The position numbers and the translations under genes are program-made. From Sphaerodactylus townsendi (taxonomy: Eukaryota), in assembly GCF_021028975.2 (NCBI RefSeq), contig NC_059436.1:36518001-36582000 (forward strand): 64,000 nucleotides of DNA. The letters are read 5' to 3'. The notes under the pieces are model-generated. The model had not been told where the DNA came from. It saw only the letters and a program-made list of their open reading frames with translations, and did no database searches. Positions 1 to 64,000 of the stretch are shown here, in pieces. Within the stretch, counting starts at the first letter, position 1, and each line of letters opens with the position of its first letter.

Positions 1-127
1 TGAAAAGCTTGCATTTTATTTATGCCCAAAATAGAAGTTCTTAGATTAGAATCAGGCCCTACACTATGAATATTAATTGTGCGAAAGAGATCATTATTTT
101 AGATACACAGTACCACTTATTTGCCAG

Positions 128-143
128 CAGCGCCCCCTGGAGG
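128..143 (-). promoter_or_regulatory. Candidate CTCF binding site
   Basis: Reverse complement CCTCCAGGGGGCGCTG closely matches the CTCF core CCASYAGRKGGCRS. Motif match only. Confidence 0.5.
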
Positions 144-205
144 CACAACCAAGTGTCTTCACACTTTGAATACAGATTTCACATTAGAGTTAACAGCAAA
201 ATTGT

Positions 206-207
<2 letters not shown>

Positions 208-255
<48 letters not shown>
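208..255. repeat. (TC)n microsatellite
   Basis: About 24 TC units. Confidence 0.95.
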
Positions 256-259
<4 letters not shown>

Positions 260-1071
260 CCCCCAGTTCATTTTAATGTAATTTTACTAGCACAGTGGAA
301 ACAGATGCTTCTAAACAAGAATTTCCCTGGATCTCACAAAATGAACAAAATTTATAGGGCAGGCAGATAGGGTAAAAGTTAAGGCATGTTGAAAGTTAAG
401 GCATGCCTATGTACAGCCAGAAAATCTGTTGTATTCTGTGGGGCTTGAGTTAACATATGCAAATTAACTGTTCTTCCAAGTATCACCCACGGCTTGGCAT
501 TTGAAATTTTATTGCCACATTCATTGCTTCGCTGATACCAATTTATTAATCATTTTATAACATGTATTTGAATACTTTATAACAATAGCAATAATGATAT
601 AATCACATTTTATTTAGCCTTTGCATGTTTTTGTTACAAGACCCTTCTCAATGTTAGTGTTGCCTAATGGTTAGTGTAGCCTGACAAGCTATGAAATGCT
701 AAAGAGTTTGGAACTTTTCTATACAGGGGGAAAAAAATCACTAAACAGAAAGATGGTAGAAACTGAGAGGAATGGCATTCACAGAAACATTTCCCCTCTC
801 CATGTCTCATAACAGAACCAAAGACACTGATTGGTAATCATTTAAGATAAAAGAAATTAATTCCTTATACAATACACAATTAGGCAAATTACCACAAAAT
901 TTATCAGAGCCAGTAGCAGCCAGATAGTAAGATTCAAGGACAAACTGCACACATTATGCTGGAGATCTTAGGGGTGGCTTGGCTATGACTTGACTTGACT
1001 CTCGGGTGGCTGTAAATGTGTGAGAGGAATATAGATCAGGGCTGTGGCATTAGGGAGGGAGAGATCATTTA

Positions 1072-1193
1072 GGCCCCTTCTGCACACGCAGAATAATGCA
1101 TTTTCAATCCACTGTGCAAAATAGCAAAATCCACTTGCAAATAATTGTGAAAGTGGATTGAAAGTGCATTATTCTGCATGTGCGGAAGGGCCC
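1072..1193. mobile_element. PIF/Harbinger-type (Tourist-like) MITE, TSD TTA
   Basis: GGCCCCTTCTGCACACGCAGAATAATGCA...TGCATTATTCTGCATGTGCGGAAGGGCCC flanked by TTA. Confidence 0.8.
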
Positions 1194-4100
1194 TTAGTCA
1201 GGAAGAAACAATTAGCCCGCACACTCCACCAGCCCTCCACACTCCACCACAAATATATATATAGTTAAAGCTATACAATGGCAGTGAGCATCAATAGCTA
1301 AATGAATCTCTGAATATAAGATACTGAGGGCAACCAGCATGGAGGGCTGTTCGAACACTGTTTTTAAGAAGCCATCTGCCTGTCCACTGTTGGAAACTAC
1401 GTGGTAGCCTAGGTGGGTCATGGTCTGACTCTACAGTCCTCTTGCAGAGTTATGAAAATTGGATTCCAGTTTATTCTTGCCCACTTCCTGCTATGTGCTG
1501 CACAGCAGAGAAGCAATAGAGCCTTCTGGAATTGTGTTTCTTGTTCCACTTGGTTTGAGGAAGCAAACTAATCTGTGGGATTATCTATTCAGTTTACAGG
1601 AAACTAAACCATGAGTTGGATGCTACACACATAAACAAATGTCTGAAATGTATGTCTGAAATGCAGCAGCAAAGAGGAGTTGCACGCTTGTGTATTATTG
1701 GGCAGTGATATTTTTAGATGTACTGGATTTCATACCACTTCGTTGTTTTAATGTGTTGTAAAACATCTCCAGTCTAAAAGAAAGGCAGCCTATAAAATAG
1801 CAGCTTTAGAGTGTTACACCAAGTAGCAGAGCATGTCAAGCTTCTGCCAAGAGCAGTTGTGGCTATTATTACTGATTAAATTCCTCTGGGACAGGAGCAA
1901 AACAAACCAGTCAAACTTCATTCCTGAATGGAAGTGTTTTGCCCACTAAGAGCTGAAAGTAACAGTCTCCTGCCCCATAATTTCTTTATTCACTGCTGAC
2001 TAGAGTGGACCATAGTAAATGTTCCATTCACATCCTCATCTATATTTCATCCCCCAACCAATACTGAACACAAGGCTGACTCTTGTAGAATGCTACTGGA
2101 TCTCTATGTGATAGGAGCACACATTAAAAGTTACAACTTACAACTTCTAATCTTTACAATCACAGCAGATAAAGATGCTCTTACAAGATAATTTCAACAC
2201 CATTTTGTTTTCTAAACTCATGGTCCGCCACCTGGACCAACAAGAATCAACTGCCCCCTTGGCTTTGTGGACACAGTGGACTGATCACCTGGCCTGATGC
2301 CCAAAAACACGTTTCTGTCCAGAAGTAGAGTTGCATACTTTTTAAATTTAGTCCCACTCTTATACTTTTAACAACAGCATCATAAACAGAAATTAAATAG
2401 GTTAAGTTTTTCCCTGGGATTCAAAACTCTTCACTTGCTGAGCTTCTTCGTGCTTTATTCCTACTAAAGGCACAAGAGCACAGCTAATTTAAAAGGTAGA
2501 CAACTTTACTTAGAACACCCACTAAGCAGAAAACAAGTTTATACGAACAAAAACAGAACACTGATGCCAATTTTATGGGCTTTAACTGCATGTGATGGCA
2601 GAGAATTCTGAAAAATTAAGCTCAACTAAGGTTGATAACTGGTCAGGAAAAATACACTGAACCTTTAATAGATGTTTAATACCAGTAAGTGGAAATGGAA
2701 ATTTTAAGTTTTTAATGACATGAAGTTAAATAACATTACCCAGTAATTGTGTGCAGATCAACTTGATATTAAAGAGCCAGCTGGTTTACAAGTTGGCAGA
2801 CGTAATTTTAACATGCAATTCAATCAAAGCATGTACTTCTCTTCTAGAAGGCATACATGTGAAGATTTTGCCATGCATTTCCGGAGATATAAGATGCTTT
2901 ATAGGCTAACCAATTAGCAAAGCCCTCACGTTTCCAGAGAGATAGAGAGAGATCTAACTGTCTGGTAAAATAGAACAGCAATTTCCGGTATGTACATACA
3001 AGACTCCCTTCCCTGATCCCTCAATTTTGCATCTTTGTGCTGAAAAAGTTCACGCTGTTGCTTTCATGCTCCCAAGCAACATTTTTCACCAAGGGAAAAA
3101 TGGCAAGCATATCCTGAACTAGGAATGTCAATTTGTTAGCAGCCGTGTCTCCTGCACCTTTAATAGCTGACATTAATGATTTCACAACCAAACCCCCTCA
3201 CATACTGATTTTTGCAGGTCAATCAAGACAAAACAAAAGTCCCCTGTTATGTTTTTGTTTAGGGGCAACCATATTCCATATTTTCTGCCAGAAAAAAAGT
3301 GACAACTCAAACAAAAAAGACATCTAATCCAACCCTGGTTACCTATGTTCATCCAAAAAGATTCCTGGTGCCTTTTTCTTGTCCATGTGCAGAAACACCT
3401 CTTTTATTCTTTACACCAGGAAAAAAAATGTTGTTCATCAAAACATTTGCATGTCAAACAGTAGCTAAAGGCTGCTCTCCAAATCATGGAAAGGGGTTAA
3501 AAAATTAGTCCCTCTTACATAGTTAATAACTTTCTACCAGCCCCTGCTGCAGTTTCCTATGTTGAACTTCCACACTTAGCAGATAATAGTGCACGTGGTG
3601 AGAGCCTGAATCATAATGATTTTTTGCAGAGAAGGCTGAAATTACAGGCATGGGAGGAAACAGCAGCCAGGCTTTCTTCTCCTTTTCCCCCTGGTCAGCA
3701 GACAAACTAGCAGCCCTACCAGCACCCTTCCCCAAGAGGCTGAACGTCCCACCCATAAACCCCACCCTGCAGACAGAGAGCGCCCATTACCGAGTTTCAG
3801 GTCTTCGGTGTCTCAGCATCAGGGAATTTTCTTCCCTCCTTCAAATGAACAGGCCAACCCCATCTGGAGGTCAAAGGGCAGCATTTGTAAGATGGGAGGG
3901 GGGGCTGCTCAGCCTTTGCTTATTGTAGCCTCTTGCGCAAAGGGGTTTCTGAGCTGCCTGAGAGACTGAAAATGGCAAAGCTGGGAGTGGCCCCCGCACT
4001 GGCTTGCTTCCTTCTTACACCCGCACGAGGCCTTATCTCGGTCTTGCTCTGCAGCTGTGTTTGGCTGCTGGCTGGCTCATAGCCTCCGGTGTTGCAAGAA

Positions 4101-4821
4101 GGTCACACAACACACACACATTTAGGCACGGAGCCCATTGGCTGTGGTCAGACCACAAAGGAAATTCAGCTCAGGCTACAAGGCCGACTCAGGCCCCTAC
4201 CACCACCCATTCCCATGAGGCCCAGGCTTAGGTCACAGAGAAGGCAAGGGAGGGCAGGGTGAAGGACTACAGTGCCGGCCTATCTGCGCCTCCCAGTTTT
4301 GAGACTCAGCCCAGATCAGGACTGGAAAGGTCTGACAAGCTGTAGTTCCAATTGCCAGCTGTAAAACATCAAGGTCTGCTGCCTCTGCCAACTATCTCCC
4401 CCCATTCCCACATTGGCAGGGCCACTGTGCTTTTAATCGTGCAACACTCTGTTGTGAGGTTTTGTGAACATTTAGGGTACAATTGGGGGAGCAGCCAATT
4501 CAGACTTGTTCATCTGAGATTTTTAGGGTTCACTTTGCTGTTGTTCTTAAGGTGCCTATCCTAAAATGCAACAAAACAAGATTATAAATTTATCAGCACT
4601 GGCAGCTACAGATGCAGGCTAGACATCAGAAGAAAATACTACTAGAACACAGTCACACAACCCGGAAAACCCACAACATCTTGTCAACATTTGAAACAGT
4701 TCCTGTGGCTGAACCTTTAATAGTAGTTTCCTCTGCAGCGATTTGGAGATGACAGCATTGAATGCCACGCTGTAAAAAGTTTAACTTGCTAATTTCTAGG
4801 TATCAAACCTTTGCTAAAGTC

Positions 4822-5273
4822 TGTAGTGATGCACTGCTGACCCAGCAGCACCGTGGTAGAACGTTGGGACGCCAATGGACCTACGGCCTTGCTGGTCGCA
4901 CCGCACCCCCACTCCTCATCCCCCTATGAGTCACGGGTCATGAACTGTCTGGCTCAGTCACCGGGCGCAGGGACAATGGTCTTGCCCCCAGGTGAGGATT
5001 AGGCTCAGACGCTTACGCTCCTCTCCGCACGTAGCCAGGTGAGATCATGCATCACATGATGATCTCCAGGTCTCCCAGTCTCCCGCTCATCTCCCTACCC
5101 ACCTCCTTTACACGCCCACAATGAAACCCTAATAAAAGGTGCGAGAGACCAGCACAGGGAGAGTTGTCAGGATCACGAAAACCCGCGCTTCCTGTTGCTG
5201 ACGCTCTCCGCCAGATGAAACCTCCTCCGCGTCTCGCCTATTCCTTAGCGACGACCCTGCGGGGTTGACTACA
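4822..5273 (+). mobile_element. Solo LTR (452 bp) with 6-bp TSD AAAGTC
   Basis: TGTAGT...ACTACA termini. AAAGTC at 4816-4821 and 5274-5279. Internal CCAAT and AATAAA (~5131). Many intact CpGs. Confidence 0.9.
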
Positions 5274-6106
5274 AAAGTCAAAGCAGCAGTTTACACTAGC
5301 TTTCAGTCCATCTCCTCCTGAAGAGCCCTGAGCACATCCATGATGGCTTCAGTCGTGAGTACTGCACTGCACACAGGTGTCTTGTCTTCAAATTCTTGCC
5401 AACTTGAGAAGGGCTCTGGCTGCCAAAAGCGTCACCACCTTTTTCAGCCATCCCTTATTGCTGCCCAGTTAACCACAGCAAGTTGAGCAAGAATGAGAAA
5501 GGAGTAATGTTTACATCAGTGCTACCGGCTGATAGCTGTGAATCAAACTACTGTTAAAACAGTGGGAGACTGAGAAATAGGCAGCTGCATTCGTGGCTGA
5601 CAGAGACTGGTAGGGAGGGGAAGAAAAGATAGTTAGCTGAGGTTGGTGAGACCAGGCTAAGGAGGAGAGAGGCCAAGCATTTAAAAAGCAAAGGCCCAAT
5701 CTAACAGTGTGGTAGGCAGAAATTCCACAGATGAATCATAACCAGGTAAAACTGCATCAGATGAAATTCTATTGGTTACATTGCTGTTAAACACAGATAT
5801 TCTGTCAGCAAGAGCAGAAGGAACGTACTAATGATATCCAGGCAGCCAGAGAGTAGAAGAGGAAACTTGTGGGGGAAAAAACAGAATCCAGTGATTGCCA
5901 CTAACTGAGATTAGCATACCCTTCCCTTGATCATAACATACAACCATCTGCCTCCTCTTCAAAACTTAAGCTTCGGAAAGGAACAACATCTAAGTTTGAC
6001 ATTTGCCTCCTGAAAAAGCAGTCAGACTAAACGCCAAGGCTGCCAATTAACTGAATGCTGTCGTTAGGCCTCCCTGAGCTACTATGTGCAGTTAGCTAAG
6101 ACTCAC

Positions 6107-6297
6107 CGTTGCAAGAGTTCCCGGTATCAAGTGAATGTAGCCCCATGGCTTCCTCTTTCTTCCTTCCTCTCTGACTTTTACAGCCAGACCAGTTTTCCTC
6201 TGGGCGTTCAGTGGAATGAACTCTCCTTACAGGCATGCAAATTTCCTGAGAAATGTTCAACAAAAGGCAGACATATTTCATCCTTTGCATATCTATT
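6107..6297 (-). other. Candidate exon of an unidentified minus-strand gene running off the left edge
   Basis: TTTCCTGGTCTTTAG acceptor, G|GTGAGT donor, open frame (..MPVRRVHSTERPEENWSGCKSQRGRKKEEAMGLHSLDTGNSCN). Product not recognised. Confidence 0.3.
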
Positions 6298-6419
6298 CTA
6301 AAGACCAGGAAATATATATATAGGGTGTGTGTGTGTATAAAGTTTATAAAAATATATTGTTGCAAACTCAAATACATGTATATAAAGACAAAACTATAGT
6401 CGCTTATAATAGATTAGAC

Positions 6420-7111
6420 CAGTGGTGGCAAACCTATGGCATGGGTTCCAGAGGTGGCACTTAGAGCCCTCTCTGTGGGCACGTGCGCAGAGAGTTTGTC
6501 ATGTGGGGTGGCACAGAAAATTGCCCCCCACACATCTAGGCTGGCCTGAACTGCTGGGCACGACATTCACACACCACAGCAAGCAGGAAAGACTCGGCTA
6601 TTTTGTGGTGGGGGTTTATTGGGTTTCAGAAAGATAAAGTTTTACTTCCCTCTCCCCCCACACCCCTCCCCCTTCTCACCAGGCCCCCAGTGTGATAATA
6701 GTGTAATTATTTCAGGGAGATTAATAGCATTAAACCTAAGACCTAGTTTTGGGGAAGCAGTGTAGGTAACCCTGTTAAGAACTGTGAAGCTCCACTGATT
6801 TTCATGGGAAGAACTAAAGCGCAATCCTTTACCTGGGAGTAAGCACAGTTGCTGGCAATGGGGCTTGCTTCTGAGTAAACCCTCCTAGGGTCATGATTCA
6901 CCCATTTGAGGAGTTGCACGGTTGCTTCAAAGCAAAGCCACCAACTTCCATCAAGCTTGCTCCCAAGTAACGTGTACCTTGGAGCCAACCATTTTTTCTA
7001 AACTAAAACCTCAGTATTCAGGTTAAATTGCCATGTTGGCACTTTGCAATAAATAAGTGGGTTTTTGGTTGCAGTTTGGGCACTCGGTCTCTAAAAGGTT
7101 CGCCATCACTG
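6420..7111. mobile_element. Non-autonomous hAT element (692 bp), 8-bp TSD GATTAGAC
   Basis: TIR CAGTGGTGGCAAACCT...AGGTTCGCCATCACTG. TSD at 6412-6419 and 7112-7119. Confidence 0.9.
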
Positions 7112-8975
7112 GATTAGACCATGCAAAACTATAGATTAGCTATGTAAACAAATAACTCTGTAGTTATTTACACTAGCTTTCAGTCCATCTCCCACTGAAG
7201 AGCCCTGAGCACATCCAAAGACGGCTTCAGTCATGAGCACTGCACTGCACTGCATTTACATTTATATTCTATCCTATATTCAGACCACCCTCATAACATG
7301 ATATGGACTGCAATTTGAACTGCACTTCTGCCATCTGATAAGTAGTTTGGAAATTGGTATTTGTTTTCTATGTATGGTTTTAGCTCGCTGTTATTGGTTT
7401 TATTTGTGAAGTTTTTAATATGTATATTGTACACCACCCAGAGCCTTTTGGGGGTGGGTGGTATATTAAATTGAATGAATGAATGAATATTTACAGTAAC
7501 AGGCATCTGGAGAGATAAGGAAAGAAGAAGGAAGAGTTTGGATTTATACCCTGCCTTTCTGGTGTGATCATGTAACCTGAATGGCCAGGCACCCTACAGC
7601 AATAGAAGTGCCAAAAAGGGGGGGGGGTAATTTACATTCCTTGGCCACACTGCCCACCTCCCTCTGCTAGTGCTTCTGGTCTCTGTCTGCCAGACCCTAT
7701 TCCCCCAACCAGTTGAGCTGTAGGCCCCCCAGCAATTTCCTAATTGATTCTAATAACCAGTCTGCCCCGGGAAGACCTCATCCTGGGAATAATTAAAAGA
7801 ATTGTCCCGTAGACAAAAGAAATGCTTAGAATCCAGCTACCAAATGTATATATGAAGTTTTAAACACCTGCAAGTTCATAGTTTTGAAACAGCTGATCAA
7901 AACAAAAGACAAATATTTAATGCACAAAGTAGACAACCACCACCACCTTTCTCAAAATGTCTCAATTCAGTTCACAATTTATCTATTAAAAGCTAATAAA
8001 ATAACAATAAAGCGTCTATAAAGCAATATGGAAATGCATGCCCTAGTTTACAAAAACACCCCTATTAAAAAGTTTTCCTCCCTCCCTTCCTTTTATTATT
8101 ATTTTTTACAAAACCTGCTTGAAGGACTGGAGTTGGAAGGCTTTCTTAGCTCCCTCTGGTAACTTGGTTCACCAGGCAGGGGCCACAACCAAAAAGGCTT
8201 GAGCAATTACTAAAACAGATCTTACTTCTCTGTAGGAGTGGGATCGTCAAACGTTCAGATCAGATGAACTGTGGTGGCACAGCGGAGTGAAATGGCAGAG
8301 GAAGCTATCAGATTACAACCTAAGACGTCTTTTTTGTGGGGGGTAAATTCTTGACCTTTCAGACAGGAACATGTACTCATTGGCCCCACGCTGGCTACAG
8401 TCCTGCCACTGGCATGAGTTGGATGCAGCCAACTGTTTTAATTTCACCGAATCCCTTCCTCACAACAGTTCCCATTTCACACAGCTTTTGTCTTTGCAGG
8501 TCCTAGGAGCCTCAGGATAGCTTTTTTGGGTAAGAGAGCCCCCTCCCTTTTTCAGAAGTGGAAAAGCCGGTTGAATCCAATCCCATGTTATTACAGGCTC
8601 TGCAGAAAGAGGAAGTGGAAATCAAACAAGCAAAAGTTTCTGCCTGCCAGATCACAATCTGCAAGAAGAATGAGCATCCCTGCTCTACCCTAGGAATTGA
8701 GAGAAAACTGTGTTCTTTCCAGGACGGGACTGTGACTCATGGTGGGCTCTGAAACCCTGCTTTTCCCTGGCTTTATCAGAGACTCTAGCTGGGGTCTCTT
8801 TCGGCTAGCAGAAACTTTGTGATTTTAATGGCTGAGGGCACTGCAGAAATATTGCTGGAGGGCTTTTCGTATCATTTCATCTCCAAACCAGTATGAGCAT
8901 CACCTAGTTTCTTCATATTAGGTTCAGAAGCTCTACCAGCAACAAAACAAAATAATCCACACAAACAAACTCTAT

Positions 8976-9265
8976 GGGAGCAGCAGTGGCATAGTGGTTA
9001 AGAACAGGTGCATTCTAATCTGGAGGAACCGAGTTTGATTCCCTGTTCTGCCACTTGAGCTGTGGAGGCTTATCTGGGGAATTCAGATTAGCCTGTGCAC
9101 TCCCACACACACCAGCTGGGTGACCTTGAGCTAGTCACAGTTCTTCTGAGCTCTCTCAGTCCCACCTACCTCACAGGGTGTTTGTTGTGAGGGGGGAAGG
9201 GAAAGGAGATTGTAAGCCCTTTTGAGTCTCCTTACAGGAGAGAAAGGGGGGATATAAATCCAAAC
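8976..9265 (+). mobile_element. tRNA-derived squamate SINE (Squam3-like)
   Basis: A-box TGGCATAGTGG, B-box-like GTTTGATTCCC, tail CCCACCTACCTCACAGGG...GATATAAATCCAA. Highly similar to the 28540 and 46585 copies. Confidence 0.85.
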
Positions 9266-9522
9266 NNNNNNNNNNNNNNNNNNNNNNNNNNNNNNNNNNN
9301 NNNNNNNNNNNNNNNNNNNNNNNNNNNNNNNNNNNNNNNNNNNNNNNNNNNNNNNNNNNNNNNNNNNNNNNNNNNNNNNNNNNNNNNNNNNNNNNNNNNN
9401 NNNNNNNNNNNNNNNNNNNNNNNNNNNNNNNNNNNNNNNNNNNNNNNNNNNNNNNNNNNNNNNNNNNNNNNNNNNNNNNNNNNNNNNNNNNNNNNNNNNN
9501 NNNNNNNNNNNNNNNNNNNNNN
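9266..9522. other. Assembly gap (257 N)
   Basis: Run of N directly after a SINE tail. Confidence 1.
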
Positions 9523-10674
9523 TTTGAATTTAGCTCAATGTGAGTACCACTTTCTACATACACCCTGTTCACAAGTTCTATTACAGTGAATGTGTGTATA
9601 ATCCACTGACAGAGTAATTCTTAAATTACATTCAGTGCATGAACAGCTGTAAAGCCCACATTTATCCAGGTATCAACCTCAGGTTCTCGTCTGCAATGCC
9701 ACTCAAAGGTACAAGATGCTCTGTTGTCTTGTTTGCTTCTCTGCCTTCTCCTTCAGCCAGGGGCCTGCAAAGCCCACATTCTTGGCATTAAAAGTCCTCC
9801 GTTAATCTCTGCTCTGCACATTCATCTCGTTCAGCCTACTGGGCAAAGGCATCTGTGGAAAGGGATGAGCAATAACTCCAGAGCAGCCACTGAGTAAGAT
9901 ATGTTAGGCTGTCTCGATGAATTTACGCAGAGGAAAGAATTTGGGAATCTGGCTTTGCAAGGATGAGAACAAATCTCTTCGTAATCCTAATTATCATCTG
10001 TGTATCACTTTCAGGATTTCAAAGCTTTTCATATTGTCTTACTGCTTTCCTCACAACAACGCCGTAAGGGACAAAATTTGTAGCTGAGTCTCTCAGGCAC
10101 TACACAATGCCAGGTTTCCAAACACAATGTCCTCTTCTGCACAGCAGTGGAAAGTATCAGCAGTCTGTTTTTCTAGAAAGCAGAACAGTCTAAGAAATCA
10201 GGCTGTACTTTTATACTTTCCTTTATTTAGGGCTTACATCCTGCCTTGCCCCAGCCAAAGGCCAGGCTCAGGGCAGCTCACATAGAAACACAGGAGCAGG
10301 CAACTCCCTGAGCCTCAGGTCCTGAACTACTGGGTTTGCAGGGGTAAAGGCCTAACACACACTTTCTATTAGACTAGCCCTGGAAGTGTACAGGGTGCTT
10401 CACTTGTAAAGTGGGCAACATCACCCTGTGTGCCAGCAAGATCTCTGGATCAAAGGATGTGTGAGTGGTTGGAATAGTATTAATACCTGTTCTGCCCCCC
10501 AAGTTAATCTTTTTGAGGTGCCCTGTACTTGGCTAGGAATGGGGGAGACACAAGCCAGGTTCAACAGTTCTTACAATGGGTTTATTACTGGAGAGAAACA
10601 AGACCCTAACTCCTCCCTTGGGTCTATCTAAGTCAGAGTACTTGCTTGTCTTGAGCAGGTTTGAATCTGTAGAC

Positions 10675-10820
10675 CAGTGGTGGCGAACCTTTGGCACTCC
10701 AGATGTTATGGACTACAATTTCTATCAGCCCCTGCCAGAATGGCCAATTGGCCATGCTGGCAGGGGCTGGTGGGAATTGTAGTCCATAACATATGGAGTG
10801 CCAAAGGTTCGCCACCACGG
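10675..10820. mobile_element. Palindromic hAT MITE, TSD CTGTAGAC
   Basis: Near-perfect fold-back. TIR CAGTGGTGGCGAACCT. 8-bp TSD on both sides. Confidence 0.92.
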
Positions 10821-11506
10821 CTGTAGACTGTGACTTCTCTCAGTTGCTTTAGGAAAGTCCACTCTGTCTTGCTTCCTTTCAGCGCTTTCAGTCTTTTTCT
10901 AGTTCTAACTGCTATTAAACTTGATTTGTACTCTATGGACCACCATATATTAATATGGATGTCACAAATATTCTGGTTTCCAACACCCTTAACACCTCTC
11001 TCAGACTGACTAAAACCATGCTAACTAGGGGGAAACTAAAGCTTAATGGGGAAATAACAAAAGCCTCTGTGGGGGTATAACAATTCCGTAAGAATAATCA
11101 AATATCATGAGATCATCAATAAGTATAAGACTCACATCAACACAACATTTACTCAGGATCCTACAGAACAGGAATCAACAATTAATTATTTGGTGCTTGA
11201 TTTGCATGCTATAAACACAGTAAAAAAATGCAAAAGCTGATCAAATGCAGGTGGGGTTGAAGGTGCCTCTTGACTGTGATAAGGGACAGGCTTGTGTGGT
11301 TTCTCCATCACTGCTGTGGCTCCAATACAAAATATAGCAGTGACAAGCTTCTATGTGGCAGGTTTCCCAGCTGCATTCTTTCTGTCCCATGCGCTGCCAC
11401 TGGGGCTTTCAGTGTTTGTTTGTTCAATCTGTGCCAACAGGTTATCTGAATTCCCAGCTTTCATTTAAACAATGAATGTCTCTATCCGCTTGTGGAGATA
11501 GAAGGA

Positions 11507-11607
11507 CAGTGGTGGGATTCAGCCGGTTCGCACCACTTTGGCAGAACCGGTTATTAAAATGGTGCTTGTAAACAATTAGTTGTTAAATTATTTGAATCCC
11601 ACCACTG
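11507..11607. mobile_element. hAT MITE, TIR CAGTGGTGGGATTC
   Basis: 14-bp TIRs and degenerate 8-bp TSD (TAGAAGGA/TATAAGGG). A relative lies at 40737. Confidence 0.8.
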
Positions 11608-12266
11608 TATAAGGGGAAATGTGTCTTTCTGCAAGAAAAGGGACTAGAGACTTCCTTTTTAAAAATGAAATCTGTGGATTCAGATAACTTGATGTATAGT
11701 TTGTTATAATAACGTTTGATTGGTGATTTTAAAAAAGCAATTGGGGGTAGCTCTAAGGATCCCGCAGGGGCAGGGGAAATGGCTCCCAAATGTTGTTTCT
11801 CTTGGTGGTCAATATCAATTATTATTTTTAAATAGTGCTATCTTTTCTTCCTCTGTGTTTTGAAAACCGTTTTAATCCATGGTTGCTCTTGATTGATATT
11901 ACTAATTATTTCGCAATATTTTTATGTGCTGGTAAACTACTTTGTATGTAAGAGGAAATTAACCTCATCAATAAATAAATGCTGTGCATTTGACGGTAAT
12001 TGTGCTTAATTTCTGCTCACACTAATTATGAAGAGCCAGGAAGACCCCTTTTCATTAAGCACTGCCTGCATACTTTTCAGACATAATTTCACAGACTTCA
12101 GGGCTAGAAACTTCACTTTTTAAAACTGAAATTTAAACCTGATTCTCATATTGCTGAACTTTGCACTTAGTGGTGGCTGCACCATGAAATTATGAATACA
12201 CACAACCCTTGAAGGACATGTAATTCCTGAACTGCTTATCTTTGGCTCCAGGCCACACTCTAGAGT

Positions 12267-12937
12267 CTACTGCTTGTGAAGTCGATGGTGCTGTGATAGA
12301 CTAGAGTTCCGTGTGAAGCTTTTCCCACACTCTTTGCACTGAAATGGTTTCACCCCAGAGTGTCCCCGGCAGTGTCTATACAGAGCTGAGCACAGGCTGA
12401 ACCTCTTTCCGCATTCCTGACACTGGTAAGGTTTCTCCCCTGTGTGGATTCTCTGATGTTTGATGAGGTCTGAGCTCTGCCGGAAGCGCATCTCGCACTC
12501 AGTACACTGGTATCGTTTCTCAGCAGAGTGGCTTTTGAGATGCCGGTGAAGGGCTGTACTTTCGCTGAATCTACTCCTGCATTTAGGGCACTGATATGGT
12601 TTCTCTCCCAAATGTATTCTCTTATCTCTAAGAAGCTCTGTATGCCTGCCAAAACTGTTGCCATACTGTCTAGCTATATTTGATTTTCCTCCTGTGTCCA
12701 CACCAGTGCCCTGAATCTTCTGGTGCCTTGTATCATGATAAGGAGCAGAAATGTCCATTGTTGATGGAAGTCCGACGAGATCATTTGCAGTTCGAACCTG
12801 GCTAGCCCACACTCTCCCCTGGTCATGATTCTGCACAAAGTCACCCGCATGTATTGCTGGCAAGGACTTTTGTAGTTCCTCTGCCTCATCCTTCAAGGCA
12901 GACTGCGGCCCTTTTTCTCTAGGGATCATTCCAACAT
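12267..12937 (-). CDS. SCAN-ZNF gene, terminal exon with 4 intact C2H2 fingers and 1 degenerate finger
   Basis: TTTCTTCCTACAG acceptor, phase 1. Fingers CPKC..H..H, CTEC, CQEC, CKEC with (H)TGEKPY-type linkers. Stop TAG at 12267-12269. Spliced CDS 753+109+671=1533 nt (510 aa). No KRAB exon seen. Confidence 0.92.
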
Positions 12938-13449
12938 CTGTAGGAAGAAAGTGGAGAGAGAAAAGATTGTTTTATATCAGTGGATGGGAGGACATCAGAA
13001 GAACCTTCAGCTCTTTTGGCTGTTTTGATTTTAGAGGGCATCAAACATGGCTTGTTTGGCTTTGACATATATGCTAAATACCTCTGCAAGTCATCTGTCA
13101 GACATTAAGTGCCAAATATAAATATACATCAGTTATCCAATATTATCACAAACCAAACTCGGATAACAAGGAAGCCAAGCTCTGAAGTCAATTATTTGGA
13201 GAGTGTTCAAAGAACAGCTGGAGAAAATCTGATATGAAGAATCCCAGAGCACTCATTTGTTTAGCTAGACTTCAGCATGTTTCTGCCAGTCCTTTATCCT
13301 GAGGGAAGCTGAAGGTCAACATCTCCCTCTGACCCGATGTGCAGATGATATGAGCATGGCATTCCTCGAATTTCAAGTACTAGGGAGAGAAGCCGCTAAT
13401 CTGAAGTTGCTCCTGAGAAGTTACAATAAATGAAATTCCAATCCCTTAC

Positions 13450-13558
13450 CTTGCCAGCTGCTATCAGCCTCGCTCTCTTCTCCACCTTCCTGGCAAGCAG
13501 TGTTCTGCCCGGGTCCTGAGGCACCTGGCTCTTTCTCACATGCATTTGGGGCCAACTC
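13450..13558 (-). CDS. SCAN-ZNF gene, coding exon 2 (linker ELAPNACEKEPGASGPGQNTACQEGGEESEADSSWQ)
   Basis: TGTTTGTTTTAG acceptor and GTAAG donor. 109 nt, open, phase 0 to 1, which joins the SCAN exon in frame to the zinc-finger exon. Confidence 0.8.
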
Positions 13559-14012
13559 CTAAAACAAACAAGGTGTCAGGCCCGAGAGGACCAGATATTC
13601 TTCCCCCCACCCCCTATCCCTACCTAGATTGTATGTTCCTCAGGGCAAGGCACAGCTTCTTGTATGTTACTCTGTAAAACGCCAGGCACCCTTCAGGCGC
13701 AATAGCAGCAGCTATTGCTTCTTTGCCGTTCTTTCCCACTAGGTAGCAATGGCTGATGTCATAGCTCCCTCATGTTGTGAGGAGAGGAAGAGAAATGAGT
13801 TTGTAAGCAACCTAGAGTCTCCTTACAGGCTTCACATGTAGAATTGTGGAAACAAATCCAGGGCACCAAATAAGAGTCCACTGCTTATGTGGAGTCAAGA
13901 ATCAAACCCAGATCTCCAGAACAGAGTCCACCACTCTTAACCTACACCATGCTGGCTCGCTACACAAAAGGAAACATCTGCTCCCCTCCTGTAGGCACTG
14001 CCCTGTACTCAC

Positions 14013-14765
14013 TTGTTTTTCCCAACTTCGGGCTTTTTCATGCAGCAGGAAACTCTCCAACAGGACTGCCGCTTGGATACAAGTTTCAGGCCCTTGACTC
14101 CTGAGCCAGTTCTGGGTTTCATTTGGCAAGATGGCCAGAAACTGTTCCAGAATCAAAAGTTCCAGGATCTCCTCTTTTGTATGTATCTCTGGCCTCAGCC
14201 ACCAGTAGCAAAGTTCCTGGAGTTGACCATAAATCTCCAACAGATCCTTACCTTCCGGATAGCAGAACTGCCTAAAGCGTTGACGCCACATCTCTGGAGT
14301 AACGCCATGTGTTTTCAAGATGGCCTCTTTCAGTGTTTCATAGTCCTTTACATCGCAGGAGATCTGTCGGATGCTCCCACTGAGGGCTGGTGCGAGTCGG
14401 GTCACCCACTCTTCTTGAGGCCAGTGACAGGCTTCAGCCACCTGCTCAAAGGTGCCCAGGTAAGCCTCAATATCATCCTGTTGAGTTAACAGAGGTGGCT
14501 GCAAGTTGTTCCAAGCTGGAGTAATGGGGGTTTGTAACTCTTTTGGCTGCTGGGCTGCCAAATTCTGAAATGTTATCCTTTTAGTCTGTTCCTTCTTCAC
14601 AGCTTGTGGTAGCCTCAACCCCAAGAGTTCATCGAGGAGTACTGCCTTTTCCACCTTTCCACAGTGGAAGCTTGCTTGAACTTGTTCTTTTTCAACATTG
14701 TGGTCTAACTTTGCTTGGAAGCTGAGACCTTGGACAAGCAGCTCAGCAGCCATTTTGCTTTCCAT
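14013..14765 (-). CDS. SCAN-domain zinc finger gene, coding exon 1 (Gypsy capsid-like N-terminal extension + SCAN)
   Basis: ATG at 14765. Translation has the SCAN signature (PEMWRQRFRQFCY...LQELCYWWLRPEIHTKEEILELLILEQFLAILP..Q.WLR..GPETCIQAAVLLESF). GTGAGT donor follows 14013; 753 nt, phase 0. Confidence 0.9.
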
Positions 14766-14989
14766 GAGGTCATGGATGGTAGCTTAAACTGGAATCTTCT
14801 CTGAACTTGGAGCTCCAAGATAATTTCTCCAGCTCTTCCTTCAATCGATGCAGCTCATAATATCCAACAAAGACCTTTAAGCAGCATGGCAGAATCTGAA
14901 TTTGAGTTTTGGTGTGAGGGGAATAAAATGTGTATTTACCAAGTTCTGGGAAAGGTGTGGAGAAAACATAACAAGACTATATCAAAGAA

Positions 14990-15490
14990 TTAGATCCCCT
15001 TCCTTGCATAGAGTGGAACTTCTCATCTTAGTAAAAAGATAAACTAAATGAGACCATGATAGAGCTTTATAAAATTATGCATGGTCTGGAGAAAGCAGAC
15101 AGGGAGAGAACTTTGCCTCTCTCTCCAAGACGCTGGAACTCATGTTCACTCAACGAAGTAGATTGGCAATAGATTCAGCACCAACAAAAGGTCTTTCATA
15201 TGACACACAATTAATTTGTGGAATTCACTACCACAGGACGCAGTGATGGTTACTAGCATTAAAAGGGAATGAGATAAACTCATGGAGGGTATTTAAATAA
15301 ATGTTAATCAATGGCTATTAACCAGGATAGCTAAGGAGAAACTCCACATTCAGAGGCTGTGTATATCTGAATACTGCTTAGGATCAATAACTGGAGGATT
15401 CATTAGTTGTCATTGCCAAGGGCATGCGGTTGGTTGCGGTGAGAGGCAGCATGCTGGACAAAATGGTTTGATCCAGCTGGACTCCTTTTA
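14990..15490 (+). mobile_element. CR1 LINE 3' fragment
   Basis: ATGATAGAG.TTTATAAAATTATGCATGG..GAGAAAG..GACAGGGAG..GGCAATAGATTCAG..TGGAATTCACTACCACAGG, a typical CR1 ORF2 end. Other fragments at ~690-960 and ~58510-59140. Confidence 0.75.
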
Positions 15491-16787
15491 TATACTTCAG
15501 TTAGCCAAACTAGCCACAGAAAAAGCAGTTGTGTTTTAAAGAGGCCGAGAGAAACAAACCTGGGGCTTTAGAGGTGTTGCTGTTTACTGAGTTGCTGCTC
15601 CTAGAGAGGGCTTGTTTCCTGCCTCTGCTTGCTTCCCTCTTAACCTGCCTATATGTAACTTAACAAACATTAAAATCCCTTCAACATCCAGCACTCCCCC
15701 ACCCCACCCCAAAGTAGGAAGATGCCCCTGCAAATTTGTCCTGGCAACTCTTACTTGCAGGGCTTATACTAAGTAATGGGCTATCCACAGAACTTATTTC
15801 TAATGCTCTGAAGAGACATTAAAGAGCACCTCAGATCAGGTGTAGTTATTTTCCATCAGAACTGACTAGAATCATAGAGTTGGAAGAGACCACAAGGACC
15901 ATCAAGTCATACAAGCTGTCCATTCTGGAGGTCTGGAGCTGGTATCAGCACTTTCAAAACAGAAAGCAAAACTGTTTGGTGGATTTGAACCTTCCAGTTC
16001 TCATTAACCCTTGACCAAATTGAACTGATGTGGTCTTTGTGGCCCAAACAAATAGGCCCGCACAATTAAATTAAAGCAATTAAAGTATCTTGTGGCATTA
16101 AAGAATTGCTCTAATAAGGCTGTCTGTTGTGTCTCCAAGAAGCAATGAGCTCGGCTTGCTCTGGCCTTTTTCTTCTGCCAGTTAGCCTTCTACAAGGATT
16201 ACTCATTCTACATCAGGTGTGATTGGATAATTCACTGGTTCCCAAAGCCAAACAAAAGTAAAATGACTTACCTTCAGAGGTGGGTGCTCTGCACATCACA
16301 GCTCTGAGCTGACTTCCTTCCAGTCTGGTAACATGCTCAAAATAGTCACTTGTGCATAAACTTAGAGATTGCAGTTTTTACTCCTGTGCTTTTTGAGCTT
16401 CTAGTTTTAATTCAGGAAAAGGAGCAAGTTTCAGCTCTCAGAAATTTAGGAAATGTTCATGTGGGTTGTTTGATCTTCAAGTTTCATTCCTATCCCACTT
16501 CTCAAAAAGACCATTTGCTTAGTAAAGTTCTCAGTGAACAAGGAACTGTGCTTTCAGAAGCAGTGTGTATAAGTTTCAGGCACCCATCTCCAAGGGGAAC
16601 CAGGAAGGAGGAACTAACAACCTAGTTTGGTCTCAGACTGCTGCCCAGTTCCGCATAGCTTTAAGGAACAACCTCAGTGTAGATTAGAGAGAAAAACAAT
16701 CCTCCCTTTTACGGAAAGCGAAGGACTGTAGATGCTAGACAATTAGAATTGCCAGCTGGCCTTACTCTTTCTAACTTTCAACTATAT

Positions 16788-16935
16788 CAGGGGTAGGGAA
16801 CCTGCGGCTCTCCAGATGTTCAGGAACTACAATTCCCATCAGCCCCTACCAGCATGGCCAATTGGCCATGCTGACAGAGGCTGATGGGAATTGTAGTTCC
16901 TGAACATCTGGAGAGCCGCAGGTTCCCTACCCCTG
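16788..16935. mobile_element. Palindromic hAT MITE (148 bp), TSD AACTATAT
   Basis: CAGGGGTAGGGAACCTG...CAGGTTCCCTACCCCTG, perfect TSD. Confidence 0.95.
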
Positions 16936-18270
16936 AACTATATGAAACTTCATTTGTAAAATTTCTGCAAGTCAGCTTAATGTGAAAGACAGAGAAAGTA
17001 GACGGGTAGGGAGAATCTTTTGCATTAAAAAAACTCATTTGCTGGAAGGAGAAAAGTTAGAAGAAACTGTGTGAGGATCCTTCTGTATTCAACAGGTGAG
17101 GTTTATTGGCGTTGCCCAAAGCAGACTGTCTCCACTTTTAATGTGCGGAATTATCTTTTGGAGCTTAGTGAGTAGGGGTAATGGAGATCTGTAACCTGTG
17201 TCTATGAGGATAATCCAAATGGAAGCTCTCCAATGAAGAGTTATGATAGTAAGGATATTAATAGAATCAATTTATGACTGATCAGTATATCCATCCACAC
17301 ACTCACTGCATACAAGAGCTAACTAGAAGGAGGCAAGGAAGTGGATAGATTTCAGAGATGGGTGATATTTACCAGTTCAAATCAAATAACTTTATTGACA
17401 ATCTTAGACCAGCAATTAAGAAATTAGCATTATTTATCAGCTCAGTAGAGGTAGGGTCCATCAATAGCAGCAGATAAAAGGGAAAAGGGCCCACACAAAC
17501 TTGAGTGTGTATGCGCGAGGTGAGACAGTGGAGATTAACTAGTCCCATTGTTCAGCCAGGCATGCCTTGGGCCATGGGAAAATTACAGCTTCCAACTTCT
17601 TCCTTCCATCCTTCGACACACAAGCTGGAGACCCAAAGATTCCGGGAAAACTCCATTTTGTGTGGAGCAGTGTTTTCTTCTCATGTCAGTTCCTGTTCCC
17701 CATGCCACTTATAGCACACTATAGTGGGGTGAGGCCCAGGGGCTTCCTTTGACTTAAACTCAGCATAATTTATCCCCAGAATATTTTTGTTGTCCTGAGT
17801 GCAGATTTCAGCCCCAAAATGGTTATAAAATATCAGTACTCAGTTCTAGAACACATGAAGCAATTGTGTCAAAATAGTGTGTTGGAGCATGTGCAGAGTG
17901 CAATCCCTCCACCAGTAAGTAAATATAACGAGTCCCCTCTGTCAGGGGTAGCCACATGCAAGGAAAGCAGGATTCCACCTGTACCTTTGAGCCAGCAGGG
18001 TATAGTGGTTAAAATGAAGAGTTTCAACTGGGGAGACCAGGACTCAATTCCCTGCTCAGCCAAAAACCTCACAGGGTGGCCTCAAGCCAGCCATTCTCTT
18101 GCAGCTTAACTTGCTTATATGGTTGCTGCAAAGATTAACAAGGGGGCAGGGGGAAAAGAAGGCAATCCAGCATGCACTGCCCTGAGCGCCTTGAAATGAG
18201 GGCAAAATAAGAGTGAAAGAGTGTAGAAGAGGATGGGTTACCCATTAGAAAGCAAAAATACCACAGCTCC

Positions 18271-18414
18271 AGCTCAAACACATGCACACGCAAAATAATG
18301 CATCTTCAAACCACTTTCACAACTATTTGCAAGTGGATTTTGCTATTCCGCACAGCTTCAAAGAGCACTGAAAGCAGTTTGAAAGTGCATTATTCTGCAT
18401 GTGCGGAATGAGCC
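18271..18414. mobile_element. Harbinger-type MITE related to 1072
   Basis: Shares GCA(G/A)AATAATGCA...TGCATTATTCTGCATGTGCGGAA arms; left end eroded. Confidence 0.7.
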
Positions 18415-19194
18415 ACAGGGATAGACAGCAGGAGCCCTCTTCCCTTCTAAGAAGGGGTGCTTTGCAAGGTAGAAGATAGCTCTCCTAGGCTCACATCCCA
18501 GCACTTCTTGCAGAAGGAAAAGAGGGCATTGCTACTGGTTTAGGACAGTATTTTGTTACCTGGACTCGTTACCTTTACTATCAACCTACTCTCAGATTAA
18601 TCATCCACCCACCCTGCCCAAGCCCTTCTCTTTATTTCATCCCCAGATCTGTACTTTTTTGTTGCACTCTCTATTGCCCAAATGCCTTTAGCCAACTTAC
18701 CCAGCTGCCCGCTCCTGTGAAGAACACAGCTAGAAACTTGTAGAACTGGCCTTAGCTCAGAGCAGAGCAGGAAGTCAGAGTGCTGTTACCAGAGATGTAT
18801 ACATGCAAGGACCTGCATGTGCCTACATGTGCTTATTTCTACAGCCACTCTAGAAAACAGTCCTCTTTGGAATTAACTCTTAGGGAGACCACTTGGCAAT
18901 TAATTTCCATACATAGGGCTGTGAATGCTCTGACTGCATGGAAGCACTAAATTCAGCTGCATAATGACCTGACCTTCATGTAAATCAGATCAAGCTTCTA
19001 ATTCTTACAGCACGAAGAAACACTCAGCAGCAACTAGGCATTACATGCTATACTCTTTTCCACCAAAAGATGACAGTAAAAGTATATTAATCCATTTCCT
19101 GGACCTTTTTTGTTCTAGAATGCTCCACTTGGGTCCTAGTGCCTACCTAGTTTTGTACCCCCACCCCCCACCCCCAAGGCAGTAGGACCCAAAC

Positions 19195-21337
19195 CAGGGG
19201 CGTAACGAGGCAAACTGTAGCCCTGGGCAAAACCTGAGTTGGATGCCCCCCCCCCCCGCCCCCATGGTCGGCCACTTCACCACGACCAAAATATTTTTGC
19301 ACCAGGACATTGGTGCGTGCAGGGGATGAATTTTTAGACACATCAGCACTAAAATTTCAGCATATCATCAGGAGACTGTCCTTATGCTACCCCCCAAGTT
19401 TGGTGAGGTTTGGTTCAAGGAGTCCAAAGTTATGGACTCCCAAAAGGGGTGCCCCATCCCCCATTGTTTCCAATGAGAGCTAATCCTCAAATTGCGTGCC
19501 CTATGCAGCCCTTTGTCTGGAGTTAGGTCAAAACTCCTTGGAATCAGCCGCTTGGCTGAGGGCTTTTAGATTCTGGCTGCAAATTCATTTTCTCTCAGAC
19601 TGTAATTCCCTGGTCCACCGTCTGCTCTCTGACACCCATTCCAACCCCTGGTTTTCCATAATTGAAGAAAAAATGGCCTCTATTGGACTGTCAGTGGATT
19701 CACTTTGCCCTTTGTCCTATTCAGAAGCTTATAGAAAATTAAAAGGTCAACTATTGGATAGAGAGTTCTCTATCCTAATCACCGCAGCCGAGAAAACATG
19801 CTCCTCCCTGTATTTTTGTCGCCCATTTCAACAGGACCACTTGGCACACTACCTGTATTGCTTAATAAACCCTGCTCAAAGGAGAGCCATAATGCTTGCC
19901 AGGTTTAATGTTATGCCTTCTGCCTTGTTACATGGCAGATTTAATAAGCAAGAAAAGGCTAAAAGATTGTGCCCATGTAATGATGGCTCAGTTGAATCTC
20001 TGGCCCACCAATTACTCTGGCCCACCAATGTCTCAGATTGAAGGAAATCAGATCTAAGTATGTGAATCTTACTCCTTTACATTTACCAGATCTCCCCATT
20101 TTAATTAGATTACACTACTTGTTGGACAATCCTGATTCTTCTCTCTGTATGATAGTGGCAGACTTTATCTTGGAAATTACTAAACGCTAATAGATTTCCT
20201 TTGACCTAACATTTATTTCCTGTATTGTATATGCTTTTTAATCATTTTTATTATTGTTGCACGGTTGTCTATGCCAATAAAGGCTTGCAATGGGAGCTAA
20301 TAAGAGATGGGGGCTACAGTTTTGAGGGTCCATAACTTTGGCCCCTCTGAACCAAACTGCACCAAACCTGGGGGGTATCATCAGGGCAGTCTCCTGATGA
20401 GTCCCTGAAAGTTTTGAGACTGTACCTTCAGAAATGTGCCCCCCCCAGCCTGCAACCCCCATTGACAGGAATACAGAAAACTCAATGCAGAACAAAGATT
20501 CTTGGGCAAATTTCTGGGATGTTCCTGCAGGGGGCGCATTTTTTGATGTATCAGCACCAAAATGTCAAGTATCATCTGGAAACCGTCCTAATGGGACCCC
20601 CCCCCCCCAGGTTTGGTGCAGTTTGGTTCAGGGGCCAAAGTTATGGACCCTCAAAGGTGTAACCCCCACCCACATTCTTTGCTAAGGAGGTGGGGCTACC
20701 CTTTGAGGGTCCATAACTTTGGACCCCCTGAACCAAACTGCACCAAACCTGGGGGGTGCCATCATGACAGTCTCCAAATGATACCATGAAAATTTGGTGC
20801 TGATACGTCCAAAAATGCCCTCCCTACAAGAACATCCCGAAATTTGCCCAAGAATCTTTGTTCTGCATTGAGTTTTCTGCATTGCTGTCAATGGGGGTTG
20901 CAGGCTGGGGAGGCACATTTCTGAAGGTACAGTCTCAAAACTTTCAGGGTCTCATCAGGAGACTACCCTAGTGATACCTGCCAGGCTTGGTGCAGTTTGA
21001 TTCAAGGGGGCCAAAGTTATGGACCCTCAAAACTGTAGCCCCCATCTCCTATTAGCTCCCATTGGAAACAATGGGGGATAGGGACACCCCCTTTGAGAGT
21101 CCATAACTTTGGACTCCCTGAACCAAACCTCACCAAACTTGGGGGGGTAGCATAAGGGCAGTCTCCTGGTGATAAGCTGAAATTTTGGTGCAGCTACTAG
21201 CCTAAAAACTGCACCCCCTGCAGGCCAAAAATGGAAAACCACTAAAATACCCAAAAACGAAACCAGCATTTTGATGCCCCCCACAAGGTGATGCCCTGGG
21301 CAGCTGCCCACCTTGCCCAATGGGCATTACGCCAGTG
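19195..21337. mobile_element. Non-autonomous hAT (Tip100-like TIR) element with internal inverted repeats, TSD ACCCAAAC
   Basis: CAGGGGCGTAAC...ATTACGCCAGTG. TSD at 19187-19194 and 21338-21345. Six alternating-orientation copies of CCATAACTTTGG..TGAACCAAAC..CACCAAAC. Confidence 0.85.
19485..20287 (+). mobile_element. 5'-truncated LINE (RTE-X-like) 3' end, 14-bp TSD
   Basis: ORF 19496-20041 encodes a post-RT C-terminus with CPC...ES..H zinc-knuckle (RRAIMLARFN...RLCPCNDGSVESLAH) and a frameshift. Ends AATAAAGGCTTG. TSD CAATG(A/G)GAGCTAAT at 19471-19484 and 20288-20301. Confidence 0.8.
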
Positions 21338-21489
21338 ACCCAAACAGAGCACTCTAAGACAAAGAGGGTCCAGGAAATGGTGGATTAATATACAATTCTG
21401 TCATCTTTCAGTGGAAAAGAGTATAGAAGCCATAACTGTAGCTAAGACTGCCAACATTTAAGAGATGGTCGACACTCATAGCACTGTCT

Positions 21490-21830
21490 GTGTGTGTATT
21501 AAGTGCCATCAAGTCACTTCGGACTTAAGGCGAGCCTATGAATTAATGACTTCCAGAACATCCAATCGTTAACAGCTTTGCTCAGGTCTTGCAAATTGAG
21601 ATTTGTGGCTTTGTTTATAGAGTCAATCCATCCCATGCTGGGTCTTCGTCTTTTCCCGCCTTCAACTTTTCCTAGCATTATTGTCTCTTCAAGTGACTCG
21701 TCTTCTCATAATGTGACAAAAGAATGATAGTTTAGTAATTTTGGCTTCTAGGGTTCACTTGATTTGATCTAGAACCCATTTATTTGTCTTTTTGGTGGCC
21801 CACAGTACCTATAAAACTCTCATCCAGATG
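21490..21830 (-). mobile_element. RTE/BovB-type LINE 3' fragment
   Basis: AAGTGCCATCAAGTCACTTCGGACTTA..GGTCTTGCAAATTGAG..GAGTCAATCCATC..TTTCCTAGCATTATTGTC; mirrored by the + copy at 40885. Confidence 0.7.
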
Positions 21831-23099
21831 CCACAATTCTAATTTATTTTAATTTTGTTAAGCTTAGCTTTCCCATCCTTTCCTAGCCAAAGCTGAGCTT
21901 GGGGCAACTCGCTTACATACTTATGCAAATACCAAATATAACAAACACAAATACAAAAAACATTAAAACTACAGTGTCAGTAAACAACATAGATCCTAAG
22001 GATGGCAGTAAAAGTTAATTCATTTCAGGTTCCATTTCCACACGCCAATAGCCTAAAAATTCCTTCTCCCACCCCAAAGCAATCAGCTGGAGGGTGGGGA
22101 GAAGAGGGTGCAGATTGGGAGGCCACTAGATAGTAAAAACTGTAGCTGCCTCAACCAAAGGCCCAGTGGAACACCTGTCTTGAATTCACCTTCTTCCTTT
22201 CAGTTTTCATTGCCCATTGTTGTACGGTGACAGTAAGTGCCTCTGGAAGGGCAAATCCACCAGCACAGTGGTGTGCTGCTCCCTGAAGCAGATTCATTCC
22301 CCCCCCCCCTCTGAAGCTGGGACATCCTACATGCTTCTTCTTCCCACAACAGGCACCTTGTTACATATGTAGTTCTGGCCCAAGATCGCCCAGCGGGCTT
22401 CGTGTGGAGTGGGGAATCAAGTAGAGTTTTTAAAATATTTTGCCTGTACATTCTGTTAAGTACACCAAATGGCAGTTTTATATGCTAAATTATAATTCTG
22501 TTGCTAAAGCAGAGTTTATGTTTGATTAAGTATTGCATATATTTCAATTCCCTCAGAATTTGACACCTCCCAAACTACATTTTTCATGGCTTTAAATTTT
22601 CCAGAAACAGTAATCTCTGTTCCTACCATATGAGATATATACATACATGGTTTTTCCAAATGATACATATTGTTTTCCACCCATGCCCCAAACACATCTG
22701 TAATAAAATCTTGTTACTGGGAGGGCTTACAAATTGGTAATATGCACACTTGCTTTGCATGAACAACTGCCAAGATCAGTCCTTAGCAGCTTCAGTGTAA
22801 GGGGTCTCCAGAAGATGGGGGTAGAATCACTGATGCTTTTTAGCCTTATTTCCAGTCATTCAGAAAGTTACCACCTCCAGGAGGGGCTTGGAAATCACCC
22901 AGAATTAAACTTGTTTCGACTACATAAATCAGTTCCCTTGGAGGAAATAGCAACTTTGGAGGGTAGATCCTGTGACATCATATACCTGTTGAGTTCTCTG
23001 CCCAAACACCCAAGACATGACTAAATCTACAGCAATTTACCAGACTGGAATTGGTAACCCTAAGTACATGCCATACTGCATTAGATAAATGCATTAGAT

Positions 23100-23247
23100 C
23101 AGGGGTAGGGAACCTGCGGCTCTCCAGATGTTCAGGAACTACAATTCCCATCAGCCTCTGTCAGCATGGCCAATTGGCCATGCTGGTAGGGGCTGATGGG
23201 AATTGTAGTTCCTGAACATCTGGAGAGCCGCAGGTTCCCTACCCCTG
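23100..23247. mobile_element. Palindromic hAT MITE (148 bp), TSD CATTAGAT
   Basis: Reverse-complement copy of the 16788 element, perfect TSD. Confidence 0.95.
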
Positions 23248-24365
23248 CATTAGATAAACCAACACACTGAAGAGCAATAAAACTGTTCCATATTCTCTTC
23301 TCCCATCAACCAATGTGACGCCTGCAGAGATCCTCCAGAAGAAGAGAAGGCTTTTTGCCAGGAAACTTATGCAAATCTATGCCTCAGCATACAATAAAAA
23401 CACTTTTTCTAATCAGTAGATTATTGGCCTGGCAGTTGGCTGGCCAATAGGAAATACAAGTTTTAATCTCCGCCCAGCAGAATGGGGGAAAAATCAGTTG
23501 GGCTCCTTGTCCCAACACTTCCAGAGAAAGATCTAATCAGAGTGTTTCATGTGAGTTGCCAATTTTTTAAAGCCACTTTGAAGCCAACATAGTGGAGTGG
23601 CCAGAATGTCAGATCTGGAAAACCCCAGTTCAAATTTCCACTGGGCCATGGAGGCTCCCTGGGTGATCTAGGGCCAGACACTTGCTCTTAGGGTAACAAA
23701 CCTCACAAGGGTTGTTGTGAAGAAGATACACTGGATGAAGGGAAAATGATGTTCTCTCCATTGGAGAGAAGTGGGGGTACAAAATCTGAGCAAAATCTTG
23801 CCTGGCATGCAAATGCCCAATTCACATTACGACTGCTGCACTGAATATGTCTGTGGGTGAAGTTTTCCACATGGGGCAAACAGTGATTCCCTAGAGCAGT
23901 TTCAGATTTTTAAAAAGTGGTAGGAAAAGGCTTAAACGCCATTCCCTTCACAATAATGATCCAAATTGAGCCCCTATGAGTTACTAAAACAAACTTTATT
24001 TAATTTTAAAATTTAATACTACTACTACTAATAATAATAATACTGCATTTGCATATTTATATTGTTCCTAGTCAAGAACCTTCTCCATTTATGAAACAAC
24101 TACCTCCCTTTTTAATCTATGCAATTTAACTCTTTTTAACTGCACTGGGAACTTGTAGCTGTTTAAGTTAACAGTTTAAAATAAAATAAACCCTGGGAGG
24201 CCTATGTTTTAATACCCTTGCAATAAAATGTGATACAGGTTGCAGTATTTTCCACACAAAAACCAGACATTCTCCACCTTTCAAAGCCCTTGAGGTTGAG
24301 CCGCTCTGAACTGAAGTAGGCGGTCCTAGCAAAGAAAAGCCAACAACTTTGAAAGACAAAACATC

Positions 24366-24371
24366 TTTAAT
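24366..24371 (-). terminator. RPL35: RPL35 polyadenylation signal ATTAAA
   Basis: ATTAAA about 40 nt after the stop codon, followed on the minus strand by T/GT-rich sequence. Confidence 0.7.
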
Positions 24372-24411
24372 GGGAAAAAGGAAGCCAGCCGGGCAGCCGG
24401 GCACCAGAAGC

Positions 24412-24561
<150 letters not shown>

Positions 24562-25357
24562 CTATTTACAGGAGAGACAGAGGTCAGGCTAATAAAGGAC
24601 CGATATGTTTTTTGTTTTAGTATTTCTAAGTATGTGCAGCACCTTCGTGTAATTGGCATTCCCCATCTGCCACTTTATCCCTCTTTGCCCCTTCGTTCCC
24701 TGCATCACTTCTCATGTCAAACTCTAGGCTGAAACACACTGTGGGAAAGGACTTACTTCTTGCTCATTTGCACTATATGAAACAGAAGGATCCTGCAATG
24801 TGATCTGGGCCCGATGGTGCCAGTACTGCTCCACTGACTGTTTGAAAGTCAACTGTGCCTTGACCCAGCAGGAAGACAGCCCAAGTCCTTGTAACATTTT
24901 CCCTGCTACCAAAATCCTCATATTGGCTTTCTTTCCTACTCTGTGCCAGATTATCAGCCAACTATCAGCCCTTACAAAAGGCATGCACTGCCCAAAGAGA
25001 ACTATGTACCTGCAGGACAACTGCTCAGACCGGCTGGCCCAGCGAAAGCCACCCAGCAGGGGAATGCTTTAGCAAGAGCAGATTCACACTGCATCCACGG
25101 GTTTGTTAGCAGTGTTGGGTGTTAGCCTTGCAGATTTTTTTTAAAGCTCTCCTGCAATTATCCATACATGCCACTTACCTACTCAATATAAGGTGCTCTG
25201 AGATACTTCTTAAAAATAGCCATTATTTGATTTGAGCTCACTTAAGCTTTGAGAATATTAAAACTTTACATGCTGCTACATGGATGCCGACCACCTGTTC
25301 TGGCTCTGCCCTTGTTTCACTTAGAGTGCAACGGATGGGCAGGAGGCAAAAATGTCA

Positions 25358-25540
<183 letters not shown>

Positions 25541-25938
25541 TTACTACCAAGGATAATTGTGCACTGGCCTGGGACCTGAAAGGCCCAGATTCTAATTCTA
25601 GTTCTGTCAAACTCACTTGCTTTTGGGCAAGCCCCTGTCTAGGAATGCTTTAGCAAGTGCAGATTCACACTGCATCCACGGGTTTGTTAGCAGTGTTGGG
25701 TGTTAGCCTTGCAGATTTTTTTTAAAGCTCTCCTGCAATTATCCATACATGCCACTTACCTACTCAATATAAGGTGCTCTGAGATACTTCTTAAAAATAG
25801 CCATTATTTGATTTGAGCTCACTTAAGCTTTGAGAATATTAAAACTTTACATGCTGCTACATGGATGCCGACCACCTGTTCTGGCTCTGCCCTTGTTTCA
25901 CTTAGAGTGCAACGGATGGGCAGGAGGCAAAAATGTCA

Positions 25939-26121
<183 letters not shown>

Positions 26122-26253
26122 TTACTACCAAGGATAATTGTGCACTGGCCTGGGACCTGAAAGGCCCAGATTCTAATTCTAGTTCTGTCAAACTCACTTG
26201 CTTTTGGGCAAGCCAAAAATTGAGCTAAGGCTGTGAAATAACCTGTAGACAGG

Positions 26254-27179
26254 TGTAACGAACTTGCCCCCACCCTGAAGGGCTGGTGTACAGCAGGCCA
26301 AAGGGAGAAGGCCTTAGCAACAGCCAGAAAAAGAAAAAAAGGCTCCACAAGGAGAGAACCGACCTGATTGGCTGAAAAAGGTCCAGTAACGTTTGGCAAG
26401 AGCTAGGGGGAGCCAGTGGGCTTACAGCACTGAGAGGAGAGTTGAGTGCTGATAGGAGTCGGTCAGAGAGAGCAGAGCAGAGTCTGGCGAAGGGAGTCTG
26501 TCAGCTCTGGAAGAAAAGGATTCTGTCTCAGCAGAGTTGGCTGACAGAAGTCCAGTCCCTGTCTAAGCGGTGTATGCTTGACAGAGAGAGGAGGCCCTGA
26601 CTGGGTGCAGATTGACGTGCCCTTCAGGGAGGGCTTAAAGCGGTTTTAAAACTGCCCAGACCTATCTAGTCTGCCTTGCCCCTGGGTGTATCACCAGAAT
26701 CACCAGTCTGGGAGAAGCCAGTCCAGAGGCAGTGAAGCCATATTAGGACTAGTGGGAGAGAGGGAGGCCAAGTTAATGCCCAGAATCTCCTGGAGCTTGG
26801 ACTGTGTGCTTAGGTGTGATCAGTGGAGTATGTGGAGCAGTGAGGGAATGGTGTGTCTGTGTGTGTAAGGGTACACCTCGCACGTGTGTCGGTGTGCATA
26901 TGAATCTGAAGTAACATCTTAAGACAAACTTATTCTGAAACCAACAAGCGTAAAACCTCTCCAGTTTACCTGAGAAGCCTCTTTGTGAAAGCCAGCAAAT
27001 AAACGTTTCAGTTTTGTTCATCTTTTAAAACCTTTCCAGTCATTAGTATTTTTTTCGTCACCTGTGTCTGTGTTCCAAAGGGGTGAGATTGTCTGGGGAA
27101 AATCAGTATTGAGTGGAGCTATGGGAAAAATATTATTGAGTGGCGAGCCAGAACTTATATATAAGTGGCTTTCGTTACA
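26254..27179 (+). mobile_element. Solo LTR (926 bp, Gypsy-like) in RPL35 intron 2, 5-bp TSD ACAGG
   Basis: TGTAACGAA...TTCGTTACA termini. ACAGG at 26249-26253 and 27180-27184. AATAAA near 26998. Confidence 0.9.
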
Positions 27180-28039
27180 ACAGGCTAGAACAATTACATC
27201 CCTTTTCTTGCAGAAATAACTGTTAACAAGGACTGTGATACACTTGGTTCGTTACACACTGTGCTAATGATCTTTACTGTTCTACATTCATTCCTGAGGG
27301 GTAGTCTGCTGCAACAAAATTAAGTGTGGCACCTTAAAGATTAAGAAATTGTATTCTAGTGCAAGCTTTTGGGCTTATTTCTTCAGATGCTGTAAAAGTT
27401 TCCTAATGGTACATTCATTTTAAGGAGATTTTTGGGTGGGGAAGCAGGGTCAAGAGGTCAGAAAATACAGGGTGACCTGTCAAACGTCAACCTCACCAGG
27501 AAGTACATGGTCACTTAGCACCCATAGTGGATGAGCAGTGCTGCAATACCACACGGTGCAGCAGGCGAATCCCACCTTCTCACCATACTGTACAAACTGC
27601 CTGTGCTGGTTCAATCAAATGTTCCAGGAGGCTCATAAGCAGAGCAAGACGGCTTGTCTCAAGCACCTGGTAATTAGAGAGGAATGGCTTTCAGGACTGG
27701 AGAACAAATTTAGAAGATCTGCAGGACTGTCCTAACACCACCCCTGGAAGAAAGCCCCACAGAGTAGGCCTGTGCAGGACTGGTCTGCTCCTGTCCACAA
27801 AACCCAACTAAAATCTTTTTTTAATAGCCTAGAAACCAGCACTCCTATTTCATTCTCCATACCTGCTTCCCTTGGAAGTTGCCATGCCCCTTTATGCTTC
27901 CTGCGGGCACACACATAGTATCACAAAAACAGGGCAGCCAAGATCATGTGTAAAGCTCCACAAGGAAAACGTGGCCAGGAACTGCAGCTCGCAACACCAC
28001 ACACTCGAATGCCAAGAGCAAAGGCACAGAAAAGACTCA

Positions 28040-28201
<162 letters not shown>

Positions 28202-28321
28202 TCAGGGTGCAAAACAGAAGTTAAAAAACCCGAGTTCTCGTTTACATTGCTCTTTTTCGGGTACAGCCATTTAGCTCCTCCTCTTTTTATCTGCCCAGCA
28301 CCAAAGTCTAGGGAGCAGTCT

Positions 28322-28510
28322 TAATAGCCCAGGCCAGTCTTGTCAGAACTTAGAAGCTAAGCAGGGTTAGCACTTGGATGGGAAAACATCAAGAAAGACA
28401 GGGGCAGTGGAGGGCAATGGCAAACCACCACTGCTCATTCCTTGCCTTGAAACTCCCAGGAGATGGAACTTCATGGGCTTGCCACGAGCCAGTTGCGACT
28501 TGGCAGTGCT
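28322..28510 (+). mobile_element. 5S-headed SINE copy
   Basis: GAAGCTAAGCAGGGTTAGCACTTGGATGGGA + GGCAATGGCAAACCACC tail. Further copies at ~52660-52820 and ~57826-57980. Confidence 0.65.
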
Positions 28511-28539
28511 GAGGAACAGTAATAGATCATACCATCTAT

Positions 28540-28830
28540 GGGAGCAGCAGTGGCGTAGTGGTTAAGAGCAGGCGTCCTCTAATCTGGAGAACCGGTTTGA
28601 TTCCCCACTCTCTACAGAGGCTTATCTGGGGAATTCAGATTAGCCTGTGCACTCCAACACACACCAGCTGGGTGACCTTGGGCTAGTCACGGCTCTTCAG
28701 AGCTTTCTCAGCCCCACCTACCTCACAGGGAGTTTGTTGTGAGGGGGGGAAGGGAAAGGAGTTTGTAAGCCCCTTTGAGTCTCCTTACAGGAGAGAAAGG
28801 GGGGATATAAATCCAACTCTTATTCTTCAT
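28540..28830 (+). mobile_element. tRNA-derived squamate SINE (Squam3-like)
   Basis: Near full-length copy of the 8976 element, in RPL35 intron 1. Confidence 0.85.
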
Positions 28831-30375
28831 ATAATTAAAAAAAAACTATCTTCCTCTCTCCTCCTTTCCTAACCGAAAGCTAGTCATGTAAAAATAAAGT
28901 GAAATTTCTAACCAATGTGAATATCGCTTGGAAGCAAGTGAGCTATATCTGCCAAGATCTCTGGAATCCCAGATCTCTAAACCAACTTTTCCATGACCTG
29001 GGGGGAAAAGCTTATGAAAACATTACTTAATTTGTACAAATGCCGCTCCATCTTTTTACAGTTTATTCTGTAAATATCAAACACAGACCGCAACTATGTG
29101 TATCAGAAATGCATTCAATCCCTGGGCTCTTTCCAAACCGATGTACTTGTTTGTTGAGCTGGTAGCAATTCTGCAGGTTCAGTTGCTTTTCTATACATTT
29201 CAACCCACTACTGAATATTTGCAATTCCAAAGTTACAGAGTTAATTCAGAGTCACTGATTTCAGCAACCCAGGACCGACCGCATGGTGCTTCAAAATGGT
29301 TCAGTAACCTTCCCAAAGTATCTGGAATAGGAAAAGGTACTCAGGGAAGCTTTCCTGTACTCCTTTAACTTGGTGTCATCTGCACACCTTTTAGCTATAC
29401 CTGGCACAACTTCTATCAGCCTCCCTTTTAGCAAAATTACCCGCAATGATGTAAGTCGGAAACATGTTTACTGAGAATACTTTCCAGAATTCAATCACAT
29501 GAAATAAAATCTCTGGTGATGAAGAATGCCACATGGAAAGAACTTAAATATAAAAATAGAATAATTACACATTCTATTTAGAAAACATGGAAATTTACAT
29601 ATTGTCACACTGTCCTCAGGCTATTCCCTCACAACAACTAACAGCAGATGACTCTACAGATAGGCAAGTCCAGCAGTGACCAGACAGTTCCTGTGATGTT
29701 CACTGGCACTTTAATGTTCTAAGCTTGTTGTAACCCGCCCAGAGCCCTTTGGGGATTGGGTGGGATATAAATCCAATCACTCACTCAATCAATCAGTGCA
29801 GATGATCTTTCCAGTCTTTGCTCCCCGGTGTACTACTCCTGTGTACAGATGCTCCATTTAATGATTAATGTTAACAGACATCCCCACCCTGGACTGGTCT
29901 CATTCAGCCTGTTCTGGGGATGATGCCAACACCTTTGGACTCCTTTTTTGTTACATTTCCGTTCCCCAACCCAAGCACACTCCTTATCAAAGCCCTCATT
30001 AATTTTATGCATTGATTTATTTAATTCTACTTGTAGGCCACCCTTTTTCTTACAAGCTCAGGGTGGCTTCCAACATGAAACAGCAATGAAATCAACAACA
30101 ATACATCAGTACCATCTATCGCAGTCTATAGCAATCTATTCAGATGGCATTAAAATCCTAACACAGTTAAAAACAGATTTCTTTATACTCCCCATTCATA
30201 TTGTGCAAGGGAAAAGAACAAATGGACAAAATAAAGGAAGGAGAAAGGGAATGACTTTAATACTATACTATAATACAAACAAGTCAGGGCAAACATATCT
30301 TGTGCACAGGTAAGCCTAGTTCACAGGTGACTGCCCATCATCTGAGCACAGCTCAACTGTACAACCTTGCACAGA

Positions 30376-30565
30376 GTGGCCGTGGCTCAGTGACAGAACA
30401 TCTGCCCGGCATGTAGAAAGTTATGGGTTCTATCCTTGGCATCTCTGGTTAAAAAGATCAGGCAAAAGGTGAAGTGAAATACCTCTAGCTGAGACCATGG
30501 AGAGCTGCTCCTAGGCTGAGTAGAGGACAAACACTAATGGGCCAATTATGAAGGCAGCTTCATAA
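30376..30565 (+). mobile_element. tRNA-derived SINE (Squam2-like)
   Basis: GTGGCTCAGTG..GGCATG.AGAA.G..GGTTC.ATCC.TGGCATCTC head and CTGAGACC.TGGAGAGCTGC..AAGGCAGCTTCAT tail. Relatives at ~51873-52077 and ~55700-55870. Confidence 0.65.
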
Positions 30566-31399
30566 GACCATTAGAATGGAATTTGATTGCCTCTTTAAAA
30601 CAACCCTCTGAGACTATGTAACAAAATGCAAGCTTTATTGTCATCCTTCACATACCTTCTCTGCATTGCCCCTTCCCCTGCATCACATTTTATACTGTAA
30701 GCTCTTTGGGGCAGGGGCCAACCATCTTATTATTGCTCAGAGAGCCACACAGAATGAAAGTGGGTACTTAATTTGCTTACATTTAACGAATGTACCTTCA
30801 AAGGATTGTATTGTTGGTTTTTCTCTAAATGACACACAGAGCAGAAGTTTGTTTGTCAAATGCATGAAACAACTTTTAAATTTATTCACAATGTTTTATG
30901 CCACCTACCCCACTCCCAATTCGATCCCACGAGGCAGTAAACATTTTATAGAATTACAATACAGTTTATAATGACAAGTACAAACAGAGTTACAATTATA
31001 AAATTCAGTGCAAAACTCATAAACAGTACCAGACCTATCTAACTAGGATGAGCAAGTATAAGAACAATTGAGAGGACATGAAAGTTTCATCGGGGGATGT
31101 AAATCTCCAAAATCCATTTATATATATCCAATAGGCACAATAAGCACAAAAGCAAAGGCACAAAAGCAAAGCTGCTGTCTCTGTGCTAAATGAGCCTCTA
31201 GAAGTTTGCTATTTCATATATACGTGCAACTATTCCAGATACTTTGGGAAGGTTACTGAACCATTTTGAAGCCTCTAAGTTTGCTATTTCATACATACGT
31301 GCAACATACCCTTAGACAGCACCTCTTGCACGTTTTCCTTCCTGAGTAATTCCAGCCCAGTCCATTCAAGGCCTAAAGCAACCCAATATTGCAACCTAG

Positions 31400-31860
31400 A
31401 GACTTTCCCGAGCGACCCCTCTCACGGGCAAAACCGTACACCTTCCTCGATGCGGCCTACTCTGCTCCGCCGCCTTCTTCTCAACGATCATGACGCCACT
31501 ACAAATCATTGAGCGCGGCCTCAATTGTCCGGGTCTCTCTCGCTCGAACCCAGCCCCACTCATAACACAAAAGCCCTTTCCCTCGCCCGATGGAACCGGA
31601 TTACCCCTCTCCCCCGGGCCTCACACTCACCATAATGGCACCGAAGACTTGCTGCCGCTGAGCAAAAGGAAAGGACGGAAGCCGGGAAGGAACAGGAAAC
31701 TAGAGGGCGGGAGCAACCAAGGACAGCGCAGGGCGGGGGAAACGAGGAACCCGACGTCGAGACTCCTTCGTCCTCCCCCAGTGGCGTAATGGTTTAGCCC
31801 ATGTAACGGGCGGTGCCTAAAGCTCAGGAGGGAGACGTTCATTGGGAGTTCGCATGCTGA
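31400..31860 (-). promoter_or_regulatory. RPL35: RPL35 CpG-island promoter with 5'TOP/TCT start
   Basis: CpG-rich. Minus-strand CCTTTCCTTTT at 31674-31664, ETS/GABP-type CGGAAG at 31676-31681, GC box GGGCGG near 31705 and 31730, YY1-like ATAATGGC at 31632-31639. This is typical ribosomal-protein promoter architecture. Confidence 0.8.
31631..31633 (-). CDS. RPL35: 60S ribosomal protein L35, exon 1 (ATG only)
   Basis: ATG immediately followed by a GTGAG donor, downstream of a pyrimidine TOP tract in a CpG-rich region. Confidence 0.9.
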
Positions 31861-32352
31861 TCAAAACAAATAGCTGAATTATCGAGTAATAAAGTAGCAT
31901 GATTAAATGAACGAAATACAAATTAATTGCATGCTGGACTGGTACTTATTCCAGGATCAGTGTACGGCCCGTGAAGTTTAGTTCATACTTGCAACAGAGT
32001 GGAGGAAGAATCCTAAGCAGGTCAGGTCGGAAATAAAAATCACATTATTCAGTGTGGCTTTCCTCCTAGAAAAATTATTTGGTAGAATCCTGAAGTGGTC
32101 AAATGGTGGGTTCTAGTTGGGAATTTTTCTTAGTGTCTATATGTATATTATTGTAAATATAAAACTGGCACAGCAGCAGAAATATTCTGCCTCCCTGTGC
32201 CCATCTATATCCGCTGTGCTGGTTTCTCTATTTGGAACAAAATTTAAATGTAGGGGAGGATGCTGAATGGGATCCCACCATCTGCATTCAGAAATTATGC
32301 AGGCCATCCTATCCTTACATTCTTCCTAATGTATGAACCATGCCTTGTATAA

Positions 32353-32542
32353 GTATTGTCAAAGGCTTTCACAGCCAGAATCACTGGAGTGTTGTGGGGT
32401 TTCCAGGCTGTATGGCCATGTTCCAGTAGCATTTTCTCCTGACATTTCACCTCTGAAGATGCCAGCCAAGATGCAGGCGAAACATCAGGAAAAAATGCTT
32501 CTGGAACACGGCCGTACAGCCTGGAAACCCCGCAACACTCCA
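32353..32542. mobile_element. Penelope-like inverted-repeat remnant between the RPL35 and SCAI promoters
   Basis: TATTGTCAAAGGCTTTCACAGCCAGAATCAC followed by fold-back GGAGTGTTG..CCAGGCTGTATGGCC..CCTGACATTTC / GAAACATCAGG..GGCCGTACAGCCTGG..CAACACTCC. A fragment also lies at ~4605-4680. Confidence 0.65.
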
Positions 32543-33279
32543 TGCCTTATATACTTTGGATTAAAGAAATAAAAACAGTGATTGATTATACCATTCTCCA
32601 GGTGGGGCTCAGAGATCTCTCGGAATTACAGCTAACATCTCCAGACCTCAGAGATCAGTTCCCCTGGAGAAAATGGCTGCTTTGGAGGGTGGCAATGTGG
32701 CATTGTACCTCTTGGAAGTCCTTCCTCTCCCCAAACCCCTAAATCTCTAGGAATGCCCCAATCTCAAACTGGTAACCCTATGATATTATGATTTGTAAAG
32801 TTTGTGGATTACACAAGATTATTTAGGAAGGGGGGATTCTGAACGACCATCTTGCACATAAGCCTGTCTTGTTGGCTATCTGACAGTGAGGTGTGAGGCC
32901 CCTGCCTCATGCAACCCCACATTATGATGGATGGCAACCATAGATTTTCCATGGTTGTAATTCAGTTGTGGAATGACAAAGGATTTTCCAAGGTTGTACA
33001 ACAAAAGATTTTGGGTTTCCTTATAGTTCTGGGTTTCCTTATAGTTTGGGGCATTTAGTTTGTAAAAAAATGTCCAATGCAGAGAACAAGGTAGAAATTT
33101 ATGAGTGAATAAAAATGTTTCTTTTGTTTGATACAAGATCTCAAGTTCATTCTCTGTAGAGGAATGGCTTATCAGGGCAGCCAATGTTCTGGTTACAGTG
33201 TTTTACTAATCCTGAGGAGATTTGGGTTCAAATAACATACCCACAGCCATGTGTTCCTTGAGGCTGCAGATTTTTTTCA

Positions 33280-33397
33280 AGCCGATTCCACATGGGTCAA
33301 AAACAGCGGTGTGAAAACAGTGTAAAATGGTTTAAAACGGTGTAAAATGGTTTACACCGTTTTCACAGTGCTGTTTTTGGTCCATGTGGAATCTGCC
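33280..33397. mobile_element. Harbinger-type palindromic MITE, TSD TCA
   Basis: AGCCGATTCCACATGG...CCATGTGGAATCTGCC fold-back flanked by TCA. Confidence 0.8.
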
Positions 33398-34369
33398 TCA
33401 AACAAAACCACCTTGCAAGGATTATTGTGAAGACAGAACAAGGAAAAGAAGAGCTTTCTGAGTTTTTTTGGCAGGGATTAAAAATGACAGACTTTCTGAC
33501 AGACAGAAAGGTGTATCTTGCTGGAAACTGAATTTTGTACTGGAGTGCAGGAAAGGGGCCCAGAGGGAATCTTGGGCCTTTGGTGACTCTGAGCAGCCCT
33601 AAGGAGAAAAACATATCCCAATGGAGGTAATAATGTTGTTATATATGCCTCACTTCCCTGAGCAGTGAGATGTTTCATTTCCCTGGGTTGGTTCCCTTTG
33701 GAAGAGAGCACTGGGTACTTACCATGTTTTAATGATATATTTTTATTTATAGATGTGTAAGGAGAGCACAGGTATGGCATGTGTGGCTGACCCACTGTCC
33801 CTCAAAAGTTCTGAATAACTGAATATTCTTGTAGATTTTTCCATGGGAGAGGGACAAAACCTTTTTTAAGAGTCGCATATCTAGATTCTATAGGTGCTCA
33901 ACAAGTAGTAGCAATATACAAAGACCCCCTCACTTGGATCAGATTAAACTAAACTAAACTGAGCCTACCATCTTATTTTCAGGACTGGGTCAGCCAGTCT
34001 CTGGGAAATTTACAAGCAAGGGCAGAGAGACTGCAGCAACCTGCTGTTTGTCCCCAACATCTGACATTTAGGTACTGCTGGAAATGAAAAAATAGATGTA
34101 TCATGATGTTTAAGCTCTCGTGCTAGTGAGTCCAGGTTTCAATTCCATTCTGCCTTACAATTGGCAGTTGAAAATCTTGGGTGTAAATTACTGCACCCAC
34201 CATAAGCACTGCTTGGTGCAGCTTTCATTTTTGTCAGCCTGTCTTTGTGTATGTTCAGTGGAAGTCCGGCTATGTGCTGAGTGAACGAACGAATGAACAT
34301 TAATTACACATTTAACAATAGCAATACCTTAATTGCATTTAACAATAATAATAATAATTACAGATGAAC

Positions 34370-34900
34370 AAGAAATCGGCTTACAGCCACGCAAAGGCAG
34401 CTTGGGGACCAAGTAGCCAATCAATCAATCAGCCAATCAATTCAAGACTCCCCGGGAAGACAGACCCCCCCCCCCCTTCCCCCGCAAATATGCCCTCGTT
34501 TCGATGCAGGTAGGCTGCACCTCCCTTGCAATGTCGTACTCTGCCCTGAAGGTGGCGCTCTGCCCCGATCCGCCTCTAAACAAACTGACTGGGATTCAGA
34601 GAAGGGAGGGAAAAACAGACGGGGAATCCAACCAATCAAGAGCCACCATTGCTTTCCTCTGAGAGGAGATAGACCAATAGTGGTGCCCAGGAGGTGGGCC
34701 GATTGATGCCGTGCCCAGGTTAGGCTGAGGTGTCGCTCTCCTCTCCCTATAGGCAGCCTCGAGCGAGCGGCAGTAGCGGCTTCGTCCGCAGTTCCCTCAG
34801 GAACGGCTTCGCTCGGGAGCGCGGATGGTGAGAGGGGCTGCTCGGCAGCGCCTGCCCCGCACTGGCCCGGTCTCCAGGTAAGGGGGCAGCGTCAATGTCT
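34370..34900 (+). promoter_or_regulatory. SCAI: SCAI CpG-island promoter with multiple CCAAT boxes
   Basis: CpG-rich. CCAAT at ~34418, 34433, 34632 and 34674. CTCF-like CCTGAAGGTGGCGCT at ~34545-34559. Confidence 0.7.
34825..34877 (+). CDS. SCAI: Protein SCAI (suppressor of cancer cell invasion), coding exon 1
   Basis: Encodes MVRGAARQRLPRTGPVS(R), GTAAGG donor at 34878. Resembles the human SCAI N-terminus as I recall it (MVRGARQPQQPRSRLAPR). Lies in a CpG island. Confidence 0.85.
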
Positions 34901-35030
34901 TGGCTTCTCTATGGGGGTGCTGGGGGGCTGCGAGGTTGGGATGGAGGTCTGTGGTGAACTAGGGGTTGAAGGATAGGGGGCTTGGAGAGTGCCTTGGAGA
35001 CTTGAATGGAGGAGGTGGGAGGCGAGGGGA

Positions 35031-35238
35031 GGGGGAGTTGTCTTGGCATGTTCAGTTGTGGAGGGGATTGTCTTGGGGTCTTGGCATGCTTAGCTATGGA
35101 GGGAATTGTCTTGGGGTCTTGGCATGCTTAGCTATGGGGTCTTGACATGCTTAGCTATGGAGGGGGTTGTCTTGGGGTCTTGGCATATTTAGTTATGGAG
35201 CGGGTTGTCTTGGGGTCTTGGCATGCTTAGCTATGGAA
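35031..35238 (+). repeat. 38-bp minisatellite in SCAI intron 1
   Basis: About 5-6 full or partial copies of GGAGGGGATTGTCTTGGGGTCTTGGCATGCTTAGCTAT. Confidence 0.9.
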
Positions 35239-35639
35239 GGAAGGATGGGGCAACTGGGGATGGAATGTGAGGGATTTGGGATAGAAAAGAATGGGGCTGG
35301 AAGGCTAAAATGTGATGTTGAGGTGTTTGGGTGATGCTCTTCGTGGAGGGTTATGGGGGAATAGGTTTGGGTTGTTTGGAAGATTTGTACAGAGGGATGT
35401 GAGAGTCTGAGGGGTGTAGGGAGTAAGGTGTTTTATGGCTTGGTTGTGGTGGAGGAATGGGTTGTTGGGGTGGTGGTGCTTTGCTGGATTGTATATTGAA
35501 GGATGGAAGTATTGGTGTATGAAAGGCCAAGGTTTTGAGAGTATTAGTGTATGAAAGGCCAAGGTTTTGGGGTAGAAGGAAATTGGGTGTAAGAGCAGAG
35601 AGAGGACTATGTGGGTTTTAGAGGTAGGAGGCAGTAGAG

Positions 35640-35763
35640 CACAGGTGTCAAACTCGCGGCCCTCCAGATGTTATGGACTACAGTTCCCATCACCCCCTGC
35701 CAGCAGGGGCTGATGGGAACTGTAGTCCATAACATCTGGAGGGCCACGAGTTTGACACCTATG
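35640..35763. mobile_element. Palindromic hAT MITE, TSD CAGTAGAG
   Basis: CACAGGTGTCAAACT...AGTTTGACACCTATG with 8-bp TSD. Confidence 0.9.
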
Positions 35764-37779
35764 CAGTAGAGGGTGATGACAAATGGTGTTGTGAATGGAC
35801 TTTGTGGAAGGGAATTAGAAATATAGGGGTGTGGGGCAAAGTGCAGTGGGATGGGTTGGAGGTTGTTCAGAGAGTTTGTATAGTTAAGTATGGAAGTGAT
35901 TTGGATATGGGGAGTTGGGGGAAGTGGAGGATGAAAGGTAATGACTTTGTGAGTGGTCTGGGGTAGGAAAGAGTTGGATGGAGAAACAGGAGGTGTTTGA
36001 GGAGGGGGCCAGGGGCAGTCTCAAGGGTGATGTGTTACTGTAGGGATTTAGGAAATAAGATATGTGGAATTTTTAGGGTTGATAATTTTGAGAGTTTGCA
36101 GCAGGAGGGATGTGGGGCTGGTGGCTTTGTTAGGGTTTGAGGTATGGGAAAGCAAGGCCGTGATTGCTTGTGTGTTGCCCTGTGCGAAATTGTCTGCTGA
36201 TGTGTTGAGAAGTCAAGATATAGGTAAAGGGTTTGGGAGTATCTTGGTGAATGGGTGAGTTTGAATAAGATATGAGAATATACAGGTGCTGAAAGAGGAG
36301 AATGGGGGATGGGTCCCTATGAGGAGTTGGAGATTGCTTTGAGAGTTGAAGCTCTACCAACCACATGGAGGATATAACTTCTGGTGTCAGGCTAATTGGT
36401 TATAGAATAGGACTATCCTTGGGTAAGGAACTGGTGATATTTGTTAAAGGAGAAGGTGCTGAGGTATTATGGTGTGCTAGATGTAGATAAAATGGTTCAT
36501 TGATTCATTTTGAAGGAGCGGAGTTAAGAATGTTTCAAAAACAAATAGCAATCTTTTAAATATTTAACAAAATTTCATTTCAGCATAAGTTTTTGTGGAC
36601 TATAGTCCACTGCAGAAATTATGAGTGGATCCTTGCTCTGTAGTCATTTTATGTTGGCATCAAGGGGTCATAAAATGCAAGAAGTACAGAATTAAGTGTA
36701 ATATGTCAAACTCAAACCCAGTTAGGAGAAATAGTCTGTTATTTGTGCTAAACTAGTTAATACACATAATGTTAGATGTTTTGTTAATGCAAAAGCTTCT
36801 AAATCCTTCTTCAATGCTTCCAGGGAGGAAGGAATAAATCCCAGTTCAGCTATGTAATCTGCTGGGGTACTTGGTTTTTGACCTAAGTCACCATCTATCA
36901 GCAAAAATTCGAAGGCAGATTCCAGTGTGAAAATGTGAAATTGGGATTCACTAGCAGATGCTACCTGCTGGGTTGAATTGGGACTTGGAATTTTTATCTT
37001 GCTGCAACAGTGACTTCCTTAACAAAATGTGTAATTCCTCACCCTTTGTAAGTATTAAGTAGCTTAGTGTGTAATTAATAAAATGATTTCCATTTGAAGC
37101 AGGGTTCCTATAGCCCTTGAAAACCTTATGCTGGAATAAAATGGTTAGTCTTTTGAAGTTTCAAAAGACTTTTTGTTGTTGAAACAGACTGATGCTGCTA
37201 TCCCTTCATTATGGTATTCTGATTTAGGTTTGTTGCCCAATGGAATTTAGGTTTGTTTAGGTGTGTTCTTATGGGGAGAAGAGGTTTCTGAGTATGCAGT
37301 GGAAGGTCACTGCAGAAGAGGACAGCATTGTGCATTGGGAGAAGATTTATTTCAGAGGGGTCATGGCAGACAGAGATGTTGTAGGAAGGGGTAGTAAAAT
37401 AACACAGGTCAAAACAGGACACAGTCCAAAGGCAGAAGAGAGACTGCCGCTAGTAAGGAAGAAGGGTTGATCCTGTAATTTATCCTTCATTTGGTGCATG
37501 TAATTTATCCTTCATTTGTATAATGTGTAGAGTTAATGTGTTTGCAGGTGAAAGCCATTCAGCATATTCTTGCTTCGATATTGGCTTCACTGGAATAAGG
37601 TGGTCTTTGCTGTGGTCACTGCTCCTTGGGAGATCTTTGGGAACAAACGTACAGTCAAATGCAGGGAATTTGTGGAGGTGCCCAGTGATGTGTTGTGTTG
37701 GGTGGAGTGGAATTGTCATGCTTACTTGTCCCTGCAGCCCTATGTCATTGCCTTCTCTCTTTCCCCTTCCCCTTTCCAG

Positions 37780-37824
37780 AACCACAGGCCTGGCGGAGAA
37801 GCCACCTCGCAGACGAAGAAGCAG
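37780..37824 (+). CDS. SCAI: Protein SCAI, coding exon 2
   Basis: Strong polypyrimidine tract + CAG, 45 nt, GTAAGA donor. In frame with exon 1, giving RTTGLAEKPPRRRRS(R) versus human LTGTVEKPPRKRRSR. Exon 3 (TEFALKEIMSSGG...) was not found in the window. Confidence 0.88.
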
Positions 37825-40736
37825 GTAAGAGGATGGGTATCTCTTTTCTCTGTTCCCTGTCCCCATGAGTAGAGGTGAATTCAATGGGTTTTCTAACACC
37901 TTGCTTTGCTTCTCATCTTGCTCTTTTTATCTCTTCACCCCCCACCCCATTGTTGCTGCAGCAGCTTCATGTCTGTGTTGTGAGCTCCCAGATCTGGGAA
38001 GATTGGGGGTGGGGGGAAGGGGACTATGTAAACAAATGACATTTGGACCTCAAGGTGGTAGAGGAGCAGGTTTTGTTGTGTTGCTGTTATCCTGGAGAGT
38101 ACAAGGATAGATCGGAGGCAGGAACTGGGTTTCTCAGCAGTTGGTTGTAAGAGGGACTTGGAGAATGGAGTGTATGCTGCAGGCAGAGAAATGATATGCT
38201 TAATGCTGCCCACAGAAAGATGGAGACTTCCCCCTTCCATTTCTTCAGAAAAAAATCACTGAGGAGAGCAATGTGCTTAGCCTGATGCTAGCTAAAAAAA
38301 TTCTGTTTCTTAGAGCTTTATACACACATTTCTGTGTTTCTGCCTATCTGTTCAGACACAGGAACCTAATTTGAAAATGCACACTGCAGTTGTATTCCAC
38401 CCCCGCCCCCCCAATGCTCTGCAGCTGCACTTCCTGTTGGTTTCCCTTTCCTTAGTCCGTTTAATTTTTGAACTGGAGGATCACTCCCATATGTAATGAG
38501 GGATTATTCCACAGGTTTATATGCTTCAGAGCAGAAGTCACTATTCTCCCTCCTCTTCTATGTATACATCAGCAGGCTCTGGTATGTCGGGGGCTGTGGG
38601 TTGCAGGGTATCTGTCGCTCTGTCTTTTGGGGGGGGGGTTGCCTGCCACTAGAAGACATATCTTCCTCCCCAGTTGCTGAAATGACATCAGCTGCTTATG
38701 CGTGTGAATAGACACTTCCTACGTGTGAGCGCTCTCAGCCGTGGCGAGCTGGCTATGCTCTCAGATCTGCCCTTTCACTGGGACTGGGTTGCGAAGGGAA
38801 ACTCAAATAAGCAAGGCATCCGTGGGCAGCTGTTGAGAATACTGCATGTGGTGATGGAGGGGGGAGCGGTTTGTGCCATTGTGAGTGGGGGAAGGGGGAT
38901 AGCCTGTTGGGCTAAGTACACGGCAAAAAGGCTTGAAGGAGTTCAGTGTGCGCAAGTATTTTCTCTTCATCCAGTTTCTGCTGCTCGATGGAAACACTGT
39001 TTTTCATGTGTGTTCTTGGAGTGCTCTGCTATGCACGAGCTCTGAGAAGCTGATCTTATTTTCCCACCCTCCCTGCAGTGGATAGGATGTCTTAGTGGAG
39101 GGAGTGAGAATACTCCAGAGCTGCTGGGGAATAGGAAATGTTACAGATGCATCCAGAAAAGTGGCTTTTGAAGGCTTTTTAGTATTAAGCAAATCCACTA
39201 CATCAGTTTCTGACTGCTGTCCACCTTTACCTTGGTGGCTTTATCAATTCTACAGGTGGCTTAGGTTTTTACATCTCTTCACTCTTTCTCCGAAGTGTTT
39301 GCTGTTTACCATTGCTGGCATATTTCCAGAACTGTCAGAATGTTAGATTGAAAATTCCCTTTGGGCAAAATTATCCTGATTATTGTCCATTAGGGAGGTT
39401 AGAGAGAGAACACTGTGTTGGTATTCTGGGGCCTGAACTAAGCCTCTTATAGCTCTGCAGGTGCAATTTGAGATTTCGGTTTTTGCCTATAAAGGCTAAG
39501 GACTTGAGTATGTATTATGTATGAGAGGACTACCCCATACTGCACTGGAGAACTTCCTTTTGACTTGCCCAAGGCAGTCAAGCCAGATGTGCTTTCTAAG
39601 GGTTGCCTCATACCCCACCCACCCCAGTCAGTATCTAGGGGCCATTTAGAGGTTAAGGAGATATGTTTTATCTACAGTGGACTGCTAGCAAATTTTGGTG
39701 CGATAGTCACTAGTCTAGATATTTTTCTTTTCATAGTCATGCAACCCATGTGCCTCTTTTGCACTGCAGAATTATTTGCTGAAGAGATCAGAGTTTGTTT
39801 TGCTTTCTACAAACCTATGTAAGGTTACTAAACAAGATTACTTTCTTGAAGTACTCATACTGAAGGCTTCAATCTTATATGCTGTTACTGGAAAGTATAT
39901 TCAATGAGACAGACTTTTAAGTAAGCATGGTTAGAATTCAGCAGTAAACATCTACAACTCCTTGTAATGGAGGACAGGTATTTACTAGGCAAAATGTTTG
40001 TCTCCACGAGATAAAATGTAAATGATTATGTTTGATTCTACTAGATTTTCATAACTTGAGAACACATTGTAGAACCCAGGCAATGGGAGAGCATAAAATA
40101 GGAGCACAACATAATCCATATGTAAAGATTGAATCTCCTGCCTCCTGTGACCTGCTAGTCCAATAAAAGCCCAGAATTAATTATGTTTGTGTAATTAATG
40201 GTATATGTATGTATTAAATGTTGATTCACCTCCCCCAAGCACCTGGACAATTGTATACACTTCCAGTGCTAAAATATAAATAAATCTATAATGTCCAAAG
40301 AAATGTCCAAACCAGCCCCCCCGTAAATCCTACTTTTTGCATAGCTAAACCAATATAGCGCAGTCAATTCAGTCCTATTGCAGTTAGGCTAGCCCTGCAA
40401 ACCACCAGTTAAGATGTCCTTCTGGTTCCTGAACTGTGACAGTAAAGGAACCATGTGAACATTCCTCGTGAAGGCATTCCATAGCTTTGGTGCAATGATT
40501 GAAAAGGCCCTGTCATGCATCAGAGGTCCACAGTGCAGCTTCTAGATTTCAGAAATTGATGTTTTCCCTAGTGGGGTCTTTTCTTAATGTAAGAGGATAA
40601 GGGTATAGATTTACTCATATTAAATTCAGATTTTATTTTACATCAGTTTATTTCAGTGATACTGTAATTGAAACTTAACATTTACCATACTTGTAAAAAA
40701 TTATTTTATCAATTCTGCCAAGGATAAGGATGTGTC

Positions 40737-40872
40737 CAATTGTGGGATTCAGATAATTTAACAACCGGTTCCGGTGGTGGAATTCAAATAATTTAACAAC
40801 TGGTTGTTTACAAGCACCATTTTAATAACCAATTCTGCTGAAGTGGTGCGAACCTGCTAAATCCCACCACTG
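40737..40872. mobile_element. hAT MITE, same family as 11507, TSD GATGTGTC/GATGTGTT
   Basis: Reverse-orientation relative with an internal duplication of the TIR-adjacent sequence. Confidence 0.8.
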
Positions 40873-40884
40873 GATGTGTTGCTG

Positions 40885-41335
40885 TTGACCAAGATCAAGT
40901 TAATTTGTGCCATAATATTCCCCATTACTGTGCATGGGTATGAAAGCTGGACAGGAAGAAAGTGAATTCCTTTGCAATGTTGTGTGGGAGGAGAGTTTTA
41001 CAGATCCTGTGAACTGCAAAAAAAGACAAATCAGTGGGTTCTATATCAAATCAAGCCTGAAGCTAACATGACTAAACTGAACCTATAATACTTCTCATAA
41101 TTTGATTGCGAGAAGACAGGTCTCACTTGAAAAGGCAGTATTGCTAGAAAAAATGGATGGCAGCATGAAAAGAGGATACCCAACAGGAGATGAATCAGCT
41201 CTATAAAGGAAGCCACAACCCTCAGTTTGCAAGACCTGAACAGGGTTATTAACAATAGGATATTAGAAGCTTTTAATTCAATGGATCACCTTAAGTCAGA
41301 AACGAGTTGACAGCACTACATATAACAACAACAGT
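40885..41335 (+). mobile_element. RTE/BovB-type LINE 3' fragment
   Basis: GGGTATGAAAGCTGGACAGGAAGAAAG..TGCTAGAAAAAATGGATGGCAGCATGAAAAGAGG..TTGCAAGACCTGAACAGG..(CAA)n tail. Confidence 0.75.
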
Positions 41336-43064
41336 TAGGGCTTGATTACCACCCAACCCCCCCAACCCCACCCCCCACACACATAACCACCATCTTTAGT
41401 TGCTGCATCACATACATGTTTTTATTTGGATTGACTTTTGGAGAGGGGTTAAGAATTTTGTGCTGTCATTGACCTAATTTGAATATATATTTGTTTCTCT
41501 AAAATATTGGTATCCACCCCAGGACCTTGACTTTGTTGAATAAAGAATCTTGATGACTAGAGCTAGAGAGTGGAATATGTCTGAAAGTGTCTTCCTAGTA
41601 TCAAGCAGTGTCAAGTCTGGATCTGTTCTGTCCAGATAGCAGGGATGGCTAGCTGGTGGACTATGTCAGATTTGGTTTGCTGAGCAGTCTGGCTCATTGC
41701 AGCTTTACAAAGCATACATCAAGGTGTAGTAAAATATTGCCCCATTTTTCACTCATGAGGAAGACACAGTGTTTTGCAAAAATTGGGAGATTCCATACTT
41801 TAATGTTGCGTCTCCTTCCAGGTTTTGTGTGTCATGCCCTGGCTCTGCCTGAGCACATGTGCTCTGTAACTCTAATCACTTGTGCAAGTCAAGCTGCGCG
41901 CAACCAAACATACTTCTGGCTTGGAGACTAAAGTTAACTCCCAAGAATGAAGAGGTTGGCCATCTCTCTGCCTTAGGTGCAATAAGGGTAAGAATATTTA
42001 TTGTAAAGAAAATGTGACATATGTGGTCTGAGCTTGCTTTTTTGTCCCCAGGGGAGCTGAAGGGATATGTTTATTGCATTACTGCTTGCATTACTGCTAG
42101 TTTTCTATGGCCGTTGTTCTCTCTAGGACTGAGGGAGGTATTGGCAAAGCAGAATTATTCACTCAAGTCAGCAAATGAGATCTTTTTGGGGTTCTGAAAT
42201 CTGAAGAAGAGGCACTTGGGATTTCCCATTCTTTGCTGTTGGATGTCACACTCTTGCCCTGTCTTAAATCAGTGATGCTTTCTATCCTAAATGGGATAAA
42301 GTGGTCTCAGTAGGGTGTGGTTTGCATCAAGTTGTTTTCCCCAACTCTAGTATTTGAGTGAGATTTTCTGCAACCTGCTAGAGTGGATCAACACAGCCTC
42401 TCTTGCCTCATCACACTTCTGTGTCCCAAGGCAAGTGTCTGCTAATGAGTCTGCCTCTACCCAAGACACTTTTGCATCTACTTTTGTGTAGGGGAGCAGA
42501 GAAGTATCTGTTAAGCAAATTCCAGGGCCACAGTCACGAGTCCTCTCTGTTCCTATTTTGCCTCGGTAGCCAGAAAGGTAGTTAGTGGACTGAAGAAAAT
42601 TTCTTTTGGCCTTGTTGCCTCCAACCGCTGACTTACTGCCCTACTGCTAATGTTAATAGACTGAACTGTGATTGAGATGCTGTGAGATCTTAGCCACAAC
42701 ATAGGCAAAGTTGCAGCTGCTTGGACATTTGATGACCTGAAGTGAACCTGATTGTATAACACATGGAACTTCTCCATGGCCTTTACTGTGGCACAAATGC
42801 CTGAAAATCTGTGATGCACCTGCCTGCAGGGCTGTGTATTAGTGAGGCAAACTGTGTTTTTGAACAGAGATTAATCTACCATTACCGCCCCCTCTACAAT
42901 TCTTTCTCTTGCTGTCTTGAGTAAATTGTTTCAAACAAAATGTTATTCGAACTGAAATATTGAGTTACTCGGTCATTGGGGTCCAGTTCCTTTCCATGCC
43001 ACTTGACTAGAACCACAAGGGGCAGGATCAGAGTGTGCAGCAGTTGGCAGGAGAAGGAAGCCCT

Positions 43065-43722
43065 TGTCATGATCCAGACCCTGGGCACTGACCTGGGCAC
43101 TGAGGACCCTGACAACACTGCATTCAGAACTGGCTCCTTGCGAGGAAATGCAGGCAGCAGTTCTAAGCCCTTCTTGCAAGCTCAGGTAGAGCTTGATGCT
43201 GTGTAGCTGGAAGAACCTTCAAGAACCTCAGAAGAGTGGAGTTATGAGCCAGCTGCTCAAAGGAGGCAAAGAAAAAGGGTACAGCTGCAGAGTTAAAGGA
43301 GAAGTGCTCACATTGCTGCAAGGTATGGCAGAAGGCTCTGCCAGATGGAAGCATCTGAGGAGGATTGAGCTCTTGCAGGATCCCAGCCTCATTAGGCAGG
43401 ACTTTCTGTATAAATGCTGCCTTGAGCTTGGCCCTGCCTGGGTGCAACGAGTGTACTTCCTGGTAAGCTCCACATGCCTGGTCTTCCTGTGACCTCCAAC
43501 TCTTAACCTGCAAACCTGATCTTCTGCCTGTGCCTTGACTCTGGACTGCCTTGACGCTGCCTTTGTCTGCTGCCTGCCTGAACTGTTTTGGACTATGCTT
43601 TTGCCTGCTATCTGCCATAACTGCAGCCTGTCTTGACTACACCTCACTTTCTGCCTGCCTGGACTCTGGTCCATCTGGCCACATCCTAGCTAGCACCTTC
43701 TGGCAGCACAGCCCTGTTGTGA
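43065..43722 (+). mobile_element. Degraded LTR-like element
   Basis: Starts TGTCATGA, TATAAA at ~43409, followed by CTGCCTG/GACT repeats typical of lizard Gypsy LTR U5 regions. The 3' end and TSD are not clean. Confidence 0.4.
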
Positions 43723-45500
43723 TGATCCACGCAGAGGGTGGATCAGGGAATAATTTTTCGGCCTTTTTCATAGTACCCCAACATCTGCAAGTTGAAGTTA
43801 ATTGCCTCAGCTAACTGTTGGTGCTGTGGAAGACCTTGGCTTATAATGAAGCAAAGATAAAATCAGTACTGAGACAGTGAGGTGTCGTGCCTAGAATCCT
43901 GGAGTCAGACCAGGGAAGTTACATCCAAATCCCCAGGTAACAACAAAACTCACTGAAGGACGTCGGGCCAGTCGGCTTGCCTTGAAGGGCTGTTATGAGG
44001 GTAAAATATGGGAGCAGGAGGAACATACTACACTACCTTGAAATCCTTGAAAGAGAGGCAGGATATAAATGTGGTATCTTTTTCATCACACATTATCTTC
44101 GTAGTGGCAATTATATTACTAAATGTACTTCTTGTGGTGTTCTTTCTTAAAGGAGTTTGAACTGGCTTCTTTATGTTTCCTGGACAGTCTATGCATACTT
44201 TGGCAACAGAACCACTTCACATGCCTTCAAATGATTCTGTGGGTTGTACTCACAGAGTGGTATTAACACATGTATTGTGAATAAGGCTGTAGAGATAGGG
44301 TGCTAATCTGTTTGGGAAACTGGAGGGGTCACCCCTGAGACTCGCTTTTTATTCATGTTTCAAATGCTACTGAAATAACACACAGGAACCTTCAATAGAT
44401 CTTCTGCAAACTTGCAAACATCCGCTTGACTGGGTGCATGTGGCAAGTGAAAGTTGTTTCTGACCTTTGTAAATAGAAAGCTTGGGGCTTATATTTTTTT
44501 CTTGTTTTTCCAGGTTTTCTCTAACAAATGCATGAAAGCAGTTAGGCTTGCTCTCACCAGAGTACAGCAATGATTCAGGACTTTCCAGTTCATTGACATC
44601 TACTCAGTCTTTTTTCCTGCAAGGCACATAATTTGTGCACAGAAAAACCCAGCTTTAACCCTTGGTTAAAGTTTCTCAGGGAGCAGGTTTTGAAGGTATT
44701 GCAGTGACCTAGATCCTGGAGAGCTGCTGCCAGACAAAGGAAACAGTATTATATTAGATAAACCAATAATTTGATTCTGTGCAAGGCAGCTTCTTACCTC
44801 TGTATGATTTGAAGGTTTTTTCATCTACCACTGCCTCAACTTGCAGCTGAGGGAGGAGGAAGGAGCCAGTGCAGTCTCACCCTGAAATATACAGGTTGCA
44901 TGTGGCCTAGGGTAATTTTTTTAAACTTGGGAAATGCTGTTCTGTTTCTTAACCAGCATTCTTCACTCCTTTCTCTAAGAAAGCCCATGTGGTAGAGTGA
45001 TTGGAGTGCTGGACTCTGATCTGGAAGACCCAGATTTAAATTCCAAATTTGTTATGGAATCTTGCTGGGTGATGTGAGTAACTTTGTGTCCCCATTGAGG
45101 AGAAAGGCAAGGCATAAATTTGAAGTTTAAAAAATTGAGCATGTTCTGTTTGGCAGCACAAACTTCTGTTCAAACAGAGGGTCAAGCATGTCAAGTATAT
45201 TAACTCATTTCCTAGCAATTTATAGATCAGCTGAGCTTGGCTGAATGGTAAGACAATGGCATGTATCATTCTGGCTTCTTGGGGATGTTGAATGGGACAA
45301 TTAAAGTAGTCTAGAGATACAGTGTCTTAGTGGTATGGCAGTTCTTGGATGTTTTAATCTTGTTGCCTGTGACAGAATAGTGGTGGTGGTAGTAGAAACT
45401 TAGAAAACCTGTGAGGTCCATGACATGAGAGAATAAGAGTAACATTGTTGGATCAAACCAAAGATTCTGGTGGCCAGGAATCAGCTGAAATGCCATCAGG

Positions 45501-46098
45501 GGCAGATTCCCCACAGTCAATTAATCGCGTGATACTCATGCGAAATATCAAGGATTCAGGAAGAACTCCCGACTGCCTGATCAATGAACAAGGATTCATC
45601 CCGGTTCTGGCGCTCATTCTCCCCCTTATCCCGCGTCTTTGCCGAACCTGCTTGAAGGTACTACTATTTCAAAAAACACGTCTTCGATCCAGTTTGGAGG
45701 GGAGGATCGGGGGTCTAATCTTGGTTCAAATTTCCCGCTGTGGAGCATGACGCAAATGCTTCCAACAATCAGTGCGCAAGGTGCTGTTCTCGCGAGAGCA
45801 CGTGAGAACGATAACGAACCAGAAATTTGGGTGGGGGTGAGATGCTGACATCATGACGTGATAACGTTTTTGCGGGAGAAAAAAAAGGTCCCACCCCAGC
45901 ACAGCACGCCAATCAGGAGAGACCCGCCAAGCCGATCTTTTGTTAGTGGGGATTGTTACATTTCTTGAATCTGAGATAGGCCTAGATGTTTTCACTGGAA
46001 ACATGCTGCAGTGGGGAGGTTGAAACCTTGATGAAAAGGTGCAGTTTATTTTCAGACTCGGTTTGATCTAGGTTGAATTTCCCGGTGGGGATTCAGCC
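45501..46098. mobile_element. CpG-rich non-autonomous Harbinger-type element (598 bp), 3-bp TSD AGG
   Basis: Imperfect TIR GGCAGATTCCCCAC / GTGGGGATTCAGCC. AGG at 45498-45500 and 46099-46101. Termini resemble those of the 33280 MITE. Confidence 0.65.
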
Positions 46099-46294
46099 AG
46101 GGTGTGAAGCAATAGCCCTTCCCTGTTGTATGTCTTTATCGCTTTGCATTCAGGTTGTACATCCTGCTCACATGGAAGCTCTGGTTGCAAAGGGATCCTC
46201 CATTAATTTCTTAGCGTTTGCCAAAAGATAGATTAGAACATTATTTTATTGGGTCAACATTTTAGTATGCAAAAAAAAATATGAAAGAAGTGTG

Positions 46295-46512
46295 AGTCTG
46301 GGCTAGCTTGATTTCATCAGACCTCGGAAGCTTAAGCAGGGCTAACTTGGTTGGTATTTGGGTGGGAGACAACAAAGAAACACCAGAGTTGCTATACAGA
46401 GGAAGGCCATGGCCAACCACCTCTATTATTCCCTTGGCTGGAAAACCCTACAGGTTTGCCATAAGTTGGCTGTGACTTGATAGCACTTTACACATACACA
46501 CACACACACACA
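46295..46512 (+). mobile_element. 5S rRNA-headed SINE with RTE/BovB-type tail (5S-Sauria-like)
   Basis: 5S-like GACCTCGGAAGCTTAAGCAGGG..TGGTTGGTATTTGGGTGGGAGAC joined to GGCCAACCACCTCT..GAAAACCC..GCCATAAGTTGGCTGTGACTTGATAGCAC and a (CA)n tail. Confidence 0.7.
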
Positions 46513-46584
46513 CAACAGGTCTTGAAAAGCAATGTAACATTCAAATGGGCTGCTTGTAAGTAGTAATATTAATTTCTTTTAAAG

Positions 46585-46846
46585 TAGAAGAAGAAGAGTT
46601 GGATTTATATCCCCCCTTTCTCTCCTGTAGGAGACTCAAAGGGGCTTACAATCTCCTTGCCCTTCTCCCCTCACAACAAGCACCCTGTGAGGTGGGTGGG
46701 GCTGAGAGAGCTCAGAAGAACTGTGACTAGCCCAAGGTCACCCAACTGACGCATGTTGGAGTGCGCAGGCTAATCTGAATTCCCCAGATAAGCCTCCACA
46801 GCTCAAGCGGCAGAATGGGGAATCAAACCCGGTTCCTCCAGATTAG
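46585..46846 (-). mobile_element. tRNA-derived squamate SINE (Squam3-like), 5'-truncated
   Basis: Reverse complement of the 8976 element with a (TTC)n tail. Confidence 0.85.
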
Positions 46847-49800
46847 TACCAAGTAATGTGCATTTTCTTGCTGTTCAGGCTGTTTTGCATTTCTGCTGAA
46901 GTCGGCCCTGCTCCAGGCTGCTGTTGGAGAGCATTTGTTGCATTCTGCTCATTGGAGAATGGAGCACTCTGTTGGCACAATGCTGAGTGATTGCAGGTGG
47001 CACTATGTGCAGCATGTGTGGGAAGGGAAGAATTTATTTAGTAGATTTTTCTACCCCACCCTTCCCTCCAATGAACCTGGGGGGCCTACATGCTTTCTTT
47101 CGACTCTTTCATTTTATCCTTGCAACAGCCCTGTGAGTAAGACTAGGCTGATGGATGTTGACTGGGGATTTGAGCCTGGGTTCCCCTGGCTCAATGCCCT
47201 ACTGTAGAACAACGGTTCTGGGGGTTGACACTCTTTGCCAGAAACCATATTACCTGCTTTTAGGACAAATGTTCCATCTCTGGTTCAAACCTTTCAGGCT
47301 AATGAAATTGTTTATCTTTTGGCAGCTTTCCTGTTGAAGCCATGAGGGCTAGCTCTGTACAGGTGTAACATTACTTGATCTCTTAACCATGGTTACTAGG
47401 TCAGGTAGTATTCTGTTTGTATTCAGAGATGGATCTAGTTCTATACCTTCCAGAAGCTTTTTTCAGCGAACTGCCTTCTGAAGAAGAGAAAATTTCCCTG
47501 CTTCTGTGATGCTGTCCAGGAACTTTGCTGCTCTAGGCATGCATTTTCTGACTGCTCGAGGTAACGGGGCTGGGCTTGGCTCTGCCACTAGCTGAGCTGG
47601 CAGCTTGCCACAGTGTGCAAAAAATGGAGTTGGCTGCCTTTCTCCTCTGTAATATGAGGACAAGCTAGCATAGAGCGCCTTAGTTTCTAGAGCAGAGATC
47701 TCATGTAATGGGAGATGCTGAATTGTTATAGCCCTGGTATAACAATACCAGGTGTCCTTGGAATGACAGCTGATGCGACATACGAAACTGCCACAGCTCC
47801 AGCCCATCCAGCCAAGCATTGTCTGCTCTAGATTATTGAAGTTGTCCAAGATCTTGGACAGAGACGTCATTTTTTAACCCTGACTTTTGAATGGGAGTTG
47901 CCAGGGACAGCACCTGGGTCCTCCTGCATTGCAAAGCATGTGTTCTGTCACTGGGCTGTACTCCTCACTGCTTCCAGATAGGTTGCTGGCAAACGTAGTA
48001 ATAATAAACAGTAGCTCTTCAGTCCCTCTGTTGTGTTTTTCAAAGCACCATGTGCCTAATTTGTTATTTTAATGCCTAGGAAATATTTGAGAGCAGAATA
48101 TAAATATGGTAAAATAAAAATAATCTGTCTTAGTGTAGTGCTTCATTTGCAATATTTATTGATTTACTTCATTTATACTCTCCATTTCTCCCCAGTGGGG
48201 ACATGAAATGGTTTACACCATCCTACCCCCTTGCACTTTACCTTCGTAAAAACTTTGTGAAGTTGATTAGGCTTGGAACAGTATGTTTCAAGGTTATCTA
48301 GCAAGCTTCCATGCCAGAGGGGATTTGGACCTCAGTCTCCCAGATCTTAGCTCAGCACTCTAGATGCTGCTCATTCCTTGCCCTCTTAGCCACAGACCTG
48401 TAAGATGAGCAGTATTATGTCTTACATAGGTGATGGGAGTTATGATTCAAAAGAGGCTTGACCTGTAGAATTCCTCTTCTTGTGGAATTGTGTGCTGTCT
48501 CCCCACTCCTAGTTCCATCTGCATCAGTAAAGTTCTCTACTGCCCTCAAATTCTCTGTGTACGTCTTGGAAACATGAGTGTCTAAATCTTGCCATGGAAT
48601 TCCACTTCAAGGGAAATTTGATAGCATGTGATGATTCTTGATATGGGAGGAAAACCTGTAACCATCTTTAAGAGTGGATAATTAAACATTTCTTCCTGGA
48701 TACCATTTTTTAATGCCTCTGCATCATGACCCTGATATTCCCTGGAGGCTGCGCATCCAAATATTAGCCAGGGTTCAGGGGCAGAGAGTATGTGATTGGT
48801 CCAGGGTTCCCAGCAAGCTTCTGTGGTATGAGTGGAGATTTGAACCTGGGTTTTCCAGGTCCTGGTCCAATTCCTTAACCACTACACCACACTGGTTCTC
48901 CAGGGGCGCAAGTTTAGCATTAGGATTTAATCAAGTGCAGCCCTTCAATGGGGAAAAAAGTGCTGATCAATGTGGAGACTCAGATAGCATTGTTGGGAAC
49001 CTTTGACCCTTGAGTATGGGCTGTACAAGAGGTCATGAACTGCAGTGAGTGGTATCTGTGAGGGTCAAAGCCCAGACCAATGTGTGATTAATTGTCAGAG
49101 AAAACAACAGAAGGCTGAACAAGAATAGGGAAGGGGGGGAGATGCCTTTTTCTGTTTAGCTTGGTACAGTTGCTATATTGACGTCTCAGAATGCACAGCA
49201 GGCAGGATAAGGAAATTTTGTTTGTAGTCTCTTGTTTCTGCCTGCCCAGAATACATGGACTTAGTTAGTCGCCTAGCTAGCCTGCCACACAAGTTGCTGA
49301 CAACTTTAAACTGTGGCAGTGTGGTGGGGCATGTCTACAATGATGTGTGCACGTTGGTGGCCTTCTTGAATCGAACTGAGCTGTCATTTATATGTTCTGA
49401 GAGAACAAACCAGAACAGCCACAGTTTCTGCTTAACAGTATGTGAACTTGTACTTGGTGATAAAATGTTAGTGCTAATTGGGTTGTTCCTGTAAATATTG
49501 GAAGCAGGGATTATTGTAGTTACACTTCTCAGGGCTGCTGCAGGTGTAGAAATTTATGCTCTGCAGCCATATATTACCTGATTAACACTAATTGTATGAA
49601 TGTTGACTGTGGATGTTCAGATAGGCCTCCAAGGAGTTGGATTGTACTTTTAAAGGAAGCTGCCTGTATGAATGGAGGTGGATCTTGAGGCACAGATCTT
49701 CCTCCTCTGCGCTAGTTCCCCCCACTTTAGCTGTGTTGTGAGAGAGAAGTTAATTTTAAAATATATCCTCCTGTACACATACAATTTTCCACGTGGGTGA

Positions 49801-50184
49801 CTGGAGCAAAATAATTATTAGGATGTTGGATCGCAGTAATTATAACAACAGTCTCCCTGAGAATGTCATGGTGGCAGTAACTCTTGGAGAAAAAGAAGAC
49901 ATTAAGTAGGGAAGAGCCATGCTGTGCTGATGCTAGCAGAGGCTGGTTAGTGCTGTCTGCTGGTGACACAAGTTTGCCACAAGATCTTGTAGTGAAAAGA
50001 TAACATGCTGTGCTTGCTTGTGTATCCTTTCTTTTGCACAGAGCAACAATTTCACTGGAAGGGATAGGAAGGTCATTGAGTGTGGCCCTCATATCCAGTC
50101 ATATTGACATTTGCAACCTGGATCTTGGCATACTGCAAATGTAGAGCACATGCATTGCAAAAATCTTCTTTCTTGAAGGCTATT

Positions 50185-50402
50185 ATTTATTTCATTTATA
50201 TACCATCTTTCTCCCCAATGGGGACCCAAAACTGCTAGCATCATTCTGCTCTCTGTTTTATCCTCATAACAATCCTGTGAGGTAGCTTCAGCTGAGTATT
50301 TGTGACTGGCCCAAAGTCACTCAGTGAGCTTCTGTGGCACAAGTGAGGATTTGAAGCTGGGTCTTTCAGAAACTATTCAGCCATTCTTTACCACTATGCC
50401 AT
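50185..50402 (-). mobile_element. Older tRNA SINE of the same superfamily
   Basis: CCTCATAACAATCCTGTGAGGTAG..GTGACTGGCCCAAAGTCAC..ACCACTATGCCA. Similar old copies at ~17990, 23575, 43860, 48155, 48780 and 55515. Confidence 0.7.
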
Positions 50403-52996
50403 AGGAGAGTGTCCAGATGGCTCAAGTGAGCAAGCCAAATTAAGTTGAAAAGAGTACAATAAATCTCCAGGATCACTGGCCATTTAAATTTCTTCCACAT
50501 CCCAAGCTTGACAACTTGGTCATAGGCTGGCAGGCCCAGGGTTGATGGTTGCAGAGGTATCCAACTGGCTGGTCTCTCCCCTCCCCCCTTCCCTTTTGTT
50601 GTTTCTTTTCCTTTGTGTTTAGTTTATTGGTCCTGTTTATTTCATAGTTAATTTATTCCCCCTCTGATTGATTTATTATTAGTAATTAAGTCCCTGGGGC
50701 TAGTATTGCTGCCACTTGCTTGGGTCACGTGGGGGTGCATTTGGCCCCTGTCCACATGTCCTTTGTCTGGCTTTAAGATGTCAGTGGCCTTTCTTGTGTC
50801 TTCATCTTGAAATGTCCTGAGAGATGTTGCTGGTGCTGAGAAAATAAAAAGCACAGAAACAGAAAACCTTTCTTGCTTAGACAGGGCATCAAAGAATCAT
50901 GTTCTCTTCCCCAAACCAGTCTTCCACCAGGAAGTAAGAGGTCAGTTTGGTCTTGGCATGGTTTCTTCTCAGTTGTCTAAACTCTGTGGTCTTGAGAACT
51001 CTGTCAGGAACTCTTGAACCAATTAACCACAACTGTTTTGTTCTTTAGTGATGTATGTTCAGAACCAAATCCTCTTGCTAAAAGCTGGAGTGGTTCATAA
51101 CTTTAAAAATTATTTAAAAGCAGATTGCGTGAGACACACAAGGAACAGAAGGAATGGAGTCTGTAACTGTATCTTCCTGGCCAACTGACTCTCTCAGACA
51201 TGTCAGGAGTGAAAATCTGGCAACTGCAGTAAATGCAGGCACCTTTCCGTTGGTCACTTTGTAACTGATGTGTGCATTGAGGTTCATACATCTCCCCTGA
51301 AAAAGCAACATCTTTCCAAATGAAACTGACAAGGGTTAAGAGATAGTTTAGTCCATGTCTTTGCTGCAGGTTAATTCTGGTTGGCACGGTGTCGGTTTTC
51401 ATTCTTAGACTCAAGAGTATGTTTGTATTTGCTCACTTGCTCCTTCCTGGGCCTCCAGTTTTTGCAGCACCGCCTCTTTGTTAACTGCAAAGCCTGCAGT
51501 TGTGGAGGAAATTAAGGAAACACTGGGTATTGGCAGGCAGTGGGAAGAGTAGCTAAGTTGGTATGGATGTCTGTGAAGGCATTCACAAGGTTAAGTTCTG
51601 AAATACTTGCTGCTGTAAGACCTTTTCAGATACTTGCTTATTTCAGTCTTTTAGATACTACCTTTTTAAAGCTGGCATTTCTATCTGTGAAATCTAGAAA
51701 GATGTACTCTGTGAAAAAGGCAACATCTACAGCACTACAAATGTGTTTATTAGACTACCTGCTGATAATTTTCTGTTTAAAAGGTACTGGGGCACACCTA
51801 CATTAAACTTATATCAGCTTTATACCAGGCACTGTCTCCCCCTCCTTGGGAATTGTAGTTTGTTGCATGAAAGGGTCATGACTCAGTGGTAGAAACCTGT
51901 TTTGCATGCAGCATATCTCACATTCAGTCCCTGGCATCTCTAATTAAAAGCATCTTGGGGTGCAGGTATTGGGGAAGACCCCTCTGCCTGAATGTCTGGA
52001 GAGTTGTAGCTTGTCAAGCATAGCCAGTATTGATCTACTTAACCAATAGTCTTTCTCAATTTGAAGTAGTTTCATATGAGGGTGGTAAGAAATCCTTGTT
52101 GAACATTCTAAAGGCCTCATGTACCCTGTACCACACTTGCCCTGTGAACATGCCCTCTGTGATTTAAATAAACAGTACTTCAGATGAGCTTGTTAATTTT
52201 GTGTGCTTTTGCTACTGGAGCCATTCAGTTTCCCCCCTGGAACATTAGGAGCTGTTGTGTAAGGGATTTGAGTTGTCTCTCTGGAAAAAAGTCAAGAAAG
52301 GCGTCGACTACTTGCAAAACACCCTTCATTTGGACTGGTGGTGTTATCTGCTGAGCAACATTTCTGTGTAGCAAGGGTCACTAGAAGGTGTGACCTGCTG
52401 TGGTGTCCTAGTCACTAGAAGCTATACTACCAAATGTTGGTACTGGGCAAGTTTACTCCCCCTCCCCTGAACTGGCTGGCCATTCATTTGCATGAGAGAA
52501 AGACAATGGGTGGACTCAGGGACCATTAGACTAATGACTGAACTGTCCTGCTGCCATAATGACATCATATTACAAATCCAGGTTGAACATGTCTGCATAG
52601 CCTGTTTTTTAAGATCTGTATCTTGGTGCCATGACTCAGGGTAACCCAATACTGGGAGCCACACAGGGCTGACACTGGTTAGTATTTGGATAGGAGAAAC
52701 CACCAAAAAAGTCCAATGTTACTATGCAGATAGGCACTGGCAAATCACCACTAATGTTTCTTGCCTTGCAAATTCTACAAGGTTTCCATAAGTTGGCTGT
52801 GATGTGATTGCACTTTGCACCATCACCATCTTGAGGACAGGAAGGTTTCGTGGTATGATTTTTGTCACAGATATTTGATGGAATGTGTTATAGCTCACAG
52901 AACCTTTTGCTGAAATAGACAAAAAATAATCTTTTAAGGTGCTACAGGAAAAATAAGTGCTTGGAACCCTGAGTAGGTTAGGAAGTGAATTTAGCT

Positions 52997-53129
52997 TATG
53001 GGATCTGCAACCTGCGGCTCTCCAGATATTCATGGACTACAATTCCCATTAGCCTTTGACAGCATGGCCAATTGGCTGATGGGATTTGTAGTCCATGAAC
53101 ATCTGGAGAACTGCAGGTTGCAGACCATG
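52997..53129. mobile_element. Older palindromic hAT MITE
   Basis: Same CTCCAGATGTT..GGACTACAATTCCCA fold-back core; termini eroded. Confidence 0.75.
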
Positions 53130-56100
53130 TCACTAGTCACTAGAGAAATGGTTACCAAAGAAGGAGCTGGCATGCCTTCCTTGGCTCAGAACTGCGCCTT
53201 CTTGAGACAGTTTCATTGTTTAAGAGGCTATGAAGCTTCCTTACATGCTGTTGGATGCTGCACATAGCTTGCCTCATGGCAATCTGCTAGATATGGATAT
53301 TTGTGGAATAATAATAATAAATTGGGGTATCCGCATAGAAAATACAGCCTTTATATTTTGCTGCATCCTTGAATGTGTTCCTCTGTCTTTTGTCTTTGCT
53401 TTTAAATACAGGAGCCATGAAAAAGGAATAGCTTCTTCAGAGAACTGGCTGTTCTGGCATTTTGCAAGTCAAATAGCAACGTGATCATAACTAGTTTGGG
53501 TACAACTATAATCCTGTCTCTTGTCTCCCTTCCTCAAACCTTTTATAATGCCTTCTCAGAAGCTACAGAGTGTGTCAAAGTGAATGACAGGCAGAAGGAA
53601 CAGCATTCTAAGCTGAATAGAATTAATCACTACTTAATTCTTATTACTTACATGCATATAAAGGAAAATCTGGGCTGAGGCTAGGCTGGGACTTATTCTT
53701 GCCATCTTAATTAGGCTTTCTGTTTACATTGTACCACCAATCACTGGCTGCTATTAAATGCTAAAAATAACAAAAGGAGTCTTTTTGTAGCTCTCTTGTT
53801 TTGATTCCTTGCATACACCTCCTTGATATCCAATACAACACAGTTCTTGTTCTCAGGATTGCTGATAGCCATCGGACAAAGATTCCTGATATTTGGGCTT
53901 CCCCTCAGAAGAATGAGGTGCTTGATTTAGAATAGTTATGTTGCTCCTGCCCCCCAGTTTGGTTCCCTGTTCCGGGTGGTGATCCAGACTCTCAGAATTT
54001 TGTACCCCCCTCCCCCCTGGCCTCCGGCTCAGCAGCCTCACTTGTTTAAAGCTTTGTGATTTTTCTTAATTGGCTCATGTGGCTTTCAAGCTTCCTTCAT
54101 CTGGAGAACTCTTTCCACTTTTGTTTGACAGCTGGGGAACCACTGCACATTTTCCATGAAACCCCTTTGTGCTTTAGAGGATTCTTCTGGGTCTTGGCTG
54201 GTGCGTAGTCCGGATCTCTGTTCTTCCTGCATTGCTGACACTGCTGCACAGTTGAGCCTTTTCGATCTGTCAGCTTCCTTTTACTCCTCCTCCAGTGATG
54301 ATAGAGCTTTTAGATGGTGCTTTGGGAGAATAGAGGGGTGGAAATGTCAGCAGCTTAAAAGACAGCAACAGAGGGATTGTGCCCCTGCCCATGCTTTGCA
54401 CCTCTTCTTTAAAGTGCAGAAAGCCTGGCTGTGAAGAGCAGCAGTAGCAGCAAATGTTGCTGAATGGCATGGATCCAGTACTCGAGACTTGTGCTGAGAA
54501 GCTGTGGCTTCTTGCCCACACCTCTATATGATGGAAGTGGCAAGCCAGAGCTCCCTCCCCCCCTCCCGCCCCCAGCCTGCTCTAAATGTCTGCAGTAGAA
54601 GGAAGTTGAAGGAGCAGAAGGTGCTGTATGGCAATGACCCCAGTTAGTATGACTGTATAGATCTCCCAGATTTTCATGGAAGAAAACTTTGATGTAGCTC
54701 CTTAACGTGTGGTGCAGTGTGGCTTGTAGTTTAATTGATATGCATGTGCAAATGGTATTGGCCACCAGTATGTTTCCAGGCCCACTCTGAATGCTGGTTT
54801 TGATCTGTGAAGACCTGAAAGGGCAGAGTCAGGAGGATCCCAGGGAGTATTTTCTCCTACACTAGAAACCTATCCATCCATTCTTTATCATTTGCCTGCA
54901 GGGCCCTGCTCCAGCTGCCATCTTTTGTGGTTGCAAAATTGAACTCTTCCGGGGTGCAGAACCTTTTTAGAAGTTTTTTCAGTACTGTTGCTACATTTGG
55001 CTTAATTGCTTGCCTTTTGATGGAAACCAGGCTTTTAAAAAGGAGGCCTTTGCATATTAATTGCTCTTCCAGTACTTATGGGAGAGGAATCCTTTTGCTT
55101 GCCTTGTTTTGTTGCCTTCGACTTTACCTGCTTATAAGTTAATTTAAGTTATATTTTTGAAGCAATTCACAACATAATTAGTGACTGAAAGGCAGCATGC
55201 AAATTTTAATAATAGTGTGATGGACACCAAAGCCTCTAGCTTATGATCGGTGATCCTTGATGGTCAGGAGAATGTGCAGCAGGGGAAGAAGGCCTTTCCT
55301 GCCAGAGAGTCAGAAAAGTTGGCATGCTGTGTCTGCTGGCAAATACCTTGAGGAATCCTACAGCGACAAACCCTGAGCTTGGGTTGCAAGACAAGATTTG
55401 GTCTGCTGCCTGTGCATGATCAGTGTCAAGTCATAGCTCACCTATGACTCCCCTGAAGGGTTTTCAAAGCAAAAGAGAAGTTCAGAGGTGGTTTGCCATT
55501 ACCTGCTTCTACATGGGCTGAGAGTTCTGAGAGAACTGACTGGCCCAGGGTCACCCAGCAGGCTTCATGTGGAGTGAGGAATCAAACCTGATTCTCCAGA
55601 TTAGAGTCTGCTGCTCTTAACTGCTACACTGCGCTGTAGAATTAAATGCTGACCATTCTCCCAGAATGGTTGTCAGGATAAATACATGCATTTGAAAAGG
55701 GGTCACAACTAGATAGAAGAACACATGCTTTGCATTCAGTCCCTGGAATCTCCAGTTAAAAGGACCACATTGCTGATTTAAGAAATAACTTTAGCTCTGA
55801 GACCATGCAGATCCATAACTATTAATTGTTGACAGTGTTGAGTGAGAAGGACCAGTTGTATAAGGCAGAACATCACTGGGGGAGATGATCAGCAGATTAG
55901 GGGAAGGGGTCTGCCTCAGCTAGCAAGCCCACAACAGGCTCATCAGCCCAGAATGGCACTGGGGGAAGTGGTCAGCACTAGGAGGGAGGTGGCTCCCTCA
56001 GCTCAGATTGGCCCAGGGAGTAGTGGGGGGAGAGGTTGCTTCAGCTGGCTTGCAGACCTGATAAACCCTCTCAAAGAGCCAGATCTGGCCCCTGGGCCCC

Positions 56101-58590
56101 ATATTGACAGTTAGGGCATACATATGGCCTGAAAGCAAGGCAAACAAACTAAACATCTTCCAGCTTACAAATGCTCAGCTACTTTGTTTGCTTGGAGATG
56201 ACTCTCTGCAGGAGAATTAGTTGAATGCCTTTTTGCAAAGCTATGTTAATGAAGATGAATACTGACAGAAGAAATATGGTACCTTAGAAGAGGTACTCAA
56301 TGAGCTGCTCCTTCCCTATGCAGCCTCAGACCCAAAGGACATCTCCAGGGCTGCGGGGCTTCTTGTAACCCTACAGCTATAACACCGAGCCCCACAAATG
56401 CTGCTGATTGGACTACCAATATACTGGGGGCATATCTCCTTCGGGACCTCTCCCTAGCTTACATATCCAGTGCACTTGTACATGTGGAAATATCTGAGCA
56501 GAGACTGTTTCCACCTTTGTCTCCCCCCCACCCCACAAAGTTGCCTCCTGGAAGGAAGTGCCTAGAGATGGCCTGTTGTCACCAAAGCTCACCTCTTTTG
56601 ACTTGTGGGCAAGTCTGTTGTTGGCAAGTACATCTATTGTTAAGTAACCTGGGTTTCAGTATTTGTGGTATTTGAAGGTTCTGTGTTCTGACATTCTAAG
56701 CTGCTTTGAGTAAGTGTAGAAAAGCAGATTAGAAGTACCCAAATAATCTTCAGTGCAAAGCAGTCTGATTTTTTTTTTGAAAACGAATGAACATCACCTG
56801 GGAGACTGCACTCGCTGTGGAAAGAACATTGCTGAGCTTGGTACGTCAATCAAGTGAGCACTTGCATCTTAAGGTTAAAAGCTTTGGTTTCCTTAATTAA
56901 TAGAGAGCTGGTGTAGCACAGCAGCTAAGAAGATAAACTAAAGCAAATCCATCTCTGTTTATTTTATTTATACTCTATTTTCTTGGCAAGGTTGGGTTCA
57001 GGGCGGCTTACAACAGTAAGCTAACAGAATAATCAAACATTGCAAATTTGCTGAGAGATTGGTATGGCTGTTTTCTCAACCTTAGTTGCCCATCTATTTG
57101 CCATTGTTGGGGTTCTGACCTATGTTTCAAGGTTGCTGCGAGAATTCCTACGATAAGCCCTTTGCTGAATACACTACACAACTTATTTTTTGCTTTTTAA
57201 ACTGTTTTTCAGCTGTAAAATCTGATCGTTGAAGAGAGGTTAATCAAGAAATTAAAGAATAATTAAAATTTAAAAGTTATTAAAATGCTCAAACGCTGCT
57301 CATAAACTGGCCATAGAAGCACAGCCAATGGTACAGACATGTCTAGTAACCCTTGTTCAGACAAAGGTCTGCTGAAAAAAATGTCTTCAGCCTTTCCAAA
57401 AATCAACAGGCCAAGTGAGGCTTCTGTAAAAGCAGTGCAAGGAAAGGGTGCAAAGAAAGCCTTATTCCTTGTGGCACTCAGCCTCTGAAGGGCAAGGCAC
57501 TTGAAGCACAGATCTTGCAGAAAAGCCAAGTGCCTAGGATCAGCAGGGGTGGGGGGCAGGCATTCCCTGCAGGGTCAGACCACGTGTTCTCTAGCCCAGT
57601 GTTCTGTGCTCCAGCCTGTACTCCAGCCAATGGCTTTCTGTCTTCTCAAGTGGATGTCCTGCTTCCTGACATCCTTTTAACTGAAGACCAAAGGGGATTG
57701 TGAAGATGGTCTCTTGAACCTAATCAACATGGCAAATGAGGTACAGTGGTGCGCACTGGAGAGAAACAAGCATTCTAGAGTAGACCACATATTTACACTG
57801 ATGAGGCCCAGATCTTAATGGCCCAGACTAGACCAATGTGGTCAAATCTCAGAAGCTAAGCAGGGTCAGCACTGATCAGCTCCTGAGTGGGCAACTACCA
57901 AGGAATTCCAGGGTCATTGTGCAAAGGAAGGCAATAGCCTTGAAAACAGGGCTGCCCAACTGTGACTTGATAGTACTTTATTCTGTCTCTTTCCCTCCCT
58001 CCTCTCTATGTGAACTGACAATGACTGACTAGATTAGGTCTCTTGAATGTATAAAAATGTCAGTATGTGCAGCATGCGAGGATAATTATGAAAGGAACTG
58101 AAAATAAAACAGTGAGTATTGTAATGTTCTTTCCACTAAAATGCCCTCTACCCTAGAATTCACTCCAGTATTTTAACTGGTGGGACTACGGTGTTGGAAC
58201 CCAACTACCAACTTGTAGCTAGCAGAAGGGAATGGGCCAGGGGATCAAGGTCCAGTCACGGAATTCTTTAGTGCTTGCATATGCTAATAGCTCCAACAAA
58301 GTAAGACAGTGCTTTACCATCTCACACATTGCTGGAATGTTACACCCAAGACATAGTAAGACCAAGATGAGTGGCCAACCATGTTGGTTTGGGATCCCTT
58401 TCCCTGGATTATAAGAAACAAGTGGCATTGCCAACTGAAGAATTGGAATGATCCTCCAAAATCCTTGAAGGAATGGGGTTGGCAGCTCTGTTCCTTCACT
58501 TCCTCTGTAGCATGCCTTCATTTGATTCCTGTGTACAGTTCTGGTGATCTCAAAAAGTATCATACAGGACTGGAACTCATGCAGAAAAAG

Positions 58591-58771
58591 TAGGGTTGCC
58601 AGCTCTGAATTGAGAAATACCTAGAGAATTTGGAAGTGGTGTCTGGGGAGGGCAGGGTTTGGTGAGGGGTGAGACCTCATCAGGGTACAGCGTCATAGAG
58701 TCCATCCTCCAAAGCAGCCATTTTGTACTAACTAAAAATCTCCAGGCCTCGCCTGGAGGTTTGCGACCCAA
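58591..58771. mobile_element. TAGGGTTGCCAG-terminated MITE (hAT-like)
   Basis: TAGGGTTGCCAG 5' end and CCTCCAAAGCAGCCATTTT core. Reverse copies ending TGGTAACCCTA at ~32595-32780 and ~22870-23062. Confidence 0.6.
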
Positions 58772-58883
58772 AGGAAAAGACCAAGAAAAATGATCCAGGG
58801 GTTACATATTCTCACTATGGAAACCCTGAGGTGTTTGGGCTTCTTAGGTTAGATTATAGATTGTTAAGGTGATGTATGATAGA

Positions 58884-58945
58884 CCAGTGGTGGCGAACCT
58901 TTGGCGCTCCAGATGTTATGGACTACAATTCCCATCAGCCCCTTC
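58884..58945. mobile_element. Truncated hAT MITE (left arm only)
   Basis: CAGTGGTGGCGAACCTTTGGC...ACTACAATTCCCATCAGCCCC, as in the 10675 element. Confidence 0.75.
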
Positions 58946-61927
58946 CTGGAGGACAGGCTTTTTGAAGACTACCTACTGAATGAAGCCGCTGTGTTGAGGG
59001 TATAAAGTTGTGGGTGGGGGGAGCAGTAGGGGAAAGCTATTTCCTTTATGCCTTGCATGTTGGTTCTCTGAGGATATCTGCCTGGCCATTGTAGGGAATG
59101 CTGGATTAAGTCGTCATTTAGTCTGGTCCTGAGATGCAGGTAATTTTATGCACGTAAATCATATCTAGACATTGCTGTGGGCCCTCCCTATTGCCTTACT
59201 TATATCCGGTCTGTCTCATTCATAAGCATTTTTCTCCATATCTCTCCTGATCACCAGTCTTCAGAAACTTTGTGGCTGATGTTCTGTCCTGGAAGGTTGC
59301 TGGCAGGTAATTAAGGGACAGTGCCTGAAGCAAAGTAATTGAAACTACTGGAGCCTGAAAGAGAATAAGATTTTTTCCCCCTTCATCTTCTAATTTTAGC
59401 CAAAGAAGCTTCACTGGGTCACAATGATCAGTTCCCTGGGTCATGAGAAGTTTATTGCTGTCCAGGGCTTGGCTGATACTCAGGGAAATAATTTGGCATC
59501 TAGTTAAACTGGCATTCTAAAAGTGCCGAGTTCAGTGAATAGCGTACTGAATGCCACCTTCGCCAAGACAAGTGGTTTGTTTAAAAAATAAAAAACCCAA
59601 CCAGAGGCCAAAAGGAAGCAGCACCAAACTTGGCGGGCTGCAGGCATCTCTCTCTAGGAGTGGCTTGTATTCTCTGGCTTTCCCCTCAGCTGTTTGTAGC
59701 CTCATTGTGTAGAAAAGGGGCTTCCAAAACGGTAAAGGGATTTTTACTAGAAAAAAAGATGGCAACTATTCATACGGGAAGTTGAGTTCTTTATGAATGG
59801 TGCAGGGATGAGAATTCTCCCCCACCCAATCACCCAATTGAACCTGAATTGGCTACAGATTCAGAACTGATTAGAGAGGAAAAAGCTATTTCATAAAACA
59901 CAAAAGGAGTGCATAGAATTCACTTGCATCAAATGCAATAATGGCCACTAGTTGAGGCTTTAAACCAAATTACAAGAAGATCCATGCTCACATGTTCACC
60001 ATGTTTCCTCACTGTCAAAGCAGCTGTGGGCAGCCTCAGTTCGGATGTGGAAGACATTATGGGGGAGGGAGGATTTCTTCTTTCCTCTACTTTGTTTTTC
60101 CAGCCTCTAATCCCCTCCCCCAGCTGCTACCTATAGCTTGCCTGTCTGGTTTCTCCAGCAGAGCAAAAACCTGCTGGGTGGGAGAGTTTGTAGTTGGGAA
60201 CATGGTTTGGGAGGAAAAGCTTAATGTTTCTCCCTCCCTCATGTGGATATTGCCACCTGAATTAGGACCTCCCATGGCTGCTGTTTCAAAAGGAGAAAAA
60301 CAACTGGAAATTCATCACTGAATCTTGCATTATTCTGCGTAGTGTAGCCCTTACTTGGCCTTTAAAAAGGCACAGGGTGATACAGATACCTGGAGGGTAT
60401 GTTTTATGATGGCTAATGGAACCTCCACTTATAGCAGTGCAGCATTCTCTCACTACCAGATGCTGGGGTCAGAGTGGAAGGTTGTTGTCAGTAGCATTGA
60501 GCTTGCTGCTTCGACCAGCAGTGCTCATGAAGATGGTCCTCGGCTAGAACCTGCAAGGCAATTCTGAGGGTGTTTTGTTTTGCTGGATAAGTCTCTAGAC
60601 CAGTTTCCTTCCCCCATCCCACTTTTTGGGTTTAGCTCTGGGGCATTCTGGGACCTACTTAAAAACAAAGCAGCTCAAGAAATTAAAATCCTAGCTCTGT
60701 GCCACCTGCTCCATCTGGACTTGCAGTGTTTATGTCTTGAAGAGGTGAAGGGTGAAATGTGCCTCAAATATGTCATTTTTTGTTTGTTGACATGTTGTTC
60801 AGATTAGGTGGGAGTAAGGAGAAACTTTAGTGGGGACAAGAATGGGCATGGCAGATCCTGTGGTTCCAAGAAGTGAATGTGATAGGCAAATCAAGATCTC
60901 CTCTCCAACCTGCTGTGATCTTTGGGAGAAAACAACCTGGAGGAAGAAGTGCTATATCTCGTTGAGCCTACAAAAGATCATATTCCATCACTTCTCCAGG
61001 GAAAGGCCCAGCTTGAAGAGTCCTTACCTTATATAGGAGTTCGACCCATCTCTACTTGATTCTTCTGGAGCAAACTGGAAAGGAAGAAGCAAAACTGGAT
61101 CTTTGATTTTATCTGCCTTTGTGTGTGCACTCCAAGCTTATGAACACTTGGAGGGAAATTTCAAGCTGGAGAGCCACAGTGGAGCTCTGTCGTGTTCTCG
61201 TTCACATCACCTGTTCAGCCTTCATAACCATACAGGTTACAGTATTTTTTTCAGTCGCATTGGTTTTTAAAGTGTGATGTATTTAGACACTTTCCCTTCT
61301 TTCTGGTGCCCCTACTTCTCACCTTGTACATTTAAATGGTAGCCGTCAGCAAGGAGTTCTTTGTCAGAAGCTTGTTGCAGATGACTAAACCTTGTATCAA
61401 TACTTGGATGTTCCCAGTGCTACTTGAGATGCCTGGTGGGTCTGTGAATGGAAGCTTTCCCCTTGCCGTCAGTTGTGCTTCTTTAAAAAAAAAAAATGGC
61501 ACTCCAAACACATTTCTGGCTAAGGAGGATGTAGGTGCGCAGGAAGGGAAAGATAGCATTTTCTTTTCCTAGTCAGCAGGGCTTTCTTTTGATATTGCAT
61601 TCTATTTTTAAGCATCCAGCAATAGATTTCCGGCCCTTCGTGAAGTCAGATGAGGCCCTTATCACGTATGACACCAACTCTGAGAGAGCATGCCTGCCAA
61701 ACCCTTCATGCCGTCTGGTGGACTGAACATGATTAACAGATTCACATGGCTGCCTTTATTCTTTACAACCTAATTGAGAAGGATAATGAAATGCCCATAT
61801 TGGTGCACGTTCTTTCTATCCTATGTAAAAAGTTGATGCGTGCATCCCTTCCCTCAATTTTTTCCTTATTAATATGCAGGTGATGAGGAATTGGTGTGTT
61901 TTAGATGAGGTTGCCGTTCCGCTAAAG

Positions 61928-62037
61928 CAGAGGTATCCAACCCTGGGCCCCCAGATGTTCATGGACTTCAGTTCCCAGCAGGGGATGATGGGAATTTTAG
62001 TCCATGAACATTTGGGCACCAGAGTTGTACACCCCTG
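61928..62037. mobile_element. Diverged hAT MITE
   Basis: CAGAGG...CCCCTG fold-back flanked by CGCTAAAG / CCCTAAAG. Confidence 0.7.
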
Positions 62038-64000
62038 CCCTAAAGGAACAGGTTCATTTCTTGTGGATACTATAACATTCGTACCCAAATGTCCTTCTGA
62101 AGGGATCTGCAATAGTGGGTTGTACCTTTAACCAATGATATTTGGTTCACCAGTTGTGTCCTTTCTAGGAAAAGCGACATCTGTCCACAGGTACGCTTGT
62201 TACGATCACATTCAGATTAGATTACCACTGTGCTCTTTATGAGGAGCTGCTTCTGAAGACTGTTCAGCAATAGCTGCAAAATTCAGCTCACATCAACAAG
62301 GGAAGGTATGCCAGTCTTAACCTCATGGGCTGCTAGTTTGCTTCTATGAACCATTCAGACCGTTGATTTTTACCCTAAACCTGACAAGCACAGGTTCTGC
62401 TATGTTAATGTGCTTCCTTGAAACGTGGCTTATGGCCGCATTTGTACTTTGTGACCTCTAGTATGTAAATTGTGCCCAAGTGCCAGTTGGGCTGAGGCCC
62501 CTCCTGCCGGCTTGAGAACGACCAACCGGTTGTCACCTTGTTGTTTTGCGCTGTTTTGCTTTGATGTTTCTGGGGATGGAAAGAAGGGGGGGAGACCTGG
62601 GGAAACCTTTAGGGCATTAAAAAGGATGCTAGAAGAGCCGATATTTAGAATTGGCTCCTTCTAGGAGGGCTACACCGCTCTCTGACAATAAAAGACTTTT
62701 GATTGTAATCACTGAGTCCTGTATTGGTCCTGATCTGGGGCTTGACAAAACCTGCCTGAGACTAGAGTACCTTAAGGACCACTTTCTCCTGTATGAACTT
62801 TCTTGCATATTAAAGTGCTTCAGAGGGCCGCTTCCACGTGCTCCCATTTTCTGGAAAGGGGAGCCTCAACAGATGCGTCCACTTTCTGTGGTGCAGCCTT
62901 GCTTCTCAATGTACTTGCCTACAGCAGTTTTCCAGGACATGTAAGGAGATATTCCACTTCTGCATGCAATTATAGTATCTGACTATAATTCAAACAGTTT
63001 AGCAGCAGAGTTCTCCAGGATTTATCTATTACAAAATGATTATCGCCTTTTAATTCTGATAATACAAAGAGTAAGGGGGGTGAGTTCAGTTCTTTTAACT
63101 TTGACCAGCAAACCAGACAGAAAATCTGTAAAGACTTCTATTTTTGTGAGAAAAAGGGCATTTTTAGTGTCCCAGACATTTGGCAGAACATCCATGAACA
63201 TCTTGGGGGCCAGAGTGAATGTTTTCTTGATTTTTTTTTAAATTTGGTGTTTGTAACTACTGCTTTTAGTGTATTAATCTACAAACAACTGCTGCTTTTT
63301 TTACTGCAGTATTATTGATGGCTTGTGTTAGTTTTAATTTGATAAAAGCCGTTTTCTATATTATGCAAATTTTTTTGGTGAACTGCTTCAAGAAATTGAT
63401 TAAGAAGAATTGTATAAAATTAAATAGGGGGAGGGGGGAGCCTGGCTCACAGCATAGGCCCTGATTCCAAATACCAGCCTCCCTACTTGCTCACCACAGC
63501 CACTTTCTCCTAGTTCCAGGCAAGGGGCTCTTTTGCTAACGACTTCTTCAATACCAACAGCAAGGGAGGCCTTGCAGTGCCCTTCCCTTATTCCAGATCT
63601 GGGCTGCTGCATCTCTAGAAGGAGGAGTTCTGCCAAAAATCTCTGTTGGTCTTCAGACTTGAGAGAAGAAATTAAAGTTGTTGTTTTTTTGTCTTAGTCT
63701 GTGCTCATGAGTGATCAGTGTGCTGATAAGTGCTAAGTTCTGCTAACTGTTTGTCACCTTGCTCAGTTGACAATAGGGCCTCTCTTTAAAAATTAGTTCT
63801 TGACCAAAGACTATATTAATCCCTTTGGGTTTTTGAGACAATCACTGAGGGTTTTGAGAGAATCACTCTTCAGTGCTGGCCTTTCTGCAGGAAGTGAAGT
63901 CATCCCCTGCAAGGGCCTTTTCAGTATTGGCCCTAAGGCTGTGGAATGCAGACCTCCCACAAGGAAGGAGGTGATAGAAGAGGGCAGTGTGGTGTTGAGA

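What the first reader, a model, noticed from the sequence alone, without database searches (positions are those of the whole stretch)
14013..14560. SCAN-zinc-finger gene keeps the N-terminal half of a Gypsy/Gmr1 capsid in front of SCAN
Seen: directly before the SCAN box the same exon encodes LTQQDDIEAYLGTFEQVAEACHWPQEEWVTRLAPALSGSIRQISCDVKDYETLKEAILKTHGVTPE. Established: SCAN derives from the C-terminal capsid domain of Gmr1-like Gypsy Gag, and DD.EAYL.TFE..A....W....W...LAP.L.G is the pattern of the adjacent upstream Gag region, which typical mammalian ZSCANs lack. Such extended SCANs have been noted in lizards. Inference: this intron-containing host gene retains a nearly complete two-domain capsid fused to four C2H2 fingers. 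It might oligomerise (Arc/PEG10/PNMA-like) or co-assemble with and restrict active Gmr1 Gag. A Gypsy-like solo LTR sits 12 kb away.
Basis: partly seen in the sequence, partly recalled or inferred. Interest (0 to 1): 0.7.

Follow-up and report, generated by a model that had tools for sequence, protein, structure and literature searches.

The report
Gecko extended-SCAN zinc-finger gene
This gecko zinc-finger gene keeps both halves of a retrotransposon shell protein instead of the single half that mammalian relatives keep; that form was already described in lizards and occurs dozens of times in this genome, and here it likely serves to pair the DNA-binding protein with itself rather than to build shells.

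Summary
Observation confirmed. A three-exon SCAN-C2H2 gene (minus strand, 510 aa) encodes, directly before SCAN, about 70 residues that align with the Gag of Gmr1-like retrotransposons in the same genome (34-36% over both lobes, E to 1e-22) and are predicted to fold like the Arc/dArc/copia capsid N-lobe. This is the 'extended SCAN' (ESCAN) of Emerson and Thomas 2011, cited through reviews. It is common: 87 matches in this genome, 53 in one cluster; 43 of 43 host copies tested form one clade apart from Gag, so one old capture. The lobe is under purifying selection (dN/dS about 0.25 across paralogues). Against shells or restriction for this copy: no nucleocapsid, fingers 2-4 nearly invariant across four other lizards, and a five-residue deletion in the lobe that 177 of 190 host and 45 of 46 Gag-like rows lack. 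A model supports, but does not show, a two-fold N-lobe dimer (0.50; best control 0.02). The solo LTR is real but belongs to another, abundant family. Best reading: an ordinary dimerising transcription factor with a likely second pairing surface. The scan noted a related lizard double-SCAN gene on other DNA.

The parts
14013..14765 (-). First coding exon (251 codons): 84-aa leader, capsid N-lobe, SCAN; ends at a GT donor, phase 0
   Evidence: identical to residues 1-251 of P0005
14514..14765 (-). Leader, residues 1-84; shared only with the four orthologues, no match to Gag
   Evidence: 4 of 119 host proteins match, 0 of 49 Gag-like proteins at E<0.7
14298..14513 (-). Capsid N-lobe (the ESCAN extension), residues 85-156, four predicted helices
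   Evidence: tblastn to Gmr1-like Gag; model pLDDT 76.7; Arc N-lobe prob 0.99, TM 0.68; dArc1 41-122 Z 8.1, rmsd 2.5, 71 aligned
14355..14375 (-). Site of a five-codon in-frame deletion in N-lobe helix 3 (exact placement ambiguous)
   Evidence: G130-Y142 spacing 11 here, 16 in 177 of 190 host and 45 of 46 Gag-like rows; no gap there in contigs of runs X3, X4, X5
14037..14297 (-). SCAN domain (capsid C-lobe), residues 157-243, with host-type lysine at SCAN position 41 (K197)
   Evidence: PF02023 E 2.9e-35; 53% to ZNF24 SCAN 3LHR; K in 189 of 190 host, 4 of 46 Gag-like rows
13450..13558 (-). Second coding exon (109 nt), acidic linker; no KRAB
   Evidence: AG/GT sites; frame matches P0005; no PF01352 in P0005
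12267..12937 (-). Third coding exon: linker, four C2H2 fingers (12590-12276) and stop
   Evidence: fingers 2-4 92-98% identical in four other lizards
26254..27179 (+).
   Evidence: TG...CA with 5-bp duplication; 37 other full-length copies at 87-90%; no similarity to LTRs of L001-L008

Best explanation
The gene encodes a KRAB-less ESCAN zinc-finger protein: both lobes of a Gmr1-like retrotransposon capsid joined to four C2H2 fingers, likely working as a sequence-specific transcription factor that pairs through SCAN. Shown: the anatomy, the Gag origin of both lobes, descent from the same old capture as the other reptile ESCAN genes, purifying selection, and conserved fingers 2-4 across geckos, a cordylid and a monitor. 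Inferred: the fingers bind a long-conserved DNA site; SCAN makes homo- and heterodimers with other SCAN proteins as in mammals; the N-lobe is kept as a folded module that is predicted to add a second, two-fold pairing surface through its first helix, tuning partner choice or oligomer size rather than closing a shell.
For: Gag origin. Fold. One capture: 43 host rows one side of a branch against 33 Gag-like rows, 100/99; also for each lobe alone, SH-aLRT 90 and 92, few columns. Selection: dN/dS 0.24 over all pairs of 41 host exons, 0.26 (0.20-0.32) over 10 independent close pairs, against 0.18-0.19 for SCAN and 0.38-0.48 upstream; 0 stops in 40 fetched paralogues; N-lobe 59-86% identical among five orthologues against 27-62% for the linker. 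Fingerprints of fingers 2-4 identical in 5 of 5 orthologues and in no other protein held. Host-type K41 kept; in human SCAN-ZF proteins SCAN is a dimerisation domain under purifying selection and K41 is enriched over Gag (10.1101/2025.03.03.638093, passages; equating my position 41 with theirs is my assumption). N-lobe in four copies: score 0.50, best of 3 controls 0.02, runs agree in at least 79% of contacts, pLDDT at least 82; mark reached by 21 of 30 solved pairs and 0 of 23 single chains in microbes, 17 of 29 (animals 7 of 16; 1 of 7 without an older relative) and 0 of 30 in eukaryotes. Interface residues V109 and C113 are kept in 172 and 171 of 190 host rows against 17 and 12 of 46 Gag-like rows.
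Against: No RNA, binding or localisation data. The dimer model may be memory of solved capsid C-lobe dimers, which also use helix 1 (PMC8121366, passages); the job used an isolated lobe and four copies, outside the calibration. This copy evolves faster than its gecko orthologues (end branch 0.23 against 0.068 and 0.096), has lost 3 of 19 N-lobe positions shared by host and Gag rows and a SCAN proline kept in 189 of 190 host rows, so function may be relaxing. dN/dS is from paralogues, with dS of 0.5-1.4; orthologue DNA was available only as 13 coding differences in one related organism. Structural scores are middling (no Foldseek E below 0.001 for the lobe; Z 8.1 at best) and C-lobes score as well as N-lobes.
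Confidence: 0.7

Rival explanations
1. The N-lobe is a folded passenger: kept across the family for stability or spacing, and decaying in this gecko lineage; the protein works as a plain SCAN-ZF factor.
For: Five-residue deletion and loss of shared residues; long end branch; 40 of 42 squamate and 17 of 17 mammalian SCAN-ZF proteins found through their fingers have no lobe, so SCAN-ZF proteins work without it.
Against: dN/dS about 0.25 across paralogues; 0 amino-acid changes in the lobe against 6 in the leader between this genome and organism C (small counts); lobe still predicted to fold; conserved exposed helix-1 residues and a supported dimer model.
Confidence: 0.14
2. ESCAN proteins assemble capsid-like rings, lattices or shells (Arc/PEG10/PNMA2-like), in the nucleus or as particles.
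For: Both lobes present in capsid order, matching PNMA2, dArc1, Arc and Ty3 capsids over 146-173 columns (prob 0.72-1.00, E 0.004-0.2, rmsd 12-13 A); dArc builds capsids from the two lobes alone (PMC8121366, abstract and passages); lobe self-association supported.
Against: No zinc knuckle; 270 residues of linker and fingers follow; the confident predicted contact is two-fold, whereas capsid N-lobes form five- and six-fold rings; helix-3 length is fixed in 45 of 46 Gag-like rows but shortened here; host SCAN has diverged from Gag at K41.
Confidence: 0.09
3. The protein binds or poisons Gag of Gmr1-like elements, or is led by the capsid to their DNA: a restriction factor, as speculated for SCAN in 2011.
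For: Young Gmr1-like copies exist in this genome (paired LTRs 84-99% identical in 8 of 8 fetched); the idea is in print, with predicted binding of some lizard SCAN-ZF proteins to Gmr1-like DNA (PMC4592553, passages).
Against: Only about 35% identity to the resident Gag and a separate clade; nearly invariant fingers across distant lizards and low mean dN/dS do not look like an arms race (site-wise selection not tested); the review states that experimental evidence was lacking; the nearby LTR is unrelated.
Confidence: 0.07

Closest known systems
ESCAN (extended SCAN) zinc-finger genes of Anolis (Emerson and Thomas 2011, J Virol 85:12043; not held, seen only through PMC3406341, PMC4592553, PMC3971581)
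   Same: Full-length Gmr1-like capsid region, N-lobe plus SCAN, in front of a C2H2 array in a lizard host gene; one host clade apart from Gag.
   Different: Another species; a single gene outside the main cluster, with four fingers, no KRAB and a five-residue lobe deletion. The predicted fold and dimer of the lobe are added here.
Mammalian SCAN zinc-finger proteins (ZNF24, ZNF174, MZF1, PEG3; PF02023 + PF00096)
   Same: SCAN 44-53% identical to solved human and mouse domains; K41; KRAB-less SCAN-linker-finger plan.
   Different: They lack the N-lobe (0 of 17 tested); fingerprints not shared with any mammalian protein held.
Gag of Gmr1-like Ty3/Gypsy retrotransposons
   Same: Both capsid lobes colinear at 30-38% identity; 16 of 19 shared N-lobe positions kept.
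   Different: No zinc knuckle, protease, integrase, RT or LTRs; introns; host-type substitutions; leader unrelated.
Arc, dArc1/2, PNMA2, PEG10 (domesticated capsids that assemble)
   Same: Two-lobe capsid fold by structure search.
   Different: No sequence match; fused to DNA-binding fingers; no assembly evidence; independent origin from another retrotransposon clade (PMC8321522, passages).

Membership tests
ESCAN zinc-finger genes | SCAN domain | tested here: met
   PF02023 120 bits, cut-off 27
ESCAN zinc-finger genes | N-terminal extension homologous to the upstream capsid part of Gmr1-like Gag, contiguous with SCAN | tested here: met
   tblastn to 8 of 8 elements; the 72-aa extension alone finds them; elements have SCAN, knuckle, protease, and integrase before RT in L003 and L005
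ESCAN zinc-finger genes | C-terminal tandem C2H2 array in a host gene | tested here: met
   four fingers, two GT-AG introns, match to P0005
ESCAN zinc-finger genes | Descent from the host SCAN capture, not a fresh insertion | tested here: met
   inside the host clade, 100/99; with four orthologues 100/97; root not inferred
ESCAN zinc-finger genes | Match to the published ESCAN profile | not testable with these tools
   paper not held; no Pfam model passes for the lobe in 49 of 49 members
Two-lobe Ty3/Gypsy capsid fold | Four-helix capsid lobe before the C-lobe | tested here: met
   predicted helices 15-29, 33-43, 47-54, 58-68; the top 14 VIA rows and top 10 Foldseek rows are capsid lobes; N versus C identity rests on position, since both lobes share the fold (PMC6525542)
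Capsid-forming domesticated Gag (Arc, PEG10, PNMA2) | Assembly into shells | not testable with these tools
   needs EM; addresses only lobe pairing
Capsid-forming domesticated Gag (Arc, PEG10, PNMA2) | Nucleocapsid zinc knuckle (present in some members only) | tested here: not met
   no CCHC motif in six frames of the window; no PF00098 in P0005
SCAN-KRAB zinc-finger proteins | KRAB domain | tested here: not met
   no PF01352 at E<=0.01 in P0005, P0026, P0039, P0040
Capsid-derived restriction factors | Binding to the element's Gag and loss of its mobility | not testable with these tools
   no job or experiment run on this
Gmr1-like retrotransposon (is the gene itself one?) | Flanking LTRs and pol with integrase before RT | tested here: not met
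   no Gmr1-like DNA match or LTR pair around the gene

The most novel reading that the evidence does not exclude
Reptile ESCAN zinc-finger proteins carry two independent pairing surfaces, the SCAN dimer and an N-lobe helix-1 dimer that the host has remodelled. A protein with two two-fold surfaces can chain into higher oligomers or open lattices, so some 60 gecko factors could build capsid-derived arrays on chromatin, an intermediate between shell and transcription factor that mammals lost when the lobe was trimmed.
Probability: 0.17. Interest if true: 0.65.

Novelty: new member of a known kind. Interest (0 to 1): 0.27.

Why it matters
As a gene it is ordinary: one of many reptile ESCAN zinc-finger genes. 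Its use is as a test bed for a question open since 2011, namely what the capsid domain did when hosts first captured it. Geckos keep the full two-lobe form under selection beside young Gmr1-like elements, the lobe has no Pfam model and so is invisible in annotation, and the predicted helix-1 dimer gives specific residues to test. This copy, with its deletion, is a natural variant rather than the best candidate for assembly.

Tried and rejected
Sequence searches of the lobe against solved structures found no capsid; Pfam gave only sub-threshold hints (Retrotrans_gag E 0.0047 and Arc_capsid_dom E 0.082, 1 of 49 members each); the Atlas gave leads under 0.9 only. Fresh capture from resident elements: rejected by the trees. 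Assembly error as cause of the deletion: rejected, contigs of three runs from three coded organisms and two studies span the site without a gap (X3 may be close to the source). Link to the solo LTR: rejected; 0 of 14 loci of that family match Gmr1-like Gag or Pol, and its one long internal frame has no Pfam match. Gag origin of the leader: no support. A finger-based search for more orthologues returned only many-fingered proteins, so turtle, snake, bird or crocodile orthologues are neither shown nor excluded. No RNA holder was listed; expression and splicing remain untested. Emerson and Thomas 2011 could not be read. Searches for a test of ESCAN assembly found none; 'ESCAN' occurred in one review only; subscription journals are not covered. 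Alignment A3 was made and not used. Site-wise selection and five- or six-copy models were not run.

Full report
THE GENE. The quoted peptide lies on the minus strand in a 251-codon exon, 14765-14013. Canonical splice sites join it to exons 13558-13450 and 12937-12267, giving 510 residues with four C2H2 fingers, identical to database protein P0005, labelled ZSCAN9-like of Sphaerodactylus townsendi by its source. Pfam finds SCAN at 157-243 (E 2.9e-35) and no KRAB or zinc knuckle. Splicing was not checked on RNA.

THE SEGMENT BEFORE SCAN IS GAG. The 72 residues before SCAN, searched alone in the own genome, give 87 matches (150 of 158 candidates scored, a lower bound): 53 in a cluster on C3, 11 more of similar score including the gene itself, and 23 weaker dispersed ones (my tally from its table). 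I fetched 8 of the 23. All 8 have paired long repeats, 84-99% identical, and align to the gene from the lobe onward at 30-38% identity. The 6 Gag frames scanned have SCAN, a zinc knuckle and a protease-like match, and integrase precedes reverse transcriptase in L003 and L005, the order described for Gmr1-like elements (10.1101/2025.03.03.638093, passages). The 84-residue leader matches 0 of 49 Gag-like proteins.

FOLD. A model of residues 85-251 (pLDDT 84) matches solved SCAN domains best and then Arc, PNMA2, dArc1 and Ty3 capsids over both lobes, with large rmsd (12-13 A) as expected for another lobe angle. The lobe alone (pLDDT 76.7) gives Arc N-lobe first (prob 0.99, TM 0.68, but E 0.09; none under 0.001), and by VIA dArc1 41-122 (Z 8.1, rmsd 2.5, 71 aligned), a Ty1 C-lobe (8.1, 2.9, 72), copia 1-91 (7.7, 2.6, 71), PNMA2 4-88 (5.8) and Ty3 N-domain (5.7); the first non-capsid row is at Z 6.0. 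The scores are middling, but the top 14 rows are all capsid lobes. Both lobes share one fold (PMC6525542, passages), so calling it the N-lobe rests on its place before SCAN in Gag. Sequence alone does not reach solved capsids.

IT IS THE KNOWN ESCAN FORM AND IT IS COMMON. [quoted passage not shown] The idea that SCAN leads finger proteins to capsids is also in print, without experimental support then (PMC4592553, passages). The primary paper was not held; I saw none of its text. Here 113 of the 120 listed homologues, from geckos, other lizards, snakes, turtles and tuatara, have the lobe beside SCAN (the query contained the lobe, so this is biased), and a lobe profile finds 5,587 cluster representatives at E<=0.001. 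In a set found through fingers, 0 of 17 mammalian and 2 of 42 squamate SCAN proteins have it.

ONE OLD CAPTURE. In a tree of 43 of 190 host rows and 33 of 46 Gag-like rows (subset chosen by me for spread; 20 partial domains dropped; 'Gag-like' database rows are so labelled by likeness to Gag, not all show pol domains), the host rows are one side of a branch at 100/99, apart from this genome's own elements, and the gene groups with proteins of two geckos, a cordylid and a monitor at 100/97. Each lobe alone gives the same split with weaker support. These five share the fingerprints of fingers 2-4 (92-98% identity), which no other protein held shares, so I treat them as orthologues; synteny was not checked.

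SELECTION. Among 41 host exons of this genome (40 fetched of about 63), none has a stop, and Nei-Gojobori dN/dS is 0.24 for the lobe, 0.18 for SCAN and 0.38 upstream; on the 10 of 20 independent nearest pairs with pS under 0.5 it is 0.26 (0.20-0.32), 0.19 and 0.48; six Gag copies give 0.07 with saturated dS. Among orthologues the lobe is 59-86% identical, like SCAN (63-80%), against 27-62% for the linker. Against organism C there are 0 replacement and 1 silent change in the lobe, 2 and 1 in SCAN, 6 and 2 upstream; too few to test.

THIS COPY IS A DRIFTED ONE. It lacks five residues in helix 3 of the lobe: spacing 11 against 16 in 177 of 190 host and 45 of 46 Gag-like rows; 8 other host rows and 1 Gag-like row are also short. 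All four orthologues have the full length; contigs of X3, X4 and X5 share the short form. It has lost 3 of 19 lobe positions shared by host and Gag rows and its end branch is two to three times that of the other geckos. It keeps the lysine at SCAN position 41 found in 189 of 190 host and 4 of 46 Gag-like rows.

OLIGOMERS. Four copies of the lobe scored 0.50 against a best control of 0.02; runs agreed in at least 79% of contacts, pLDDT at least 82. The mark was reached by 21 of 30 solved pairs and 0 of 23 single chains (microbes), and 17 of 29 pairs (animals 7 of 16; 1 of 7 with no older relative) and 0 of 30 single chains (eukaryotes); four copies lie outside the calibration. The confident contact is a two-fold dimer on helix 1 and the N-terminal strand (V109 on V109, T105, Q108, A112, C113). 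Capsid C-lobe dimers also use helix 1, so this may be memory, and N-lobes in dArc capsids form five- and six-fold rings instead (PMC8121366, abstract and passages). It supports pairing, does not show it, and does not exclude rings. V109, C113 and Q108 are far more fixed in host than in Gag-like rows, which fits a host-tuned surface (inference).

THE SOLO LTR. It is at 26254-27179 with TG...CA ends and a 5-bp duplication. There are 37 other full-length matches among 40 of 1,180 candidates scored. It does not resemble the LTRs of L001-L008, and 0 of 14 loci of the family match Gmr1-like Gag or Pol. Its nearness says nothing about the gene.

MECHANISM. Most likely (0.70) a conserved squamate transcription factor: fingers bind a fixed site, SCAN pairs it with itself or other SCAN proteins as shown for human members (10.1101/2025.03.03.638093, passages), and the lobe adds a second pairing surface. 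Rivals: decaying passenger lobe (0.14), capsid-like assembly (0.09), Gag restriction (0.07). All functional steps are inferred. Other papers seen as passages only: PMC3424704, PMC8321522, PMC10516033 (which left SCAN proteins out of its capsid survey), PMC5379526. No supplements were read; those of the 2025 preprint may bear on reptile Gmr1-like counts and on SCAN numbering.

VERDICT. Observation right, origin right, already a described kind; assembly and restriction untested and, for this copy, less likely than for its intact relatives. Earlier scan notes: none by sequence, none relevant in this genome, one lizard double-SCAN gene and one fungal capsid-bearing factor on other DNA. Interest 0.27.

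Noticed in passing
L001-L008 (G000 C1, C2, C6-C10): Gmr1-like LTR elements with paired LTRs 84-99% identical persist in this gecko; 23 of 87 lobe matches are dispersed copies of this type by score, 8 checked. A 68-genome survey called such elements depleted in reptilian genomes (10.1101/2025.03.03.638093, passage).
   Followed up: partly
G000:C3:6.9-10.8 Mb: Cluster with 53 matches to the N-lobe, all without stops inside the match; six more on C15. Whether each is followed by fingers was not checked.
   Followed up: partly
P0002-P0024 and others: Many reptile proteins carry two or three ESCAN units in one chain; some may be annotation fusions of neighbouring genes.
   Followed up: no
protein set: Only 2 of 42 squamate SCAN proteins with long finger arrays (mostly KRAB-bearing) keep the lobe, while most ESCAN hits lack KRAB: lobe and KRAB may be largely alternative; both samples are biased.
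   Followed up: partly
window 26254-27179; L049, L051, L055, L060: The solo-LTR family has two-LTR copies with a short internal part (about 1.8-2.3 kb); L049 holds a 427-codon frame without Pfam match, perhaps a non-autonomous element.
   Followed up: partly
window 25061-26215: Tandem duplication, period 581, one mismatch in 573 bases; recent duplication or assembly artefact.
   Followed up: no
window 24415-24561 (-): Last coding exon of ribosomal protein L35 (uL29), E 3e-23 to solved structures; a synteny anchor for finding orthologues.
   Followed up: yes
window 16783-16946, 23095-23258, 10657-10833, 35622-35776, 53000-53126, 58867-58953: Short palindromic interspersed repeats (MITE-like by shape).
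   Followed up: no
window 19313-21186: Cluster of direct and inverted repeats with about 380-base spacing.
   Followed up: no
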